In this document: positions 1 to 64,000 of the stretch, piece after piece
Layout of the letters: the number at the start of each line of letters is the position of its first letter
How positions within the stretch are numbered: position 1 is the first letter of the stretch
DNA from: a virus
Direction: 5' to 3' (one strand)
Virus record (IMG/VR): IMGVR_UViG_3300032116_015770
DNA length: 64,000 bases
Position numbers and translations under genes: made by a program
Notes under the pieces: model-generated
Told to the model about the DNA's origin: nothing
The model's input: the letters and a program-made list of their open reading frames with translations, nothing else
The model's database searches: none

Positions 1-126
1 GATAGAATATTTGGAAATAAAAAAAGAGAAAAAGCTTTAGATGAAATGATGAGAATTAGTGATGAGATAGGTGCTTATGTAGATGAACCTATTGATAATC
101 CTCTTATTAAAAAGATTCCGGAGTAG
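1..126 (+). CDS. 3' end of hypothetical protein (partial); stop codon lies inside tRNA-Trp
   Basis: Frame 1 is open from base 1 (DRIFGNKKREKALDEMMRISDEIGAYVDEPIDNPLIKKIPE) to TAG at 124-126. Confidence 0.6.
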   Translation, partial: DRIFGNKKREKALDEMMRISDEIGAYVDEPIDNPLIKKIPE

Positions 127-190
127 TATAATGGCAGTGCGGCGGTCTCCAAAACCGTTAGTGGGGGTTCGATTCCCTCCTCCGGAGCCA
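117..190 (+). tRNA. tRNA-Trp(CCA)
   Basis: Acceptor TCCGGAG/CTCCGGA, anticodon arm GCGGT-CTCCAAA-ACCGT, GGTTCGATTCC T-arm, encoded CCA. Confidence 0.95.
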
Positions 191-201
191 GAAAGGTTAA
201 C

Positions 202-459
202 ATGAAAGTTTATATCGGTGAATACTGGGTACCTTTTCCGTCATCTGAGTATGGTGGTATGTGGGCTGTTATAGCGGAAAATAAAGATCAGTGTATTGAA
301 ATGCTTAAAGGAACAGCTTTTTTTGGTAACGATTATGATTACTTAATTCCAGACGCTGTTGAAAAAGCTTGGGCACTAGTTCTTCATCCCGACTATGATA
401 AACATGGTCAGAAACCTGGTATACTAAAACCGGAAATTATTGAAACATTTTTTACATAA
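202..459 (+). CDS. hypothetical phage protein
   Basis: ORF between two tRNAs with AAAGG SD-like site. Confidence 0.6.
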   Translation: MKVYIGEYWVPFPSSEYGGMWAVIAENKDQCIEMLKGTAFFGNDYDYLIPDAVEKAWALVLHPDYDKHGQKPGILKPEIIETFFT

Positions 460-461
460 AC

Positions 462-535
462 GCGGAGTTCGTATAGTGGTAATACCTTAGCCTTCCAAGC
501 TAAAGCGAGGAGTTCGATTCTCCTACTCCGCTCCA
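462..535 (+). tRNA. tRNA-Gly(TCC)
   Basis: Acceptor GCGGAGT/ACTCCGC, anticodon arm TTAGC-CTTCCAA-GCTAA, T-arm, CCA. Confidence 0.95.
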
Positions 536-548
536 ATAAGGAGTAATC

Positions 549-1022
549 GTGCGTAGACAGTTAGATATCGAAGAAGTAAAAGCTTTTATTGATAAGCAAA
601 GCCCTGAAACAAAAATTTACATTGGTGCTGATTCTGATCGATATAAAGTAGGTAAAATATGGTACGCAGATTACACATTAGCAGTAGTAGTTCATATTGA
701 TGGTAGACATGGTTGTAAAATTTTTGGAGAGGTACAAACAGAAGTAGATTATGATGCTAAAGCAAGTAAACCGTCATTACGTTTAATGAATGAAGTTTAC
801 AAAGTAGCAGAGATGTATCAGAAGTTAGTAGACGTAATCGGGGACCGGAATGTAGAGATACATCTGGATATTAATCCCGATGAACACTATAATAGTAGTA
901 TTGTTATACAACAAGCCGTAGGTTATATTAGAGGTGTATGTAACGTAGTGCCTCTTGTTAAACCTAATGCATTTGCAGCAAGTTACGCTGCAGATAGGCT
1001 TAAAGAGTTGTTAGCAGCATAA
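549..1022 (+). CDS. RNase H-like YkuK-family protein
   Basis: IYIGADS, EIHLDIN and AASYAADR motifs; GTG start after AAGGAG. Confidence 0.8.
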   Translation: MRRQLDIEEVKAFIDKQSPETKIYIGADSDRYKVGKIWYADYTLAVVVHIDGRHGCKIFGEVQTEVDYDAKASKPSLRLMNEVYKVAEMYQKLVDVIGDRNVEIHLDINPDEHYNSSIVIQQAVGYIRGVCNVVPLVKPNAFAASYAADRLKELLAA

Positions 1023-1098
1023 GCCGGTTTAGCTCATCAGGTAGAGCAGTTGATTTGTAATCATCAGGTGGTGGGTTCGAGTCCTGCAACCGGCACCA
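1023..1098 (+). tRNA. tRNA-Thr(TGT)
   Basis: Acceptor GCCGGTT/AACCGGC, anticodon loop TTTGTAA, GGTTCGAGTCC, ACCA. Confidence 0.95.
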
Positions 1099-1100
1099 AT

Positions 1101-1184
1101 GCCCGGGTGGTGAAATGGTAGACACAAAGGACTTAAAATCCTTCGCCGAAAGGCGTGCCGGTTCGAGTCCGGCTCCGGGTACCA
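1101..1184 (+). tRNA. tRNA-Leu(TAA)
   Basis: GCCCGGG acceptor, arm AAGGA-CTTAAAA-TCCTT, long variable arm CGCCGAAAGGCG, ACCA. Confidence 0.95.
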
Positions 1185-1203
1185 TTTACATTAAGGAGAT
1201 ATT

Positions 1204-1638
1204 ATGAGTAGTTTAAAAGGAACTAAAACTGCAGAATGTTTGAAAGAAGCTTTTGCGGGTGAATCGATGGCTAACCGCCGTTATTTGTATTTTGCAAACC
1301 AATGTGACATTGCAGGTGAGAATGATCTAGCAGCATTGTTCCGTTCTACAGCTGAAGGTGAAACTGGTCACGCCCATGGTCATATGGAGTACTTGATTGA
1401 GGGTGGAGCTGGTGAACCTGGTACCAGCATGCCAGCAAAGAATGCCCGTCAAATGCTAGAAGCAGCTATTGCAGGAGAGACACATGAGTATTCAGACATG
1501 TATCCTGGTATGGCTAAAACTGCACGTGAAGAAGGTTTTGATGAAGTAGCCGACTGGTTTGAGACATTAGCTAAAGCAGAACGTAGTCATGCTAATCGTT
1601 ATCAAAAAGCTTTGGATAAACACTTGTCAGATACTTAA
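1204..1638 (+). CDS. rbr: rubrerythrin (short form, no rubredoxin domain)
   Basis: LKGTKT..AFAGES..NRRY; diiron ExxH motifs ETGHA and ERSHA; [13 protein letters not shown]. Confidence 0.92.
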
Positions 1639-1642
1639 AGTT

Positions 1643-1666
1643 AATGGGCCGAAAGGCCCATTTTTT
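1643..1666 (+). terminator. rho-independent terminator
   Basis: AATGGGCC-GAAA-GGCCCATT followed by T run. Confidence 0.85.
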
Positions 1667-1669
1667 AAA

Positions 1670-2515
1670 ATGAACTTATCTAATCCTCTTTCTTTAAAAG
1701 AATCTATTTTTTCTGATGACCTGAAAAAATATTTTGGTGACGAATTCTCGCAGTTCGAAAAAAACTTTTTTGCAGAACTTGTTAACTATCTATATGTAGG
1801 GGAATATCAAGCCACTTTAGTTTACTCACTTATTTCTGAAAACATTAAAAACAAAAATTATTTAAGTGATATTAATACTATCGGTTTAGACCACATTACA
1901 ACCCTACAACATTTCTTACAAGAGATGAGTGAAGAGGAACGTGGTCATTCATTATTGTTAGAAGATTTTTTATCTAAAAAAATTAATTTCAATATTACAA
2001 AAGAGCGAAAACAATATCTGGAAGATTTTTCTAAAGAATTCGTCGATCGATATCCATTATTGGATGTGCTGCTTTTCTACCATCTCGGTGAATGTAACTT
2101 TTGGACATGTCTGTATTTGATCTATAAACATACACAAGATGAGGATATTAAGAAGTTTTTTCATAAACTCTTAATAGATGAGTCTAAACATTTCCATAAC
2201 ATATTTCGCTTCTTTAAACTAGCAAAAAATAATATTAAAATTAATGAAAGCAATTTTTTATATGTATGTAATGTATTTAAATTTTGCAATCTTGAATATA
2301 TAATTTCTCTCTTTCAACTACCTAACAATAACTCTGAAAAAGATATATTCTTTAATAAATTAGTTTATAATCAAGAATGGCAAAAAGCTTTTAACGAAAT
2401 CTTTATGAAAAAAAGCTTTAAAACATATAATTTACTCTTTCCAGCTGAAACATTTGAAAGCTACTTTAACAAGGTCAATGGTAGTCACAGTGAATGGTTA
2501 TACTTAAAAAAATAA
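1670..2515 (+). CDS. ferritin-like diiron protein
   Basis: E...ExxH pairs (GEY, EERGH, GEC, DESKH); start placed at the ATG after the terminator. Confidence 0.6.
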   Translation: MNLSNPLSLKESIFSDDLKKYFGDEFSQFEKNFFAELVNYLYVGEYQATLVYSLISENIKNKNYLSDINTIGLDHITTLQHFLQEMSEEERGHSLLLEDFLSKKINFNITKERKQYLEDFSKEFVDRYPLLDVLLFYHLGECNFWTCLYLIYKHTQDEDIKKFFHKLLIDESKHFHNIFRFFKLAKNNIKINESNFLYVCNVFKFCNLEYIISLFQLPNNNSEKDIFFNKLVYNQEWQKAFNEIFMKKSFKTYNLLFPAETFESYFNKVNGSHSEWLYLKK

Positions 2516-2521
2516 ATTAAG

Positions 2522-2550
2522 TGGCGCTTTTCTTGTTGCCTATATATAAT
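2522..2550 (+). promoter_or_regulatory. sigma70-type promoter for the glycosylation island
   Basis: TGGCGC-17 nt-TATAAT, then GAGGAGG SD and ATG 2569. Confidence 0.5.
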
Positions 2551-2568
2551 GTAGTGAGGAGGAGCTTA

Positions 2569-3252
2569 ATGAAAGTAGAATTTAATTCCCTGCATTGGGA
2601 CAACGTCAATAAAGATATGTTAGATGCTCATAAGTCAGTTATGAAGCATTTTGACATACCTGTCAATTACCATAACCTTAATTGGAATCATGGCACCTGG
2701 ATGCAGGTGATTCATAGTGAATCTAAATCAGATGTAGTAGTAACTATTGAACCAGATTGTGTTATACTAGATAAGCAAAAAGTTTTGGACATTATTAGAT
2801 ACGCGTATAAGAATAATACGTTTGTAGGTATCGCACAAGTATCCAATCATATACCACCTAAAAGTCACATCTATGCAGCACCAGGTTTCTACGTGATGCC
2901 TACCAAACTTTATAATGAATTAAACTGCCCTTCATTTACAGAAACATATCGATCAGATACAGCAGAAGAAATAAGTTATATTGCAGAAGAAAAAGGCATT
3001 CGTTACCGGGCATTACGACCAACTTACTTTGAAGGGGAACCTGGTGAGGGGTTATGGCCCTTAAGTAACCTTGGTTACTACGGTATTGGTACAGTCTTTG
3101 AAGATACCGTCTATCATCTTTATCAGTCACGTATGGCTCAAAATATTGAGTTATTTGTTAAGCGATGTAGTGAAATTATTAACAATACCTTCTCAACCGA
3201 ACATATGACATCTTCAACAACGTTTAACTACAAAGGAAAAATAGTTAGATGA
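2569..3252 (+). CDS. putative glycosyltransferase (GT-A-like)
   Basis: DVVVTIEPDC DxD-like motif; first gene of the GT cluster; strong SD. Confidence 0.55.
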   Translation: MKVEFNSLHWDNVNKDMLDAHKSVMKHFDIPVNYHNLNWNHGTWMQVIHSESKSDVVVTIEPDCVILDKQKVLDIIRYAYKNNTFVGIAQVSNHIPPKSHIYAAPGFYVMPTKLYNELNCPSFTETYRSDTAEEISYIAEEKGIRYRALRPTYFEGEPGEGLWPLSNLGYYGIGTVFEDTVYHLYQSRMAQNIELFVKRCSEIINNTFSTEHMTSSTTFNYKGKIVR

Positions 3253-4199
3253 AAATTTTATTTCATGCTAATACATTAAACTACAGGGGTACAACTGTTG
3301 CCATAACAGACTATGCTCGCTACAATCAGGAAATATTTGGTAATGAATCTGTCATAGCTTACAATCATAGCCTAGGTTATGAGAAAGATATGGGTTCAGA
3401 GCAAGCAGTTATTGATCGTCTTAAAAAAGACTTTAATGTAATTGGGTATAGAGAAGGCGATTTAGAAGCTATTATTTCTAAAGAGCAAATTGATCTCGCT
3501 TACTTTATTCGTTCAGGGCAAAAAGAACCTTTACCAACTAACTGTAAGACTGCAGTACATTCGGTATTTCAGTTTAATCAACCTCATGGAGATAGGTATG
3601 CGTATATCTCTAAATGGTTATCTGATGAGATGTCACAGGGAGAGATACCTTACGTACCACATATTGTTAAGTTACCAGAACCTAATGGGGACTTTAAAGG
3701 GTACTTAGATATTCCTAAAGATAAAATAGTGATTGGTAGGTATGGTGGTTACTTTACATTTGATATTGAGTCTGTTAGAGATAGTATTCTCAAATTAGTT
3801 AATACTGACGACCGTTATGTATTTTTATTTGTAGGTACCCAGCCTTTTTCAGATCACCCTAACATTAAGTTCATTAACGAAATTCACGATCTACAGAAGA
3901 AAGCTAATTTCATTAATACATGTGATGCAATGATACATGCAAGATATAGAGGTGAGTCTTTTGGACTATCTATTGCAGAATTTCTGTATCTAAACAAACC
4001 GGTAATTGCATGGAATGGTGGTCATGACAAAAACCATTTAGATATGTTAAAAAATAGCGATACCTTATATAATAATGAGGATGACTTCTTTTATATCTTA
4101 AAAAATATTAAAGACATTAAACAAGACTGGACTCAAAGAGTAGCAGAGTTTAGTCCAGACAAGGTGATGAAAAAATTTAATGAGGTATTTTTATGCTAG
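3249..4199 (+). CDS. GT-B (GT4-like) glycosyltransferase
   Basis: GESFGLSIAEF Ex7E motif, KPVIA; N-terminal KILFH..RGT. Confidence 0.85.
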   Translation: MKILFHANTLNYRGTTVAITDYARYNQEIFGNESVIAYNHSLGYEKDMGSEQAVIDRLKKDFNVIGYREGDLEAIISKEQIDLAYFIRSGQKEPLPTNCKTAVHSVFQFNQPHGDRYAYISKWLSDEMSQGEIPYVPHIVKLPEPNGDFKGYLDIPKDKIVIGRYGGYFTFDIESVRDSILKLVNTDDRYVFLFVGTQPFSDHPNIKFINEIHDLQKKANFINTCDAMIHARYRGESFGLSIAEFLYLNKPVIAWNGGHDKNHLDMLKNSDTLYNNEDDFFYILKNIKDIKQDWTQRVAEFSPDKVMKKFNEVFLC

Positions 4200-4654
4200 T
4201 GTTTAAACGAGTAACCACCCCTGCAGAAGCTGAGATATTGCGTACTATTCGTAATGAATGTAAAGACTACATGACACGTAGTACGGAATATATTACTCCT
4301 GAGCAGCAGGCTGAGTGGTTTAAAACTGCGTTTAAAAAATATGAACTATATATTGCTTATGCTATCGAGCATGGTGCGGTTGTAGTTAATGCAGGGTTTG
4401 GTGTCATACATTTAGAAGAAGATCAATACCTCCTTACAGGAGGTTTGACACCAGACTATAGAGATAAGGGTTTAGGAACACCTTTATTTAAGTTCTTGAT
4501 CGATAATTGTAATAAACAACTACCTATAAGACTAGAAGTTCTTAAAACAAATACGCGTGCTCTTAAAACATACGAGAAGCTAGGGTTTGTTACAACAGGT
4601 GAGGTGAACGATAGAATCTTTTCTATGGAGTACAGGTATGATTCCGTTATTTAA
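4193..4654 (+). CDS. GNAT family acetyltransferase
   Basis: PDYRDKGLG acetyl-CoA motif; LEVLKTNTRALKTYEKLGF. Confidence 0.88.
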   Translation: MLVFKRVTTPAEAEILRTIRNECKDYMTRSTEYITPEQQAEWFKTAFKKYELYIAYAIEHGAVVVNAGFGVIHLEEDQYLLTGGLTPDYRDKGLGTPLFKFLIDNCNKQLPIRLEVLKTNTRALKTYEKLGFVTTGEVNDRIFSMEYRYDSVI

Positions 4655-5711
4655 AGTCGGTATGTCAGACAAAGCAGCTGACAAGGTTGCTAAGGTATTA
4701 AGCTCAGGATTCGTAGGGCAAGGGCCAGTAGTAGAAGAGTTTGAAGATCTACTTCAGAAAGAATTAAAGTGTAAAACCAGACCGGTAACAGTTAACTCCT
4801 GTACATCGGCAATTGATCTTGCTTTAGAACTTTGTAAAGTTGAACCCGGTGATGAGGTTATTACAACACCTCAAACTTGCTTTGCATCTAACGTTCACAT
4901 TATTCATCGCAAAGCTAGAATTCGCTGGGCTGATATAGACCCTATTACAGGTCTTATTGATCCCGAATCTGTTAAAAAGCTAATCACAGATAAAACAAAA
5001 GCCATTGTAGCAGTTAACTGGGCTGGTAAATTTTGTGACTATAGTACACTTAAAACATTTGGTGTACCTGTAATTGAAGATGCTGCACATTGCTGGGATG
5101 TATTCAACGATAAAGATGTTGTACGTGGTGATTACATCTGTTATAGTTTTCAAGCAATCAAGTTTTTGACTACAGCAGATGGAGGTATTCTAATTTGCCC
5201 TGCAGATAAAGAAGCTGATGCAAGAATTTTAAGGTGGTATGGACTAGACCGTACTAAAAATGAATCCTTCAGATGTACGCAAAACATTACACAGGTAGGT
5301 TTCAAATATCATATGAATGATGTTAATGCATCCATTGGTATTACAAATATACCTGAAGCTAGAAACTCTGTACTAGCTAGTAGACTAAACTCTTATGATT
5401 ATATTAACAGGGTTAAAAATGAATTACTAACCCTACCCACTTGGGATGAGACATGCTCCTACTGGTTATTCAGCATGCATGTAAAAGCAGGTCACAAAGA
5501 CAGGTTTACAAAATATCTTCAAGATAATGGCATAGCATCAAGCCCAGTTCATTTTAGAAATGATCATTACGATAGCACTATTCACTTCAGCGAAGGTATT
5601 CTACCAGGTGTAGATTCTTTTACTGATACTCAGATATGTATTCCTAATGGGTGGTGGGTATCGTCACAAGATAAAGAACACATTATTTATACACTGAACA
5701 ATTTTAAATGA
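4638..5711 (+). CDS. DegT/DnrJ/EryC1/StrS PLP-dependent sugar aminotransferase
   Basis: NSCTSA, PGDEVITTP, IEDAAH, SFQAIK (PLP lysine), GFKYHMND. Confidence 0.93.
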   Translation: MIPLFKVGMSDKAADKVAKVLSSGFVGQGPVVEEFEDLLQKELKCKTRPVTVNSCTSAIDLALELCKVEPGDEVITTPQTCFASNVHIIHRKARIRWADIDPITGLIDPESVKKLITDKTKAIVAVNWAGKFCDYSTLKTFGVPVIEDAAHCWDVFNDKDVVRGDYICYSFQAIKFLTTADGGILICPADKEADARILRWYGLDRTKNESFRCTQNITQVGFKYHMNDVNASIGITNIPEARNSVLASRLNSYDYINRVKNELLTLPTWDETCSYWLFSMHVKAGHKDRFTKYLQDNGIASSPVHFRNDHYDSTIHFSEGILPGVDSFTDTQICIPNGWWVSSQDKEHIIYTLNNFK

Positions 5712-6589
5712 ATATATTGATCATAGGTGGGCACGGATACATCGGAAGTGCTTTAACCAAATACTTTCATGATAAAAATATTTCTGCTATACCTATAGGT
5801 AAAAGAGACGATGATTACAATAACCTATCACCAGAGTTTTTAAATCAATTTACACATATAATTTTACTAGCAGGCCATTCTAGTGTACAGATGTGTATTG
5901 GAGATTTGTCCTCTCCATGGAATAATAATGTTCGCAACTTTGACAATCTCTTAAAGAAAATTAATCCTAGCATCCCGGTTATCTACGCAAGCAGCTCATC
6001 TGTTTACGGTAATAGAAACGAAAAGATTTACGTAGAGTCCGATACCTCGTTTGATTATGTAAACAACTACGATCTTACTAAATCAGCTTTAGATTTGTTA
6101 GCAATTAAACATATGGCTGAAGGTAGATACATTACGGGATTAAGATTCGGTACTGTAAACGGTGTATCTAGTACTTTAAGAATTGACCTAATGATTAACT
6201 CTATGGTTTGGTCTTCGTATCTAAGAAGACAAGTTTTCATAAGCAATAAAGAAATTAACAGACCTATTTTGGGTATCAATGACCTTTGTAATGCTGTAAA
6301 TGCAATTGTAGTGGATAAACCTAGCTCAGGAATATACAATCTTTCTTCTTTTAATACAACAGTAGAAGATGTAGCTAAAAAAGTATGTACCATTACAGAC
6401 GCGCAGCTGGTTGATTTAGGTAGTACATCTCACCCTTACAACTTTTCTATAAACTCCGATAAGTTTAAATATAGGTATAATTTTCAATTTTTAGAAACAG
6501 AAGAAGAAATTATTCTCAACTTAATTAATAATATCAGACAAGATAAATGTAACCCAGTAAAACGAGACAGTTATTTTAAATATGATTGA
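5708..6589 (+). CDS. NAD-dependent sugar epimerase/dehydratase/reductase (extended SDR)
   Basis: GGHGYIG Rossmann motif, YASSSSVYG, YDLTK (YxxxK), LRFGTV. Confidence 0.9.
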   Translation: MNILIIGGHGYIGSALTKYFHDKNISAIPIGKRDDDYNNLSPEFLNQFTHIILLAGHSSVQMCIGDLSSPWNNNVRNFDNLLKKINPSIPVIYASSSSVYGNRNEKIYVESDTSFDYVNNYDLTKSALDLLAIKHMAEGRYITGLRFGTVNGVSSTLRIDLMINSMVWSSYLRRQVFISNKEINRPILGINDLCNAVNAIVVDKPSSGIYNLSSFNTTVEDVAKKVCTITDAQLVDLGSTSHPYNFSINSDKFKYRYNFQFLETEEEIILNLINNIRQDKCNPVKRDSYFKYD

Positions 6590-8480
6590 TTACCTTATTG
6601 TAATTTACAACAATTATGATCTTTTAGATCTTCAAGTTAAAAACTTTAAGACTAGATTACCAAAGAAAGATTATAGGTTAATCGTTGTAGATAACACACC
6701 AAACGAAAATAAACAAACTATTGATGTCGACCCTATCATCGATAAACTAGTTTTATTAGATAGTGTTCCTACATTTGATGGTGTATCTCACGGCCATGCT
6801 ATTAATGAAGGGTTAAAGCATTGTACTTCCGATATTGTTGGTATTATTGATTCCGATTTCTTCTTCCTGTCCAATAATATTCATGAGTATGTTTTTAAGA
6901 AGTTTGCTGAGGGGTATCAAGCTGTAGGCTGCGAGTACAATGATGGTAAAGATACTAAAGCCTGGGTCAATATTAACCCTAAGAACTTCGAAAATATTCC
7001 TTGCTGCTTTGGTGCTTACTATACTAGAGAATTAGCTACTAGTCAAAGCTGGGTAATTACCCCGGAAGAAGTTAATACAAATAAAGCTGAAGGTTTCGTT
7101 GAGGTAGGTTATAGAATTAGAAAACACATTCTAGATAATAATATTAAAACCTTAAACTGGAAGACAGACTCTCAAAACTATGGTTGTTGTTATTTTAAAA
7201 ACGACGACAATGAAATAATGGGTATACATTACGTAGCCGGGTCTCATAGACGTTGGAATGAATCTTCTAAAGAAGAGGTTAGTAATATTATTAGTGTTGA
7301 CCACAATAACTGTGAAGAGCTTACACATTGTTTATGTTGTAATGGTACAAATCTAGAAAAAATACTGGATCTCAATAATCAACCTCTAGCTAATAGCTAC
7401 TTAAATTATATTAACGAAGCTGAATGGGTGTATCCTCTAGCTATCAACTACTGCCACGACTGTACTCACATACAACTTACTCATTCAGTTAACCCTGATT
7501 TACTATTTAAAAATTATCTGTACGTTAGTGGTACAACAAAGACACTTAAAGATTATTTTGATTGGTTTGTAGATTTTTCTAAGCAATACGTTGATGGTAA
7601 GACTGTTCTTGATATTGCTTGTAATGATGGCACGCAATTAGATTCATTTAAAGTAAAGGGATATAGTACTTTTGGCATTGACCCTGCTGTGAACTTATAT
7701 CCACTAAGCTCTAAAAACCATAATATCGTCTGTGACTATCTTACAGAAGATTCTATAGGTAAGTTGAATACTAAGTTTGATATAATTATTGCACAAAACG
7801 TATTTGCACATAATACTTACCCTAAAGAGTTTTTAGAGATATGTAAGAATAATTTGTCAGATAATGGTAGAATTTTCATTCAGACTTCTCAAGCTAATAT
7901 GGTAAGGAATAACGAATTCGATACTATCTATCATGAGCATATCTCTTTCTTTAGTGAGAAATCATTTCATGCATTAGCTAAAAGGGCAGGGTTAAAACTT
8001 ATTGATATACAGAGAACACCTGTACACGGTACTAGTTTTGTTTTCGTCTTAGGTAAAGAATCTTCCGAGGCTTCATATACCCCTGAAGAGGATCTAACAT
8101 ACTTTAAGATGTTAAGGTATGCAAAAAATTGTAAAGAAATAGCTCAAGCTACTTCGGATAAGATTCTACAATTAAAGAGAGACGGTTACAAGATGATTGG
8201 TTATGGTGCAGCAGCTAAAGGTAATACATTCTTAAATTTTGCAAAGTTTAACTTAGATTATATTGTAGATGATAATCCTCTTAAGCAAGGTCTGTATTCA
8301 CCCGGGTCAAAGATTTTAATTAAACATCCAGATGCTATATTGCAGGAAGAAACAAAAGTATGTATTGTGCCTCTGGCATGGAACTTCTTTGATGAGATAC
8401 GAACTAAAGTATTGAACCGTAAGAGTAAAGACGTTATATTTCTTAGATATTTTCCTGAAGTAAAGATATTAGAAAATTAA
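6582..8480 (+). CDS. fusion of GT2-like domain and NDP-hexose C-methyltransferase
   Basis: N-half IVVDN, IIDSD; C-half CLCC..CHDC Zn site, LDIACNDG SAM motif, FDTIYHEH, GYGAAAKG, PLAWNF. Confidence 0.85.
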   Translation: MIDYLIVIYNNYDLLDLQVKNFKTRLPKKDYRLIVVDNTPNENKQTIDVDPIIDKLVLLDSVPTFDGVSHGHAINEGLKHCTSDIVGIIDSDFFFLSNNIHEYVFKKFAEGYQAVGCEYNDGKDTKAWVNINPKNFENIPCCFGAYYTRELATSQSWVITPEEVNTNKAEGFVEVGYRIRKHILDNNIKTLNWKTDSQNYGCCYFKNDDNEIMGIHYVAGSHRRWNESSKEEVSNIISVDHNNCEELTHCLCCNGTNLEKILDLNNQPLANSYLNYINEAEWVYPLAINYCHDCTHIQLTHSVNPDLLFKNYLYVSGTTKTLKDYFDWFVDFSKQYVDGKTVLDIACNDGTQLDSFKVKGYSTFGIDPAVNLYPLSSKNHNIVCDYLTEDSIGKLNTKFDIIIAQNVFAHNTYPKEFLEICKNNLSDNGRIFIQTSQANMVRNNEFDTIYHEHISFFSEKSFHALAKRAGLKLIDIQRTPVHGTSFVFVLGKESSEASYTPEEDLTYFKMLRYAKNCKEIAQATSDKILQLKRDGYKMIGYGAAAKGNTFLNFAKFNLDYIVDDNPLKQGLYSPGSKILIKHPDAILQEETKVCIVPLAWNFFDEIRTKVLNRKSKDVIFLRYFPEVKILEN

Positions 8481-8482
8481 TT

Positions 8483-9190
8483 ATGTACAGAACTATTATT
8501 ACTCATTTTTATAACGAAGAGTATCTCTTACCCTGGTGGTTAAATCATCATAAGAAATACTTTTATCACGGTATCTTAATTGACTACGCATCTACAGATC
8601 GGTCAGTTGAAATCATCAAACAGATATGTCCTGACTGGACAATCATCCCGTCTAGAAATGAAATGTTTGATGCTAGGTTGATTGACGAAGAAGTAATGGA
8701 TATTGAAAAAAATATTGATGGCTGGCGTATTTGTCTAAACACTACTGAATTTATTAGAGGTAATTTTGATATTTTAGACAAAGCGTCGGCTGATTCTTTT
8801 ATCCTGCCTTGTCATACTATGGTAGATAAAGATCCATTGACGCAGCCTAATCATAACTTATCATTAGTAGAACAAAAACCTCATGGTATTAAGTATAACT
8901 CTACCCCTGGTTTTAAAAATAGAAGACCAAGGTGTATTCATAAACAAAAAAATATAAAATACCCGTTAGGTAGACATTACGATACAGACCCCACTACAGA
9001 TGAACTTGAAATTCTTTGGTATGGTTGGTCACCGTTTAATGAGCAGACTTTAACTCGTAAACTACAAATCCAGACACGTATACCTGAAAGCGACAAAGCA
9101 CAAGGGTTTGGTAGAGAGCATATTACTACACGAGATAGACTTTACCATGAATTTTACACCAACTACTTTTCTAAAGCTGAGGTAGTTTAA
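8483..9190 (+). CDS. GT2-like glycosyltransferase
   Basis: FYNEEYLLPWWLNHH, IDYASTDRS. Confidence 0.75.
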   Translation: MYRTIITHFYNEEYLLPWWLNHHKKYFYHGILIDYASTDRSVEIIKQICPDWTIIPSRNEMFDARLIDEEVMDIEKNIDGWRICLNTTEFIRGNFDILDKASADSFILPCHTMVDKDPLTQPNHNLSLVEQKPHGIKYNSTPGFKNRRPRCIHKQKNIKYPLGRHYDTDPTTDELEILWYGWSPFNEQTLTRKLQIQTRIPESDKAQGFGREHITTRDRLYHEFYTNYFSKAEVV

Positions 9191-9915
9191 TGCCTAGATT
9201 TTCTATAGTATGCCCTGTATACAGAATGAAAGATAACTTGAATGAAAAGTTTCTTATTCAGTATCTTTCAAACTTATCTGAGCAAACATTTAAAGATTTT
9301 GAAGTAGTTATTTCAGATCAAAGCACGGATGACTCAAATTTAGACATTGTTAAAGTTTTTGAAAAAGTTTTAGATATAACATACGTTAGGAATACTTCTA
9401 ATGTAAAGAATGCAGCTAATAATGTCAATCATGGAATTAAATATGCTAAAGGAGAACTTTTAAAACTACTTTACATGGATGATTTTTTTGTTAATCAAAA
9501 TGCTCTGCATATTATAAACGAAAATTTTAAAAACAATCCTAATAACAAGTGGTTAATTTCAGGTTTTATACACTGCTCAGAAGATAAATCAAAATATTAC
9601 GATGCTAGGCTTCCATGGTATGGTAATAAGCATGTGAATGGTGATAACACAACAGGTAATCCATCCAACTATACTGTTAGACGAGAATGTGCGTTAGAGA
9701 TGGATGAAAACTTAGTATGGATAGTAGATGGTGAATATTTCTATCGTTCTTATTATCATTACGGTGATCCAATTCTACTTAATGAAATTTTAGTTTGTTT
9801 TAGAGATCATGGCGACTCAGCATTTAGGAGACCTGACTTAAGAGAGCTAGACGCAAAGGAGAGACAGTACTGTATTGACAAATATAATGGAGTAGTTGAG
9901 CATAAACTTATATAA
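9190..9915 (+). CDS. GT2 glycosyltransferase
   Basis: FSIVCPVY, QTFKDFEVVISDQSTD, AKGE..LYMDD. Confidence 0.9.
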   Translation: MPRFSIVCPVYRMKDNLNEKFLIQYLSNLSEQTFKDFEVVISDQSTDDSNLDIVKVFEKVLDITYVRNTSNVKNAANNVNHGIKYAKGELLKLLYMDDFFVNQNALHIINENFKNNPNNKWLISGFIHCSEDKSKYYDARLPWYGNKHVNGDNTTGNPSNYTVRRECALEMDENLVWIVDGEYFYRSYYHYGDPILLNEILVCFRDHGDSAFRRPDLRELDAKERQYCIDKYNGVVEHKLI

Positions 9916-9939
9916 TTTACTTTTTGTGGTATTTTAATT

Positions 9940-10647
9940 ATGATTAGAATTTTCATGACATCGAGCGGTAAGCTCAGTCAAACTTTAAACGTATTACCCG
10001 TCCTATCCGGTATCTACAAATCTACCGGACACAAAATTTCCCTCGTTGTAAGAAACGACATGATGGTATTCAACGGGCTTAAAGAGTTCATGCATATGCA
10101 GGATTGTATTGCTGCGTTTAAGTTTGAATACGAAGCAGCTATTGATGATAGTTATCAAACTATTTCTCGATTCGACAACTTTAAAGCCGACCCTAATGTT
10201 CCTTTCGAAACTCTTAGACTAGAACAGGATTTTAAAGCCAGGTACAATATAGATTTTGAAATAGATAATAGTTTTGTTCTTAATGTACCTGATGTAGAGC
10301 CAATCCAGGACAAGTATCTGGTAGGCGACAAATCATCTACAAATTTTCTAGCATCGACAGGAAAATTTCCGCTAGATAAATGCCACTTTTTAGATTATAA
10401 TAATACTGTTGCATTCAATGCCGGTTTGATCAAGGCATCTCCTAACCCCTTACTTTCTACCATTACAGGTATTTCGGTGATAGGGGATCTTCTCAACAAA
10501 GAGGTTCTCGTTTTATGGGATAAGTCTTTAATTAAAGAAGGTGACAAACACATTACGTATTATTATAACAAACAATATTACCGTGACAGAAATTGCGTTT
10601 TCCTACCAATGGAAGAATTTCAAATACCCGAAGAGGATACATTATGA
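9940..10647 (+). CDS. possible GT9/heptosyltransferase-like protein
   Basis: Weak resemblance (SGKLSQTLNVLPVL; STITGISVIG); position in GT island. Confidence 0.35.
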   Translation: MIRIFMTSSGKLSQTLNVLPVLSGIYKSTGHKISLVVRNDMMVFNGLKEFMHMQDCIAAFKFEYEAAIDDSYQTISRFDNFKADPNVPFETLRLEQDFKARYNIDFEIDNSFVLNVPDVEPIQDKYLVGDKSSTNFLASTGKFPLDKCHFLDYNNTVAFNAGLIKASPNPLLSTITGISVIGDLLNKEVLVLWDKSLIKEGDKHITYYYNKQYYRDRNCVFLPMEEFQIPEEDTL

Positions 10648-11315
10648 AAATAAGTAGCGAGACACTCGCATTACTAAAAAACTTTGCTTCAATTAATATG
10701 AACATGCTTTTTAGACCTGGGGATATGATTAGTACTATCTCAGCGTCAAGAAGTGTGTTTGCAAAAGCTCAGATCAAAGAAACAATACCTAACGAATTTG
10801 CTATTTACGAACTAAACTCGTTACTAGCAATGATGACTATTGTTGAAAATCAAGAAGTAGAATTTAACGATAAGTCCGTGTCTATTAGTAGCCCGGCTGG
10901 TAAGTTCGAATATTTTTATTCAGATCCCGAGACAGTAGTTGCGGCACCTACAGGTACTATCGATCAAGTAGACGTTTATAGGTTTACTTTGACAGCTGAA
11001 GATGTACAGATGATTATGAAAGCCGCTTCTATTACTAGTGCGCCATCTATCTCAGTTACCAGTAGAGATCAGTCAGTAGTTTTATCTGTAGGTGATAGAA
11101 AGAACCCTACTTCTTCTAACTTTAAGAAAGAAGTAGGTACATGCTTTGAACCATTTGATGTCTTTATTGCTGTTGAAAATCTTAAAGTGATTCCTGATGC
11201 ATATGAAGTATCAGTATCAAAGATTCCTAAAGGTAAAGCTAAATTTTTATACTTCAAGCATATGTCAAGACAGCTTCAGTATTGGATTGCCTGTGAACCT
11301 GATTCAATTCTTTAA
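10644..11315 (+). CDS. gp45: sliding clamp (T4 gp45)
   Basis: MKISSETLALLKNFASIN, FAIYELNSLL, YWIA; precedes the clamp loader. Confidence 0.92.
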   Translation: MKISSETLALLKNFASINMNMLFRPGDMISTISASRSVFAKAQIKETIPNEFAIYELNSLLAMMTIVENQEVEFNDKSVSISSPAGKFEYFYSDPETVVAAPTGTIDQVDVYRFTLTAEDVQMIMKAASITSAPSISVTSRDQSVVLSVGDRKNPTSSNFKKEVGTCFEPFDVFIAVENLKVIPDAYEVSVSKIPKGKAKFLYFKHMSRQLQYWIACEPDSIL

Positions 11316-11317
11316 TT

Positions 11318-12250
11318 ATGGAAAAACATTTTTTATGGGTAGAGGAATATAGACCCAAAACTATTTCTGAATGTATCTTACCTAAAAATTTAAAAGCTAT
11401 ATTTCATCAATTTGCAAAGTCAGGTGAAATACAGAACTTACTTCTAACTGGTACTGCAGGTACAGGTAAGACAACAATTGCACGTGCATTATGCGAAGAA
11501 CTAAAGACAGATTACATCATTATTAATGGATCAGAAGAATCTGGTATTGATGTTCTTAGAACTAAGATTAAAGACTTTGCATCTACAATCTCGTTCACGG
11601 GTAATACTAAGGTTGTTATATTAGATGAAGCAGATTATTTAAATCCTAACTCCACTCAACCGGCTTTGAGACGGTTTATGGAAGAGTTCGCTAATAATTG
11701 TAGGTTCATTCTTACTTGTAATCTAAAAAATAGAATTATACCTGCACTTCATAGTAGATGTGCTGTAGTAGAATTTAAGATTCCTAAAAATGAAAAGCAA
11801 AAAATTGCTGCAGAGTTTTTTGAAAGAGTAACTAATATTCTCGCTAAGGAGAATGTAACTTATAGTAAAGTAGTAGTAGCTAGAGTAGTAGAGAAATTTT
11901 TCCCTGACTTCCGCAGGACACTAAATGAGTTGCAACGTTATTCTCAAATAGGTGCTATTGATGAAGGTATACTAACTAGCACAGGTGATGCTAATATTGA
12001 GGAACTGATTAGTTCACTAAAAGAAAAAGATTGGAAAAAAATGCGAACATGGGTAGCTAACAACATGGACAATGATCCTGCTACCCTATTCAGAAAAATA
12101 TACGATAATGTTCTACCACTAACTAATCAAGTTCCTAACCTGGTACTTACTATTGCAGACTATCAGTATAAATCTGCATTTGTGAGCGACCAAGAGATTA
12201 ACTTAATTGCATGTCTAACTGAAATAATGGCATCGGTGGAGGTAAAATGA
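11318..12250 (+). CDS. gp44: clamp loader large subunit (T4 gp44)
   Basis: LWVEEYRP, Walker A GTAGTGKT, ILDEADYL, LHSRC. Confidence 0.95.
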   Translation: MEKHFLWVEEYRPKTISECILPKNLKAIFHQFAKSGEIQNLLLTGTAGTGKTTIARALCEELKTDYIIINGSEESGIDVLRTKIKDFASTISFTGNTKVVILDEADYLNPNSTQPALRRFMEEFANNCRFILTCNLKNRIIPALHSRCAVVEFKIPKNEKQKIAAEFFERVTNILAKENVTYSKVVVARVVEKFFPDFRRTLNELQRYSQIGAIDEGILTSTGDANIEELISSLKEKDWKKMRTWVANNMDNDPATLFRKIYDNVLPLTNQVPNLVLTIADYQYKSAFVSDQEINLIACLTEIMASVEVK

Positions 12251-12432
12251 GTGTTAAAGAAATCAGCAAACATACGTCTGATGACGGTCAAAGAACGGCC
12301 CTAGTATTAGCCAGAGGTGATGCTTACAGAGTAACATGCTTTGATAGTTACTTTGAAACGTCAATGGAATATTTTTGTGATCGTTTACAAGAGGCAGAGG
12401 ATAAAGCGGAAGACTGGGTGCTTCGAGCATGA
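12247..12432 (+). CDS. hypothetical protein
   Basis: ATGA-coupled ORF with GGAGG SD. Confidence 0.65.
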   Translation: MSVKEISKHTSDDGQRTALVLARGDAYRVTCFDSYFETSMEYFCDRLQEAEDKAEDWVLRA

Positions 12433-12884
12433 CCGATATTAATGATGTATTCGGAAAACCAGTAGAGGTTATCAAGCAAGTGGAAGAAAAACCACCTGCT
12501 ATTTCTCCGTTTGATTTTATCAATGCTATCTCGTTTGGCAAAGATAATCTTATTGTAGATGAATGGTCAGAAAAACAGTACAATTCGTACGTTATTAATA
12601 AAGGTCTATCCTTCGGTTCAGATACGGTAATTCAAGCAAACGAGATGAATTCAAGACCGCATCTGGATAAGAAACTGCAATTTGATTTTCTTATAAATAT
12701 CATCAGGCCACGTAAGAGATTCAATAAATGGATCAAGGCTCAGAGAATTGAAGCGATAGATATAGTTAAAGATTACTATGGTTACAGCACTGAAAAAGCT
12801 CGCCAAGCCCTTTCTATTCTATCCGATTCACAGATAGATCATTTAAAACAAAAATTAAAAAAGGGTGGAAGTGATGTCAAATGA
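12429..12884 (+). CDS. gp62: clamp loader small subunit (T4 gp62)
   Basis: PFDFINAI, ANEMN, QFDFLIN.IRPRKRF, YYGYS.EKA. Confidence 0.92.
   Translation: MTDINDVFGKPVEVIKQVEEKPPAISPFDFINAISFGKDNLIVDEWSEKQYNSYVINKGLSFGSDTVIQANEMNSRPHLDKKLQFDFLINIIRPRKRFNKWIKAQRIEAIDIVKDYYGYSTEKARQALSILSDSQIDHLKQKLKKGGSDVK
12692..12699 (+). promoter_or_regulatory. T4-type late promoter inside gp62, upstream of regA
   Basis: Exact TATAAATA. Confidence 0.5.
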
Positions 12885-13305
12885 TTTTTTTCGTGTAGAT
12901 ATTCCAGGCTACACGCCATTAGAAGTAACTTTAGTGCAGCCAGATGATTTTCTTAAAGTACGTGAAACGCTAACTAGAATAGGGGTTGCATCTAGGAAAG
13001 ATAAAATTTTATATCAATCCTGTCATATATTACATAAGCAAGGTAAATATTACATTGTACACTTTAAGGAATTATTTGCATTAGACGGTAAGAGTACAGA
13101 TTTAACCGATAACGATTTACAAAGACGTAATACTATTGCAAAATTATTGTCTGACTGGGGTCTAGTAAAAATTTTAAACCCAAATAACTTCTCAGATCTT
13201 GCACCTTTATCGCAGATTAAAGTAATTGCCTTCAAGGATAAGGATGACTGGGAACTTCAAACTAAGTATAATATTGGTAAGAAGAAACTGGATTACGAAG
13301 AATAA
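12874..13305 (+). CDS. regA: translational repressor RegA
   Basis: DDFLKVRETLTRIGVASRK, LYQSCHILHKQGKYYIVHFKELF. Confidence 0.97.
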   Translation: MSNDFFRVDIPGYTPLEVTLVQPDDFLKVRETLTRIGVASRKDKILYQSCHILHKQGKYYIVHFKELFALDGKSTDLTDNDLQRRNTIAKLLSDWGLVKILNPNNFSDLAPLSQIKVIAFKDKDDWELQTKYNIGKKKLDYEE

Positions 13306-13320
13306 GCATATATAATATCG

Positions 13321-13427
13321 GATTCCTCGGGATGGGGAACCTCCCTGGACAAGGAGATCAAAACTGTCCGACCTATGCCAATTGGATAGGTTTTACTGAC
13401 TACAACTCGCTTAACAAGGAGAAAACT
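13321..13427 (+). promoter_or_regulatory. structured 5' leader with ROSE-like SD hairpin
   Basis: Several hairpins after TATAAT (13311-16); TCGCT (13407-11) can pair with AGGAG SD (13417-21). Confidence 0.55.
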
Positions 13428-13646
13428 ATGTTGTATTACGCTGACATGGCTATCGATGCCATTCAGTCAAGCAAGTCTGCTTGGCTAAACACCTTCATCA
13501 AAGAAGAAACAGTTCGCAAGCCTCTTCAACAATTTGTTGATGCTCAAACATCTTTTACAAAACAAGTTACAAAAACTTGGTATGATGTAACTGGTGCTGC
13601 AGCAAAAGCAGTAGTTGAAAAAACTTTTAATAAGGAGGCAAAATAA
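13428..13646 (+). CDS. small helical protein (possibly phasin-like)
   Basis: AAGGAG SD; amphipathic helical sequence; TAATG coupling to hsp20. Confidence 0.55.
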   Translation: MLYYADMAIDAIQSSKSAWLNTFIKEETVRKPLQQFVDAQTSFTKQVTKTWYDVTGAAAKAVVEKTFNKEAK

Positions 13647-14155
13647 TGAACTGGTTGTTACAAACTACACCTAAAGATTTTGGCTCATTAACTAAGGACT
13701 TTGATAAGTTCTTTGTTGGTTTCGATGATCATTTTAATCGCATGGCTAAAATGCATGACGAGATTGCCAAAAACATCCCTAACTATCCGCCTTACAATAT
13801 TCGTAAGGCAGATGAAAACAAATATGTGATTGAGCTAGCCGTTGCTGGTTTTGCTAAATCAGATATTGAAATTACTCTAGAGGATAATAAAATTATTGTC
13901 AAGGGTAATGCTAAGGATGATGGTGACAACTTCTTATGGAAGGGTATTGCCAACCGTGCATTTACTAGAGTGTTTGCTATTGATGACCAAATTGAGCTCA
14001 AAGATGCAGCACTACTTAACGGTATGCTTAAAATTGCTTTGGAGAGAATCATTCCTGAGCATAAGAAGCCTCGTAAGATCGAAGTTAAGAGCGAAGAAGA
14101 TATTATTACCACTAAAAGTGAGAAGCAGCTTTTAACTGAGGAACTTTCTCAGTAA
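13646..14155 (+). CDS. hsp20: small heat shock protein Hsp20/IbpA
   Basis: NYPPYNI, IELAVAGF, GIANRAFTRVF, NGMLKI, IPEHKKPRKI. Confidence 0.95.
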   Translation: MNWLLQTTPKDFGSLTKDFDKFFVGFDDHFNRMAKMHDEIAKNIPNYPPYNIRKADENKYVIELAVAGFAKSDIEITLEDNKIIVKGNAKDDGDNFLWKGIANRAFTRVFAIDDQIELKDAALLNGMLKIALERIIPEHKKPRKIEVKSEEDIITTKSEKQLLTEELSQ

Positions 14156-14356
14156 ATGTATCTGGCAACATTACAGACCGTAATGTTGGGGGACTGGCTA
14201 ATCAAAGCCAGTTCCTTTGATGATCAGATATTGGTTTTTTTTCATAATGAGCGTATAATTAGTACTCACATAAAAATGTTTTATGATGAAGAAGTAGCTC
14301 ATGACTATATTGAAAGGTTTTTAAATGATAAAGTATATCAAACTAACAACAGGTGA
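14156..14356 (+). CDS. hypothetical protein
   Basis: Abutting ORF in operon. Confidence 0.55.
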   Translation: MYLATLQTVMLGDWLIKASSFDDQILVFFHNERIISTHIKMFYDEEVAHDYIERFLNDKVYQTNNR

Positions 14357-14636
14357 AGAACTTATTACTGACATTGAAGATGTAGATAGTGATAACTACA
14401 AGCTCAAAACACCTGTCCGTGTCAATGTTATCCCCATGCCTCCCGATTCTGACAGCAGTAAGTTTCAGGTAGCTCTCTTTCCATTCGGTACAATCTCTAA
14501 AACTCATTCAGTTATACTTAAGAAAACTTTTGTAATGTGGGTGGAAGATCCTGTAGATGACCTTTATGATCAGTATAATGAAAACTTTGGTTCTGGTCTT
14601 AAAGTAGTTAAAAAGGGTGGTATTGTTACTCCATGA
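14325..14636 (+). CDS. conserved T4-like phage protein (Sm-like fold candidate)
   Basis: IKLTTGEELI and YNENFGSG motifs typical of the gene between hsp20 and gp43. Confidence 0.6.
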   Translation: MIKYIKLTTGEELITDIEDVDSDNYKLKTPVRVNVIPMPPDSDSSKFQVALFPFGTISKTHSVILKKTFVMWVEDPVDDLYDQYNENFGSGLKVVKKGGIVTP

Positions 14637-14824
14637 AAAAGCTAAAAGTAAGATTGCAAAATCCGCTTAATACAGAAGAGTGGATTTGTGAAGATTACAA
14701 TACAGTTACTTTTATTGATGGTGTGGAATATATTAAGGTCCATAAACCATCAGATACACGCTCGTTTTTAATGCGTAAAGAAGCATTAAAAGTTATCAAA
14801 AAGTTAATAAAAAGTAACGATTGA
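14633..14824 (+). CDS. hypothetical protein
   Basis: ATGA-coupled ORF. Confidence 0.6.
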   Translation: MKKLKVRLQNPLNTEEWICEDYNTVTFIDGVEYIKVHKPSDTRSFLMRKEALKVIKKLIKSND

Positions 14825-14849
14825 TTTTTGGTATGCTTGCATCTATAAT
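14821..14849 (+). promoter_or_regulatory. sigma70-type promoter
   Basis: TTGATT-17 nt-TATAAT upstream of AAGGAG SD. Confidence 0.7.
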
Positions 14850-14873
14850 ATCTTTACTAACTAAGGAGATGTT

Positions 14874-15173
14874 ATGAAAAAGTTAATTGTTACGTTATTG
14901 TTTGCTGGTGTTACAGGAAATGCTGTAGCCAGTGACTGGATTTTACCTTTGGTGGGTGGTGTAGTTCTTGGTTCTGTGATTACTAAATCACAACAACCTT
15001 ACGCCTATCCACCTCAGGTCTACGGTCCTGGTGGCCTTGCTACACTTCCTCCTAGGACGGTGTACCATACTCCCATACAGAACTATTTTCAGCAGACTTA
15101 TAACTGTCTGGTACCCGTTCGTGACCCTTTAACAGGTATGGTTCGTAACGAAGTAATGGTCTGCGTGCAGTAA
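14874..15173 (+). CDS. secreted/membrane hypothetical protein
   Basis: Signal peptide MKKLIVTLLFAG..AVA; GGVVLG hydrophobic segment. Confidence 0.65.
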   Translation: MKKLIVTLLFAGVTGNAVASDWILPLVGGVVLGSVITKSQQPYAYPPQVYGPGGLATLPPRTVYHTPIQNYFQQTYNCLVPVRDPLTGMVRNEVMVCVQ

Positions 15174-15189
15174 ACTCTTTTTCTATATT

Positions 15190-15381
15190 ATGCCATTAGT
15201 GCTCTCTAAAACCGTAGCTGCTACTGCTGTTTCGGCCGCAGTAGCTACTACAACCCCACAACAAGTTTGTTACTATGTTCCTACTAATCATGTATTCTGG
15301 GATAGAATAGAAACTGTAGTTGATGTTGTATGTGTAGTTGTTCCTCAACCTTTGAATGAAACTAAATGGAGTGAAAGATGA
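15190..15381 (+). CDS. hypothetical protein
   Basis: Short ORF overlapping the next start (ATGA); no clear SD. Confidence 0.4.
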   Translation: MPLVLSKTVAATAVSAAVATTTPQQVCYYVPTNHVFWDRIETVVDVVCVVVPQPLNETKWSER

Positions 15382-15899
15382 TACGCACCATCTACTTAGA
15401 TATGGATGGAGTGGTAGCGGACTTCAATAAGTTCGCTTCTGACCTTTTAGGTCGTGAGATCGGCTGGAATGAAAAAGATCTTTCTTCCGAAGAATGGGAT
15501 ACACTTACTTCTGTAGAAAATTTTTACTTTAAGTTACCTTTAATTGAAGAATCAACTATGCTCGTTGCGGCAGCTAAAAGTTTCTCAACAAGGTTTAAAG
15601 TAGAGTTTCTTACAGCTGTACCTCGAGCAACTACCATGCCTTCCGCTGCACTAGATAAGAAGATGTGGTTAGATAAGTACTTTCCAGGTTTTAAAGTTAA
15701 TTACGGTCCTTATTCTAGAGACAAGCAGAAATGGGCTAAACCAGGTGATATACTGATAGATGATAAACGGTCTAACATAGAAGAATGGTTTAGCGCCGGT
15801 GGTATCGGTATCTTACATACAGGTGACTTTAAAGTAACGGTGGATAATTTAATTAAAGCAGTAGATAATAATAGACCTACATTGTATAATTTTGATTGA
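15378..15899 (+). CDS. HAD-family 5'(3')-deoxyribonucleotidase
   Basis: YLDMDGVVADF motif I, FLTA, DILIDD. Confidence 0.85.
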   Translation: MIRTIYLDMDGVVADFNKFASDLLGREIGWNEKDLSSEEWDTLTSVENFYFKLPLIEESTMLVAAAKSFSTRFKVEFLTAVPRATTMPSAALDKKMWLDKYFPGFKVNYGPYSRDKQKWAKPGDILIDDKRSNIEEWFSAGGIGILHTGDFKVTVDNLIKAVDNNRPTLYNFD

Positions 15900-15908
15900 G
15901 GTTATTTT

Positions 15909-16103
15909 ATGAAAGAAGCAAGAGCTAATATTCGTAACTCTTATCGACGTGAGATTATTTCTTATCTTAATGATTGTATGTATTACCTTAGGAAGAAAGG
16001 TAAAGAGGACGAGCTCTACATAGTCGAAATGATGTTGGATGTTATTAAAGAAACAACTCCTGATAAAGAATTAGTATTTGATTCAAAGAAGCTAGGTTAC
16101 TAA
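15909..16103 (+). CDS. hypothetical protein
   Basis: GAGG SD, TAATG coupling. Confidence 0.55.
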   Translation: MKEARANIRNSYRREIISYLNDCMYYLRKKGKEDELYIVEMMLDVIKETTPDKELVFDSKKLGY

Positions 16104-16303
16104 TGAAAAACCCACCAGGTAAACTTATAGAAGCTGAAGATGGCTCTGGGGACTGGATTCTAGAATTCAGTCCTGAATTTTTAGAAGAAAACGATTGGCG
16201 TGAAGGTGATACTATTAACTTCGATATGGAAAACGGTAATTTAATAGTTAGAAACGCTACTAAAAAGGAACGAGATGAAAGTAACGATAGGCCCGTATCG
16301 TAA
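16103..16303 (+). CDS. AbrB/MazE-like swapped-hairpin small protein
   Basis: ILEFSPEFLEENDWREGDTINF pattern. Confidence 0.55.
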   Translation: MKNPPGKLIEAEDGSGDWILEFSPEFLEENDWREGDTINFDMENGNLIVRNATKKERDESNDRPVS

Positions 16304-16943
16304 TTGGATTGGACCATATCAGATAGCTGAGAAGCTTCTTTTCTGGATGGACAGATTTAATGACGACCGTGTTCACGACTTTGGCACCTGGTTAGATAAA
16401 AATATTCCAGGGCTTACTCGTTTCTGCCATTGGGTAGAAAGTAAGAAAAAACGTAAGATTAAAATAAAGATTGATAAGTATGATACCTGGTCAATGGATC
16501 ATACGCTTGCTTTAATTATTTTACCAATGCTTATTCAGCTTAGGGATACTAAGCATGGTTCACCACAAGTTGATTTAGAGGATGTTCCTAAAGAACTTCG
16601 CATAGTTGGCCACGAAGATTGGTCATCTCAATTAGAATTGAAATTTGAGGATCATGAAAAATATGAGAAAGATTCTTGGGATATAACTCATCGTCGTTGG
16701 GATTGGGTTCTTAACGAGATGATTTTTGCCTTTGAATGTGTATTAAACGAAGACTGGGATGAGCAATTTTGGTCTGGTGAATTGGGTGAAATAAAGTTTA
16801 TAGATACAGAAGATCCTAATTTAAAGAGTATGGAAATTTTAGGTAATCGCACCTGTGATTGGAAAGCCCGTCAAGAGATGCAAGATCGTATCTCTAACGG
16901 TTTAAGACTATTTGGAAAGTATTATCAAGGATTATGGGACTAG
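16275..16943 (+). CDS. conserved phage hypothetical protein
   Basis: DTWSMDHTLA.II.P.L, GLRLFGKYYQGLWD. Confidence 0.7.
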   Translation: MKVTIGPYRNWIGPYQIAEKLLFWMDRFNDDRVHDFGTWLDKNIPGLTRFCHWVESKKKRKIKIKIDKYDTWSMDHTLALIILPMLIQLRDTKHGSPQVDLEDVPKELRIVGHEDWSSQLELKFEDHEKYEKDSWDITHRRWDWVLNEMIFAFECVLNEDWDEQFWSGELGEIKFIDTEDPNLKSMEILGNRTCDWKARQEMQDRISNGLRLFGKYYQGLWD

Positions 16944-17659
16944 ATAAAGCTCTTGTTATTATCCCTACGACAGGGAATGAAATTGTAAGTAATGCAATTA
17001 AATCGGTACTGCATCAAACGGTAGATGTAGACCTTTTACTTGTATGTGACGGTAAAAAATTTAAACATGAAGTAGAAACTATTGTTTCTGAGTTTAATGA
17101 TGACCGTATTGATGTATGTTATTTACCTTACAATACCGGTGGTGATGGTTTTTATGGTCATAGAGTTATGGCTGGCTTCAGTCATCTAGTTAACCATGAT
17201 TATATGCTTTTTTTAGATCAAGATAACTGGTATCAACCAGATCACGTTGAAATTTGTTTAGATGAATTGAAACGTTTTAATTTTGATTATGTTTATTCAC
17301 TAAGACGTATTCATGATGAGCATGGTAATTATGTTTGTGATGATAATTGTGAATCTTTAGGTAGATGGCCTGTATGGGTAAATGATGATGCGTTTTTAGT
17401 TGATACTAGCTCTTACTGTTATAAGACAGAGTTCTTTAACCAGGTAGGTTATCTGTGGCATCATGGTTGGGGTGCTGATAGGCGCTTCTTTACTATCCTT
17501 AAAGATCACTTTAAGCATAAAAACTTCGGTTGTACTAGTAAATACACTTTGAATTATCGTTGTGGTGGTAATCAAGGTTCGGTACAGCCAGAGTTCTTCC
17601 TACAGGGTAATGCTAAGATGGAAGAAAAGTATAAGGGTAAGTTTCCATGGCGCGATTAA
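16934..17659 (+). CDS. GT2 glycosyltransferase
   Basis: VIIPTTG, SVLHQT, LVCDG, FLDQDNW. Confidence 0.85.
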   Translation: MGLDKALVIIPTTGNEIVSNAIKSVLHQTVDVDLLLVCDGKKFKHEVETIVSEFNDDRIDVCYLPYNTGGDGFYGHRVMAGFSHLVNHDYMLFLDQDNWYQPDHVEICLDELKRFNFDYVYSLRRIHDEHGNYVCDDNCESLGRWPVWVNDDAFLVDTSSYCYKTEFFNQVGYLWHHGWGADRRFFTILKDHFKHKNFGCTSKYTLNYRCGGNQGSVQPEFFLQGNAKMEEKYKGKFPWRD

Positions 17660-18084
17660 GCGGTAAAGTTGAAAAAGGTTGGGGGTACGAAGATATATGG
17701 GTTACCTCCGATAAATACTGTAGTAAATTTATGCACTTTAAAACAGGTGCTAAATTCTCAATGCATTTTCATGCTCAAAAAGAAGAAACCTGGTACATTC
17801 TTAAAGGTAAGTTTATAGTTACCTGGATCGATACAGATACAGCCGACCGGTATTCAAAAGAAGCAGTGGAGGGGGATATAGTACATAATCCCCCTTTGAC
17901 TCCTCATCAACTTTATTGTATAGAAGAGGGGATTGTTTTAGAAGTATCTACACCCGACTCTGTAGAAGATAACTACAGAGTCGAACCGGGTGATAGTCAG
18001 TCGCGGGGTGGCGCAGAGGTAGCGCGCTGGACTCATAATCCAGAGGTCATAGGTTCGAATCCTATCCTCGCAACCATTATATAG
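17647..18084 (+). CDS. cupin (sugar isomerase-like); C-terminus overlaps tRNA-Met
   Basis: VEKGWGYE, SMHFH..KEETWYILKG, PHQL, LEVSTPD. Confidence 0.85.
   Translation: MARLSGKVEKGWGYEDIWVTSDKYCSKFMHFKTGAKFSMHFHAQKEETWYILKGKFIVTWIDTDTADRYSKEAVEGDIVHNPPLTPHQLYCIEEGIVLEVSTPDSVEDNYRVEPGDSQSRGGAEVARWTHNPEVIGSNPILATII
18002..18076 (+). tRNA. tRNA-Met(CAT), initiator-like acceptor stem
   Basis: CGCGGGG/CCTCGCA with C1xA72 mismatch, arm CTGGA-CTCATAA-TCCAG, GGTTCGAATCC, ACCA. Confidence 0.93.
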
Positions 18085-18535
18085 ATGTATTACAAATTGC
18101 TTTGTAAACCTCGTTTCTAGCAGTACCTTCTGCTGCAAGATCGGCTATCCAAGTACCCATTTCATGGTACTGTAGATATTGTACTGTATCATCTTCTGCA
18201 GAATATAAACTACCTAGTAAGTAGAGTTGTTTATTTGCACAATCTAACGCACCGTAAGTATAAACTCTCTTTACAGGTTTTTCCATATAGCTATAGATTT
18301 CATGACCATCATAAGATGTAAGTGATTGTATCATAAAGTATCCGTTTTTATTTTCTACTTCACCTTTTGCAAGATAAACGTTATAGTTAGATTCTTTAGC
18401 TACAAAGTACCAATCATTTTCATCATATGATATAAATTGTTCGTTACCTACTGGTGTAACCTTTAGTCTTAATGGTTCAGCGCCGGCATTTAATATTGAC
18501 ATTAAGAACAATATAGCAAAGAGCAAGATATTCAT
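18077..18535 (-). CDS. secreted hypothetical protein
   Basis: Signal peptide MNILLFAILFLMSILNAGA; two Cys; overlaps the stop of the upstream gene. Confidence 0.6.
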   Translation of the reverse strand: MNILLFAILFLMSILNAGAEPLRLKVTPVGNEQFISYDENDWYFVAKESNYNVYLAKGEVENKNGYFMIQSLTSYDGHEIYSYMEKPVKRVYTYGALDCANKQLYLLGSLYSAEDDTVQYLQYHEMGTWIADLAAEGTARNEVYKAICNTSI

Positions 18536-19326
18536 TTTCGTTCCTTTAAAATTAAGTATTCGGGTTCGCAGTCGACCCACTTTAAGTTGTTGTAGTGCTG
18601 GTATGGCCAAGTTCCTTTTGGGAGTAGACAAATACCTAGTTCAGGATTATTTTCAATTCTAACCTGAACTACTGCCCACACAAGCCAGCTTAAGTACATT
18701 GTAAGAACGAAAGCTATGCCGTATTTGTACGCGTTACATTTTATATGCTCTAATCTTTTCTTTCTTTTCGCTGCAGCAATTTTATCTGCAGCTCTTTTTT
18801 TAGTCCATGCAACTGCCTGTTCCTTTTTCATCTTCTCCATCATTTTCTCTACACGGGTGTATAGATCACCTAATTCTGTAGGGCAGTTGTAAACCATAAG
18901 CTCACGTAACTCTGCTTGCATAGCCGTAAGCCTACTTTGCATTAAAACACGTTGTAAAGCTCTTTTTCCTAGACTTGTTTCTCCTGTATAAACTTCTTGA
19001 GCATGTTTTTCTTCTTCTTCAAATATAGCGGTGCACTTAGCATAATTTTCAAAGTAAACACCTAACTCTTCTCCAATGGTAGTGTAAATGTCGTTAGGTT
19101 GTTTTTTACTTAATTCTATTATTCGATTTTTTTCTTCTACGTATTGGTTCTTCTCAGCTATAGTAGGGGGTTTATCTTTATGACGAGAGTTAAACTGTGA
19201 CTCTAAATCGTCTAGTACCCCTTTTACATCCCCGGCTACCCCGGAGAGTTCTTTATATAATTCACATCCTTTTTTTACTGCTTGCACCGCACCATTTGCT
19301 AAGGCAAAAAGTGTTAGCGGATCCAT
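18532..19326 (-). CDS. coiled-coil protein with C-terminal TM helix
   Basis: Long ORF; TM segment YGIAFVLTMYLSWLVWAVV. Confidence 0.7.
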   Translation of the reverse strand: MDPLTLFALANGAVQAVKKGCELYKELSGVAGDVKGVLDDLESQFNSRHKDKPPTIAEKNQYVEEKNRIIELSKKQPNDIYTTIGEELGVYFENYAKCTAIFEEEEKHAQEVYTGETSLGKRALQRVLMQSRLTAMQAELRELMVYNCPTELGDLYTRVEKMMEKMKKEQAVAWTKKRAADKIAAAKRKKRLEHIKCNAYKYGIAFVLTMYLSWLVWAVVQVRIENNPELGICLLPKGTWPYQHYNNLKWVDCEPEYLILKERK

Positions 19327-19339
19327 TTACCCTTCTCTA

Positions 19340-19368
19340 TTGTTTAGTACATAAATATCCTATATAAT
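19340..19368 (+). promoter_or_regulatory. sigma70-type promoter immediately before gp43 (leaderless geometry)
   Basis: TTGTTT-17 nt-TATAAT, ATG 7 nt downstream, no SD. Confidence 0.6.
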
Positions 19369-19375
19369 CTAAAAT

Positions 19376-21886
19376 ATGCTATACTATACCAATATTGTTA
19401 CTCGCGGCAATTTCGTTTACTTTCGTGGTGTTCACGACGGTAAACGCATAAATGAAAAAATACCTTTCAAGCCCTCACTCTTCGTTCGTTCAGGTAAAGA
19501 GACAAAATATAAATCTCTTACAGGTGAGAATCTCGAAAGAATAAGATTCGACAGTCTCAACGAAGCTAGAGATTTCATTAAGAATTATAAGGAAGTTAGT
19601 AACTTTCCAATCTATGGAAATACTAATTTCGTATATCAATTCATTAGCAAACTTTTTCCAGGTATTATAAAGTTTGATACGTCACATATGAAAATTGTGA
19701 CCATTGATATAGAAACATCTACTGAGTATGGCTTTCCTGACCCTCGAACTGCTCAAGAAGAGATCTTGCTGATTACCGTACAAGATTTTAATACCAAGAG
19801 ATCTTTGTCTTTTGGTTGTAAACCCTACTTGTGCAAAACCGAAGATTCAGAATATATTCAATGTAATGATGAATTCGATTTATTACGTAAGTTTATTGAC
19901 CATCTTAAAAAGGATTATCCAGATATTATAACTGGATGGAACGTTCAACTATTCGATATTGCATATTTATCTTCCCGAATTGAACGAGTATTAGGTAAGG
20001 ATTCACTTAGCGAATGCTCACCCTGGGGGATGGTCCAGTTTAGAGAAGTCCCATTCTCCAGAGGTAGGACAGTGATGGCTTGCGACTGGCATGGTATCTC
20101 AGTGCTGGATTACATGGATCTATATAAGAAATTCTCATATAAGGTTCAAGAGTCTTATTCTCTAGATTATATCTCTAAAGAAGAGTTAGGTAAGCAGAAG
20201 ATCAAACATAACTATGGATCATTCAAAGAATTCTATACAAAAGATTGGGAATTATTCGTAGACTATAATATTACAGACGTAAGACTAGTTGATGAACTAG
20301 AAGATAAGATGAAGCTTATTAATCTTATCTTGACTATGGCGTATGATGCTAAGTGTAACTTTTTAGATATCTTCTCTTCAGTTCGCACCTGGGACTGTAT
20401 ACTGTATAATGCGTTGTTAAAGCGAGACATCATAGTACATAATCCACCAGGAGTGGACCCGGAAAGTGATAGACAGATTATGGGTGCGTACGTTAAAGAA
20501 CCTGTACCTGGTCAGTATGATTGGGTAGTATCTTTTGACGCTACTTCGCTGTATCCTTCCATAATTATGTCCTGGAATATGTCTCCTGAGACATTAATTA
20601 ACGGTCAAAAGTACTTAGCAGATGACGAAAGATCGATACAAAAATTACTCGATAGAGAGTTCATAACTGATAATTTAAAAGAGAAAAACTATGCAATGAC
20701 TGCTAACGGTCAATGTTTTAGTAGAGAAAAGAAAGGTATCTTTCCTGAGCTGATTGAATTTTATTTTGCTGAACGGCAGAAAGCTAAGAAGCTCATGTTA
20801 GAGATGCAGACGTTGTACGAAGAAACAAAAGATGAAAAATATCTAAAAGAGGTATCTAGTTTAAATTCTAAACAGATGGCAGCGAAGATTTTGATGAACT
20901 CGCTTTACGGTGCCATGGGTAACATTTACTTTAGATACTATGATATACGAGTGGCTGAAGGTATTACCATGACCGGTCAATTTATTATTAGATCGGTCGC
21001 CAACAAACTTAACGAATTTATTAATAAGGAGTGTAAAACAAATGGAATTGATTATTCTTTTTATTCTGATACTGATTCTACCTATTTTACCTTGGGTAAT
21101 TATGTCAAAAATGTCGGCAAAGATGGACCAACGACCGGACTTGTGGAACAAATTGACCACTATTGCAGTACCAGAATCGAGCCTACTATCAACGCAACCT
21201 GCGACGAAGTCTCAAACTACCTCAACGCCTACCAAAAGAAAATCAAGTTCAAAAGAGAAGTAATCGCTGATCGGGGTGTTTGGATTGCTAAAAAACGCTA
21301 TGCATTAAACGTACACAATGCAGAGGGTGTTGTTTACGACCCACCTAAACTCAAAGTGTTGGGTATGGAGATTGTTCGGTCATCGACACCCGCTCCTGTA
21401 CGTAAAGCTCTTAAAGAAGCGGTAAGTATTGTTCTAACTAAAGATGAAGAAACGCTAAGAGCTTTTGTAAATAAACTGGAAAGTGAGTGGAGAAAGTTAG
21501 AACCAGAGGAGATATCTTTTCCACGAAGTGTTAATGGGTTGAAAGAGTATAGCGATAAGACTAGTATCTTCCGAAAAGGTACTCCGATTCATGTGAGGGG
21601 TGCCTTGATATATAATCATTTAATACGTAGTAGAGAACTTGAAAAACAATATCAGTTTATTCAAGAAGGTGACAAAATTAAGTTCGTTTATTTGAAGGAG
21701 CCGAATCCTTACAGTACCCATGTAATTACTTTCAATTCGGTTATTCCAAAAGAACTTAGACTTCGTGAATATGTAGATTATGAAACTATGTTTGAAAAGT
21801 CGTTTCTAGAACCGCTTAATTCATTATTAAAATGTGTTGGGTGGAATATAAAAGAACAAGCCACATTAGAAGGATTATTTGTATGA
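19376..21886 (+). CDS. gp43: family B DNA polymerase (T4 gp43)
   Basis: Exo DIET, GWNVQLFD; pol SFDATSLYPS, KILMNSLYG, YSDTDS, KKRY. Confidence 0.98.
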   Translation: MLYYTNIVTRGNFVYFRGVHDGKRINEKIPFKPSLFVRSGKETKYKSLTGENLERIRFDSLNEARDFIKNYKEVSNFPIYGNTNFVYQFISKLFPGIIKFDTSHMKIVTIDIETSTEYGFPDPRTAQEEILLITVQDFNTKRSLSFGCKPYLCKTEDSEYIQCNDEFDLLRKFIDHLKKDYPDIITGWNVQLFDIAYLSSRIERVLGKDSLSECSPWGMVQFREVPFSRGRTVMACDWHGISVLDYMDLYKKFSYKVQESYSLDYISKEELGKQKIKHNYGSFKEFYTKDWELFVDYNITDVRLVDELEDKMKLINLILTMAYDAKCNFLDIFSSVRTWDCILYNALLKRDIIVHNPPGVDPESDRQIMGAYVKEPVPGQYDWVVSFDATSLYPSIIMSWNMSPETLINGQKYLADDERSIQKLLDREFITDNLKEKNYAMTANGQCFSREKKGIFPELIEFYFAERQKAKKLMLEMQTLYEETKDEKYLKEVSSLNSKQMAAKILMNSLYGAMGNIYFRYYDIRVAEGITMTGQFIIRSVANKLNEFINKECKTNGIDYSFYSDTDSTYFTLGNYVKNVGKDGPTTGLVEQIDHYCSTRIEPTINATCDEVSNYLNAYQKKIKFKREVIADRGVWIAKKRYALNVHNAEGVVYDPPKLKVLGMEIVRSSTPAPVRKALKEAVSIVLTKDEETLRAFVNKLESEWRKLEPEEISFPRSVNGLKEYSDKTSIFRKGTPIHVRGALIYNHLIRSRELEKQYQFIQEGDKIKFVYLKEPNPYSTHVITFNSVIPKELRLREYVDYETMFEKSFLEPLNSLLKCVGWNIKEQATLEGLFV

Positions 21887-22320
21887 AAAAATTATTACTT
21901 TTACTAGCATTCTTACCCCTCCTTACATTTGCTCAAGGTAAACAGAAACCAGGCGTACTTTATGATGTAACCATTACACGCGTTAAAGATGGAGACACCG
22001 TAGCGTTTCAGGCTAACTGGCTTCCTGACCCACTACCTAAAGAACTCGCAGTGAGAGTGTTCGGGGTTGATACTCCAGAAAAAGGTCATCGCGCACAATG
22101 CCCCGCTGAAGACGCGAAAGGTAAGGCAGCGTCTGAGTTTACTAAAAACGCTGTTGCTAAGTCGTTAAAGCGTCAAGTGCTATTAATGGACTGGGATAAG
22201 TTTGGTGGTAGAGTGTTAGGTGATGTAATTTTAGACGGGCAAAGCCTTCGTCAAATGCTTATTCAAAATGGTTATGCAAGAGAGTATTACGGTGAAGCGA
22301 AACAAAGCTGGTGCAATTGA
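21883..22320 (+). CDS. secreted thermonuclease (SNase-like)
   Basis: Signal peptide; RVKDGDT, VRVFGVDTPE, DKFGGRVLG. Confidence 0.88.
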   Translation: MKKLLLLLAFLPLLTFAQGKQKPGVLYDVTITRVKDGDTVAFQANWLPDPLPKELAVRVFGVDTPEKGHRAQCPAEDAKGKAASEFTKNAVAKSLKRQVLLMDWDKFGGRVLGDVILDGQSLRQMLIQNGYAREYYGEAKQSWCN

Positions 22321-22345
22321 TATACAGAACTTTATACTCTATAAT
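22317..22345 (+). promoter_or_regulatory. sigma70-type promoter for uvsX
   Basis: TTGATA-17 nt-TATAAT. Confidence 0.7.
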
Positions 22346-22377
22346 ACAAGATAATACAAAATACATACGAGGTTATT

Positions 22378-23442
22378 ATGAGTCTTTTGGACAAGTTGAA
22401 AAAAAATACTACTATTAAAGAGACAGATATACTATCTGATTCCAAGTTTTTTAATTCTAAGGACCTGATACAAACGTCAGTTCCGATGATCAATGTTGCA
22501 CTTTCGGGCCGTCTTGACGGCGGCCTTACTCCTGGGTTAACAGTGTTTGCTGGACCCTCTAAGCATTTTAAAACCGCCTTTGCATTACTACTAGCAAAGT
22601 CATACCTGGAAAAATACGATGATGCAGCTATTCTTTTTTATGATAGCGAGTTTGGGTCTCCTCAGTCTTACTTTGATAGCTTTGGCATTGATACGAAGAG
22701 AGTGGTCCATACTCCTATCACCGATATTGAGCAACTTAAGCACGACTCAATGGCTCAACTTAGCAATATTGAGCGCGGGGATCACGTTATCATCATCGTT
22801 GATTCTGTTGGTAATTTAGCATCTAGAAAAGAAGTAGAAGATGCTATTGACGGTAAGTCAGTAGCTGATATGTCAAGGGCTAAGCAACTCAAGTCATTAT
22901 TCAGAATGGTAACACCACATTTGACCATGAAGGATATTCCTATGGTAGTGGTTAATCATACCTATAAAGAGATTGGTTTATATCCTAGAGATATTGTTTC
23001 TGGTGGTACGGGTGTTTACTACTCCGCTGATAATATTTACATTATCGGTCGTCAGCAGGATAAAGATGGTTCTGAATTGATCGGTTATAGCTTTATTATT
23101 AACGTTGAGAAATCACGTTATGTAAAAGAGAAATCTAAAATTGCTATTGATGTAAGTTTTGAAGGTGGTATTAGTAGATGGTCTGGTCTCCTGGATGTAG
23201 CTTTAGAGGGTGGGTTTGTAACTAAACCATCCAACGGTTGGTATCAACGTAAAGGAGATGAAGCAAAGTATAGACTGAAAGATACAATGACTAAGGACTT
23301 CTGGTTACCTATTTTAAAGAAGCAAGAGTTTTCCGACTTTGTATCTAGTAAGTACCAAATCTCTTCATCGGATTTGATAGGCAGTGATCTATCTGAGGAA
23401 TGGGAAGATATTAACGCAGAGTATGATAAGGTAGAGACATAA
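22378..23442 (+). CDS. uvsX: RecA-like recombinase UvsX
   Basis: AGPSKHFKT, FYDSEFG, DSVGNLAS, VSGGTG. Confidence 0.96.
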   Translation: MSLLDKLKKNTTIKETDILSDSKFFNSKDLIQTSVPMINVALSGRLDGGLTPGLTVFAGPSKHFKTAFALLLAKSYLEKYDDAAILFYDSEFGSPQSYFDSFGIDTKRVVHTPITDIEQLKHDSMAQLSNIERGDHVIIIVDSVGNLASRKEVEDAIDGKSVADMSRAKQLKSLFRMVTPHLTMKDIPMVVVNHTYKEIGLYPRDIVSGGTGVYYSADNIYIIGRQQDKDGSELIGYSFIINVEKSRYVKEKSKIAIDVSFEGGISRWSGLLDVALEGGFVTKPSNGWYQRKGDEAKYRLKDTMTKDFWLPILKKQEFSDFVSSKYQISSSDLIGSDLSEEWEDINAEYDKVET

Positions 23443-23804
23443 TGGGTAGAAGAATTACACATGAGGTTAATTTCTTCGAGGACGGGGACATTACTCCTAA
23501 TAAGGGGTATAGAAACAAGTTATTTAAACCCTGGTTTCAAGATGAGAGCTGGGGTGTAGAAATTATTGACGGTTACTACAAAGACACTATCGTACAGTTT
23601 AAAGAGATTGAATTTGTAGAGAGTGAAGAAGGTAATATTAGTCTAGATTACCATCTTATTCATAGACCTGCTGTTATCACCTCAGAAGAAATACAAAGTG
23701 AGGAGTTTAAAGGTTTGTTATCTATAATTATAGAAGATGTTCTTAGAGAAGCCCTGGAAGCAAATGAGACTAGAGACAACCATTCTGAAAAATCTGGTTC
23801 ATAA
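23442..23804 (+). CDS. hypothetical protein (T4 gp40 position)
   Basis: Coupled ORF between uvsX and gp41. Confidence 0.6.
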   Translation: MGRRITHEVNFFEDGDITPNKGYRNKLFKPWFQDESWGVEIIDGYYKDTIVQFKEIEFVESEEGNISLDYHLIHRPAVITSEEIQSEEFKGLLSIIIEDVLREALEANETRDNHSEKSGS

Positions 23805-25161
23805 CGAACCTTATGCACGCAAAGTATTACCGTTCTTAGTTAAAGAATATTTTACAGATCTTACTGATCGATCTGTTTTTGATTTAATCTCTCAATTTAT
23901 ACAGAAGTATAATAAGACTCCTACTGTTGAAATCCTGGAGTTATCCTTACAAAATACTAATGTTAAAGAGCAAGCCTATTCAGATGCAAGTAACTTAATT
24001 AAAGAACTTCAAGATTACCAAGATATCGATACTAACTGGTTAGTATCTGAGACTGAGAAGTTTTGCAGAGACAAGGCTGTATACAATGCTATTTTAAAAT
24101 CTATTGGTGTATTGGAAGGTACCGATAAGACAACAAATAAAGATGGTATACCTTCATTACTACAAGAAGCATTAGGAGTATGTTTTGATTCTTCTGTGGG
24201 CCACGATTATTTTGAGGATGTATCTAACCGGTATGACTCTTATCATAATGTAGAGACACGAGTACCTTTTGATCTTGATCTTTTCAATAAGATTACAAAA
24301 GGTGGTTTGCCTAACAAGACACTTAATATTGCTTTAGCAGGTACGGGTGTCGGTAAATCTTTGTTTATGTGCCACGTAGCTGCAAGTACGTTGAGTCAAG
24401 GTAAGAATGTTCTATACATTACTATGGAAATGGCAGAAGAACGTATTGCCGAACGTATTGATGCAAATCTACTTAATATCGAGATGGATCAAATAAAAGA
24501 TCTACCTAAACAGATGTTTGAAAGTAGAGTAAAGAAGATTTCAGATAAGTCACACGGTAAGTTAATTATAAAAGAATACCCGACTTCTTCAGCACACTCA
24601 GGACACTTTAAATCTTTACTTAACGAGTTAGCTCTAAAGAGATCTTTTGTACCTGAGATTATATTTATTGACTACTTGAACATTTGTACATCGTCAAGAT
24701 TTAAACCAGGTGGAAGTGTAAATTCTTATACATATGTTAAAGCCATAGCAGAAGAGTTGCGTGGTCTTGCTGTAGAATTTAACTTACCTATCGTGTCAGC
24801 TACTCAGACGACGAGATCTGGTTTTTCGAATACTGATGTAGATCTGACAGATACATCCGAATCATTCGGACTACCTGCAACAGCAGACTTTATGTTTGCG
24901 CTTATAACTACAGAAGAACTAGAGCAACTTAATCAGATTATGGTAAAGCAGTTGAAGAATCGTTACAATGATCCTTCGTTCCATAAACGTTTTGTTATTG
25001 GTGTAGATCGTGCTAAGATGAAGTTATATGATCTTGAACAGACAGCTCAGAAACTAGCTGATTCAGGACCAGGTTTTGCTGTTGACGATGATGAGCCAGA
25101 GATTAATTTTGCTAAATTTCTAAAGGCGAAACCAAAAGACTTTTCTGGTATAAAGGTTTAA
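23764..25161 (+). CDS. gp41: replicative DnaB-like helicase (T4 gp41)
   Basis: AGTGVGKS, TMEMAEE, IDYLNI, SATQTTR, SESFGLP, KQLKNRY. Confidence 0.97.
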   Translation: MRLETTILKNLVHNEPYARKVLPFLVKEYFTDLTDRSVFDLISQFIQKYNKTPTVEILELSLQNTNVKEQAYSDASNLIKELQDYQDIDTNWLVSETEKFCRDKAVYNAILKSIGVLEGTDKTTNKDGIPSLLQEALGVCFDSSVGHDYFEDVSNRYDSYHNVETRVPFDLDLFNKITKGGLPNKTLNIALAGTGVGKSLFMCHVAASTLSQGKNVLYITMEMAEERIAERIDANLLNIEMDQIKDLPKQMFESRVKKISDKSHGKLIIKEYPTSSAHSGHFKSLLNELALKRSFVPEIIFIDYLNICTSSRFKPGGSVNSYTYVKAIAEELRGLAVEFNLPIVSATQTTRSGFSNTDVDLTDTSESFGLPATADFMFALITTEELEQLNQIMVKQLKNRYNDPSFHKRFVIGVDRAKMKLYDLEQTAQKLADSGPGFAVDDDEPEINFAKFLKAKPKDFSGIKV

Positions 25162-25172
25162 AAGGATGTATA

Positions 25173-25823
25173 ATGTTTTTAGGGTTCGCAATAGATGGTG
25201 CTCTTAGCAACATAAAGTACTCCCTGTTGGGTGTTAATACATTTCGTCGCATTACAGCGGTGTTAAATTGCGAATTTAAAAAACAAAATCTACCAATAAC
25301 CTTTAAATATGAAACGTTTAAAAACTACGATGTATTTGATTACAGTGTAGGAGGTATTTACGATTCAAATAACGACAGATGTTACATAGTACTTCACTTT
25401 TCAACGAATAAGAGATTCTATCTCGAGGAAAGAGAATGGGATAAATTTAAGTTTCATATTTCCCAAGCTTGCCAGCATGAATTAATTCATAAGTATCAAA
25501 ATCAATTCAGAGAAAATAATTTTGAATATGAACCTATTGACCTAAGATCGCTTCAACAAGGTAGCATTGACGACGAGCAGAATTACCTTTCATGTTTAGA
25601 TGAGATTGATGCTTATGCACATGATATCGCCATGGAAATAAAGTTTCATTACCCCTACTTCAATCCCTACTTTGTTTTATCCTCAATAAGTAAAAGACGT
25701 AAATTAGACTCATATAATTATTATCGTAATACTTTTAAACACGAAGATTGGTCATACATTCGTAAGTTACTTTTAAAGAAAACTTATAAATGGCTTCCAT
25801 ATGTAACTTACTCTAAGGACTAA
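25173..25823 (+). CDS. putative zincin-like metallopeptidase
   Basis: HELIH plus downstream EIDAYA. Confidence 0.6.
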   Translation: MFLGFAIDGALSNIKYSLLGVNTFRRITAVLNCEFKKQNLPITFKYETFKNYDVFDYSVGGIYDSNNDRCYIVLHFSTNKRFYLEEREWDKFKFHISQACQHELIHKYQNQFRENNFEYEPIDLRSLQQGSIDDEQNYLSCLDEIDAYAHDIAMEIKFHYPYFNPYFVLSSISKRRKLDSYNYYRNTFKHEDWSYIRKLLLKKTYKWLPYVTYSKD

Positions 25824-25973
25824 ATGGATTATTCTTGGCTTAACATTACAGAAATTTTGTTACTACTTCTAGCATGTTCACTATGTTACAAAGCGGGTAA
25901 ATTAAAAGGGGCAGTTGAACTTGCCAATGCGTTAATTGATGAAGGTAAAATTACTGTCGAAGATTTAAAGTAA
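25824..25973 (+). CDS. small membrane protein (49 aa, not in ORF track)
   Basis: MDYSWLNITEILLLLLACSLCYKAG...; AAGGA SD; abuts the previous stop. Confidence 0.55.
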   Translation: MDYSWLNITEILLLLLACSLCYKAGKLKGAVELANALIDEGKITVEDLK

Positions 25974-25976
25974 CTA

Positions 25977-26005
25977 TGGCATTTATCTCCTGTTTGGTCT
26001 ATAAT
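25977..26005 (+). promoter_or_regulatory. sigma70-type promoter
   Basis: TGGCAT-17 nt-TATAAT then AAGGAGG SD. Confidence 0.55.
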
Positions 26006-26024
26006 GAACATCTAAGGAGGAAAT

Positions 26025-26282
26025 ATGACACAGACAAACTCAAGACAACGTGTAAAAGTAGATACTATTGGTACTGAAGGTATGGAATCGCTTTTCGAAG
26101 CATATCGTAACGAAGATATCAATACGTTTCGTAATACCTGTATTGGTATTATTCAGAAGTCGGCAGGTGACCCTCTTAAGAAAGATACCTTTACCAGTAT
26201 CTTGCTAAAAGCTACATCTAAAGACTTTATGGTTACTAAGGTAACTAATTATCTTATGGCAGGGCAAGGTTTGGGTGTTTAA
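26025..26282 (+). CDS. hypothetical early protein
   Basis: Strong SD AAGGAGG. Confidence 0.7.
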   Translation: MTQTNSRQRVKVDTIGTEGMESLFEAYRNEDINTFRNTCIGIIQKSAGDPLKKDTFTSILLKATSKDFMVTKVTNYLMAGQGLGV

Positions 26283-26299
26283 TTTATAATGGAGGTAAT

Positions 26300-26626
26300 A
26301 TGAGCAAGTTCACAGTAGCAGGTGTTTCAAGATGTAAGGATCAAGTAAAGGTTCGCTTTTGCTCTGATAAAATCCTACGTATCAAAAATCTACAAAAACA
26401 GGGCGATACAGATATTCAACTAATCGACCTTCCTAACGAAATGACTAAAGAAGAAGCGTGTAAGTATCTTCTTACGTTAGACGAATTCAAAGCTTTTCAC
26501 TTCGATATCGGGTATGTAATGTCCCAAAAGAAGTTGACAGTAACCAAGAAAGCGCCTATAATTAAAATCTCAGAAGTTGAAGAAGATAAAGAGCTAGAGA
26601 GTATTAAAGAACTCGCAGCAGCTTAA
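26300..26626 (+). CDS. conserved phage hypothetical protein
   Basis: FTVAGVS..KVRF..LIDLPNEMTKEEA; GGAGG SD; ends LAAA. Confidence 0.7.
   Translation: MSKFTVAGVSRCKDQVKVRFCSDKILRIKNLQKQGDTDIQLIDLPNEMTKEEACKYLLTLDEFKAFHFDIGYVMSQKKLTVTKKAPIIKISEVEEDKELESIKELAAA
26534..26562 (+). promoter_or_regulatory. perfect-consensus sigma70 promoter inside upstream CDS
   Basis: TTGACA-17 nt-TATAAT. Confidence 0.8.
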
Positions 26627-26633
26627 TCTAACG

Positions 26634-26678
26634 GTAACGTAGGAATGACCGCCGCCTACGTTACTTTTCTTGTGGCGG
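26634..26678 (+). promoter_or_regulatory. H-type pseudoknot leader
   Basis: Stem GTAACGTAGG/CCTACGTTAC; loop CCGCCG pairs with TGGCGG 26673-78. Confidence 0.55.
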
Positions 26679-26695
26679 GGCTTTTAGGAGTGACT

Positions 26696-26944
26696 ATGTC
26701 ATTGCAAACTAAAGTGTTGAACGTTCTTCGTTCTGGTAAGCAGTTCACCGCAGGTCAGATCGCTGGCTTGTTCGGTTCTACCGAGAGCTCGGTAGCTGCT
26801 CGTGTTTCTGAGCTTCGTGCTCAGGGCTACTCCATCTATAGCAACACCGCTAAGAATGGTAAGACAGCTTACCGTCTTGGCAAGCCTTCACGGGCTATGG
26901 TTGCTGCAGCTTACGCTGTTGGTGGTAGCCAGATGTTCCAGTAA
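26696..26944 (+). CDS. winged HTH nucleic-acid-binding protein
   Basis: FTAGQIAGLFG..SVAARVSELRAQGYSIY; AGGAG SD; highly biased codons. Confidence 0.75.
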   Translation: MSLQTKVLNVLRSGKQFTAGQIAGLFGSTESSVAARVSELRAQGYSIYSNTAKNGKTAYRLGKPSRAMVAAAYAVGGSQMFQ

Positions 26945-26954
26945 TCTAACTGGT

Positions 26955-26980
26955 ACCCGGCGGGAAACCGCTGGGTTTTT
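26955..26980 (+). terminator. rho-independent terminator
   Basis: ACCCGGCGG-GAAA-CCGCTGGGT + T run. Confidence 0.85.
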
Positions 26981-26983
26981 ATT

Positions 26984-27247
26984 ATGCCTTTATACCTAGT
27001 AGAGACAATTAGTACCTTCCGTATCCGTTACGTTATTGATTGTAAAGAAGCAGAACATGCAGGTGATACAGTAGTATGTGAAGAAGCTCCTGAGTTTTCA
27101 CAGAAACATATTGGTGAAGATATTATCGGCATTCGTGAGATCACATATGATGAATTTAAACACATGAATGAAAACTTAGAACCTCATGAGAACGGCTCTC
27201 CATGGATGGGTGATAAGCTAATTCATATTGTTGACTACGACAGATAA
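26984..27247 (+). CDS. conserved phage hypothetical protein
   Basis: YLVETISTFRIRYV, EFSQKHIGE. Confidence 0.7.
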   Translation: MPLYLVETISTFRIRYVIDCKEAEHAGDTVVCEEAPEFSQKHIGEDIIGIREITYDEFKHMNENLEPHENGSPWMGDKLIHIVDYDR

Positions 27248-27265
27248 TGTAAGATTTTCAATTAC

Positions 27266-27290
27266 AAGCCCCTCGAAAGAGGGGTTTTTT
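27266..27290 (+). terminator. rho-independent terminator
   Basis: AAGCCCCTC-GAAA-GAGGGGTT + T run. Confidence 0.85.
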
Positions 27291-27294
27291 ATAG

Positions 27295-27302
27295 TATAAA
27301 TA
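27295..27302 (+). promoter_or_regulatory. T4-type late promoter
   Basis: TATAAATA right after a terminator, 5 nt before ATG 27308. Confidence 0.75.
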
Positions 27303-27307
27303 TTGTA

Positions 27308-28498
27308 ATGGAAAAGAAAATCGATATTGATAGTATTGCTGCGGCACTATCTCCAAGGAAGACAATTATCACTTCTCTGAGAAAGAAGCTCGGAGAATTA
27401 GATAGCGCTTTGTCTCAAATTGAATCGTATCGTGTACCGGTTAAGGTAGTTTTTTTCGGTAAGAGTGTTGCTTTTAGAGTAGGTTCTAGTTCTATAAAAG
27501 ATATTAAAGTAGAAGGTATCACAGGATTACTTACCGGGTTTAAAGGGGAATTTAGAGGTGATTTTTTAGATGAGTTTTTGAAGTTAGTTTCTAACCCTGG
27601 TATTATTAATAAACAGAAATTAGTTATACTGTCAGCAGGTTATTATATATTATTCAGACGTAATGATGTATTAACGGAGATTGATAAGAGTGTGCAAGCT
27701 GAATCAGCACAAATTATTCAAACTTCTTCTGAGTTAGCTCAACTAAAAAGAAATGGTGAGTCTATTGCAATAAAGCTAGGTAAAGAAATATATAAGGTTG
27801 ACGAATTTAAAAAGGTACCAGCTACCCCTAAAGCTGATGCTGCTTTTTACTATCAAAATAAACCAGTAATTTACCTGTCATTGAAAAAGGGTGCAGGTCC
27901 TGCTAATTTTCAACAGTATGGTGGCTGGGCTGGTGACTTAGGGATAAAAACAAGACATGATGTAAGGGGTAAGCCTATTTTTGAAAATTTTGTAGCACGT
28001 GTTGAAAATATATTTGCAAATCTTGGTCTTGTACCAGATCAAAACGGTAGATTTAATTTTAATGATTTAAAAAAAGGTTCATATTTCGGTAACCCTATTA
28101 CTAATGAGTACGTAGGTTACAAAGTAAAATTTGGTAAAGATTATTCACCTTCTTCTTCTTTTGGTATTAACAATGTTCACGCCTTAGTAGATGGGGATAT
28201 TAAATTTAAGTATGAACAAGGCTACTACACATTAGATGGTCAATATCATTTTGAGCTTAACCCTATTCTGGAACCTAATATGCTTAAAAGATCACAAAAT
28301 GATGAAATATATAAACCTGTTTTAATGGTATATAAATCAGAAGGACAGGGTCTTAATCAAGGCGGATTCTCCAACGCACGTGCTGCTATTTGGCCTAATA
28401 ATAGAGTAGCTCAATCAGCGGTAGACAAGTTTAATCTCGCAGAGCAACTTATAAAAAGCAAACAGATTGATAAATTAAAGGAAACGTTCCTTAAATGA
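27308..28498 (+). CDS. putative PD-(D/E)xK restriction-endonuclease-like protein
   Basis: PKAD...YLSLKKG...FQQYGG variant nuclease motif. Confidence 0.5.
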   Translation: MEKKIDIDSIAAALSPRKTIITSLRKKLGELDSALSQIESYRVPVKVVFFGKSVAFRVGSSSIKDIKVEGITGLLTGFKGEFRGDFLDEFLKLVSNPGIINKQKLVILSAGYYILFRRNDVLTEIDKSVQAESAQIIQTSSELAQLKRNGESIAIKLGKEIYKVDEFKKVPATPKADAAFYYQNKPVIYLSLKKGAGPANFQQYGGWAGDLGIKTRHDVRGKPIFENFVARVENIFANLGLVPDQNGRFNFNDLKKGSYFGNPITNEYVGYKVKFGKDYSPSSSFGINNVHALVDGDIKFKYEQGYYTLDGQYHFELNPILEPNMLKRSQNDEIYKPVLMVYKSEGQGLNQGGFSNARAAIWPNNRVAQSAVDKFNLAEQLIKSKQIDKLKETFLK

Positions 28499-29685
28499 AT
28501 TTCAAACAATATCTAACAGAAGCAGCTTCAGAAGAGCGTTTGACTCATCTTGAGCACGCAGAAGATCATATTATTCATTATGGTGAAGATGGATTTACTC
28601 ATGCTTTCCATAATTTAAATGATGTGCATGAGCAACTATCCGATAAGAAAAATAAAACCACTATCATGACTAAGTACGATGGATCACCATCCGTTGTATT
28701 CGGTCATCATCCTGAAACCGGTAAGTTCTTTGTAACTACAAAGTCTGCTTGGAACAAGAACCCTAAGTTAAATTTCTCTGAAAAAGACATAGAAGCTAAT
28801 CACGGTCATCAACCTGGATTAGTACAAAAACTTAAAACCGCTTTACAACATCTTCCAAAAGTTACACCTAAAAAAGGTATCTTCCAAGGCGACCTAATGC
28901 ATTCAGGTGTCAAGTCTTCGTCTAACCCTCGTGGTGATATTGTCAGCCACGGTGGTAAATATCACTTTACACCTAACACTATTACCTATTCGACATCGCA
29001 CGGTTCAGATGAAGGTAAGAATATTGAAAAGTCTAAAGTGGGTATTGTCGTACATACAGCGTACCACGGTAATAAGTTTGAGAATTTAAAACCTGATTAC
29101 GCCCCTGATCTTTCTCATTTTGGAAAACATCAAGATGTGCACATGATAGATAACAGAAACGATGTTGAAGGTGCTAAGATGTCAACTGAGCAGAGTATGA
29201 ACTTTAGACATCATATGGGTGCTGCTACAAACTTCTTTAAAGATAAGAATACATCTAAAGCCTTTAAACATATTCAAGGTCACGAAGACCACCTCTCTAC
29301 TTTTATCAACAAATCAATTAGAGATAGCAAAGCTCCTAGTGTTGAAGACTACATGGAGCATGTTAAATCAAGACACCTTAAAGACATATCTAAGGTTAAA
29401 ACGCAAAAGTCAATTGATCAAAAAACAGCTACAATGAATGATCAGTTAAGCCATATTGAAAAGAATAAAGCAAGCTTTACGCATGTACTAAATATGCATA
29501 AACATTTACAGGGTGCTAAAGACGAACTAGTTCATGCGCTATCAGCCAAACCCAAATACGAACATACCATTAACGGTACCTCGTCTAAACCCGAAGGATA
29601 TGTGGTAGTAAGAAACAATAGACCAACTAAACTTGTTGATCGCCAGGAATTCAGTCGTGCTAATTTCTTAGCCAGAGAGACTTAA
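28495..29685 (+). CDS. DUF6267-like ligase/nucleotidyltransferase-fold protein
   Basis: THLEH.ED, KYDGSP (KxDG), FQGD, EGYVV, KLVDR; N-terminal MNFKQYLTE. Confidence 0.7.
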   Translation: MNFKQYLTEAASEERLTHLEHAEDHIIHYGEDGFTHAFHNLNDVHEQLSDKKNKTTIMTKYDGSPSVVFGHHPETGKFFVTTKSAWNKNPKLNFSEKDIEANHGHQPGLVQKLKTALQHLPKVTPKKGIFQGDLMHSGVKSSSNPRGDIVSHGGKYHFTPNTITYSTSHGSDEGKNIEKSKVGIVVHTAYHGNKFENLKPDYAPDLSHFGKHQDVHMIDNRNDVEGAKMSTEQSMNFRHHMGAATNFFKDKNTSKAFKHIQGHEDHLSTFINKSIRDSKAPSVEDYMEHVKSRHLKDISKVKTQKSIDQKTATMNDQLSHIEKNKASFTHVLNMHKHLQGAKDELVHALSAKPKYEHTINGTSSKPEGYVVVRNNRPTKLVDRQEFSRANFLARET

Positions 29686-29749
29686 CTTGATCGGTCCACA
29701 TTGGAATTTTACAGGCAAGGCAATAGAAAATCCATACTAAGGTACCAAA

Positions 29750-30082
29750 ATGTCAATCGCATATAATCTATTCATTGACCAGGGAGCTACGTTCTCTGCC
29801 AATGTTACAGTAAAAGATAACTCAAATTCAGTTAGAGATTTAACCGGTTATACAGCACGTTCTCAAATGAGACGTTCATACTATTCTGCTAACTCTACCG
29901 CATTCACCGCAACTATTGGAACCCCTTTATCAGGTAACGTAACACTCTTCTTGTCAGATGCCGTTACTGCAAACCTAAAACCTGGTAGACATGTTTATGA
30001 TGTAGAGATCATCAGCTCAGCTAATGTTGTTGAACGTGTTTATGAAGGTATCGTTACAGTATACCCTGAAGTAACTAGATGA
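29750..30082 (+). CDS. virion structural protein
   Basis: IDQGATF, DLTGYTARSQMR, YDVEI, EGIVTVYPEVT. Confidence 0.75.
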   Translation: MSIAYNLFIDQGATFSANVTVKDNSNSVRDLTGYTARSQMRRSYYSANSTAFTATIGTPLSGNVTLFLSDAVTANLKPGRHVYDVEIISSANVVERVYEGIVTVYPEVTR

Positions 30083-30885
30083 AGACTATAAAAGAAAAGC
30101 AGATGTTTGTTAAATGGGCTAAGGCTATGAACCAGCCTATTGACAACACCTTGCTGGAAGAAGTGGATAAGTATGAGAAATTGCAAAATGAAATACTTGA
30201 GTCGGTTAGAGGTAATGCATTAAATGATATAGTTGAAGCTTCACATACAAGACCTTTACCTGAGAAAAAACATATTGAGTTTCCTAAGCCACCCACTTTA
30301 GATGAAGTTCTAAATGTATACAAGGAGGAAACAAATGAGTTGGTACAACCACAAACCGAGCAAGCAGTCGAAACCAGTCAACCCCCCACAACCAAGCCAC
30401 CCTCCGAAACGCTAATAGATAAAGTTGCAAGTCATATAACAAAAGAAGTTAAGCTGGAAGAAAAAGCGGATTCATATCAGCAGCCAGATCCTCATATCGA
30501 TATAAGATCTTTAAATGATGTTAAGAAAAAAATAAAGTTCTTAGAAGAGTGGGTAGGTAAAATATCCTTAGCAGGGCCCGGTGGTGGTGCTGGTGATGTT
30601 ATAAATCTGGACATGCCAACCAAGCTTGTCACAGGTGATTACACTATTACAAGGCGTGATTACTATGTAGGTGTAAATTGTTCTGTAAAAGCTAATATTA
30701 CTTTACCTGATCCTTCTACTATAGTTAACGGTAGAGAAGTAATAATTAAGGATGAATCAGGACATGCTCAATTAACACCTATAAAAGTTATTGGTACGGT
30801 AGATAATGACCCTAATGGGTTTGAAATAAGAATAAACAACGGATCAGTAACTTTAATTTACAGAGATGGATGGAGAATAGTATGA
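30079..30885 (+). CDS. probable virion protein
   Basis: GPGGGAG linker; DYYVGVN..ITLP..IIKDESG tail-fibre-like C-terminus. Confidence 0.6.
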   Translation: MKTIKEKQMFVKWAKAMNQPIDNTLLEEVDKYEKLQNEILESVRGNALNDIVEASHTRPLPEKKHIEFPKPPTLDEVLNVYKEETNELVQPQTEQAVETSQPPTTKPPSETLIDKVASHITKEVKLEEKADSYQQPDPHIDIRSLNDVKKKIKFLEEWVGKISLAGPGGGAGDVINLDMPTKLVTGDYTITRRDYYVGVNCSVKANITLPDPSTIVNGREVIIKDESGHAQLTPIKVIGTVDNDPNGFEIRINNGSVTLIYRDGWRIV

Positions 30886-32150
30886 CGTATTTGTTTGATG
30901 ATAAGATTAGATACGATGATAGCGCAAATCTGGACGCATTCGGTGGACTTAGAACCAGCGTTCCTAGAGTTTTAAGTGACTATAGATTTCATTATGATGA
31001 GGGTGCAATTACAGTTACAGAAAATTTAACCACAGGTTCAGGAACAGTCACTCCTGACTTTGCTAATACACAAGTTCTAGGATCTGTCACAACCGCTTCA
31101 GGGGATAGAGCACTCCTTCAATCCAAACAATATCATCCTTACATTTCAGGCACGTCCAACAAATGTTTAATGACATTTAGAATGGATACTCCAAAGGCTA
31201 ATGTATCTCAGATGGTTGGTTTGTTTGATGATGATAATGGAATATTTTTTAGAATGAATGGTACTACACCTGAAATGGTTATTCGTAAAAAAGGTGTTGA
31301 TAATGAAATAGTAGCGAAAACTGCATGGAACCTGGACCGTTTAGATGGTTCTATGAATGAAAATAATAAGAGCGGTATTACTGTTGATTTTACTAAGTGT
31401 CAAATTTTTATATGTGATTATCAATGGTTAGGTGTAGGTAGAGTAAGAGTAGGGTTTGTTATAGATGGCCAACCAATCTTCGTACATCAGTTCTTACACG
31501 CCAATAATACGACCGAGCCTTACATGATGCAACCTAGTTTACCGGTCAGGTGGGAAATACGAAACACAGGTACATCATCATCTAGCACAACTATGCAATT
31601 TATTTGTGCAGGAGTTTATTGTGAAGGAGCCGAGAGAGAAGTTGGGTTTTCTAGATCAGTGAGTACAGATGGAACTGTAACTACCATTAATAATGCTACA
31701 GATGGTCAATGTATATTAGCTATTAAATTAAAAGATACTATTGTTGGTAAGAAAAATAAAGTATTTGCTCGCTTAAAAGAGTGGGATATATTTGCTACCA
31801 ACGATATGAATTATAAAGTAATTATTGCCCCTAATTCTGATTCTATTTTTAGTGTTACACCTACCTGGTCGGATGTCCCTGGTTACAGTTTTTGCCAGTA
31901 CGTTAAAGCCCCTACACTTAAAGCTGGGTGGGCTGCTAATGTAAAATATAGTGTTATTGCAGACGCTTTTGCGGCTGGAGCTACCGGTGTAGGATCTGGT
32001 TCTAGTCAGATAACAGGTTCATTTTCTATTGCGGATACAATATATCAAAACTACCACTCTAATAACAGTCAAGTTCTAGCTGTTATAGGATATAAATTAG
32101 CTAATAACGCTGATACTAAAGCGTCTTTACGTTGGATAGAGGTAAGATGA
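30882..32150 (+). CDS. probable virion structural protein (beta-rich)
   Basis: DAFGGLR, GLFDDDNGIFF, YQWLGVGRVRVG. Confidence 0.65.
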   Translation: MTYLFDDKIRYDDSANLDAFGGLRTSVPRVLSDYRFHYDEGAITVTENLTTGSGTVTPDFANTQVLGSVTTASGDRALLQSKQYHPYISGTSNKCLMTFRMDTPKANVSQMVGLFDDDNGIFFRMNGTTPEMVIRKKGVDNEIVAKTAWNLDRLDGSMNENNKSGITVDFTKCQIFICDYQWLGVGRVRVGFVIDGQPIFVHQFLHANNTTEPYMMQPSLPVRWEIRNTGTSSSSTTMQFICAGVYCEGAEREVGFSRSVSTDGTVTTINNATDGQCILAIKLKDTIVGKKNKVFARLKEWDIFATNDMNYKVIIAPNSDSIFSVTPTWSDVPGYSFCQYVKAPTLKAGWAANVKYSVIADAFAAGATGVGSGSSQITGSFSIADTIYQNYHSNNSQVLAVIGYKLANNADTKASLRWIEVR

Positions 32151-32767
32151 AGACATTTAAACAAGTTAGAGAAAATTTTATGGATGGTCGTAATCCTCAA
32201 GATAAAGGGGATATGGCTAGACATGGTTTAAAGGGTAAATCTATTACTCAATTAAAAAAGATCAGATCATCTGACACAGCTACTAAGCGCCAAAAGCAAC
32301 TTGCTCATTGGAAAATTAATATGACGCAAGGTAGACGTAAGATGGATGAAGAGCTAGACGAAGGTATCAAACAAGCTATTGCTGCTACTGCCCTAGCTAC
32401 CGCAGCAGCTGCTTCGCCTCATACACATGCACAAGAACCTGTACAACATCCAAGCAATCCACATTTGGTTGCTCATGTTGAGCACGAAGGTAAAGTTCAT
32501 AGATTTGACCTTGAAAAGATGTTTAAATCTCATGAACATGCGAGAAAACATATGACGTCCGCTTTAAAGAAGCATGGTATGGGTGGTGCGATCATGCATA
32601 TTTCTGTTAAAGATCATGAGGAAAAATCCCCTTCCTACTCTGTAAAGCATAACGCATATATGGAAAAAGAGCCTTATTCACACAAAGGAAGTTCTACTGA
32701 TTATTCGGATAACAAGCCTTATTCACCGAAACATTCAGATAAAGACTACTTTTCTCCAGCAAAATAA
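32147..32767 (+). CDS. hypothetical protein with capsid-targeting-like N-terminus
   Basis: MKTFKQVRE; LDE protease-like sites; His-rich. Confidence 0.6.
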   Translation: MKTFKQVRENFMDGRNPQDKGDMARHGLKGKSITQLKKIRSSDTATKRQKQLAHWKINMTQGRRKMDEELDEGIKQAIAATALATAAAASPHTHAQEPVQHPSNPHLVAHVEHEGKVHRFDLEKMFKSHEHARKHMTSALKKHGMGGAIMHISVKDHEEKSPSYSVKHNAYMEKEPYSHKGSSTDYSDNKPYSPKHSDKDYFSPAK

Positions 32768-32807
32768 AAAGATAAATAATCCAATTGTAACGTTTTTAAT
32801 ATATCCA

Positions 32808-34010
32808 ATGGCCTTCAAAGAATACTTAAAAGAAGCTGAAAAAGCTAAAACAGCCGCCATCTTATTTGGTCGCATGAACCCTCCTACTTCCGGTCACGAA
32901 GAGAACGTAGAGGGTCTTAAAAAAATTGCTAAACAGCATAATGCCGATCATCTGGTAATTGCATCTCATTCTCAGGATGCAAAGAAAAATCCTCTTACTG
33001 CACAGCAAAAAACTAAACATTTAAAGCGTGCGTTTCCCGGTACAAATATTACCACCTCTTCAAAAGAAAAACCTACTATCTTCCATCATCTTTCTGATTT
33101 GCATAGCAAAGGTTATGAGCATGTAGTTATTGCAGGTGGTTCAGACAGAGCTGAAGAGTATAATCGTCTTAAAGCTTACAATGGTAAAGAAGGTAAGCAC
33201 GGGTATTATAATTTTAAATCCATTAAAACAGTTAATACTGGTGAAAGGAAGCAAGGTGTATCCGGTACTGATATGCGCACACATGCCACTAATAATGACT
33301 TTGCATCTTTTAGAAAAGGTCTACCAAGTAAACTTGCAGCCCATGAGGGACATGCAAAAGAATTATTTCACGATGTTAGATCAGGTATGGGACTTCACGA
33401 AATCTACGACCCACATTTAAAAGTATCTAAGTATCAATGGGGTGAAATAGAAGGAGTAAATAAAATGAAATCTATGACACCAGGTGAAAAACAACAGAAG
33501 AAAAAGATACGTGAAGATTATGTTTCCGGTAATACCTTTAAATTATATGAGAATGTTCGTACAATAGAGGGTAAGGATGCCAAAGTTGTTTTCCGGGGTT
33601 CGAATTATGTAACATTAAAGTACTTAGATGGTACCGTAGAGAAAAGATGGCTACATGATGTAATGGAAGCTAAGGTACCAGTTACGTATAGAACATTTGT
33701 TTCTAATAACGAAAGAAAAATTCCTTTACTTCTAATGAACGAAGATCAAAGACGTGAATTAGTAGAGCAAAGAATGCAACTTGAGTTCGATGGTATTGAA
33801 ACTAAGAACTTTGATATGTGTGCTGATGCTTTCGCACAATTTAGAAAAATGATTGAAACAATTCGTAACGGTGGCTTATTAGGTGAACCAACCGGTCACG
33901 CAGTTACTCCATCCCACAGTGCCCCTACTCATAAAACAGTGCAAGCTGGTATTGCTATGAAACCCGATACTATGAGACGTATGCAATTTAAACAATACTT
34001 GAACGTATAA
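32808..34010 (+). CDS. cytidyltransferase-like (HxGH) nucleotidyltransferase
   Basis: FGRMNPPTSGH, KKNPL, AGGSDR, GVSGTDMR. Confidence 0.85.
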   Translation: MAFKEYLKEAEKAKTAAILFGRMNPPTSGHEENVEGLKKIAKQHNADHLVIASHSQDAKKNPLTAQQKTKHLKRAFPGTNITTSSKEKPTIFHHLSDLHSKGYEHVVIAGGSDRAEEYNRLKAYNGKEGKHGYYNFKSIKTVNTGERKQGVSGTDMRTHATNNDFASFRKGLPSKLAAHEGHAKELFHDVRSGMGLHEIYDPHLKVSKYQWGEIEGVNKMKSMTPGEKQQKKKIREDYVSGNTFKLYENVRTIEGKDAKVVFRGSNYVTLKYLDGTVEKRWLHDVMEAKVPVTYRTFVSNNERKIPLLLMNEDQRRELVEQRMQLEFDGIETKNFDMCADAFAQFRKMIETIRNGGLLGEPTGHAVTPSHSAPTHKTVQAGIAMKPDTMRRMQFKQYLNV

Positions 34011-34014
34011 TACT

Positions 34015-34443
34015 ATGTTAAAAGATACTTTAAAACAAACTTTAGCAGATGCTTTTACTTTTTATTTAAAAGCTCAATTTTATCATTGGAATGTAGAGGG
34101 TCCTGATTTCGTTCAATATCATGATTTTCTAGGTGAGTTGTATGAGGACGTGCAAGGGTCGGTAGATACCATTGCTGAACTAATTCGTACTTTAGATGAA
34201 TACGCACCGGGTACTTTAAGACGTATGCAAGAACTAACATCTATTACAGAGTCGGATGTTATTCCTAACGGTCTAGAGATGATGCGCAATTTATTTACAG
34301 AGAATTTAAAATTGTTAGCTACATTAATGACAGCTTATAAAGATGCTACTGACGCTGGTGAAGAAGGTATTGCTAATTATCTACAAGACAGAATTCAAGC
34401 TCATGAAAAACATAGTTGGATGTTAAGGTCTATAATCAAATGA
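34015..34443 (+). CDS. dps: Dps DNA-protecting ferritin
   Basis: FYHWNVEG..F...H, DTIAELIR, HEKHSWML. Confidence 0.93.
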   Translation: MLKDTLKQTLADAFTFYLKAQFYHWNVEGPDFVQYHDFLGELYEDVQGSVDTIAELIRTLDEYAPGTLRRMQELTSITESDVIPNGLEMMRNLFTENLKLLATLMTAYKDATDAGEEGIANYLQDRIQAHEKHSWMLRSIIK

Positions 34444-35417
34444 AATTAGAAAATCCAGAATTAAATAAGCAGCATGAGTTGCTAAAAAACGCCATGCAGG
34501 CTACTGACAACTACTTGTTTATTGAAAAAAAAGCAAAAGAGTTAGGTAAAGCTACCCCTCATATGATACATGATTTTACCTATCATATGTCTGCTGCCCA
34601 TGATGCTTTAGAGGCATTGGGTGTACTTAATCAACATGAAGACTACATGAAAGTACATGTTGAAGAAATGCGAAAATTAGCTATTCACGATGACCCGGTA
34701 TTAGCTGATTTACCCTACGCGCATGTACCAGCTTCGGATGTTGGTGAGGTAGAAGAAGCTGTAAAAATGCCAATGTCTGCGCATGAAAAGTTTAAACAAG
34801 GTCTTAAAAAGTCAGGTTATGATCCAGATGCAGGAGCCAAAAGATTATTAGACGTTATTGCTAAGAATAAAAAAGCCCGTGAAGATTTTGAAGCAAAGCA
34901 GAAAAAAGATCATGAAGCTCATTTAGAGCGTATGTCAAAACTTAATACTGAAGAAACTGAATCAGATGAGGAAGATAATTTAACCGAAGATGACTTAGAT
35001 AAAATGGTAAATGATCTTACATGGGAAGATATTGTAGATTATTACGAAGATGATGAGCTTGTTGAAGATGATAAAGAAGAAATAGAAGAAGCTCTCTCCG
35101 CTCAAGCTCGCATGAAAAAGAGACAAGCTTTTTCTAGAACCAAAGGCAAAAGAGGTGTAGCGTTACGTATGAAATTGCGTCGTGCCTCTACTTCTGAAAC
35201 CTTAAAGAAAAGAGCGATCTTAGCCGCCCGTAGAGCTTTGTACAAGCGTCTTTTACGTGGAAGAGATAAATCACAATTATCAGCTTCTGAAAAGTCTAGA
35301 GTTGAGCAGCAAGTGAAGAGAATGAAGACCTTCCAAAATAATCTAGTATTAAAAATGATGCCAAAGATTCGTTCTATTGAACAAAAAAGATTAGCTCACT
35401 ACAGGTCAAAAAAGTGA
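34440..35417 (+). CDS. hypothetical protein, acidic linker and basic C-terminus (probably packaged)
   Basis: VEE/IEE sites; R/K-rich C-terminal domain. Confidence 0.65.
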   Translation: MKLENPELNKQHELLKNAMQATDNYLFIEKKAKELGKATPHMIHDFTYHMSAAHDALEALGVLNQHEDYMKVHVEEMRKLAIHDDPVLADLPYAHVPASDVGEVEEAVKMPMSAHEKFKQGLKKSGYDPDAGAKRLLDVIAKNKKAREDFEAKQKKDHEAHLERMSKLNTEETESDEEDNLTEDDLDKMVNDLTWEDIVDYYEDDELVEDDKEEIEEALSAQARMKKRQAFSRTKGKRGVALRMKLRRASTSETLKKRAILAARRALYKRLLRGRDKSQLSASEKSRVEQQVKRMKTFQNNLVLKMMPKIRSIEQKRLAHYRSKK

Positions 35418-35836
35418 AACAGTTTAAACATTTAAGACAGGAACTGTTTGAAGAAAGTTGTCCTGTAGCAACTCAAAACTTAGATGTGAATGTTGCTAAT
35501 AGACAACATGCTATAGATGAATATCATTATGGGCCTGCTAATCCAGACGTACCAGGTGACTATTGGAAAAAAGCCGCTAAAATTTGGGGCATAGATGAAA
35601 AAACTGCTATGTCTATGAAGTGTGAAAATTGCGCTGCATTTGATATCTCAGACAAAATGAGAAGATGTATAGAAGTAGGTATGAAAGGTAAGGAAGATGC
35701 GGCAGATACGATGGCAACTGCAGAAAAAGCCGATCTAGGTTATTGTAATATATTACATTTTAAATGCGCAGGTACAAGATCCTGTAGTGTATGGTTAACT
35801 AACGGTCCTATCGATAATCAAGACAGAACTGAGTAA
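35414..35836 (+). CDS. Cys-motif protein (HiPIP-like pattern)
   Basis: CENCAAF...GYC..LHFKC...RSC..W; GTG start, MKQFKHL N-terminus. Confidence 0.55.
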   Translation: MKQFKHLRQELFEESCPVATQNLDVNVANRQHAIDEYHYGPANPDVPGDYWKKAAKIWGIDEKTAMSMKCENCAAFDISDKMRRCIEVGMKGKEDAADTMATAEKADLGYCNILHFKCAGTRSCSVWLTNGPIDNQDRTE

Positions 35837-35838
35837 TA

Positions 35839-36459
35839 ATGTTTACAGTTACAGATAGTAACTTGAGGCCTTTTTTACATTTATGTAATCGAGTAAGTAA
35901 CGATGTAATAAATGAGCAGTATATTAGATATTTTGATAATGATGGTTTTGAGTTATCATACCTTGAGCAAGAATACTATAGAGAAAATAACATTAACATG
36001 AATTCCTGCCTTAATCATACATGCGATCAAAAAGTATGGTTTGAAGGTGGTAGTGATGGTTTAAAAGTTGATCATGCTTTAATTCTACATAGATGGGAAT
36101 TTCAAGGTGAAGCAAGATGTCAACTTTTAAATCATGTTCACAGGTTTCGCGAGCTTAATAAATACTTAATGCTTAAGCCCAAGTGGGGTATAGATTTTGC
36201 ATTAGAGTATTATACTGAGAATGAAGCTATTGAGGTAATGCATTTTGAAAATGACTATCCTTCTTATCAGCTAGCTCAAGAAGCAAAATTATATTTTGAG
36301 AATAAAATATTAAGTACTGATTGGTTAGATTTTGCTAAGTATCTAATTAATAATAAAGACCAATGGCAGTACTTACAGGGCATGGCTCAAAATGATTGGA
36401 AAGCTAAACATTGGGGCCTTAATAAAGCAGAAGAAACATTAAAGTCATTCACACAATGA
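35839..36459 (+). CDS. conserved hypothetical protein
   Basis: FDNDGFEL..LEQ, KPKWGIDF. Confidence 0.65.
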   Translation: MFTVTDSNLRPFLHLCNRVSNDVINEQYIRYFDNDGFELSYLEQEYYRENNINMNSCLNHTCDQKVWFEGGSDGLKVDHALILHRWEFQGEARCQLLNHVHRFRELNKYLMLKPKWGIDFALEYYTENEAIEVMHFENDYPSYQLAQEAKLYFENKILSTDWLDFAKYLINNKDQWQYLQGMAQNDWKAKHWGLNKAEETLKSFTQ

Positions 36460-36998
36460 AATTTAAAGAATATTTACAGAGCGAAGCAGTTTGGGATCAG
36501 CCTAATCCTAATAGGGGTAAGGGTGGTAAAATGACACCAGCTCAGAAAGCAGAAGCTAAACGTCGTGCCAAAGCTGCAGGTAGACCATATCCAAATTTAG
36601 TAGATAACATGGCTGCTATGAAAGAGTCAATTATCTACAATACTTATTTTTGTGGTGAGGATGATGGTATAGTTGAAGATGTATTTACATCAGATGGAAA
36701 TGATCTTTATGAGGACTGGGGAGAGTTATCCGAAGAGGATAATGAGGGTAAGAAGCTTAACAAGCCGTTTCTTACACCAGGTGGTCCAAAAAAGAGAGCA
36801 GTTTACGTTAAGAATGACAAAGGTAACACAGTAAAAGTAAGCTTTGGGGATCCTAATCTTTCTATTAAAAGAGATGATCCTGAAAGAAGAAAAAGTTTTA
36901 GAGCCAGACATAATTGCAGCGATCCTGGTCCAAAATGGAAAGCAAGATATTGGTCATGTAAGTACTGGTCTTCTACCCCAGTTTCAAAATTAGATTAA
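36456..36998 (+). CDS. DUF6321-like protein
   Basis: KLNKPF..GGPKK..VYVK..KVSFGDP..RRKSFRARHNC..ARYWSC. Confidence 0.7.
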   Translation: MKFKEYLQSEAVWDQPNPNRGKGGKMTPAQKAEAKRRAKAAGRPYPNLVDNMAAMKESIIYNTYFCGEDDGIVEDVFTSDGNDLYEDWGELSEEDNEGKKLNKPFLTPGGPKKRAVYVKNDKGNTVKVSFGDPNLSIKRDDPERRKSFRARHNCSDPGPKWKARYWSCKYWSSTPVSKLD

Positions 36999-37009
36999 GA
37001 GGAATAACA

Positions 37010-37702
37010 ATGTACGATTTAAGATCAATTTCAAAAAGTCTTCAGGATGCAGCTAGAGAAATTCTAGAAGCAAAAAAACCATTACATCCTAATCAGCAGA
37101 AGATTGATGTTCATGAGCCTGAGAAGGATAAAATTACAGCTAAAGATTTTGAGATGCTTCGCAAAGGTAAAAAAGTTGCTGAAGAAAAGATGAAAGAAAA
37201 AGAAGATGAGATGGAAGATGAGAACGATATGGATGATGAAAAAGAGGATAAAAAGAAAAAGCGTATGCATGAAGCGCGCTCGAAGAAATTCTTAGCTAAA
37301 GAAGATGTAGATGTGATGGATGATGCAGATGAGATTCTTTTAGCTACACCAATCGTGGTAGATATTAAAGAGTCATATATGTTTGGTGACTACTTATTAG
37401 CAGCTAAAGAAATTGTAGGTGAAGATCAAGCTATTGAGTTAGCTAACTATGCTTTCAATAAGCAAGACACTAATTTGTTTGTTGAACAAGTGACCAGAAG
37501 CGATATTATGTCAAAAGTTGCAACTCACAAAGCTGCAGGTCACCAAGTCTCTGAGCCTAAATATATGACAAAGGATGGTAAGCTCCATGCCGAATATGTA
37601 GTGACCGATAAGGAAACTGGTATTCGTAGAAAGTATATTCATCATGGAACTTCGCGAAAAGTCGAAAACATGGGCGCCAAAGGTAAAAGAGACGACGAAT
37701 AA
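37010..37702 (+). CDS. hypothetical charged protein (probable head-internal/core)
   Basis: ILE/AEE sites, ITAKDFEMLR repeat-type motif, GAGGA SD. Confidence 0.6.
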   Translation: MYDLRSISKSLQDAAREILEAKKPLHPNQQKIDVHEPEKDKITAKDFEMLRKGKKVAEEKMKEKEDEMEDENDMDDEKEDKKKKRMHEARSKKFLAKEDVDVMDDADEILLATPIVVDIKESYMFGDYLLAAKEIVGEDQAIELANYAFNKQDTNLFVEQVTRSDIMSKVATHKAAGHQVSEPKYMTKDGKLHAEYVVTDKETGIRRKYIHHGTSRKVENMGAKGKRDDE

Positions 37703-37712
37703 GGAGAATTAA

Positions 37713-38219
37713 ATGTCTTCATGGGGCAATTTAGATAACGTTGCTGCGACAGGTACCGTTACTGCATATGCTGGAAACACCCGTGTTAATGGTTCGGGTA
37801 CAGCATTTACATCAAACATTAAAGAGGGTGACTATCTTACAATTACAGGTTCAAAGTATCAAGTTGCAACTATTGCATCTGATACATCATTAGAGCTTAC
37901 AAGTAATGGTAAGGCTGTATCAGGGGCTACTGCTTATATTCAACAGGGCCCAAAGTACATTAGTAATGTTGCTGTTTCTGAAAATGTTTATACAATTCAG
38001 AGAGTTTACGGTGTAGATAGAACTGAAATTGGTGTTGCTAATGCAGCAGCAAACGCATCACATACCGGGTGGATCCATTTTACGGATTATACAGATGCCA
38101 ATGGTAGTTATAGGCGTAAGTCAGAAGTCTTAGTAGCTATGTCTAAAAACTTTAATGCAAATGTTACCGGGCATCTACAAACTGATGCTGCTGATGACAC
38201 CGTACTACCAGATAGTTAA
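37713..38219 (+). CDS. virion structural protein
   Basis: VNGSGTAFT tail-fibre-type motif; HTGW..YTD..G..R.KSEVLVAM. Confidence 0.65.
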   Translation: MSSWGNLDNVAATGTVTAYAGNTRVNGSGTAFTSNIKEGDYLTITGSKYQVATIASDTSLELTSNGKAVSGATAYIQQGPKYISNVAVSENVYTIQRVYGVDRTEIGVANAAANASHTGWIHFTDYTDANGSYRRKSEVLVAMSKNFNANVTGHLQTDAADDTVLPDS

Positions 38220-38221
38220 TA

Positions 38222-38662
38222 ATGGCTGATTCAAAAGTTAGTGAACTAACAGCTGCCACCACCGTAGGTGGCAGCGACCTCTTATATCTGGTACAAAGCA
38301 ATACTAGTAAAAGATTACCTATCTCTACATTATTCGCAAACGCTAATAATGTTAACCTTAAAGGTAATGTTAATTTAGGTTCTAGCTCACAAGCACTAGA
38401 ATCTACTGGTAGTATAGATTTAGGTAATGTTGTTACAGTCTTGACATCAGATGCATCTGGAGGTAATGTTACTATCCCTAATGGAACACCAAATGCCTTG
38501 AAGATACTCGTAATGGGTAGTACTTCAGGTGGTTCGTACACATTAAGGGGAAATATTGCTGGTAATGCAAATGTATTATTTACTTCTGCAGGAAACACAG
38601 CTACACTTTTATATACCAGCGACAAGTGGTATATGATTGGGGGAACTGCTCAATTAATCTAA
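38222..38662 (+). CDS. virion structural protein
   Basis: MADSKVSELT N-terminus; KWYMIG. Confidence 0.65.
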   Translation: MADSKVSELTAATTVGGSDLLYLVQSNTSKRLPISTLFANANNVNLKGNVNLGSSSQALESTGSIDLGNVVTVLTSDASGGNVTIPNGTPNALKILVMGSTSGGSYTLRGNIAGNANVLFTSAGNTATLLYTSDKWYMIGGTAQLI

Positions 38663-38663
38663 T

Positions 38664-39053
38664 ATGAGTTTTGAATTGACCGAAGATAATTTTGTATTGT
38701 ACGCTATGAAACATTATGATAATCCATCATGTAGTGGAATAGCTGAATTTAATGATGATTTAAAAAGATTTAGATATCTAAAAAGACTATTTAAAAAATA
38801 TAAGGCCGGTTCCGGTTTAAAGGAAAGACTTATTTTAAATCATATAGTAGTATTATATAATTTGTTTGGCGCATCAACAGTAAAAATGTTATTTTTTAAA
38901 ATTGATGTAAAACACTGGTCGCAGTTAAAAACTTTCCTAGTATTTTTAAGTTATATGCCGGTAGGTTTTACAGCTAGATCTTCTGAAGTAGAAATGCAGG
39001 GTTACGAAATACCACTAGACGATAAAGTTGCTAATGCGTTAGGTAAAATATAA
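38664..39053 (+). CDS. conserved T4-like phage protein
   Basis: YAMKHYDNP.C...EF.DDLKRF.YLKRL, LKERLILNH. Confidence 0.75.
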   Translation: MSFELTEDNFVLYAMKHYDNPSCSGIAEFNDDLKRFRYLKRLFKKYKAGSGLKERLILNHIVVLYNLFGASTVKMLFFKIDVKHWSQLKTFLVFLSYMPVGFTARSSEVEMQGYEIPLDDKVANALGKI

Positions 39054-39602
39054 ATGGGACGCTTTGTAGATTCAGTTATTGCTTATAGAATTTTAAAAAT
39101 GTTAGTAACTCCGTTTGAAGAAACGGATGCCTACTCACTTGGTATTATTGATGCCAAGGGTAAAGAGCTTAAAAAAATGAGTCAATTGAATACTGTCCAA
39201 GAAAGGGATTCGTATTCAATACTACATAGAATGATTTTTAGAATTAAAAGAATTATAGAAAAGGTTCCTGTTGAGTCTAAGAAGATAGCTACTTTTGCTG
39301 CAGCGTTGGCTTTAATAAAAGAAAATTATAATAGTACTCAAGAGCCTATAGATTTAGAGACACAGTTTCTAAATAGAATAAATATTAATCATGTAGACGA
39401 AATCATGATTTGCGAGCAGTTTTTTAGTAAAAATAATACTAAAACCTTTAAACAGTTTTTGGAAGATGCTCCTGCAAACAATGCAGCCGCTACCCCAGGT
39501 ATTGCGGGATTTACCCCAGAAACTCTAGGTGTAAAAAAGAAACCTAAATTAATTAGAAGAAAGAGACTAGACAATGTTTCAATTCCTTTTAAACCTATTT
39601 AA
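39054..39602 (+). CDS. conserved T4-like phage protein
   Basis: LVTPFEETDAYSLGIIDAKG. Confidence 0.7.
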   Translation: MGRFVDSVIAYRILKMLVTPFEETDAYSLGIIDAKGKELKKMSQLNTVQERDSYSILHRMIFRIKRIIEKVPVESKKIATFAAALALIKENYNSTQEPIDLETQFLNRININHVDEIMICEQFFSKNNTKTFKQFLEDAPANNAAATPGIAGFTPETLGVKKKPKLIRRKRLDNVSIPFKPI

Positions 39603-39765
39603 GGGTAAAAAGAAGGAAATAGTAGAACCGGCCGTTGAGCCGGTTCCGTTACCTTCGCCACCAGAAGAAATTAAAGTAGAAGTAAATTCTCAAATTACAG
39701 ACGCGGTTACTCAAGTTGAGAAGCCAGCTAAGTCAAAAAAACCCCGTCAGTCTAAGAAGAAGTAA
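39574..39765 (+). CDS. hypothetical protein
   Basis: Coupled small ORF. Confidence 0.55.
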   Translation: MFQFLLNLFKGKKKEIVEPAVEPVPLPSPPEEIKVEVNSQITDAVTQVEKPAKSKKPRQSKKK

Positions 39766-40124
39766 TGGCAACTGAAATGGCAAGAACAAGACCCGAGGAT
39801 ACTGCCTCTAGAATTTCTGTCCTTGAAAGCCAAGTAGAGGATATTTCGGCTGACGTTTTAAAACTAGAAGTAAAAATTGATGCAAATTATTCTACGCTTC
39901 ATCATAGAATAAGTGACTTACGTGATGATATTCACGCTAATATTGACGCAAAGCATACCCTGCTTGTCGACAAACTAGACAAACAGGCTCTTAATAGTAC
40001 ATTACAACATCAAGCATTATCTGAAAAAATTCAATCTATTGAAAAATGGCGTTGGATGATTATGGGTGGTGCAGTTGTAGTTGGTTATGTACTTGCGCAT
40101 GTAAAGTTAGATAGTTTATTCTAA
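39765..40124 (+). CDS. coiled-coil protein with C-terminal TM (XhlA/holin-like candidate)
   Basis: IEKWRWMIMGGAVVVGYVL. Confidence 0.5.
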   Translation: MATEMARTRPEDTASRISVLESQVEDISADVLKLEVKIDANYSTLHHRISDLRDDIHANIDAKHTLLVDKLDKQALNSTLQHQALSEKIQSIEKWRWMIMGGAVVVGYVLAHVKLDSLF

Positions 40125-40133
40125 CCTTTTTAA

Positions 40134-40162
40134 TTGATTATGTTTAAGTGATAACTTATAAT
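40134..40162 (+). promoter_or_regulatory. sigma70-type promoter for primase operon
   Basis: TTGATT-17 nt-TATAAT, AGGAGG SD. Confidence 0.7.
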
Positions 40163-40184
40163 TGAGTCTCTAGGAGGCTTAATT

Positions 40185-41195
40185 ATGTCGGTTTTTCTCG
40201 ACCAAAAATATCTACTGTTAATTAGTAACCGTCTTCCTTTGTTCAAAAAGAAAAAGGATCAGGTTTATAATTGTCGCTGTATTCTTTGCGGTGATTCAGC
40301 CAAGAAGAAAAATAAAGCGAGAGGCTACTTCTTTGCCTTTAAGACTGACTTAATGTATAAATGCTACAACTGTGGTGCATCTATGCAGTTTGGTACATTT
40401 TTAAAAGGAGTAGATACTCTTATACATTCCGAGTATGCTTTGGAAAGATATAGTGAAGGGCATGTAAATTCAAATGTAAGGTTACAGTTTACCTTTGAAG
40501 AACCTAAATTTGTTGAAGCAGAAGAAGCATTACTAGATAAAATCCTTGACAGGTTAGACAAGTTAGATGACACTAATGAAGCAGTGCAGTATTGTATAAA
40601 GAGAAATATACCAAAAGAAAAATTTAAACAATTATATTTTATAGACAACATTGCAAATATTGTTCAGTTAAATGATAAGTATAAAGCTAGCATCAAAGGA
40701 CAAGAACCCAGACTGGTACTACCGTTTTATGACGAACACGGCCAATTATCTGGAGTTACCTGTAGAGCACTCAGAGGGGAAGCTCTACGCTATGTTACCA
40801 TCAAAGTCAAAGAAGAAGTACCGCTCATATTCGGATTCGACTCAGTCGATAAAGAAAAAACAGTCTACGTAGTAGAAGGTCCTATTGATAGTCTTTTTTT
40901 ACCTAATAGCATAGCTATAGGTAGTTCTGATCTTAAAACAGTAGGGAAGATTAATTTACCTAAAGAAAAATTAGTATTAATCTTTGATAATCAACCTCGT
41001 AATACTGAAATATGCAAGTTAATTGACAAGGCTATAACTAATAATTATAAAGTAGTAGTATGGCCACAAACACTCCAGTATAAAGATATTAATGAGATGG
41101 TTCTTGGTGGTATAGACCCCGTTAAAATTATTAATAGTAATACATTTGAAGGTTTGACAGCAAAAGCAAAACTTATGTCATGGAAGCGGTGTTAG
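40185..41195 (+). CDS. gp61: DNA primase (T4 gp61)
   Basis: CILCGDS..CYNCG zinc domain, VVEGPIDS TOPRIM, FDNQPRN, KDINEM. Confidence 0.95.
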   Translation: MSVFLDQKYLLLISNRLPLFKKKKDQVYNCRCILCGDSAKKKNKARGYFFAFKTDLMYKCYNCGASMQFGTFLKGVDTLIHSEYALERYSEGHVNSNVRLQFTFEEPKFVEAEEALLDKILDRLDKLDDTNEAVQYCIKRNIPKEKFKQLYFIDNIANIVQLNDKYKASIKGQEPRLVLPFYDEHGQLSGVTCRALRGEALRYVTIKVKEEVPLIFGFDSVDKEKTVYVVEGPIDSLFLPNSIAIGSSDLKTVGKINLPKEKLVLIFDNQPRNTEICKLIDKAITNNYKVVVWPQTLQYKDINEMVLGGIDPVKIINSNTFEGLTAKAKLMSWKRC

Positions 41196-41315
41196 ATGGA
41201 TCAGAATGAATTGATTAGATCTCTTAAAAAGATTTATGTATGGATACCTGGTAATTCTACTGCAAAAGCTTTGATGAAAGATTTAATATTACAACTTGGA
41301 GGTAGATGTGATTGA
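41196..41315 (+). CDS. small hypothetical protein (39 aa, not in ORF track)
   Basis: MDQNELIRSLKKIYVWIPG...; fills the primase-thyX gap. Confidence 0.4.
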   Translation: MDQNELIRSLKKIYVWIPGNSTAKALMKDLILQLGGRCD

Positions 41316-41991
41316 GGAAGTGAGCAACGTTGAATTAATTTCTTATTCTCAACCTGATATGTATTTTGTGGAGAACACAACTGAGCTGATAGCTTTTTGT
41401 GCAAGAGTGTCTAACCCGTCTAATCAGATGAATAGTCAAACATCTGAAAAGCTTATTAAGTATCTTATTAAACATAAGCATTGGTCTCCTTTAGAAATGG
41501 TTTCAGTATGTCTTGAGATTACTACTACAAGAGATATCGCAAGGCAGATGCTTAGACATAGAAGTTTTTCATTTCAAGAATTTAGCCAGCGTTATGCTAA
41601 TCCTACAGAGGAATTAGATTTTGTATTCCGTGAGGCGAGACTTCAAGATGAAAAAAATCGTCAAAATAGTATTGAGATAGAGGATGAATATATACAAGAG
41701 AGGTGGGAAGAGGAACAAGCATCTGTTATATTGAGAGCTAGACAAGCTTATGAGTGGGCTATTAAAAATGGTTTAGCAAAAGAACAGGCTCGGGTAGTTC
41801 TCCCAGAAGGACTCACTATCTCGAAACTATACATGAATGGAACATTGAGGTCTTGGATACACTATATACAATTAAGAGCAGCAAATGGCACTCAAAAAGA
41901 GCATATTTTAATCGCTAGAAAATGTGCAGAAGTCATTGCTAAAATATTTCCAATGGCTAGCGAAATGGTAGAAGGTAATGTGGATTCTTAA
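41308..41991 (+). CDS. thyX: flavin-dependent thymidylate synthase ThyX
   Basis: HWSPLEM, RHRSFSFQEFSQRY, EQARVVLP; start uncertain (GTG 41308). Confidence 0.95.
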   Translation: MIEEVSNVELISYSQPDMYFVENTTELIAFCARVSNPSNQMNSQTSEKLIKYLIKHKHWSPLEMVSVCLEITTTRDIARQMLRHRSFSFQEFSQRYANPTEELDFVFREARLQDEKNRQNSIEIEDEYIQERWEEEQASVILRARQAYEWAIKNGLAKEQARVVLPEGLTISKLYMNGTLRSWIHYIQLRAANGTQKEHILIARKCAEVIAKIFPMASEMVEGNVDS

Positions 41992-42424
41992 TTTTCTTCC
42001 TTTCTGGGTTTTTCATTTAATAACCCTAGCAGGTGTTATTGGTTTAGTAGTAGGTTTTGCTCTTGGGTTTATTCCGTTCATTAATAAATACAAACTACCG
42101 ATTCAAATTTTCTCAATACTTTTATTAGTTGCCGGTATCTATATGGAAGGGGCTATAAGTAATGAAGAGAAATGGCAGGCATTGGTAAAAGAAATGGAAG
42201 CAAAAGTAGCACTAGCTGAAGAAAAAGCTAATAACGCTAATAGTAAAATTGAATATAAATTTGTCGATAAAGTTAAAGTTGTAAAGGACGTACAGGTGGT
42301 AGTTCAAGAAAAGATCAAAGAAGTATCTAAAGTTATTGATTCAAAGTGTGAACTAACACCGGAAGCCGTTTCATTAATTAACGCTGCAGCAAGAAACAGT
42401 GTTCCAGCAGGAGGGCAGAAATGA
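41978..42424 (+). CDS. inner-membrane spanin (Rz-like)
   Basis: N-terminal TM helices, coiled coil, C-terminal Cys; coupled to a lipoprotein. Confidence 0.7.
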   Translation: MWILNFLPFWVFHLITLAGVIGLVVGFALGFIPFINKYKLPIQIFSILLLVAGIYMEGAISNEEKWQALVKEMEAKVALAEEKANNANSKIEYKFVDKVKVVKDVQVVVQEKIKEVSKVIDSKCELTPEAVSLINAAARNSVPAGGQK

Positions 42425-42687
42425 GATTGCTTCTATTATCTGCTATTTTATTGACCGGGTGCGCAACACAACCGGTTCCAGTTAAACCAAAATTTCCCGA
42501 AGCACCACAATCATTGAAGGCGTCATGCCCTGAACTTAAAGAAATACCACCTGAAACAACAAAACTATCAGATGCTATTTCTATCATTGCACAAAATTAT
42601 GGAACATACCAGGAATGTAAACTCAAAGTAGAACTTTGGAACGAATGGTATACTGAACAAAAGAAGATATACGACGAAGTAAAATAA
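42421..42687 (+). CDS. outer-membrane spanin lipoprotein (Rz1-like)
   Basis: Lipobox LLTG-C, Pro-rich, C..L and NY..Y..C pattern. Confidence 0.8.
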   Translation: MRLLLLSAILLTGCATQPVPVKPKFPEAPQSLKASCPELKEIPPETTKLSDAISIIAQNYGTYQECKLKVELWNEWYTEQKKIYDEVK

Positions 42688-42704
42688 TAACAATTAGGTA
42701 AAAT

Positions 42705-44498
42705 ATGGCCCAGTTTTTAGGTATAGAGATAGACTATTCTCGCGATAATTTATTCGATGAATTAGGTGTTAAAAGATTGCAAGAGTCTTACATGCGAGAA
42801 GACGAAAAATCACCACAGGAAAGATTCGCATATGTTTCAAAAGCTTTTGGTAGTAATCAAGAACACGCTCAGCGCCTTTATGAGTATAGTTCTAAGCACT
42901 GGCTTAGCTACTCTACTCCTATTCTTTCTTTCGGCCGTAGTAGTCGTGGTTTGCCTATTAGTTGCTTCTTACCCTATTTGGACGACAGCGCGGAAGGCTT
43001 GGTCAGCACATTGTCAGAAGTCAATTGGCTTTCAATGCTAGGGGGAGGGGTAGGTATTGGATTGGGTATTCGCTCTGCTGATGATAAGTCCGTTGGCATT
43101 ATGCCTCACTTACGTACTTACGATGCATCTTCACTGGCATATAGACAAGGTCGTACAAGGAGGGGTTCTTACGCTGCTTATCTTGACATTTCTCACCCTG
43201 ATATTCTCTTGTTCTTAGATATGCGTAAGCCAACGGGTGACCCTAATATGCGTGCGCTAAATCTTCATCACGGTATTAACATCCCTGATTCTTTTATGGA
43301 ATTAATCGAAAGATGTATGCAGGATAAAGAAGCAGATGATTCTTGGCAACTTGTTGACCCACATAACGGTGAAGTAAAAGAAGTAGTTTCGGCAAGAGAG
43401 CTCTGGCAAAGAATTTTAGAAGTAAGAATGCAAACCGGTGAACCGTATCTGCATTTTATCGATACTAGTAATAATAAGATGCCTGAGTTTCAGAAGAAGT
43501 TAGGGCTAAGTATTAAGCAATCTAACCTTTGTTCAGAAATTATTTTACCAACAGATAAAGAACGTACTGCTGTATGCTGTTTATCATCTGTGAATTTGGA
43601 GTATTTTGATGAATGGAAAAATGACCCTCTTTTCCTCAGAGACACGGCTGAGATGCTTGATAATGTGTTACAGTATTTTATTGACAATGCTCCTGATGCA
43701 ATCGCCCGTGCAAAATATTCTGCATCCCGTGAGCGTAGTATTGGGGTTGGTGCTCTCGGTTTCCACGCTTATCTACAACGCAATAATATTGCTTTTGAAA
43801 GTCCAATGGCAGTTGGACAAAATAGACGAATCTTTAGGTATATACGTGAAGGACTAGATGATGCAAACCGACAACTTGGTAATGAGCGTGGGGAAGCGCC
43901 GGATGCTGCAGGTACTGGTCTCCGCTTCAGCCATCTCATGGCTATTGCACCCAATGCTAGCTCTTCTATCATCATGGGCAACACTTCACCTAGCGTTGAA
44001 CCTTATCGAGCAAATGCATATAGACAGGATACACTCTCAGGGGCGTTCTTAAACAAAAACAAATATCTAGATAAAATTATCAAGGATAGGTGTAATGATG
44101 ATCCAAAACTCGACTATAATGAAATTTGGTCAAGTATCATTGCTAACGATGGATCGGTACAGCACCTGGACATTATCGACGACTGGACCAAAGATGTATT
44201 CAAAACGTCTATGGAGATTGACCAAAGATGGGTCGTGGAGCACGCAGCTGACAGACAACATTACATTGACCAAGCGCAATCCATTAATTTATTCTTTAGA
44301 CCCGATGTAAATGTTAAATACCTACATGCAGTACATTTTCAAGCATGGAAGCAAGGGTTAAAAACATTATACTACTGCCGCTCAGAAAAAATTGGTAAGG
44401 CAGATAAGGTAGCTAAAAAGATAGAAAGACAAGCTATACAAGAAATAGATTTGAAAGCATTAACTGAAGGTGATGTTTGTTTAGCATGTGAAGGTTAA
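42705..44498 (+). CDS. nrdA: class Ia ribonucleotide reductase alpha
   Basis: PISCF, SNLCSEI, VCCLSS, IAPNASSS, KTLYY, C-terminal CLAC; no ATP cone. Confidence 0.96.
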   Translation: MAQFLGIEIDYSRDNLFDELGVKRLQESYMREDEKSPQERFAYVSKAFGSNQEHAQRLYEYSSKHWLSYSTPILSFGRSSRGLPISCFLPYLDDSAEGLVSTLSEVNWLSMLGGGVGIGLGIRSADDKSVGIMPHLRTYDASSLAYRQGRTRRGSYAAYLDISHPDILLFLDMRKPTGDPNMRALNLHHGINIPDSFMELIERCMQDKEADDSWQLVDPHNGEVKEVVSARELWQRILEVRMQTGEPYLHFIDTSNNKMPEFQKKLGLSIKQSNLCSEIILPTDKERTAVCCLSSVNLEYFDEWKNDPLFLRDTAEMLDNVLQYFIDNAPDAIARAKYSASRERSIGVGALGFHAYLQRNNIAFESPMAVGQNRRIFRYIREGLDDANRQLGNERGEAPDAAGTGLRFSHLMAIAPNASSSIIMGNTSPSVEPYRANAYRQDTLSGAFLNKNKYLDKIIKDRCNDDPKLDYNEIWSSIIANDGSVQHLDIIDDWTKDVFKTSMEIDQRWVVEHAADRQHYIDQAQSINLFFRPDVNVKYLHAVHFQAWKQGLKTLYYCRSEKIGKADKVAKKIERQAIQEIDLKALTEGDVCLACEG

Positions 44499-44513
44499 AT
44501 TATAGAGGAACAT

Positions 44514-44759
44514 ATGAAAAAAATTTTACGATTCACGGCAGAATGGTGTAAGCCATGTAAGTCGTTAAAGGAAATATTAAATAGAATAGAAACAAGTATT
44601 CCTATTGAGGTAATTGATATTGACGAGAATATGGAACTAGCTACAGAATATGGAATACGTTCAGTACCAACCATGATTATGATAGAAGATAATACTATCT
44701 TAAAAAAGATGGTTGGATTACAAACAATACAAGAGGTTGAATCTTTTATTCACGATTAA
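44514..44759 (+). CDS. trx: thioredoxin
   Basis: WCKPCK, GIRSVPT. Confidence 0.93.
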   Translation: MKKILRFTAEWCKPCKSLKEILNRIETSIPIEVIDIDENMELATEYGIRSVPTMIMIEDNTILKKMVGLQTIQEVESFIHD

Positions 44760-44760
44760 A

Positions 44761-45144
44761 ATGTCATATTCAGAAAAAGTTTTAGATCATTATGAAAATC
44801 CACGTAATGTAGGAACTTTTGCAAAAGAAGTAAAAAGAGTTGGTACGGGTATGGTAGGTGCACCAGCCTGTGGTGACGTTATGAAGTTGCAAATTAAAGT
44901 AAGCGAAGAAGGTGTAATAGAAGATGCGAAATTCAAGACGTACGGTTGTGGTTCGGCGATCGCTTCGTCGTCACTGGTCACTGAATGGGTTAAGGGAAAA
45001 ACTCTGGCAGAAGCGTCGCAAATTAAAAACACTCAAATTGCTACGGAACTTGCATTACCACCAGTCAAAATTCACTGTTCTATTCTTGCAGAAGATGCGA
45101 TTAAAGCAGCGATAAAAGATTATAAAGACAATTATAATGAGTGA
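44761..45144 (+). CDS. iscU: Fe-S scaffold IscU
   Basis: YSEKVLDHYENPRNVG, APACGD, YGCGSAIASSS, LPPVKIHCS. Confidence 0.97.
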   Translation: MSYSEKVLDHYENPRNVGTFAKEVKRVGTGMVGAPACGDVMKLQIKVSEEGVIEDAKFKTYGCGSAIASSSLVTEWVKGKTLAEASQIKNTQIATELALPPVKIHCSILAEDAIKAAIKDYKDNYNE

Positions 45145-45862
45145 GTTAATTTACCTGCTTTTGACAACCCATATTACTATTATCTGCGTTACTTTATTTT
45201 TACATAGAGGCCAGGCACATAAAGCATTAATTTTTCATCCCGTTCTATCTCACTTTATGCGCTGGTGGTTATGGATGACTACTGGTATGGTAACTAAAGA
45301 ATGGGTTGCAGTTCATAGATTACATCACCGTTATTGTGATAAAAAAGAGGACCCTCATTCACCTGTTCATTATGGTTTATTAACAGTGTTGTTTAAAGGT
45401 GCTTGGTTATATAATAGTGCGGCTAAAGATAAAGCTATGGTCAACACGTATGGTGTAGGTACACCGGAGGATTGGTTAGAGAAGAATGTCTACAGTAAGT
45501 ATACTTATCTTGGTGTACTTGTTTTGCTTTGTATTAATATTATTCTGTTTGGCTTTGTTGGGTTTGGACTTTGGCTGTGTCAAATCGCTTGGATACCGTT
45601 TTGGGCAGCTGGTGTGGTCAACGGCGTGGGACATAGCTGGGGATATAGAAACGGCGATACGAGAGAGGAATCTCGAAATGTTATGCCGATTGATGTTTTG
45701 GTTGGTGGTGAGTTACTTCATAATAATCATCATCTTGATCCTAGTAATCCAAAGCTTAGTTTAAAATGGTTTGAGTTTGATATAGGTTGGATGTATTTTA
45801 ACATCTTCAAATTTTTAAGGTTAGCAAAGCAAAATGATCACCATCAGCGATTCAGCAGTTAA
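45137..45862 (+). CDS. desA: membrane fatty acid (acyl-CoA delta-9-type) desaturase
   Basis: His boxes HRGQAH, HRLHH, HNNHH; FDIGW. Confidence 0.92.
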
Positions 45863-46157
45863 AAAAATTAAAGAAATTATTGAAGAAGAAGACCCTAATC
45901 TAAAGCTAAGAATCTTCGTACAAGGTGGAGGTTGCTCTGGGTTTCAGTATGGATTTACATTAGAAGAACAACCTGCAGCGGAAGATGATTTTATCTTTGA
46001 AAGAGATGGAGTAGGTGTTATAGTAGACTCTATGTCTATGCAATACTTAACAGAAGCAGAAATTGATTACGAAAAATCTATTATGGGTGCAGAGTTTAAA
46101 ATAAAAAATCCTAACGTCAAAGCAACGTGTGGATGTGGTTCAAGTTTTACAGTTTAG
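45834..46157 (+). CDS. erpA: A-type Fe-S carrier ErpA/IscA
   Basis: [27 protein letters not shown]. Confidence 0.93.
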
Positions 46158-46164
46158 GAAAACA

Positions 46165-47154
46165 ATGACAAAAACAAAAAGTAAACTAACAGACGAAAGA
46201 AACTTCTTTAGACCATTTTCATATCCTTGGGCATACGATGCTTGGTTAAAGCACGAACAGAGCCATTGGTTACATACAGAAGTACCAATGCTGGAAGATG
46301 TTAAGGATTGGAAGAAAAAACTATCACCATCGGAAAAACAATTTCTTACTCATATCTTCCGTTTCTTTACACAAGGAGATATCGATGTAGCAGGTGGTTA
46401 TGTTAAAAACTATTTACCTTACTTCCCGCAGCCTGAAGTAAGAATGATGCTTGCAGGGTTTGCAGCGAGAGAAGCTCTACATATTGCTGCGTACTCACAT
46501 CTTATTGAAACACTTGGGATGCCTGATACCACATACAATGAATTTTTTCAGTATGCAGAAATGAGAGACAAACATGATTACATTCTTGATATTAGCTCAC
46601 AGAATGGCAATGCTGCTAGTACTGCTACTCATATTGCAGTATTCTCTGCTTTCACCGAAGGGATGCAACTATTTAGTTCCTTTATCATGCTACTTAACTT
46701 CCCTAGGCACGGTAAAATGAAAGGCATGGGTCAGATTGTCACCTGGTCCATTGTAGATGAGACTCAACATGCAGAGTCCATGATTAAATTGTTCCGTACC
46801 TATGTAGAAGAAAACAGAGAGATCTGGAACGATGATCTAAAATCTAGAATTTATACTATTGCAGAAAAAATGGTTGAGCTTGAAGATCGGTTTATTGATT
46901 TAGCATTCTCTATGGGTGATATGCCTGATTTAACTGCTAGTGATGTTAAAACATATATTCGTTATATTGCCGATCGTAGACTTATTTCTCTAGGGTTGAA
47001 AGGTATCTTTAAAGTTAAAAAGAATCCTCTACCTTGGGTTGAAGAAATGATCAATGCACCAACACATACTAACTTCTTTGAAAACAGAGCGACCGACTAT
47101 GCCAAAGGCGCCTTGTCAGGAGACTGGACTGATGTATGGGGTAAAGCGGCTTAA
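46165..47154 (+). CDS. nrdB: class Ia ribonucleotide reductase beta
   Basis: FFTQGD, EALHIAAY, EGMQLFSSF, DETQH, NFFENRATDY. Confidence 0.96.
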   Translation: MTKTKSKLTDERNFFRPFSYPWAYDAWLKHEQSHWLHTEVPMLEDVKDWKKKLSPSEKQFLTHIFRFFTQGDIDVAGGYVKNYLPYFPQPEVRMMLAGFAAREALHIAAYSHLIETLGMPDTTYNEFFQYAEMRDKHDYILDISSQNGNAASTATHIAVFSAFTEGMQLFSSFIMLLNFPRHGKMKGMGQIVTWSIVDETQHAESMIKLFRTYVEENREIWNDDLKSRIYTIAEKMVELEDRFIDLAFSMGDMPDLTASDVKTYIRYIADRRLISLGLKGIFKVKKNPLPWVEEMINAPTHTNFFENRATDYAKGALSGDWTDVWGKAA

Positions 47155-47162
47155 TTTAAATT

Positions 47163-47435
47163 ATGAATAAAATAAAACCTGAAGAGGAAATACAAGACGA
47201 AGAAACTCGTATTCGTCGTGAGAATGAAGAGAATTATATACTTAAAGGGTATTTTCGATTTGCAAAAGAGCGATATAAAATTTGTATGGAGTGTGAGGCC
47301 TTTAGCAAGATAGTTAAAGCATGCGGGGAATGTTATTGCTTTATGCCGGCAAAAGTAATTATAAAAAGTACTTCGTGTCCAGTAGGTAAGTGGGGAGCTG
47401 TTGATGAACAAGAGAGTAATACAATCCCACCTTGA
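47163..47435 (+). CDS. small Cys-rich metal-binding protein
   Basis: CxxC...CxxCxC...CPVGKW. Confidence 0.65.
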   Translation: MNKIKPEEEIQDEETRIRRENEENYILKGYFRFAKERYKICMECEAFSKIVKACGECYCFMPAKVIIKSTSCPVGKWGAVDEQESNTIPP

Positions 47436-47844
47436 GGTTGCAGAAACTTACTCTAAGTTATCTTATGCAAGAAGACTTAAAGTAGGGGCTATTATTGTAA
47501 AGGATAATAGAGTAATAAGTATCGGTTACAACGGTACACCTTCAGGTTGGGATAATAATTGTGAGATTGTTACTAGAAGATACGAGAATGGTAAAGAAGA
47601 GTTGCAGACTAAACCTGAAGTTATTCATGCTGAAGCAAACGCTATAGCTAAATTAGCTCGTAGTCAAGAATCAGGTGAAGGTTCAGATATGTTTATTACA
47701 CATGCACCATGTTTAGAATGCGCAAAGCTAATTTACACAGCAGGTATAAAAAATGTATATTATAAACATGTTTATAGAAATGAAGACGGGTTAAATTTCT
47801 TACATAAGTGCGGAATAGGGACGGAAAGAATTACGGATGTCTAA
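47404..47844 (+). CDS. cd: dCMP deaminase
   Basis: VGAIIV, GYNG, HAEANA, PCLEC. Confidence 0.93.
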   Translation: MNKRVIQSHLEVAETYSKLSYARRLKVGAIIVKDNRVISIGYNGTPSGWDNNCEIVTRRYENGKEELQTKPEVIHAEANAIAKLARSQESGEGSDMFITHAPCLECAKLIYTAGIKNVYYKHVYRNEDGLNFLHKCGIGTERITDV

Positions 47845-47992
47845 GCAATACGAATGCTATAATTGCGATGCCATTTTTAAAATAAAAAATAATAATGACG
47901 CATCAATTCAAGAACAATACGAGGTTTACTATTGCCCCTATTGTGGTGGGGAAATAGAAGATGAGGTAGACGACGAGTCTGATGATGAATGA
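47837..47992 (+). CDS. small zinc-ribbon protein (51 aa, not in ORF track)
   Basis: MSKQYECYNC...YCPYCG + acidic tail; ATGA coupling to the next gene. Confidence 0.7.
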   Translation: MSKQYECYNCDAIFKIKNNNDASIQEQYEVYYCPYCGGEIEDEVDDESDDE

Positions 47993-48387
47993 TTGATTGG
48001 TTTTATAATGGTGAGCCGTTTCTTGAACCTGGAGAATATTATGGATTTGTGTATATTATTACGAACAAAACCGATGGTAGAAAATACATCGGTAAAAAGT
48101 TCTTTTGGGCAACAAAGCGTAGACAAGTTAACAAAGTTAGAAAACGTTATAAGGCAGAATCTGACTGGAAAACGTATTGGTCTTCTTCAGATGAATTACA
48201 AAGAGATGTTGAAAGACTTGGAAAAGAAAACTTTACACGTGAAATAATTCATCTATGTAAAAACAAAGGTACTACAAACTATCTGGAAGCAAAAGAGCAA
48301 TTTACCAGATCAGTTCTTGAAAATAAGGATTTATGGTATAATACGTGGATATCAGTTAAAGTGAACCGTTCCCACGTTAAATTATGA
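47989..48387 (+). CDS. GIY-YIG nuclease
   Basis: GFVYIIT...KYIGKK, ESDWKTYWSSS, FTREII. Confidence 0.85.
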   Translation: MIDWFYNGEPFLEPGEYYGFVYIITNKTDGRKYIGKKFFWATKRRQVNKVRKRYKAESDWKTYWSSSDELQRDVERLGKENFTREIIHLCKNKGTTNYLEAKEQFTRSVLENKDLWYNTWISVKVNRSHVKL

Positions 48388-49307
48388 TTACTGTAATTCT
48401 TACTCTTCTTTCAGCCCTGGCTATCTCAGCTATTGCGGCTTATTTTTCAATTATAGGTTTAATAGCTATATTTCCAACTACACCCTGGGCAATTGCCGTT
48501 ATGGGTGGTAGTTTGGAATTAGCTAAACTAGTCACAGCCTCCTGGTTGTATCGTAATTGGAAAACCGCTCCACGTACTATTAAGTACTACTTTACAGTTG
48601 CAGTATTAATACTTTCTCTTATAACTACTATGGGTATCTTCGGTTACTTATCGAAAGCTCATATGGATCAGAGTGTACCCATTGGAGACGTTGCTGCACA
48701 AGTAGCAATGATAGATGAAAAAATAAATGTTCAAAAAGAAAATATAGAGACTAATAGAAAAATTCTTCGCCAATTAGATGAGGCTGTAGATAATGTCATG
48801 GCTCGTTCTAATGATACGAAAGGTGCTGAGAGAGCGGTACAAATTAGAAAAGCACAACAAAAAGAAAGATCACAACTTAATGAAAATATTCAACAAGCGC
48901 AGAAAGAAATAAAAGCACTTAGTGAAGAGCGAGCACCACTAGCTAAAGAAGCCCGTAAAGTAGAAGCTGAAGTAGGGCCAATTAAGTACATCGCAGCTTT
49001 AATGTATGGTGATAACCCTGATCAAAATTTACTAGAACGTGCCGTAAGATGGGTTATCATTCTTATTGTTATTGTATTTGACCCGTTAGCTATCTTACTT
49101 CTCATTGCTGCTAATATGACGTTAAGAGAAGTAAATGGTGAAGCTATTGAAGATATTACAGTGGATTTTCAACCGAAACAAAAACGAAAATATAACCGTA
49201 AGTCTAAATGGAGTAAAGAGTTAGATAATAGAGTAGATATTGAAAAATCTAGAATTTACGAAATCCCTAAGGAAATACTAGATAAAGTGTTCCGTAGTAA
49301 ATCTTGA
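48384..49307 (+). CDS. membrane protein with coiled coil
   Basis: Three N-terminal TMs, GIFGYLSKAH, VGPIKYIA, VFDPLA. Confidence 0.75.
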   Translation: MITVILTLLSALAISAIAAYFSIIGLIAIFPTTPWAIAVMGGSLELAKLVTASWLYRNWKTAPRTIKYYFTVAVLILSLITTMGIFGYLSKAHMDQSVPIGDVAAQVAMIDEKINVQKENIETNRKILRQLDEAVDNVMARSNDTKGAERAVQIRKAQQKERSQLNENIQQAQKEIKALSEERAPLAKEARKVEAEVGPIKYIAALMYGDNPDQNLLERAVRWVIILIVIVFDPLAILLLIAANMTLREVNGEAIEDITVDFQPKQKRKYNRKSKWSKELDNRVDIEKSRIYEIPKEILDKVFRSKS

Positions 49308-49332
49308 TTTACTTTTTTAATTATTATATAAT
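49304..49332 (+). promoter_or_regulatory. sigma70-type promoter
   Basis: TTGATT-17 nt-TATAAT. Confidence 0.65.
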
Positions 49333-49343
49333 ATGGGGGTAGT

Positions 49344-49646
49344 ATGAGTGTGTTCTGGGAAGGATTTAATGAGGAAGAGCGCAAGGTCTTTATAAAATGG
49401 CTTAACGACCATTTACGTTATGGTGAAGTAACGGTTAAGTTTAATAAAAAAGACGGTGAGTTGCGTACCATGAGATGTACGTTAAATTCAGAGCTTGTAC
49501 CTCAGGTAGAAAAGAAAACAGAACGAGTTAAAGAAGTAAATGAAGATGTCTGCCCTGTTTACGATCTTGATAAGCAAGGCTGGCGATCCTTTCGTTATGA
49601 TAGTGTAAAAGAGGTGTCAATTGAAATTAACGGAACCAAAAGTTGA
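49344..49646 (+). CDS. WYL-like SH3 beta-barrel protein
   Basis: VKFNKKDGELRTMRCTL, VYDLDKQGWRSFR. Confidence 0.75.
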   Translation: MSVFWEGFNEEERKVFIKWLNDHLRYGEVTVKFNKKDGELRTMRCTLNSELVPQVEKKTERVKEVNEDVCPVYDLDKQGWRSFRYDSVKEVSIEINGTKS

Positions 49647-50682
49647 TGTAACTTCAGATGACTATACGTCACATCTTGCGCATGCATTCTCTTTCTATAA
49701 CATGAACAATGATAAGAAAGATGCACGTGCATTCATGCGTACATATCTTAAAAATTCAGACAAAACAGGGCAGGCAGTAAAAGCTTTTGATAACGTCCCT
49801 GATTCCTTTTTTGTATCCACATACGGTTGGTTAGCACGTATAAAAAACAACGGATACAACTTACGTGAAGAACACGATAAAAAGTTTAATCAATACATTA
49901 CTAATATGCTAGTAATGAAGTACCCTACTAAAGAAGTTGAAGTAGTAGATACACCTAGACCAACTATTCAAGACCATTTAAAAGAAAAAGTAAAAGAGTA
50001 TTTGGGTGATCTAGAAGGTGCATTGGATGACTTTATTAAACAAGGTACACCGTTTAATCTTTATAATGATTTAAAAACAAAGAATATTCCAAAGCAGTTT
50101 GGTAGCGATATAATTGAGTGGGCGGATAAAAAGACTGTTGAATTTGCTCAAGCTTATGAAGCCACTGAGGGTGATCTTAAAGAAGGTTATTCTAATCTAG
50201 GTAAACGTAAACTATCTCAGTTAGTAAAATTAGTCAATGAGTTTGTTGACGATGTGAACCGCTATTCAGAATTTAAAAAAGCTAATCGTAAACCTAGAGT
50301 TAAAAAAGTCAAGCCTGCATCACAACAAGTAGCAAAAATGAAGTATAAGAAAGAAGATACAGAAGCAAGAGTAACCTCTATTCATCCTGCCGAAATGGTA
50401 GGTGCATCACAGGTATGGGTATATAATTCTAAGTATAAAAAGCTGGCTGTTTATCGTACTGATTCGGCTTTAGGTATTCAAGTTAAAGGCACTACGTTAC
50501 AAAATTATGATCCGGAATTATGTGAACAAAAAGTAGTTCGTAGACCCGAAGCTTTTTTACCTATTGTACTACAAGCTACAAAAATACAACTACGTAAGAT
50601 AATGGAAAATCTTACAACTAAAGGATCAGACGTTAACGGACGTATTAATGAAGAGTGTATTATTTTGAGAGCGATTAAATGA
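49621..50682 (+). CDS. conserved T4-like phage protein
   Basis: VGASQVWVYN.KYKKL, NGRINEECIIL; TTG start. Confidence 0.7.
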   Translation: MKLTEPKVDVTSDDYTSHLAHAFSFYNMNNDKKDARAFMRTYLKNSDKTGQAVKAFDNVPDSFFVSTYGWLARIKNNGYNLREEHDKKFNQYITNMLVMKYPTKEVEVVDTPRPTIQDHLKEKVKEYLGDLEGALDDFIKQGTPFNLYNDLKTKNIPKQFGSDIIEWADKKTVEFAQAYEATEGDLKEGYSNLGKRKLSQLVKLVNEFVDDVNRYSEFKKANRKPRVKKVKPASQQVAKMKYKKEDTEARVTSIHPAEMVGASQVWVYNSKYKKLAVYRTDSALGIQVKGTTLQNYDPELCEQKVVRRPEAFLPIVLQATKIQLRKIMENLTTKGSDVNGRINEECIILRAIK

Positions 50683-50933
50683 TAGCATACAGCACACTTA
50701 TTGAACTAGAGACTAATCTCATTCGTATTGATAGTATTCGTAAAACTATGGAGGCAGTAGCAGCTGGTATTGCTACTATCCCTTCCGAGGATGCTAAGAC
50801 AGATATTCTATACTTTTTATCAGAAAGCTTAGGTCAAGAGACGGAACTAGCTCTTGATAAGTTTCAACAAGCCTTCGAAGCTATTCGTGAATACTCTTAC
50901 CGGCCTGAGGAAAACTCAATTGATAATTCTTGA
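50679..50933 (+). CDS. hypothetical protein
   Basis: Coupled ORF. Confidence 0.55.
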   Translation: MIAYSTLIELETNLIRIDSIRKTMEAVAAGIATIPSEDAKTDILYFLSESLGQETELALDKFQQAFEAIREYSYRPEENSIDNS

Positions 50934-51807
50934 TTATTCGCAGGTAGTGATTTCTAACCTCATGGCTGAAATTGGTAATAGGCGTGGGGAAGATATCGGT
51001 TTGGATGTCGGGTTACTTCGACATATGATCATCAATACTATTCGAAGCTTAAAACAAAAATTCGAAGGTAATTATGGTGAATTAGTTATTGCTTGCGACA
51101 ATAAGAACTACTGGCGTAAAAAAGTATTTCCGTATTATAAAGCTAATCGTAAAAAAGCTAGAGAAGAATCTGGCTTAGATTGGCCTATGATCTTTGAAAC
51201 TATTAATCTCATTAAAGAAGAAGTAAAGACATTTTTTCCCTACAAAGTAATAGAAGTAGAGACCGCTGAAGCAGATGACATTATAGCTACATTAGTTAAA
51301 TGGTCAGAAGAGAATGACTTAGGGGAAGGTATGTTTCCTGAACCTAAACCTTTGCTGATTTTATCGGGTGATCACGACTTTATTCAACTACAGAAATTTA
51401 AACACGTTAAACAGTTTTCACCTGTAACTAAGAAGTTTATTTCGTCTGAAATCACCCCTGAAAAATACCTATTTGAGCATATTATTAGGGGTGATAAGGG
51501 TGACGGTATTCCTAACGTTCTTTCTGATGATACTTCTATAGTTGAAAATGAACGTCAGAAGAAGATAATGCAAGTTAAATTAGATCAATGGTTTAGTGAT
51601 TCGAGTACTTTGCCTCAAGATGAGAATTTTAAACGTAATTTTGATCGTAATAAAGCATTAGTAGATCTCACAAGAATACCAGATGATCTACAAAACACTA
51701 TTATAAATACGTTTGTAAATACACCTACTAGAGGTAGAGAGTTACTTCTAGATTATTTTATCAAGAATAAGATGAAACTTATGATTGAACATATTGAGGA
51801 ATTTTAA
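50920..51807 (+). CDS. rnh: RNase H / 5'-3' exonuclease (T4 rnh)
   Basis: IILDYSQ, YKANR, EADDII, SGDHDF, GDKGDGIPN; TTG start after GAGG. Confidence 0.95.
   Translation: MIILDYSQVVISNLMAEIGNRRGEDIGLDVGLLRHMIINTIRSLKQKFEGNYGELVIACDNKNYWRKKVFPYYKANRKKAREESGLDWPMIFETINLIKEEVKTFFPYKVIEVETAEADDIIATLVKWSEENDLGEGMFPEPKPLLILSGDHDFIQLQKFKHVKQFSPVTKKFISSEITPEKYLFEHIIRGDKGDGIPNVLSDDTSIVENERQKKIMQVKLDQWFSDSSTLPQDENFKRNFDRNKALVDLTRIPDDLQNTIINTFVNTPTRGRELLLDYFIKNKMKLMIEHIEEF
51702..51709 (+). promoter_or_regulatory. T4-type late promoter inside rnh
   Basis: Exact TATAAATA about 100 nt before the next gene. Confidence 0.5.
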
Positions 51808-52298
51808 TGAACAAACTTGTATCTGAAATGTTAGAGGATATTGATAAAGCAAAGAGCCGTGAAGAAAAGATCGCTCTTCTACGTCAATATAAAAGACCTG
51901 ATCTTATATCTGTCTTACGTATTAACTATGACCCTAACTTAGTTATGGATTTACCAGAAGGTGAACCTCCTTATAAGAAAGAACTGGATGTACCTATGGG
52001 TATGAGCCATACTAGCTTGCTAAAAGAAGTTAGACGGTTTTACATTTGGTTAGATAAAAAGACAAATCTACCTAAAATTAAAAAAGAAAGTCTCTTTATT
52101 AATATGTTAGAAGGCCTTCATTGGACAGAGGCTGAAGCTTTAATTTTAGCTAAAGATAGAAAGCTAACTAAAAAGTATAAAACTATTAAAGAAGATTTAG
52201 TACGCGAAGCATTTCCTTACGCATTACCTCCTACAGAAGAGGTGGAGAAACCCGCACCAAAAAAAGCAAAAGCTTCTCGGGCTTCTTCAACCACATAA
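51807..52298 (+). CDS. conserved T4-like protein downstream of rnh; candidate -1 frameshift extension to 52402
   Basis: LPEGEPPY, KKESLFINMLEGLH..EA; slippery A AAA AAA at 52259-65. Confidence 0.75.
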   Translation: MNKLVSEMLEDIDKAKSREEKIALLRQYKRPDLISVLRINYDPNLVMDLPEGEPPYKKELDVPMGMSHTSLLKEVRRFYIWLDKKTNLPKIKKESLFINMLEGLHWTEAEALILAKDRKLTKKYKTIKEDLVREAFPYALPPTEEVEKPAPKKAKASRASSTT

Positions 52299-52398
52299 AA
52301 GAATACTTTATGTCACCTTCTTGGTCTGTATCATCTGATATACCTGAGTCTGAGAAGCATTTTAATATTAATGAAGTAAATTTAAGAAGGATGAAGAA

Positions 52399-52638
52399 AT
52401 GAGCCGTTTTTATTTTGTTCATGAAGATACTGATCCCTATTCAAGGGTGGCAGTAGAGACTGACGCAGTTACCTTACCTGATGTATTAAAACAGGTAGAA
52501 AATTTTTTACGGGGTGTAGGCTACTATATTGATGGTAGGCTAGAAGTTGTGGGGTGGGATCCTGTTGAAGGTTTACCAGAGGTAAGTCAAGATTTTCTAG
52601 ATCATTTTGAAAGACAGAATAATGAGAACTCTGTATAA
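52399..52638 (+). CDS. hypothetical protein
   Basis: L.DVL...ENFLRGVGY motif; AAGGA SD. Confidence 0.65.
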   Translation: MSRFYFVHEDTDPYSRVAVETDAVTLPDVLKQVENFLRGVGYYIDGRLEVVGWDPVEGLPEVSQDFLDHFERQNNENSV

Positions 52639-52807
52639 TTTAGAATACTGCGTAGTAGATAAGCTCAATCGCGCTAAAAAGAAATATCATGTAGGAGTGT
52701 TTAAATCTGAAAGTGAAGTAGAGCAAGCTAAATCTAGAGTTCTTAGTACTATTGAGGGTGATGATAGTATTACTTTTAATGTATACATCTGTGAGAATAT
52801 TTTCTAA
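52622..52807 (+). CDS. hypothetical protein
   Basis: Coupled small ORF. Confidence 0.55.
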   Translation: MRTLYNLEYCVVDKLNRAKKKYHVGVFKSESEVEQAKSRVLSTIEGDDSITFNVYICENIF

Positions 52808-53070
52808 TGGCTGAAATACTTAAATTTCCGTCTAGAAACAATAAGTCAATAGTTAGACTTAAATTGTTTTCAGAAGATGAAATTTTTGTAATCTTAATAG
52901 CTATTAATACATACAGTGCAGACGATTTTAAATATACAGAACATAATATTGAATTTTTAGATCCCGAAATAGCTGTACTTTGTTTAGAAAATTCTTTAAA
53001 ATCATCTTTCTTCTCGGATGAATTTAAAGTTGTAGCTCAAAATATTTTAGATAATGTAGAAAGACAATAG
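52807..53070 (+). CDS. hypothetical protein
   Basis: MAEILKFP start, TAATG coupling. Confidence 0.55.
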   Translation: MAEILKFPSRNNKSIVRLKLFSEDEIFVILIAINTYSADDFKYTEHNIEFLDPEIAVLCLENSLKSSFFSDEFKVVAQNILDNVERQ

Positions 53071-53606
53071 TGAATATATTTTATCTTAGTAACAATACTA
53101 CGCTATGTGCCATGCAGCATGTTGACAAGCATGTGGTTAAGATGATCTTAGAATATGGTCAGCTTATGTCAACAGCTCATAGAGTATTAGATGGTGAGCC
53201 TTACTATGATAAAACAAAGAATAATAGAAGAATTCAACGTTGGTTGTTACCTGATGAAAGAGAAGATGTAATTTGGAAAGCTTCTCATGTCAAGCATCCT
53301 TCAGGTATTTGGGTGAGAGCATCATCGGCTCACTATTATTGGTTGTATTATCTCTGGTTAGATTTATTAGATGAGTATAAATTTAGATATGGAAAAACTC
53401 ATTCATCTACAAGGATGAAACATATTTTTAGTATGTTACCTAATAACATTCCTAGGATTGGTTGGTTATCGGATCCTACACCTGCCATGCCAGATAAATA
53501 CAAGGTAGACGGTGATAGTATTCAATCTTATAGAAATTACTATCTAGGTGATAAACAAAAATTTGCTTCATGGAAACGAAGAAATGTTCCTGAGTGGTAT
53601 TTATAG
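53070..53606 (+). CDS. pyrimidine dimer DNA glycosylase (DenV)-like protein
   Basis: MNIFYL, DKHVVKMILE, H..HP..W.R, RYGKTH, YRNYY. Confidence 0.8.
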   Translation: MNIFYLSNNTTLCAMQHVDKHVVKMILEYGQLMSTAHRVLDGEPYYDKTKNNRRIQRWLLPDEREDVIWKASHVKHPSGIWVRASSAHYYWLYYLWLDLLDEYKFRYGKTHSSTRMKHIFSMLPNNIPRIGWLSDPTPAMPDKYKVDGDSIQSYRNYYLGDKQKFASWKRRNVPEWYL

Positions 53607-53617
53607 AAAGGTTTAAT

Positions 53618-54025
53618 ATGGTTATTAAAACAGCCGATATGGATGTAGATCCTGGTAAGTTAGGATATTTTGGAAATGTATTTTTAAGAGAATTTAAACT
53701 AGGTTTAAAAGAATATAATTTAGGTCATACACACGAGTATGATCATGTTACATTATTAGCACAGGGTAAAGTACAAGTTGAAATTCAGGGTCACGAACCT
53801 AAAATTTTTGAAGCACCTACCTACATTGTAATTGATAAAAATCTCAGACATAGATTTCTTTCGCTGGCTGAAAATACTGTTTATTATTGTATCTTTGCTT
53901 TAAGAAATGCAGACGGTGAAGTTATAGAAGACATTTATTCTGCTGATCATGATCCTAGATCTGAAATAGACCCTAAATCTATTAAAAATCGAATTACACC
54001 ACTTCCCCCTCCGACTATGGGTTAA
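53618..54025 (+). CDS. cupin-fold protein
   Basis: GHTHEYDHVTLLAQG, FEAP, RHRF. Confidence 0.75.
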   Translation: MVIKTADMDVDPGKLGYFGNVFLREFKLGLKEYNLGHTHEYDHVTLLAQGKVQVEIQGHEPKIFEAPTYIVIDKNLRHRFLSLAENTVYYCIFALRNADGEVIEDIYSADHDPRSEIDPKSIKNRITPLPPPTMG

Positions 54026-54031
54026 TTCCTA

Positions 54032-54286
54032 ATGCCGAGATATACGTTTCTTAACAAACAAACTAATCAAGTAGAAGAACATTACTTTGGTATTTCTTCT
54101 TATGATGAGTTTATAAAAAATAATCCACAACTAGAACGCTACCATGAATCAGGTCAAGCTGCTGCAATGGGCGATTCAGTGCGTTTAGGTATTCGTAAAC
54201 CTGATAGTGGATTTCAAGAAGTCTTATCTAAGATTAGTGCCGCGAATTATAAAAGTAATCTTTCAGATAAGCTATCTAGACGATGA
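54032..54286 (+). CDS. FmdB-like small protein upstream of phoH
   Basis: MPRYTF..NPQL..GFQEVLSKI. Confidence 0.65.
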   Translation: MPRYTFLNKQTNQVEEHYFGISSYDEFIKNNPQLERYHESGQAAAMGDSVRLGIRKPDSGFQEVLSKISAANYKSNLSDKLSRR

Positions 54287-54314
54287 CAGTAAATATCTTC
54301 TTTTCAACCATATC

Positions 54315-54355
54315 AAGAAAGGGGTCTATTTGACGTAGATCCCTTTTCTTTTTTT
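54315..54355 (+). terminator. terminator-like hairpin before phoH
   Basis: AAGAAAGGGGTCTA-loop-TAGATCCCTTTTCTT + T run. Confidence 0.6.
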
Positions 54356-54366
54356 ACGAGGGTTCC

Positions 54367-55110
54367 ATGGCAAGAAAGCAAGCTCAGTTAAACGTAGATA
54401 ATCAACCAAAAGTTTCATTAGTATCAAATAAATTGAAACTACGAATTGATGACCTAAGAACAATACAACCTTTAACTAATAATCAAAGAAAGTTTTTTGA
54501 GCTTTATAAAAATTCATCAGCCATTTTATTACATGGAGTCGCAGGAACAGGAAAATCTTATATTGCACTTTACAAAGCCCTAGAAGAAGTTCTAGATCGT
54601 TCAACCCCCTATCAAAAAGTTGTTATTGTAAGATCAGCGGTCCCGTCCAGAGATATTGGACATTTACCTGGAGATGAAAAAGAAAAGACCGAGGTTTATC
54701 AGCAACCGTATGTAGAAATCTGCGAAGATCTATTCTCTAGAAAAGATGCATTTCAACGTCTTCAGGAGCAGCAATCTGCTGCTTTTATGATAACTTCATT
54801 TGTTCGCGGGATTACATTGGATGATTCTATTATTATCGTAGATGAATGCCAGAACATGACTGATATGGAGCTAAATAGTATAATGACTCGTGTAGGTAAT
54901 CGTTCCAAAATCATCCTATGCGGGGACTTCAGACAGACGGATTTATATAAGAAAACTGATATGTCCGGTCTGAAGAAATTTATGGCCATCGCGGATATGA
55001 TGCCATCATTTAATGTTGTAGAATTCGAAGTAGGTGATATTGTTCGTTCGGCTTTAGTTAAAGAGTATATTTTAGCAAGGATGGAATATGAAGAAAAATA
55101 CGGAACGTAA
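54367..55110 (+). CDS. phoH: PhoH-family ATPase
   Basis: GVAGTGKS, IGHLPGD, RGITL, VDECQN, GDFRQTD, DIVRS. Confidence 0.95.
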   Translation: MARKQAQLNVDNQPKVSLVSNKLKLRIDDLRTIQPLTNNQRKFFELYKNSSAILLHGVAGTGKSYIALYKALEEVLDRSTPYQKVVIVRSAVPSRDIGHLPGDEKEKTEVYQQPYVEICEDLFSRKDAFQRLQEQQSAAFMITSFVRGITLDDSIIIVDECQNMTDMELNSIMTRVGNRSKIILCGDFRQTDLYKKTDMSGLKKFMAIADMMPSFNVVEFEVGDIVRSALVKEYILARMEYEEKYGT

Positions 55111-55128
55111 TCTATCACTTAAGGAAAA

Positions 55129-55341
55129 ATGGACGAGTCACCAGAGGATTTTAAGAAGAAACTAAATAAACTTAAACCTAAAAAGAAATTGACCGTACCT
55201 AAGGAGTTTTTAGAAGGTGCAAATAGTTACGATGATAAACTTATTTTAGTTAAACATTTGACAGAGAGAGAAAAAAACCGCGTATTATTAATTATTAAAG
55301 GTATGTTGAAAGACTCGGTTGCATCTAAAAATCGTAAATGA
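55129..55341 (+). CDS. hypothetical protein
   Basis: AAGGA SD. Confidence 0.6.
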   Translation: MDESPEDFKKKLNKLKPKKKLTVPKEFLEGANSYDDKLILVKHLTEREKNRVLLIIKGMLKDSVASKNRK

Positions 55342-55589
55342 AGGAGCTCCTAAAAAACCTACCCCAGATACTATCTGCGTTACCGGAGATAGTCAAGTAT
55401 TTAAAATACTTACCTATTATAATGTTACTAGGTGGGGTAGGTTATGGAGCATACACCTTTTTTTCATCTTACCGTGATCCTTATAAATGTGTAGATAATG
55501 AATTATATGAGCAAGTTCGAGTTGATTCAAACGTTTATATTTTTAAAGGGGGGTACTGCGTAGAAAATGCTCCTATACAAGAAAAATAA
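55338..55589 (+). CDS. small membrane protein upstream of endolysin
   Basis: Single TM; two Cys in C-terminal part. Confidence 0.55.
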   Translation: MKELLKNLPQILSALPEIVKYLKYLPIIMLLGGVGYGAYTFFSSYRDPYKCVDNELYEQVRVDSNVYIFKGGYCVENAPIQEK

Positions 55590-55601
55590 GAAGGGGAATA
55601 A

Positions 55602-56237
55602 ATGAGTAACGGATTTGATTTTAATTTCACAGAAGCACAACTGAAAGAATTATTACCTAAATTAAAAAACATTCGCGATTGGTATGAGTCGTTAGTAGAC
55701 GCTCTACCTCAATATGGTATTAATTCTAGAAAAAGAGTAGCTGCATTTATTGCTCAATGTGCGCACGAATCGGCAGAATTTACAAGATTGGAAGAGGGTC
55801 TTAATTATAGTGCTAAAGGTTTAACAGGTACCTGGCCAAAAAGATTTCCTCCAGATGTAGCAAAGCAATATGAGAGACAGCCTCAGAAGATTGCTAACAA
55901 AGCTTATGCTGATCGCATGGGTAATGGACCAGAAGCTTCTGGCGATGGTTGGAAGTACCGTGGTAGAGGAATTTTGCAACTAACTGGTAAAGATAATTAC
56001 CGTGCTTGTTCAAAAGTTTTATTCCAAGATGATACCTTACTTACTGACCCAGATATGTTATTTGATCCATATTATGCTATTCACTCAGCATGTTGGTTCT
56101 GGCATGTAAATAAATTAAATCAGTTTGCGGACTCAGGTGATATTTTAACTATGACTAAAAAAATCAATGGCGGTACACTAGGGTTAGAGGATAGAATTAA
56201 ACATTATAATCACGCAATAGAAGTCTTATCTCATTAA
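55602..56237 (+). CDS. GH19 (chitinase-like) endolysin
   Basis: AAFIAQCAHES, DGWKYRGRG.LQLTG, SACWFW, TKKINGG. Confidence 0.92.
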   Translation: MSNGFDFNFTEAQLKELLPKLKNIRDWYESLVDALPQYGINSRKRVAAFIAQCAHESAEFTRLEEGLNYSAKGLTGTWPKRFPPDVAKQYERQPQKIANKAYADRMGNGPEASGDGWKYRGRGILQLTGKDNYRACSKVLFQDDTLLTDPDMLFDPYYAIHSACWFWHVNKLNQFADSGDILTMTKKINGGTLGLEDRIKHYNHAIEVLSH

Positions 56238-56240
56238 TTA

Positions 56241-56906
56241 ATGCATTTTAATCATGTAAGTTTTGATCGTGAACAAATCACTCTCAAACAAGTAAACGAA
56301 GACGGTACACGTTATTATGTTACACCGAAGGGTAGCAAATATCCTTCGGTGACTACCGTATTGGCTGAACATTCCAGGCAAGGTATTATGGAATGGCGCA
56401 ATAAGATAGGTCATGCTGAGGCCCAGATTATAACTCAACGAGCATCTTCTAGAGGTACAAAGATGCATAAACTTTGTGAGACGTATCTTAACAATGAAGA
56501 GTTAAGTTACAAAACACCTATTGAAAAAGAGTTATTTCAAAGCCTGTTACCTTATATTCATAACATTAATAACATACATTGTCTTGAATCGAGAATGTAT
56601 TCTGACTATTTACGTCTAGCAGGTACGGTTGATTGTATTGCAGAGTATAATGGTAAGCTTGCTGTAATTGATTTTAAATCATCTAGTAAACTTAAAAAGA
56701 AGGAATATATTAGTAACTACTTTATGCAATGCTCAGCATATGCTATAATGTATGAAGAGTTATATAAAATACCAGTCAACCGTCTGGTAGTAATTATTGG
56801 TGTTGAAGGGGAACCACCTCAGTTATTTGAAGAAAAAAGAGATAACTGGGTGAACGATTTATTACATTATAGGGATTTATATGAAACAAGATACAAAACT
56901 AACTGA
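56241..56906 (+). CDS. PD-(D/E)xK exonuclease (Cas4/RecB-like)
   Basis: YPSVTTVL, RGTKMH, AGTVDCI, IDFKSS, Q.SAYA. Confidence 0.88.
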   Translation: MHFNHVSFDREQITLKQVNEDGTRYYVTPKGSKYPSVTTVLAEHSRQGIMEWRNKIGHAEAQIITQRASSRGTKMHKLCETYLNNEELSYKTPIEKELFQSLLPYIHNINNIHCLESRMYSDYLRLAGTVDCIAEYNGKLAVIDFKSSSKLKKKEYISNYFMQCSAYAIMYEELYKIPVNRLVVIIGVEGEPPQLFEEKRDNWVNDLLHYRDLYETRYKTN

Positions 56907-57432
56907 TTTAATTTTAACAATTGACAATGTGTTACCTAAACAACATTGTGAAAAAATGATTGAGCAATTTGAGAAGGAAAAAGAGCAATGGGAAGAAAAG
57001 AGAACGGTAGGTTATAAGTTCGATCAACTTAACATTAATAAGACCCCTGGTTGGGAACCTATAGTAGAGTATCTTACGGATGTTTCTATAAAGGCATTCG
57101 ATCAATACTTTAATCATATTAACTACAGAGATCCACCTAAGATTCAAGCATTAGAAGAAATTCGTATTAAGAAGTATGAAAACGAAGAACGTTACTTCGA
57201 CTATCATGTAGATGTAGCTGATTATAATAGCGCAAGACGTTACTTAGTTGGATTTATATACTTAGATGATAATGAAGAGGGTAAAACAGTATTCCCTGAT
57301 TTTGATATTGAAATTAGTCCAGTTGCAGGTAGAATGTTAATTTTTCCACCACTTTGGATGTATCCTCATGCAGGAATGCCACCTAAAGACAAACCAAAAT
57401 ATATAATCGGTACTTACGCACATTACGTTTAA
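56881..57432 (+). CDS. 2OG-Fe(II) oxygenase
   Basis: HVD, IYL, G.T.F, FPP.W.YPH, KYI. Confidence 0.88.
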   Translation: MKQDTKLTDLILTIDNVLPKQHCEKMIEQFEKEKEQWEEKRTVGYKFDQLNINKTPGWEPIVEYLTDVSIKAFDQYFNHINYRDPPKIQALEEIRIKKYENEERYFDYHVDVADYNSARRYLVGFIYLDDNEEGKTVFPDFDIEISPVAGRMLIFPPLWMYPHAGMPPKDKPKYIIGTYAHYV

Positions 57433-57445
57433 TTTACCAAAAGTA

Positions 57446-57474
57446 TTGATTTTCTGTTGCCTTGACGTTAAAAT
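57446..57474 (+). promoter_or_regulatory. sigma70-type promoter
   Basis: TTGATT-17 nt-TAAAAT. Confidence 0.55.
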
Positions 57475-57501
57475 CTTATTGTGGTCGGATGAGAATAGGT
57501 T

Positions 57502-57693
57502 ATGATAATTTGCTCCTGTAGAAATATACGTGAATCAGACTTTCCAGATAAAGATAAATTAATTTTACGTCTGTATGAGGATGACGCGCAATGTAGGGTT
57601 TGTTTAGAGAATATCGATAGGTACAAGAGTAAACCGAATACGTTTATGGGTGCTTGGGCTTACTATAGTTTAAACAAAGAGTTTAGTAAATAA
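57502..57693 (+). CDS. Bfd-like [2Fe-2S] small protein
   Basis: MIICSC...QCRVC (CxC...CxxC). Confidence 0.6.
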   Translation: MIICSCRNIRESDFPDKDKLILRLYEDDAQCRVCLENIDRYKSKPNTFMGAWAYYSLNKEFSK

Positions 57694-57704
57694 ATATTTT
57701 TAAT

Positions 57705-58054
57705 TGTTGTATGATGCAAACTGAAAAGGGTTCTGGACGCGGGTTCGACTCCCGCCTGGTCCACCAAAAGGAGATTGTATGCCAGTAGATATGTACTACT
57801 ATACTGAGAGTGAATGGAATCGTTTAGGGTGTGGACCTCTTCCACCTGAACGAGATATTCGTAATAAGGTAAAGTCTTCTTTTGAGGGGCCAGACATGGT
57901 TTCGACAGGGTCAAGAGTAGGGGAGTGGACAACACGTCAGGCGATCGACGTTAATGAAGCAAATAAGTAATCGCAAATGACGAGTACTACGCTCTAGCAG
58001 CTTAAATTGCTAGATGGGGTTTCGGTAGCTGTCCTTATTACCCAATCAGCTACC
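57705..58054 (+). ncRNA. ssrA: circularly permuted two-piece tmRNA: acceptor piece ~57705-57766, intervening 57767-57886, coding piece 57887-~58054
   Basis: T-arm GCGGGTTCGACTCCCGC + CTGGTCC-A-CCA precedes GGGCCAG (G3.U70 pair); tag ANDEYYALAA* at 57973-58005; outer ends approximate. Confidence 0.93.
57779..57970 (+). CDS. ORF starting in the tmRNA intervening segment
   Basis: AAAGGAG SD; reads through the tmRNA mature 5' end. Confidence 0.5.
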   Translation: MPVDMYYYTESEWNRLGCGPLPPERDIRNKVKSSFEGPDMVSTGSRVGEWTTRQAIDVNEANK

Positions 58055-58076
58055 TTAATGATTTTCAGTACGGTAG

Positions 58077-58084
58077 TATAAATA
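58077..58084 (+). promoter_or_regulatory. T4-type late promoter upstream of pqqA
   Basis: Exact intergenic TATAAATA. Confidence 0.7.
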
Positions 58085-58160
58085 ATATTTTAGTAGATTC
58101 ACTTCATATGTTCAATAGATAATATGGACCGGCAATAGTGCCGCCATAAAGGAGAAAAAT

Positions 58161-58235
58161 ATGAAGTGGACTACACCTGCAGCTCAAGATATGCGTTTTG
58201 GTTTTGAAATTACCATGTATATCGCTAATCGATAA
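58161..58235 (+). CDS. pqqA: PQQ precursor peptide PqqA (24 aa, not in ORF track)
   Basis: MKWTTPAAQDMRFGFEITMYIANR with W..P, R.GFE and E-x3-Y core; AAAGGAG SD. Confidence 0.95.
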   Translation: MKWTTPAAQDMRFGFEITMYIANR

Positions 58236-58296
58236 ATAAATTGAGTTGGTAGATCTCTAAAACTACCATCACACAAACACACAAAAGGAGATGTAA

Positions 58297-58569
58297 ATGA
58301 GTAATATGTCACCATTCGAGATCCGTCTCGAACTTCTTAAGATGGCCAAGGAAATGCTTACTGAAGATTATTACAGTAAGCGAGATCAAGTTTCCAACGA
58401 CTGGCAAGTTAAAGTAGAAAACGCTCGCCACGCCGGTGCAACACCACCTGATCATCCAGGCTTTCCATCATACCCCACTGAAACAGATATTATTAATAAA
58501 GCGCAAGCTTTGAATGGTTTTGTTTCTCAACTTCCAGATGTAAAAGTTACTAAGAAATCTACCGCTTAG
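58297..58569 (+). CDS. conserved T4-like phage protein
   Basis: PFEIRLELLKMAKEML, II.KA..LN.FVS; AAAGGAG SD with CA-rich leader. Confidence 0.8.
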   Translation: MSNMSPFEIRLELLKMAKEMLTEDYYSKRDQVSNDWQVKVENARHAGATPPDHPGFPSYPTETDIINKAQALNGFVSQLPDVKVTKKSTA

Positions 58570-58607
58570 TATGGGGGGGCTTGCCCCCTTTAATAGGAGA
58601 ATTACAC

Positions 58608-59147
58608 ATGACACGCTTTTTTACCGTTGCATTAGCAGCTGTTTTATTACTAGGTACGTATACAGGTGTTAGCGCAGTTACTAAACACAAGATTAAAAAT
58701 ATTAAGCAAGTTGAAAATATTAAAGATAAGCCACCCACATTAGCACAAAGGGAAAGACAACTTAATTGTTTGGCAAAGAATATTTATTTCGAAGCAGCAT
58801 CTGAGCCTTTTGAAGGTAAGGTTGCAGTAGCTCAAGTCACATTAAATAGAGCAGAGTCAGGAAAATTTCCTAATGACATCTGTCAAGTAGTATATCAAAA
58901 GACAAAGATTGATGAAAAGATCGTTTGTCAGTTCTCATGGTACTGCGATAAAGGACCTGTAGTAAGATCTAAAGAGATGTATGCGGAATCTATGGAAGTA
59001 GCTAAAAAGGTCCTGTTAGAGGATTTTAGATTGCCATCTGTAGAGAAGGCATTATACTATCATGCTGACTACATTAAAAAACCTAACTGGGGTAAACCAG
59101 TAGTGGCACGTATTGGACGTCATATATTTTATGGAGATAGAACGTGA
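58608..59147 (+). CDS. SleB-like cell wall hydrolase (Hydrolase_2)
   Basis: CLAKNIYFEA, AVAQVTLNR, CQFSW, YYHADY, IGRHIFY; N-terminal TM/signal. Confidence 0.92.
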   Translation: MTRFFTVALAAVLLLGTYTGVSAVTKHKIKNIKQVENIKDKPPTLAQRERQLNCLAKNIYFEAASEPFEGKVAVAQVTLNRAESGKFPNDICQVVYQKTKIDEKIVCQFSWYCDKGPVVRSKEMYAESMEVAKKVLLEDFRLPSVEKALYYHADYIKKPNWGKPVVARIGRHIFYGDRT

Positions 59148-59461
59148 ATTTAATGGAAACACTTATAGTATGGAAAGAAAAAGCAGTAAAGTTTTTTGAG
59201 TCGTTTCCTAAAGCATCTGCTGATGTATTTGCCTGGATAAGTATTGTTATATTATGCTTAAGTAATATACCAAGTTATTATGCATTGATGACGGCTGTAA
59301 CGGATAAGACTCCTCCCCTGGATATGTCCTTAATTGTATGGGTCGGTCTATTGCTTTATTTCTTCCGTTCAGCTATACTTAAAGACATGATTATGGTAGC
59401 AACTATTGGATTAGGTTTTGCTATTCAACTCATCTTTTTAGGGCTCATTTATTTCATATGA
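59144..59461 (+). CDS. three-TM membrane protein
   Basis: Three hydrophobic helices. Confidence 0.65.
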   Translation: MNLMETLIVWKEKAVKFFESFPKASADVFAWISIVILCLSNIPSYYALMTAVTDKTPPLDMSLIVWVGLLLYFFRSAILKDMIMVATIGLGFAIQLIFLGLIYFI

Positions 59462-59721
59462 CCGACGACATAACTGAACTAACTGATGCGTTAGTAATTA
59501 CCAAGCGCTTTAGATCACCTAATGAGTTTAGTATCTTCATTGATGAGCGAGTTAATAAACTAAAGATTGGTTACATGGATGCAGTTATTAATTACTGCCA
59601 GGAAATGGATATTGATGTTGAATCCATAGGTCCATTAATAAATCAAAAACTTCGTGAAAAGATACAAGTAGAGGCCGAGCAGGCAAATATGATTAAACCA
59701 AGAGGTCATCTGCCTATATGA
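59458..59721 (+). CDS. gp33: late transcription coactivator (T4 gp33)
   Basis: FS..I...V...YMDAV..YC..DVE..LREKIQ.EA; precedes gp59. Confidence 0.88.
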   Translation: MTDDITELTDALVITKRFRSPNEFSIFIDERVNKLKIGYMDAVINYCQEMDIDVESIGPLINQKLREKIQVEAEQANMIKPRGHLPI

Positions 59722-60332
59722 TAATGGAACCATTTGAAGTTTATCGTTATTACCTAGCATTAAGATTACATTTTACTACTGACAAGTATGATGTGATTAA
59801 GCAACAAGGAAAAGTCAGAGCATCACGCCAGGCGTTTAATAAACGTAAGGATCTATTGTCCATTAAACGCGTTGCAGATACCTATAGTGATAAAGATGTA
59901 GTAGATTTTTTAGTAGCAAATTTCGTATCAGGTGATCGCTGGGGTGGTGTATTTGATTCTGAGGCTAAAACCAGATATACGGAGTGGAAGCGGCGCATTG
60001 AATCTTTAAGCTATACCTTCGATAAGGAGATATGTAAACTTAGAGATATATGTGATCGAGATAATTTACCGTACGATACTATATTTAAAGTAACAACCGG
60101 GCAACACCCGTTTATACTTAAAGCATTCTTGCGCAACGACATTTCTATAGAAACTCTAGTTATATTGGATAGCATAAATAACTATGTTGCAGCATTAGAC
60201 GAAGTACTTGCTTTAGACTTAATCTGGCCGGATATATCGAGAACTATTAAGAAGTATAAACCTTTTCTTACGGTAAAAAAAGAAAAATACAATGACATCT
60301 TTAGAAGACGATTTGGATCTAGTACAGACTAG
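59718..60332 (+). CDS. gp59: helicase loader (T4 gp59)
   Basis: Y..YLALRLHF...YD, FLVANF, ISIETLVIL, KKYKPF. Confidence 0.9.
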   Translation: MIMEPFEVYRYYLALRLHFTTDKYDVIKQQGKVRASRQAFNKRKDLLSIKRVADTYSDKDVVDFLVANFVSGDRWGGVFDSEAKTRYTEWKRRIESLSYTFDKEICKLRDICDRDNLPYDTIFKVTTGQHPFILKAFLRNDISIETLVILDSINNYVAALDEVLALDLIWPDISRTIKKYKPFLTVKKEKYNDIFRRRFGSSTD

Positions 60333-60510
60333 AATTATACAAATTGAGAAAAACATTAATATGTTAAATGAGAATTGCCAACATCTAGCTGATCATATGA
60401 GAGAAACTCAAAGATTTTTGGTAAAGTTAGCACAAAATCAGGCTGAGATTACTAAGAGGATATCGCAGTGGCCTTATATTGCGGTAGAACGTAAAGGTGA
60501 AGAAGAGTAA
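60292..60510 (+). CDS. coiled-coil hypothetical protein
   Basis: Overlapping ORF in operon. Confidence 0.55.
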   Translation: MTSLEDDLDLVQTRIIQIEKNINMLNENCQHLADHMRETQRFLVKLAQNQAEITKRISQWPYIAVERKGEEE

Positions 60511-60523
60511 ATAGTTAATTTAT

Positions 60524-60715
60524 ATGAAGCAGAAGAATATAGATTGGGATCGCGAAAAGAAAATTCATCGCGTCGAAAAAGGTTCCAATAAGATGGATAA
60601 ACATCGGAACAAGATATATAATTTAGTTATCAATTCCGATGATTATAATGATCTAGAGGATGAGATTTACAGTGAAGTTTATGATGGCAACACCTTAAAA
60701 CATAAACGTCGCTAA
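60524..60715 (+). CDS. hypothetical protein
   Basis: Small ORF before gp32. Confidence 0.55.
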   Translation: MKQKNIDWDREKKIHRVEKGSNKMDKHRNKIYNLVINSDDYNDLEDEIYSEVYDGNTLKHKRR

Positions 60716-60748
60716 TACAACGCTATACACATTTATACGGAGATACAC

Positions 60749-61663
60749 ATGGCATTAGATTTTTCTGCCCTGAAGAAGGGTCGTGGTAATTTTGATTCAT
60801 TGATGAAAGAGGTTGAGAAGATCGCGCAACCCCAAGGTCAAGAATCGCAAAAAGATGATCGCTTCTGGCAACCAGAAGTAGATAAATCAGGAAACGGATT
60901 TGCAGTTATTCGTTTTCTACCCCCTCCTAAAGGTGAAGAACTTCCTTGGACACGTATTTGGAATCATGGATTCCAGGGTCCTACAGGTAAGTGGTACATC
61001 GAAAATTCACTAACTACATTAGGTAAGCCAGACCCTGTTTCTGAGCTTAACACCGAATTGTGGGCTACAGGTCTTGAGTCTAACAAAGACATCGTACGTA
61101 AACAAAAGCGTAGATTGACTTACATTTCTAACATCTATGTAGTCAAAGATCCTGCGCATCCAGAGAACGAAGGTAAAGTATTCCTTTATAAGTTCGGCAA
61201 GAAGATCTTCGACAAGATCAAGGATGTTATGCAGCCTCAATTTGAAGATGAGGATCCAATTAATCCTTTTGACTTCTGGAAGGGTGCTAACTTCAAACTC
61301 AAGATTCGTAATGTAGAGGGTTATCGTAACTACGATAAGTCTGAATTTGAATCACCATCAGTACTAGCTGACGATGATGAGATGGAAAAGATTTGGAACA
61401 GCCAGCATTCTCTACAAGAGTTTTTGGATCCTAAGCACTTTAAGTCTTACGATGAACTAAAGACTAAACTAATGAATGTGCTTAATGCTAGTGGTAGTTC
61501 CCTACCTGCTGCACAAGATCTAGATAACGAAGAGTTTGAATCACCACCTAAACCAAAAGCAGCTGCTAAACCACATGCAGCACCTTCGCAACCTAAACGT
61601 GAGTATGAAGAAGATGACGATGAATCACTATCCTTCTTCGCCAAGCTCGCCAATGACGACTAA
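60749..61663 (+). CDS. gp32: single-stranded DNA-binding protein (T4 gp32)
   Basis: GNGFAVIRFLP, WYIENSLTT, YKFGKKIFDKI, GANFKLK, acidic tail. Confidence 0.97.
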   Translation: MALDFSALKKGRGNFDSLMKEVEKIAQPQGQESQKDDRFWQPEVDKSGNGFAVIRFLPPPKGEELPWTRIWNHGFQGPTGKWYIENSLTTLGKPDPVSELNTELWATGLESNKDIVRKQKRRLTYISNIYVVKDPAHPENEGKVFLYKFGKKIFDKIKDVMQPQFEDEDPINPFDFWKGANFKLKIRNVEGYRNYDKSEFESPSVLADDDEMEKIWNSQHSLQEFLDPKHFKSYDELKTKLMNVLNASGSSLPAAQDLDNEEFESPPKPKAAAKPHAAPSQPKREYEEDDDESLSFFAKLANDD

Positions 61664-61672
61664 GAGGTAACT

Positions 61673-61834
61673 ATGAAACTACTACTAGCATTTTTTCTAG
61701 CGGTTAGTTCTTCTGCTTACGCAGCACCACCTAAGAAAGAAGAACCTAAAAAACTAGAAGTTAAAGTAAAGAAGCCTTGTAAACAAGGGCAAACTGAAGC
61801 AGACGGTTGTAGGGTAATGAAGAAACAGAAATAA
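61673..61834 (+). CDS. small secreted Lys-rich protein (53 aa, not in ORF track)
   Basis: Signal peptide MKLLLAFFLAVSSSAYA; C-x9-C; GAGG SD; followed by terminator. Confidence 0.7.
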   Translation: MKLLLAFFLAVSSSAYAAPPKKEEPKKLEVKVKKPCKQGQTEADGCRVMKKQK

Positions 61835-61835
61835 G

Positions 61836-61860
61836 AAAAGGGGCATTAAGCCCCTTTTTT
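61836..61860. terminator. bidirectional terminator between convergent units
   Basis: AAAAGGGGC-ATTAA-GCCCCTTTTTT. Confidence 0.85.
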
Positions 61861-64000
61861 AATAAGTAGATACTCTATCTAGATGTTTATCTAAAGAAGA
61901 ATTAGTGTGACTTCTTGGTACTGCTTTCATTGGAGCAAACTGTGTACCACTACTATTATTAGTCGTATTGTTCATTATTACAGGTGCAGGGGCTGGTTTA
62001 GATTGAGCGGCCTCACGTATCTGGTCATTATATTCAACACTTAAATTACCTAAACTACTAGGCTCTTTCTTTACTGGAGCTACATTTGGTGCACCACCCC
62101 CTTGTTGTAAATAGCGAGCTTTAGCTTCTCTTTCAGCTTCCCTTACTTGACTCACGCTAAGCGTTTCCGAAGCCTCTCTACCTTCACCAGCAGTACGTAC
62201 ATTTCTACCCCTAATAACTTCTTGCTCTTCTTGTAATAACTTTTGATACTTTGGATCTTTAGTATAGTCTTTAGAAAAAACTTCTTTAGAAGCAGCAGTA
62301 GCCTTTACTGGTTTAGCTTTATCACCAGGGGGTGTAAGAGGAAAAGCTGCAGCACCTGTGGTTGTATTAACAGCATCTGCAGGTATTTCTTGCTTTGTAT
62401 CGCCTGTAAAATAATTCATTACTTTACCACCCAGTTCACCAGCTTTCTTACCTAATGAACTTCCTGCGAAGGCTCCTATAGCCCCGCCTGCTACACCTCC
62501 AACAACTGTACCTACAGGTCCGGCAAACGAACCTAATGCAGCACCTAGTTTCATACCGGCTAAACCACCGGCAGCCATACCTACACCTTCACCAACAGCT
62601 CCACCTTTTTTCTCGGTAGCTTGCTCATTAACCTGCTTAGTCATAGCATCAGCTTGTTCAGCAGTTAATTCACCAGATTTCTTTTTAGCTTCAATGTCAG
62701 CTAATGCAGCTTTTTGTTCATCAGATGCTTCTGAAAAACCAGAGTAGGCAGCGTAAGCGCCACCGGCAACAGCCAATGCTGCGCCACCTACTTTAGCAAC
62801 AGTACCAAGCCTACTAAAACGACTAGCTGCACCAGCAGCTTTTCCTGCTGCACCACCTTTCCCTCTACCACCTAATAAATCCTTTGCAGTATCTAATAAA
62901 CTACCACCCACACCACCGCTACCACCGGTAAATTCTTTTTCTTTTACAGTAGTTATAAGTTCGTCTAGTTTTTTGGTAATAGGTTGGTATTGTAAATCTA
63001 AATCAACTGGTTCCTTGGGAGAAATAGACTCAGATATTTTTCTTACAGAGTCTAATTGTTGTTTAGAAGTTTCTAATAAATCAGCAATAATAACATTATT
63101 TTCTTCCATGGACTTAGCCATAGCCTCTTGAGAGGTAACAACATTATCATCATTTTCTTTTTCTGATGCTTTTGCACCTTCCGCTTTTACTTCTTTTAAA
63201 TTCTGCTCTGCTTCTCTTACTCTTGGATCAATAGCTGCTAAATTAGTTTGTGCAGCTTCTAATCTAGCTTGTTCTGTATCAGTAGCCTCAAAACCACGTT
63301 TTTTGGCAGACGAAATATCACCTCTAGCTCCAGCTAGCTCTTGTTGAGCACCTTTTGTAGCTTCGTACCTTTTCCTACCTTCAGCCATTGTTTCATCTGA
63401 AACATACTCATCAGCTTCTTTTAATCTTCTTTCTGCTTCTTTTTTATCATACCCTGCTTTAAGGATACGTTCACGCATTTCGTCACGCTTACTTTGATCT
63501 CTTGCTCTACCTTCTTCGGTACGTAACCCGTAGTCTTTTGCAAATTGTTCTTTTTCCGGATTATAACCCGCTGGTGCAGAAATTATATCTCCTATGTCAC
63601 CCATTCTTTCATAGGCTTTATTTTGAACACTAGATGCAAAACCACCTATTGATTCTTTTATATTCTTTATAGGTGCTTTTAAGAACTCTTTTGTAGCTTC
63701 TCTTCTAGCTCTAATACCACCAACAGCAGACATTAATTTTTCTTTTAATGTTACCGGGGCTTCTTTTTCCCCTAACTTGGTGCTTTCACCAGGAGTCTCT
63801 TTATCCTCTTTTCCTCTGCTCGGCTTATTAAAACTATCTTTTAAATCTTTTAAAGTTTTATTAATATCTTCTAACTGTTTACCAACTTCATCCTTTAAAG
63901 TCTTATCTAAGGTCTTCGTACCTTTTTCTGATATCTGTTCAAACTTCTTTTCCTCAAGTAATACACCTAACGGTTTTTCCCCGGCATCTCCAGTAGATGC
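61859..64000 (-). CDS. tape-measure/baseplate hub-like (gp29-like) protein, 5' truncated by window
   Basis: Frame open to the window end; coiled coils, Gly/Ala zipper GGLAGMKLGAALG, C-terminal APVIMNNTTNN. Confidence 0.65.
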   Translation of the reverse strand, partial: ASTGDAGEKPLGVLLEEKKFEQISEKGTKTLDKTLKDEVGKQLEDINKTLKDLKDSFNKPSRGKEDKETPGESTKLGEKEAPVTLKEKLMSAVGGIRARREATKEFLKAPIKNIKESIGGFASSVQNKAYERMGDIGDIISAPAGYNPEKEQFAKDYGLRTEEGRARDQSKRDEMRERILKAGYDKKEAERRLKEADEYVSDETMAEGRKRYEATKGAQQELAGARGDISSAKKRGFEATDTEQARLEAAQTNLAAIDPRVREAEQNLKEVKAEGAKASEKENDDNVVTSQEAMAKSMEENNVIIADLLETSKQQLDSVRKISESISPKEPVDLDLQYQPITKKLDELITTVKEKEFTGGSGGVGGSLLDTAKDLLGGRGKGGAAGKAAGAASRFSRLGTVAKVGGAALAVAGGAYAAYSGFSEASDEQKAALADIEAKKKSGELTAEQADAMTKQVNEQATEKKGGAVGEGVGMAAGGLAGMKLGAALGSFAGPVGTVVGGVAGGAIGAFAGSSLGKKAGELGGKVMNYFTGDTKQEIPADAVNTTTGAAAFPLTPPGDKAKPVKATAASKEVFSKDYTKDPKYQKLLQEEQEVIRGRNVRTAGEGREASETLSVSQVREAEREAKARYLQQGGGAPNVAPVKKEPSSLGNLSVEYNDQIREAAQSKPAPAPVIMNNTTNNSSGTQFAPMKAVPRSHTNSSLDKHLDRVSTY

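Follow-up and report, generated by a model that had tools for sequence, protein, structure and literature searches.

In dual-function RNAs such as SgrS/SgrT and RNAIII/delta-haemolysin, a single transcript is both a functional RNA, or the precursor of one, and an mRNA, a property that the locus described here would share. A second kind of likeness is offered by brfA, whose mRNA is, like that of arfA, a non-stop mRNA regulated by trans-translation. The present locus would resemble this pair only if the intervening segment (IVS) excised from its tmRNA precursor were translated, in which case a nuclease would make the stop-less message and tmRNA would tag the product. Unlike arfA, however, it encodes a protein without sequence similarity to ArfA, and the comparative evidence favours translation across the cut; moreover, regulator and message would here share one transcript, which is not the case for arfA or brfA. 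Group I introns with homing-endonuclease ORFs occur in tmRNA genes (PMC11915505), and there, as here, the ORF lies in a removable part of the gene. In contrast to both the dual-function RNAs and the intron ORFs, the ORF at this locus overlaps the mature tmRNA, including the 5’ strand of its acceptor stem. Furthermore, unlike the ORFs of homing-endonuclease introns it is not a mobility gene, and its translation and the maturation of the RNA would be mutually exclusive for each molecule.

The closest published analogue that we found is S23p, encoded in the IVS of the 23S rRNA of Coxiella burnetii. According to PMC4990558, the S23p ORF is apparently untranslated in vivo and subject to reductive evolution, and its IVS is excised by RNase III. 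Both loci have an ORF-bearing spacer, closed by a stem, that is excised from a stable-RNA precursor by a nuclease. Unlike S23p, the ORF here has a strong Shine-Dalgarno (SD) sequence, a dN/dS near 0 and an extension into the mature RNA, and the cut would fall at a tRNA-type RNase P site instead of being made by RNase III.

Permuted, two-piece tmRNAs themselves have been described, among others from aquatic T4-like phages (RF04321, RF01850 and RF01849), and the tmRNA of this locus shares with them the order of its parts, the CCA end, the G-U pair in the acceptor stem, the tag ORF and the resume codon; the host genome is likewise that of a T4-like phage, with a late-transcription coactivator and gp59 among the neighbours. 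In the published descriptions consulted the IVS of a permuted tmRNA is a discarded spacer, whereas here it is a protein-coding gene under selection. As contents of an IVS, the 2025 paper on the tmRNA database names no more than a tRNA gene and a repetitive element (PMC11915505), and a full-text search, with incomplete coverage of the literature, found no published coding tmRNA spacer. For the OM43 phage Melnitz, a two-piece tmRNA and a glutamine riboswitch have been described with no mention of an IVS ORF (PMC9004378), and its GenBank record (MZ577097.1) places the tmRNA at 45984-46436 without a CDS annotated inside.

A permuted tmRNA with a 120-nt spacer

The window, a 64,000-nt stretch of DNA from IMG/VR record IMGVR_UViG_3300032116_015770, belongs to a T4-like phage genome of 165 kb with terminal repeats, which encodes one permuted two-piece tmRNA as judged by ARAGORN and Rfam. 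The gene spans 57705-58067, with all of its features on the plus strand, and runs in the order acceptor piece, IVS, coding piece. It scores 139.8 bits against RF04321 (threshold 47) and 137.4 bits against the beta-type model RF01850 (threshold 84), and ARAGORN calls it permuted, as the 3’ tRNA-like half, which ends in CCA, precedes the 5’ half. The acceptor piece (57705..57766; Rfam RF04321/RF01850 and ARAGORN) holds the T-arm, the acceptor 3’ strand CUGGUCC, the discriminator A and the CCA at 57764-57766, and ARAGORN delimits its 3’ tRNA domain at 57728-57766. The coding piece (57887..58067; ARAGORN, Rfam) has G57887 as its first base and opens with the 5’ tRNA-like half (57887-57913), the acceptor strand of which, GGGCCAG, pairs with CUGGUCC in a stem that includes the G3-U70 pair. 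The tag reading frame, ANDEYYALAA*, occupies 57973-58005 (ARAGORN) with GCA 57973 as the resume codon.

Between the two pieces lies the IVS (57767..57886, ARAGORN limits), which would be removed on maturation, and the Rfam consensus models require an insertion of 91-107 nt at this position. RNase P is predicted to cut between 57886 and 57887. As the earlier note had stated, the IVS is 120 nt long and begins with AAAGGAG, and ATG 57779 opens a reading frame; both the ARAGORN limits and our own check of the ORF agree with this. Within the IVS lie the SD and the start of that frame, along with its first 36 codons. Neither a riboswitch nor any other RNA family was detected in the IVS by Rfam at a permissive threshold (57600-58300), and this phage genome has no SmpB gene.

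The spacer frame is a gene

The frame comprises 63 codons (57779..57970, MPVDMYYYTESEWNRLGCGPLPPER...), starts 12 nt after the CCA behind the SD AAGGAG at 57768-57773, and does cross the RNase P site, as had been claimed, to stop at TAA 57968-57970, 2 nt before the resume codon. Exactly 36 codons lie within the IVS, so that the RNase P site falls between two codons. Codons 1-25 (57779..57853) form a conserved core that aligns with the core of stand-alone proteins in other phages. Compared with the diverged relative L002-L006, these 25 codons differ at 16 of 75 nucleotides while all 25 residues are identical; 15 of the 16 differences between this locus (WIN in our alignments) and L002 fall on third codon positions, the remaining one being a CGT/AGA switch between arginine codons, and pS over the core is ~0.99. 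Against L057, dN/dS is 0.08. Beyond codon 25 the protein diverges between this locus and L002, and pairing with the SD strand is maintained. The SD, the ATG and the spacing between them are invariant across four lineages, including variants P0121-P0126 and loci L057-L061. The proposed check by protein-level conservation and dN/dS thus bears out the note’s claim of a protein-coding IVS, as does the existence of stand-alone homologues elsewhere. As such, the frame is, by its pattern of substitution, a real gene under strong purifying selection, and it is the sole copy of its family in the 165-kb genome. In other words, the tmRNA spacer of a lake or marine phage carries a real and strongly conserved small-protein gene.

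It might be argued that the ORF is what is left of a neighbouring gene, captured in a rearrangement and now in decay, or that its conservation reflects RNA structure in the IVS. The GNPxIDGKxIKGYN motif with which stand-alone relatives commonly end is indeed missing here, and the S23p ORF in the 23S rRNA IVS of Coxiella, decaying and apparently untranslated (PMC4990558), is a precedent for such a remnant. Against this explanation stand an IVS interior that is only weakly structured (z = -1.9), an invariant SD and ATG, an SD-like motif that follows the presence of an ORF (see below), and the same core embedded in unrelated tmRNA lineages. The concentration of changes at third positions with zero residue changes brings it close to refutation, and we consider it very improbable.

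The family to which the protein belongs consists of phage proteins of ~55 aa, all hypothetical and without a name, that form 186 clusters at 90% identity; a profile search gave 56 family clusters at 50% identity. Its hallmark is a core motif of 24-25 residues near the N-terminus, [YW]YY[ST]xxEW[NSD]R..G.(L/V)P..R, which is present in the protein of this locus and for which the fuller consensus reads P-V-x-x-Y-Y-Y-[ST]-E-x-E-W-N-R-L-G-C-G-P-L-P-P-E-R. Tails vary within this YYY-core family, and the commonest stand-alone subgroup ends in GNPxIDGKxIKGYN. In the alignment, stem- and tmRNA-encoded residues take the place of this C-terminal motif at the present locus; its protein is a minimal family member that consists of the core. 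Pfam and PHROGs gave zero matches for this peptide and for five other IVS-borne or stand-alone peptides; at E <= 1 Pfam likewise returned nothing for this protein, and similarity to ArfA, BrfA or ArfT was not found. A tblastn search of 50,697 cultured-phage records with the stand-alone protein gave no match, a search for longer or fused relatives found none, and a feature search of the ESM Atlas returned unnamed clusters only. An AlphaFold2 model (alignment A1) has two short helices and is of moderate confidence, with a pLDDT of 69 overall and 78-85 over the core.

Family genes always accompany permuted tmRNA genes, either upstream of them or inside the IVS, and do so for both alpha- and beta-type tmRNAs. 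In most relatives the gene is stand-alone, carries an ordinary stop and lies 230-860 nt upstream of the permuted tmRNA, often directly 3’ of a tRNA (tRNA-Met where ARAGORN assigned a type). Embedded copies occur in beta-type tmRNAs (this locus, L002/L006, L057/58, L059/60, L061, L307 and L382) and in a large alpha-type group (L304, L306, L310-L357, L366 and L368/369), the alpha type being confirmed by RF01849. Because the family is linked exclusively to tmRNA genes, the YYY-core protein is suggested to act with the phage trans-translation system, and we regard the family as a candidate modulator of trans-translation during infection. L061 (1501-1662, compared with 57779-57970 here) combines an acceptor piece and IVS identical to those of this locus with a coding piece from another lineage that has a different tag, a hybrid that points to recombination within tmRNA genes by which IVS cassettes are swapped. 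On a related note, L010 carries three tiny hydrophobic ORFs (3159-3400) between its stand-alone YYY gene and its tmRNA, the last of which, MNQDLSFAIGVVVVAIVFLLIL, encodes a 22-aa membrane peptide resembling the 24-aa peptides that fill the IVS of L082, L126, L159 and others. Small genes thus seem to move between the region just upstream of the tmRNA and the inside of its spacer.

The ribosome-binding site lies in the processing stem

The earlier note had also proposed that 57765-57776 pairs with 57873-57884, extending the acceptor stem and holding the SD. This pairing is indeed present in the minimum free energy fold of 57756-57895, in which the 7-bp acceptor stem is followed by a 2x2 internal loop and a 12-bp stem between these two strands; the fold has an energy of -53.5 kcal/mol (z = -6.07), and none of 200 shuffles folds as well. 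The 5’ strand of this basal or processing stem (57765..57776) includes the SD, while the 3’ strand (57873..57884) has the anti-SD-like sequence AGUCUUCUUUUG and also codes for residues 32-35, both strands being assigned by fold and covariation. Across 96 distinct phage IVS, this register is paired in 94.5% of cells compared to 40-50% in shifted registers, positions 3 and 7-12 show several pair types, and a compensatory change from A-U to U-A is seen in L002 and L059. The precursors of these phage tmRNAs have the 12-bp stem in common as a generic element. The same does not hold for the SD-like motif in its 5’ strand: 23 of 30 ORF-bearing IVS have it, versus 1 of 35 without an ORF.

Stems that bear an ORF are weaker on average than those that do not (-8.5 versus -12.4 kcal/mol; p = 7e-6, the sequences being non-independent), and they contain more G-U pairs (2.1 versus 0.7 per stem). 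At -12.1 kcal/mol, the present stem shows no such weakening, and access to its SD may therefore be poor after the RNA has folded. Every IVS ORF reaches at least the 3’ strand, so the stem has to be opened by any ribosome that translates the ORF. Furthermore, because the SD is itself one strand of the processing stem, transit of a ribosome on the one hand, and folding and RNase P cleavage on the other, would be mutually exclusive on any given molecule. The structure therefore suggests that translation and tmRNA maturation compete, as the earlier note had put forward.

Which RNA is translated

So which RNA is the messenger? The ~35 distinct IVS-borne copies come from at least six tmRNA lineages, alpha- as well as beta-type. 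With the recombinant L061 as the one exception, their frame is open past the RNase P site and ends at a stop by the resume codon, although the coding piece is conserved as RNA, so that the open frame may be partly inherited and the lineages are not fully independent. Of 28 distinct IVS, 19 have the stop 2 nt ahead of the resume codon, five have it 7-9 nt ahead, and the remaining four have it 11 nt past the codon, in another frame; early stops are absent (0/28). The beta-type copies that resemble this locus end 2, 2, 2, 2, 5 and 7 nt before the resume codon. As background, the three frames come as close as 8 nt to the resume codon without a stop in 17, 4 and 3, respectively, of 104 distinct coding pieces (3-16%), and 5 of the 17 are YYY copies themselves. 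Where unrelated IVS ORFs run on into the coding piece, they meet a stop after only 27-34 nt, except for that of L023 (+58). A stop 2 nt before the resume codon was considered as a design specific to this locus and rejected: the UAA just before the resume codon is kept in these tmRNAs whether or not an ORF reads into it and is a general tmRNA feature, which makes the arrival of the frame at this UAA the informative point.

A further line of evidence comes from alpha-type relatives. Nine of the 28 distinct IVS, all of them alpha-type, have no ATG, GTG or TTG between the CCA and the core, and in these the frame extends back without a stop across the entire acceptor piece, as far as a GTG that lies 70 nt ahead of the CCA end. 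In the YYY-bearing relatives L311-L369, of alpha type, an ATAAATA late-promoter-like box lies 5-6 nt before this conserved GTG and the frame is open to the resume codon, which suggests that the alpha-type YYY mRNA is leaderless or near-leaderless and would consist of the whole 5’ part of the pre-tmRNA. An upstream late promoter was also considered as a shared feature and dropped, as the ATAAATA found before alpha-type genes is not conserved in the beta-type relatives. As their IVS offers no start, the protein of these alpha-type relatives could be read from the uncut precursor alone. The open frame past the cut and the spacers that lack a start together make the precursor the likely mRNA, rather than the excised stop-less piece. 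We therefore consider it probable that the unprocessed pre-tmRNA acts as the mRNA of the small-protein gene in the spacer, with a 63-aa product at this locus.

We picture the order of events as follows. A ribosome would load on the AAGGAG and AUG upon their exit from the polymerase, ~100 nt before the complementary strand is made, and would then move on across the 3’ stem strand and the RNase P site and along the 5’ tRNA-like half. It would terminate at the UAA before the resume codon and release a 63-aa protein, the last 27 residues of which would be dictated by the tmRNA sequence. Once free of ribosomes, the RNA would close its 12-bp stem and acceptor stem and so sequester the SD, and RNase P and the 3’ processing enzymes would then release the two tmRNA pieces. 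Each precursor would thus be a brief messenger first and tmRNA afterwards: one transcript that serves as mRNA and then as ribosome-rescue RNA, with a ribosome-binding site inside its processing helix. If so, the locus would show, in compact and natural form, how translation of an RNA and its maturation can exclude each other.

The earlier note favoured a different messenger, namely the excised 120-nt IVS, which would be a stop-less mini-mRNA tagged by its own tmRNA. Spelled out, such a model has RNase P cleavage leave the message without a stop codon and ribosomes stall at its 3’ end, and the 36-aa peptide would be tagged with ANDEYYALAA by the phage or host tmRNA for proteolysis. The peptide would accumulate only at low rescue capacity, by analogy with the ArfA sensor. 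This reading gains from the codon boundary lying exactly at the RNase P site, from the lack of any in-frame IVS stop in four aligned beta-type lineages, the terminal TGAG or TGAT of which (TGCT in L059/L060) has its TGA out of frame, and from the conserved part of the protein being wholly within the IVS; the arfA mRNA is moreover a known non-stop mRNA controlled by trans-translation (PMC10107115). However, the frame is open far past the cut in nearly all relatives of both types, and the nine spacers without a start codon could not serve as such messages at all. The excised piece would furthermore retain both strands of the stem, so that its SD would stay paired. Stand-alone family members end in ordinary stops, and 16 of the 30 ORF-bearing IVS, from other families, have their own stop inside the IVS. 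The claim of a self-tagged 36-aa peptide from an excised mini-mRNA thus finds no support among the relatives, and we judge it unlikely. A feedback sensor of ribosome-rescue capacity, one of the purposes that the note had offered, is conceivable and is not the best fit.

A combination of the two, in which the protein is made both by co-transcriptional translation of the precursor and by translation of the non-stop IVS, with the 25-residue core mattering and the tail irrelevant, strikes us as hardly more probable. The core is the only part conserved at the protein level and the tails are unrelated between tmRNA types, so that protein-level constraint on the tail cannot be shown; L061, where the frame stops after 53 codons, tolerates a shorter tail and, as a natural variant with an identical IVS, indicates that the full tail is not indispensable. 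An irrelevant tail does, however, predict that early stops in the coding piece are as common as in other IVS ORFs, and they are nearly absent. We also consider, with considerable doubt, that the YYY-core protein acts in cis as a partner dedicated to the phage tmRNA. It would be made on the pre-tmRNA in a round of translation that is obligatory for assembling or controlling a phage-specific trans-translation system, and would bind or license the same RNA or recruit host SmpB or proteases. An arbitrary tail of ~30 residues would fill the exit tunnel, and the core would therefore emerge as the ribosome reaches the resume codon.

Coding spacers are common in phage tmRNAs

An unbiased pattern scan of viral contigs yielded 118 permuted tmRNAs; 105 of their IVS are distinct and measure 25-248 nt. 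In 30 of the 65 IVS with a length of 80 nt or more, an ATG located 5-20 nt 3’ of the CCA opens at least 24 codons, where shuffling predicts 4.0 +/- 2.0 such ORFs with a maximum of 11 (500 shuffles). SD-led ORFs are thus common in phage tmRNA spacers. The present locus displays the features of this coding class in full, having an SD-like motif in the stem, an ATG within 9-15 nt of the CCA, an ORF that runs beyond the stem’s 3’ strand and purifying selection at the protein level. The IVS ORFs represent many unrelated families, several of which are under purifying selection, with a dN/dS of 0.14 for L091/L103 and 0.16 for L023/L113. Those 16 of 30 that end inside the IVS often do so at the TGA of a conserved TGAT before the RNase P site, from which it follows that a stop-less excised piece is not the general design. 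Several unrelated IVS ORFs (L161, L101, L104, L091/L103 and L125/L140/L150) reach up to 73 codons in an IVS of 248 nt, and include a CxxC...HxC mini-protein and a conserved pair of 49-50 aa. When genome contigs were searched with the acceptor-end pattern, most hits were tRNAs, and the one permuted tmRNA of a bacterium, from Microvirga, has a non-coding IVS of 91 nt; the search thus yielded neither a usable bacterial control nor a clue to the host.

Melnitz, the cultured phage mentioned above, has a 142-nt IVS (L303 1565-1706) with GGAG and an ATG that opens a 54-codon frame, MFKWLSKTRLVV..., reaching 42 nt into the coding piece. Its glutamine riboswitch lies 3’ of the tmRNA (L303 1886-1934) and not in the IVS. 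Having the same architecture with a different ORF, Melnitz makes the general model testable in culture.

tmRNA is known from textbooks as a stable RNA. The spacer of its two-piece form, so far regarded as waste, thus routinely serves phages as a gene slot, and the YYY family would additionally use the flanking mature tmRNA sequence as coding sequence. Nested genes, dual-function RNAs and permuted tmRNAs are each of a known kind; what is new is a tmRNA-linked small-protein family with a frame threaded through the precursor up to the resume codon. As ORFs inside RNA genes are skipped by gene callers and annotators, this class of phage small proteins goes unannotated.

Neighbouring genes and promoters

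Upstream of the tmRNA gene, and ending ~15 nt or less from it, is a 63-aa ORF (57502-57693, +) with four cysteines (CSC...CRVC), which has no NCBIfam match and is preceded by a sigma-70-like promoter (57446-57474); the tmRNA may be co-transcribed with it. Just 3’ of the tmRNA, a stand-alone gene for a 24-aa PqqA precursor peptide (58161-58235, +) scores 39.1 bits against TIGR02107 (cut-off 20) and has a T4-type late promoter box, TATAAATA, ahead of it at 58077-58084. No pqqB-E genes were seen nearby, and a stand-alone PqqA gene hints at a methylotroph or another PQQ-using host. Some beta-type tmRNAs (L010 at 3424-3452, L016 and L007) are preceded by near-consensus sigma-70 promoters (TTGACA-17-TATAAT); compared to the late-type boxes of the alpha-type genes, this suggests that the timing of tmRNA expression may differ between lineages.

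Follow-up and report, generated by a model that had tools for sequence, protein, structure and literature searches.

The 24-residue open reading frame in the window, by which we mean the whole 64,000-nt stretch of DNA that was analysed, was confirmed as a genuine, intact and stand-alone PqqA inside a bona fide phage. Probably, this pqqA is a functional auxiliary metabolic gene that supplies the consumable PQQ precursor to the PqqB-E proteins of the host. We regard precursor supply as the most economical reading of a stand-alone phage pqqA because the peptide is under selection, because the gene recurs in viral contigs and in cultured methylotroph phages, and because candidate host-type genomes encode pqqE and PQQ dehydrogenases.

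The ORF scored 38.9 bits against the PqqA family of Pfam (PF08042, cut-off 21.1, E 7.8e-10) and 39.1 bits against the equivalog model TIGR02107 of NCBIfam (cut-off 20). A six-frame family search returned it as the single PqqA site of the whole phage genome (E 1.2e-9). With 24 residues it lies within the range of this family of short peptides (about 20-40 residues), and its translation contains the Glu-x3-Tyr pair, from which PQQ is formed after crosslinking, as did the intact peptide that had originally been predicted. The strong ribosome binding site claimed together with it was likewise found (Table 1); an SD-like motif precedes pqqA in 108 out of 113 viral loci. Two antisense ORFs overlapping pqqA were unsupported. 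The 75-nt pqqA is shorter than the minimum gene length usually applied by gene callers, e.g. Prodigal.

Table 1. Features at the pqqA locus (positions in the window)
Feature	Position	Strand	Remarks
Circularly permuted two-piece phage tmRNA	57657-58096	+	Rfam tmRNA_permuted 139.8 bits, beta_tmRNA 137.4 bits
TATAAATA, T4-type late-promoter motif	58077-58084	+	Read directly; 84 nt upstream of pqqA ATG
Weak sigma-70-like element	58098-58125	+	8/12 matches, 16-nt spacer; under promoter-scan threshold
5'-UTR stem-loop	58123-58148	+	Ends 1 nt before ribosome site
Shine-Dalgarno sequence AAGGAG	58149-58154	+	Read directly; 6 nt before pqqA ATG
pqqA coding sequence	58161-58235	+	24 codons and stop, ATG start; crosslink pair Glu16/Tyr20
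GATAAATA, second late-promoter-like motif	58231-58238	+	Overlaps pqqA stop; 66 nt before 90-aa gene
Candidate H-type pseudoknot, then A-rich stretch and CA-rich leader	58243-58267 (leader to 58296)	+	
Conserved 90-aa phage gene	58297-58569	+	Downstream neighbour of pqqA, probable co-transcript
gp33-type late coactivator	59458-59721		Downstream of cell-wall hydrolase, before gp59 helicase loader

The phage record comprises 165,076 bp with direct terminal repeats, is estimated to be 100% complete (IMG/VR) and was obtained from lake water; the window represents its bases 1057-65056. With a GC content of 35-37%, the phage is distantly T4-like, sharing about 70% nucleotide identity with cyanomyovirus core genes and carrying T4-like core genes on both sides of pqqA. 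The gene order at the locus is exonuclease, 2OG-Fe(II) oxygenase, permuted tmRNA, pqqA, 90-aa gene, cell-wall hydrolase, gp33-type coactivator and gp59, and the predicted position of pqqA amid phage genes was thus borne out. Family searches that were positive in control genomes detected no pqqB, pqqD or pqqE in the complete 165,076-bp genome. For pqqC no match was obtained in the complete genome either, with a family search that also matched no control genome; a tblastn search of the window with PqqB, C, D and E of Limnobacter gave zero matches, so that pqqC is covered for the window only. The original prediction of a window without pqqB-E was upheld and, by a check that it had itself proposed, extended to the whole genome for pqqB, pqqD and pqqE. 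PQQ-dependent dehydrogenases including methanol dehydrogenase were not found in the phage genome. The lack of an association of pqqA with pqqBCDE on this genome does not disqualify the peptide as a member of the PqqA family because bacterial genomes also possess pqqA copies distant from pqqE.

Stand-alone pqqA genes are common in viruses. Searching IMG/VR with two back-translated DNA core patterns yielded at least 120 stretches each, i.e. at least 240 viral contigs, and all of the 240 pattern matches listed were genuine PqqA ORFs of 22-24 codons. Query proteins PqqB, C, D and E were taken from a verified Limnobacter operon, which was first run by tblastn against 120 viral loci, three cultured-phage loci and the window, and as a second set from an Acinetobacter operon. 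With both sets, none of the 240 listed viral loci had a pqqB-E match beside pqqA. This contrasts with bacterial loci, in 85 out of 120 of which pqqB adjoins pqqA. Among the viral matches listed, nucleotide similarity to hosts around pqqA never extended over more than 144 nt, and since it ends within this distance the viral contigs do not represent host fragments. The similarity between viral and host pqqA regions stops after about 110-144 nt, which is longer than the ORF of 72-75 nt. Such alignments suggest a mini-cassette including untranslated flanks as the transferred unit.

A tblastn search of GenBank phages with the peptide matched 12 records. These included four strains of the OM43 myophage Melnitz, the OM43 phages Venkman, MEP301, MEP401 and MEP402, the LD28 phage P19250A, and one viral contig from spring water. 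The two remaining records, labelled 'Acinetobacter phage MD-2021a', were rejected as cases of phage pqqA, being bacterial contigs with a full pqqABCDE operon; in CAKLQF020000010.1 (102204-114275), fur and ppk accompany pqqABCDE, indicating a bacterial chromosome mislabelled as phage. Every genuine GenBank phage match infects Methylophilales or Methylophilaceae. Other named methylophages (MEP431-434, HIM624-A and others) were unmatched by tblastn in a collection that may not include them. The pqqA copies of Melnitz, Venkman and P19250A are intact with ribosome site and ATG, and they contain the Glu/Tyr pair, found here by tblastn and thus independently of the search pattern. No pqqB-E was matched near pqqA at these three loci by tblastn with the Limnobacter set. 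Genes besides pqqA are shared with the Venkman, P19250A and Melnitz loci by at least 35, at least 18 and at least 3 viral loci, respectively, each counted separately. In Melnitz (MZ577097, 76100-76208) pqqA is unannotated, a spurious antisense 'hypothetical protein' having been called over it, and the Venkman and P19250A copies fall into gaps of the annotation. The isolate papers of the cultured phages do not mention a phage pqqA.

Small RNA genes were observed as neighbours of pqqA in several phages, namely the tmRNA in the window and tRNA genes in Melnitz, where 10 nt separate the end of pqqA from a tRNA-Leu gene, and in some large contigs. In nine of the latter, pqqA lies inside a long array of phage tRNA genes or at its border. 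A tRNA or tmRNA gene within 150 nt of pqqA was found in 14 of the 240 listed loci, whereas random placement within these loci predicts 8.3. We make no claim of an enrichment from this mild excess.

Purifying selection acts on the viral PqqA peptide itself. In 101 unique viral sequences among the matches listed, nucleotide diversity at codon positions 1, 2 and 3 was 0.19, 0.16 and 0.46, and pN/pS was 0.26. The search pattern itself prescribed Glu and Tyr in the 240 listed viral copies. W3, P6 and R12 are invariant in the 101 listed sequences, though they are located outside the pattern; this invariance comprises four different codons for P6 and all six Arg codons for R12. Nearly all genuine bacterial PqqA peptides listed keep W, P and R of the N-terminal leader as well, with R12 replaced by Q in one of them. 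Furthermore, pqqA has kept its slot in phages that share no more than 45-65% identity in the flanking proteins.

The downstream neighbour provides a view of this slot in the lineage. The 90-aa protein has no match in Pfam or PHROG, and 104 viral relatives were found. Of these, 80 loci with 65-86% identity were compared, 73 of which had enough upstream DNA. Only 10 of the 73 relatives have pqqA in the 1.5 kb preceding the 90-aa gene, and 49 of the 63 relatives without it possess the permuted tmRNA upstream of this gene. The spacer between tmRNA and 90-aa gene appears to be a hyperplastic slot because its length varies from about 20 to 1750 nt among the relatives. As the slot is devoid of pqqA in 63 of 73 cases, pqqA is an accessory insertion that would be dispensable for the lineage, although relatives could carry pqqA elsewhere in the genome. 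In 34 of 76 relatives, NATAAATA or CTAAATA is found 55-95 nt upstream of the 90-aa gene, and late-type motifs occur in the slot of relatives both with and without pqqA. In the window, TATAAATA and GATAAATA bracket the pqqA cassette, GATAAATA falling into the 55-95-nt range at which relatives have their motif; this layout is repeated in a relative with an identical peptide.

The region following pqqA can be folded into a candidate pseudoknot with stem 1 formed by 58243-45 and 58255-57 and stem 2 by 58248-52 and 58263-67; compensatory changes between loci were found in both stems. It matched no Rfam family even at E<=10, and its identification as a preQ1-type riboswitch was rejected. A role as a pqqA-specific 3' element was likewise discarded, as relatives lacking pqqA also have the pseudoknot before the 90-aa gene. 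Candidate pseudoknot and CA-rich leader belong to the 5' leader of the 90-aa gene and not to the pqqA cassette.

The original prediction placed pqqA under a late promoter. Copies of TATAAATA are not enriched across the window (6 vs 11 expected). Genome-wide, 7 out of 12 copies are intergenic and only 6.4% of the DNA is non-coding. The distance of 84 nt to the start codon of pqqA exceeds the 5-51 nt found at the other intergenic copies in the genome. Among the viral matches listed, TATAAATA occurs within 170 nt of pqqA in 15 of 227 loci, representing several independent lineages, at a background expectation of roughly 1% per locus. A putative late promoter ahead of pqqA is supported by the intergenic enrichment, by the presence of a late-type motif in the same slot of relatives and by its recurrence upstream of viral pqqA. 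Because pqqA sits behind this late-type promoter, late transcription jointly with the downstream 90-aa gene is likely. Read-through transcription from the tmRNA, called by ARAGORN at 57674-58096 with a tag ending in ...YALAA, is also possible, since no terminator was predicted on the plus strand between tmRNA and pqqA.

The weak sigma-70-like element corresponds in position to a near-consensus TTGACA-N17-TATAAT promoter in four pqqA-bearing relatives. In most relatives with pqqA, among them the closest and the other syntenic ones, a sigma-70-type promoter followed by a stem-loop precedes the gene instead. Hence, the predicted late promoter gained from the genome-wide intergenic enrichment and the slot motif in relatives, and lost ground through the promoter architecture of the closest pqqA-bearing phages. 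The segment 58112-58160 (49 nt), which includes the stem-loop, folds with -11.2 kcal/mol (z = -2.84 vs shuffles). Different hairpins are found at this position upstream of pqqA in relatives.

On the host side, 401 sampled Burkholderiales genomes were searched for pqqA at the DNA level and matches were obtained in 54; two unpublished genomes among these are the basis of no claim. The best DNA matches (78-88% identity) came from small genomes of 1.3-2.6 Mb. The five genomes examined that contain the closest pqqA DNA all encode pqqE above the cut-off and XoxF-like dehydrogenases. The streamlined 1.3-Mb genomes G377 and G181 each contain pqqA twice in identical form, at a distance of hundreds of kb from pqqE and also far from the XoxF-like gene. 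The peptide encoded by both genomes recurs unchanged in the LD28 phage P19250A and in the commonest viral type (at least 21 loci). Given these separate host copies and this identity, free-standing pqqA cassettes of hosts are probably what the phages picked up. Multi-copy pqqA genes located apart and highly expressed during PQQ synthesis have been documented (PMC9851590). The window peptide differs slightly from the G377/G181 subtype, and its nearest bacterial relatives (20 of 22 positions identical) come from MAGs of freshwater Comamonadaceae, Rhodoferax and Oxalobacteraceae and are not of the streamlined Methylophilaceae type. A peptide of 24 residues is too short to resolve the host family. 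The leading candidate for the host is a PQQ-making freshwater member of the Burkholderiales in the broad sense, with Methylophilaceae favoured; the GC content of the phage agrees with that of published T4-like phages of Methylophilaceae.

In the proposed scenario, the phage would make the 24-residue PqqA precursor during infection from a compact cassette of promoter remnant, 5' stem-loop, strong ribosome site and ORF, inserted between the permuted tmRNA and a conserved late gene. PqqD/PqqE, PqqB, PqqC and a protease of the host would then convert PqqA to PQQ, one peptide being used per molecule, and PQQ serves as cofactor of periplasmic XoxF/Mxa-type methanol dehydrogenases or other quinoprotein dehydrogenases. 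The PqqA peptide is the sole component of this pathway that is consumed. The short host pqqA mRNA would presumably be lost once a T4-like phage shuts off host transcription, and the phage copy could sustain cofactor supply, and hence energy generation, through a long latent period. We infer that pqqA is expressed and timed accordingly within infection, that its product is processed to PQQ and that the phage benefits from it.

Several points count against precursor supply. PQQ is recycled, and new synthesis may not limit a single infection cycle. Moreover, many bacteria can import PQQ (PMC12124388). Only 10 of 73 relatives in the lineage have pqqA in the slot, and the window peptide is nearest to the Comamonadaceae and Oxalobacteraceae types rather than to that of the streamlined Methylophilaceae. 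The originally proposed supply of a consumable precursor draws strength from a genuine, selected and recurrent stand-alone pqqA, while the slot is without it in 63 relatives and the idea had been published in 2020.

Four other explanations were considered, all of which are less well supported than precursor supply. The phage may raise PQQ above its normal level for a different aim, such as redox or oxidative-stress protection or the operation of glucose and alcohol dehydrogenases in a non-methylotrophic Burkholderiales host. The freshwater Comamonadaceae, Rhodoferax and Oxalobacteraceae MAGs that provide the closest peptides, in place of the 1.3-Mb methylotroph type, fit this explanation, as does a phage without methanol dehydrogenase. 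We nevertheless consider it unlikely, as the genuine GenBank phage matches all infect Methylophilales or Methylophilaceae, so short a peptide cannot resolve the host family, and the GC content fits the published Methylophilaceae phages. That the peptide is a decoy or inhibitor which sequesters PqqD/PqqE of the host, or serves some purpose outside PQQ formation, thereby lowering or redirecting PQQ synthesis, is very improbable. The reactive residues of a decoy would be expected to diverge, whereas the invariant substrate residues, among them the Glu/Tyr pair, are all retained and one form abundant in viruses does not differ from the host peptide.

The variable slot, with pqqA missing in 63 of 73 relatives and a spacer of differing content, would also suit a neutral passenger, i.e. 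a small host cassette recently captured in a hyperplastic spot and without function for the phage. Against this stand the purifying selection over the 101 unique viral sequences listed, the retention in the same slot despite diverged flanking proteins (only 45-65% identical) and the independent acquisition by unrelated phage types, and we assign very little probability to it. With a late-type promoter on one side and the structured leader of the 90-aa gene on the other, pqqA could finally be taken for a regulatory upstream ORF, the translation of which mainly controls this late gene while the peptide is irrelevant. Such a function would not need a residue-for-residue match to a host cofactor precursor, and in relatives this leader serves expression of the 90-aa gene without any pqqA, which leaves this explanation with hardly any likelihood.

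Beyond precursor supply, a more general but doubtful possibility is that pqqA moves as a mini-cassette of about 110-140 nt, consisting of promoter, stem-loop, ribosome site and 23-24 codons. It may have been transferred repeatedly between streamlined methylotroph chromosomes and unrelated phages, and its preferred insertion sites may be hyperplastic slots or highly transcribed slots with small RNAs. If this were true, presence or absence of pqqA within a lineage would mark the dependence of the host on PQQ, and in uncultured phages the gene could serve as a marker of host range or metabolism; precursor limitation would then be directly testable in the cultured OM43 and LD28 phage-host pairs.

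In abundant methylotrophs of lakes and coasts, carbon and energy enter metabolism through PQQ-dependent methanol dehydrogenase. Should precursor supply prove true, upkeep of PQQ by phages would tie infection to methanol turnover and provide a clean example of a phage that carries only the consumable substrate of a host pathway. Cultured methylotroph phage-host pairs allow for a direct test of this hypothesis. The gene escapes standard gene callers, and since the annotations of all three cultured methylotroph phages examined omit or misrepresent it, its frequency is underestimated in metabolic surveys of viruses.

Viral pqqA has been known as a helper gene since 2020 and is not new with the phage studied here. 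Coutinho et al. (2020, Microbiome 8:163; PMC7678222) reported PqqA in a T4-like Methylophilaceae phage of 35% GC and arrived at the same interpretation. This Lake Baikal phage population, VP_266, resembles our phage in its freshwater origin, its T4-like nature, a GC content of about 35% and a PqqA precursor gene that stands alone and was read as boosting PQQ for methanol oxidation by the host. Baikal populations were also reported to carry methanol dehydrogenase and, in a sister population, radical-SAM proteins, whereas our phage genome has neither a PQQ dehydrogenase nor pqqE. What the window adds is the site of insertion beside the phage tmRNA, the late-type motifs on either side of the cassette and the pattern of pqqA presence and absence among relatives of the lineage; PMC7678222 contains no account of the insertion site, the promoters, the selection or the census, all of which come from the present analysis.

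Orphan pqqA genes are known from methylotroph chromosomes, namely Methylovorus MP688 (Ge et al. 2015) and Hyphomicrobium (PMC9851590), and were found here in G377 and G181. They belong to the same family as the phage copy, share its length and agree with it at the invariant residues W, P, R, G, E, T and Y. Their transcription is separate from that of pqqBCDE, and one viral type is identical to a host peptide. In contrast, the phage copy resides on a phage replicon with phage promoter motifs, is flanked by tmRNA and a late gene, and has no other pqq gene with it.

An analogy can be drawn to cyanophage psbA and comparable auxiliary metabolic genes, which stand in for a host component with rapid turnover; there, too, the phage brings only what is exhausted first upon host shut-off and leaves the remaining machinery to the host. 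Unlike psbA, pqqA does not encode a protein subunit but the consumed substrate peptide of a cofactor pathway. The PeSL (promoter-early stem-loop) cassettes of T4-type phages, mobile regulatory modules by which accessory genes are shuffled (Arbiol et al. 2010, PMC2839356; Comeau et al. 2014, PMC4122927), may be regarded as a conceptual parallel. Like these, the pqqA cassette is a small accessory ORF in an apparently hyperplastic region, bracketed by promoter-like motif and stem-loop and present or absent among close relatives. It differs from PeSL in that the stem-loop follows a sigma-70-like promoter, and late-type motifs bracket the pqqA cassette.
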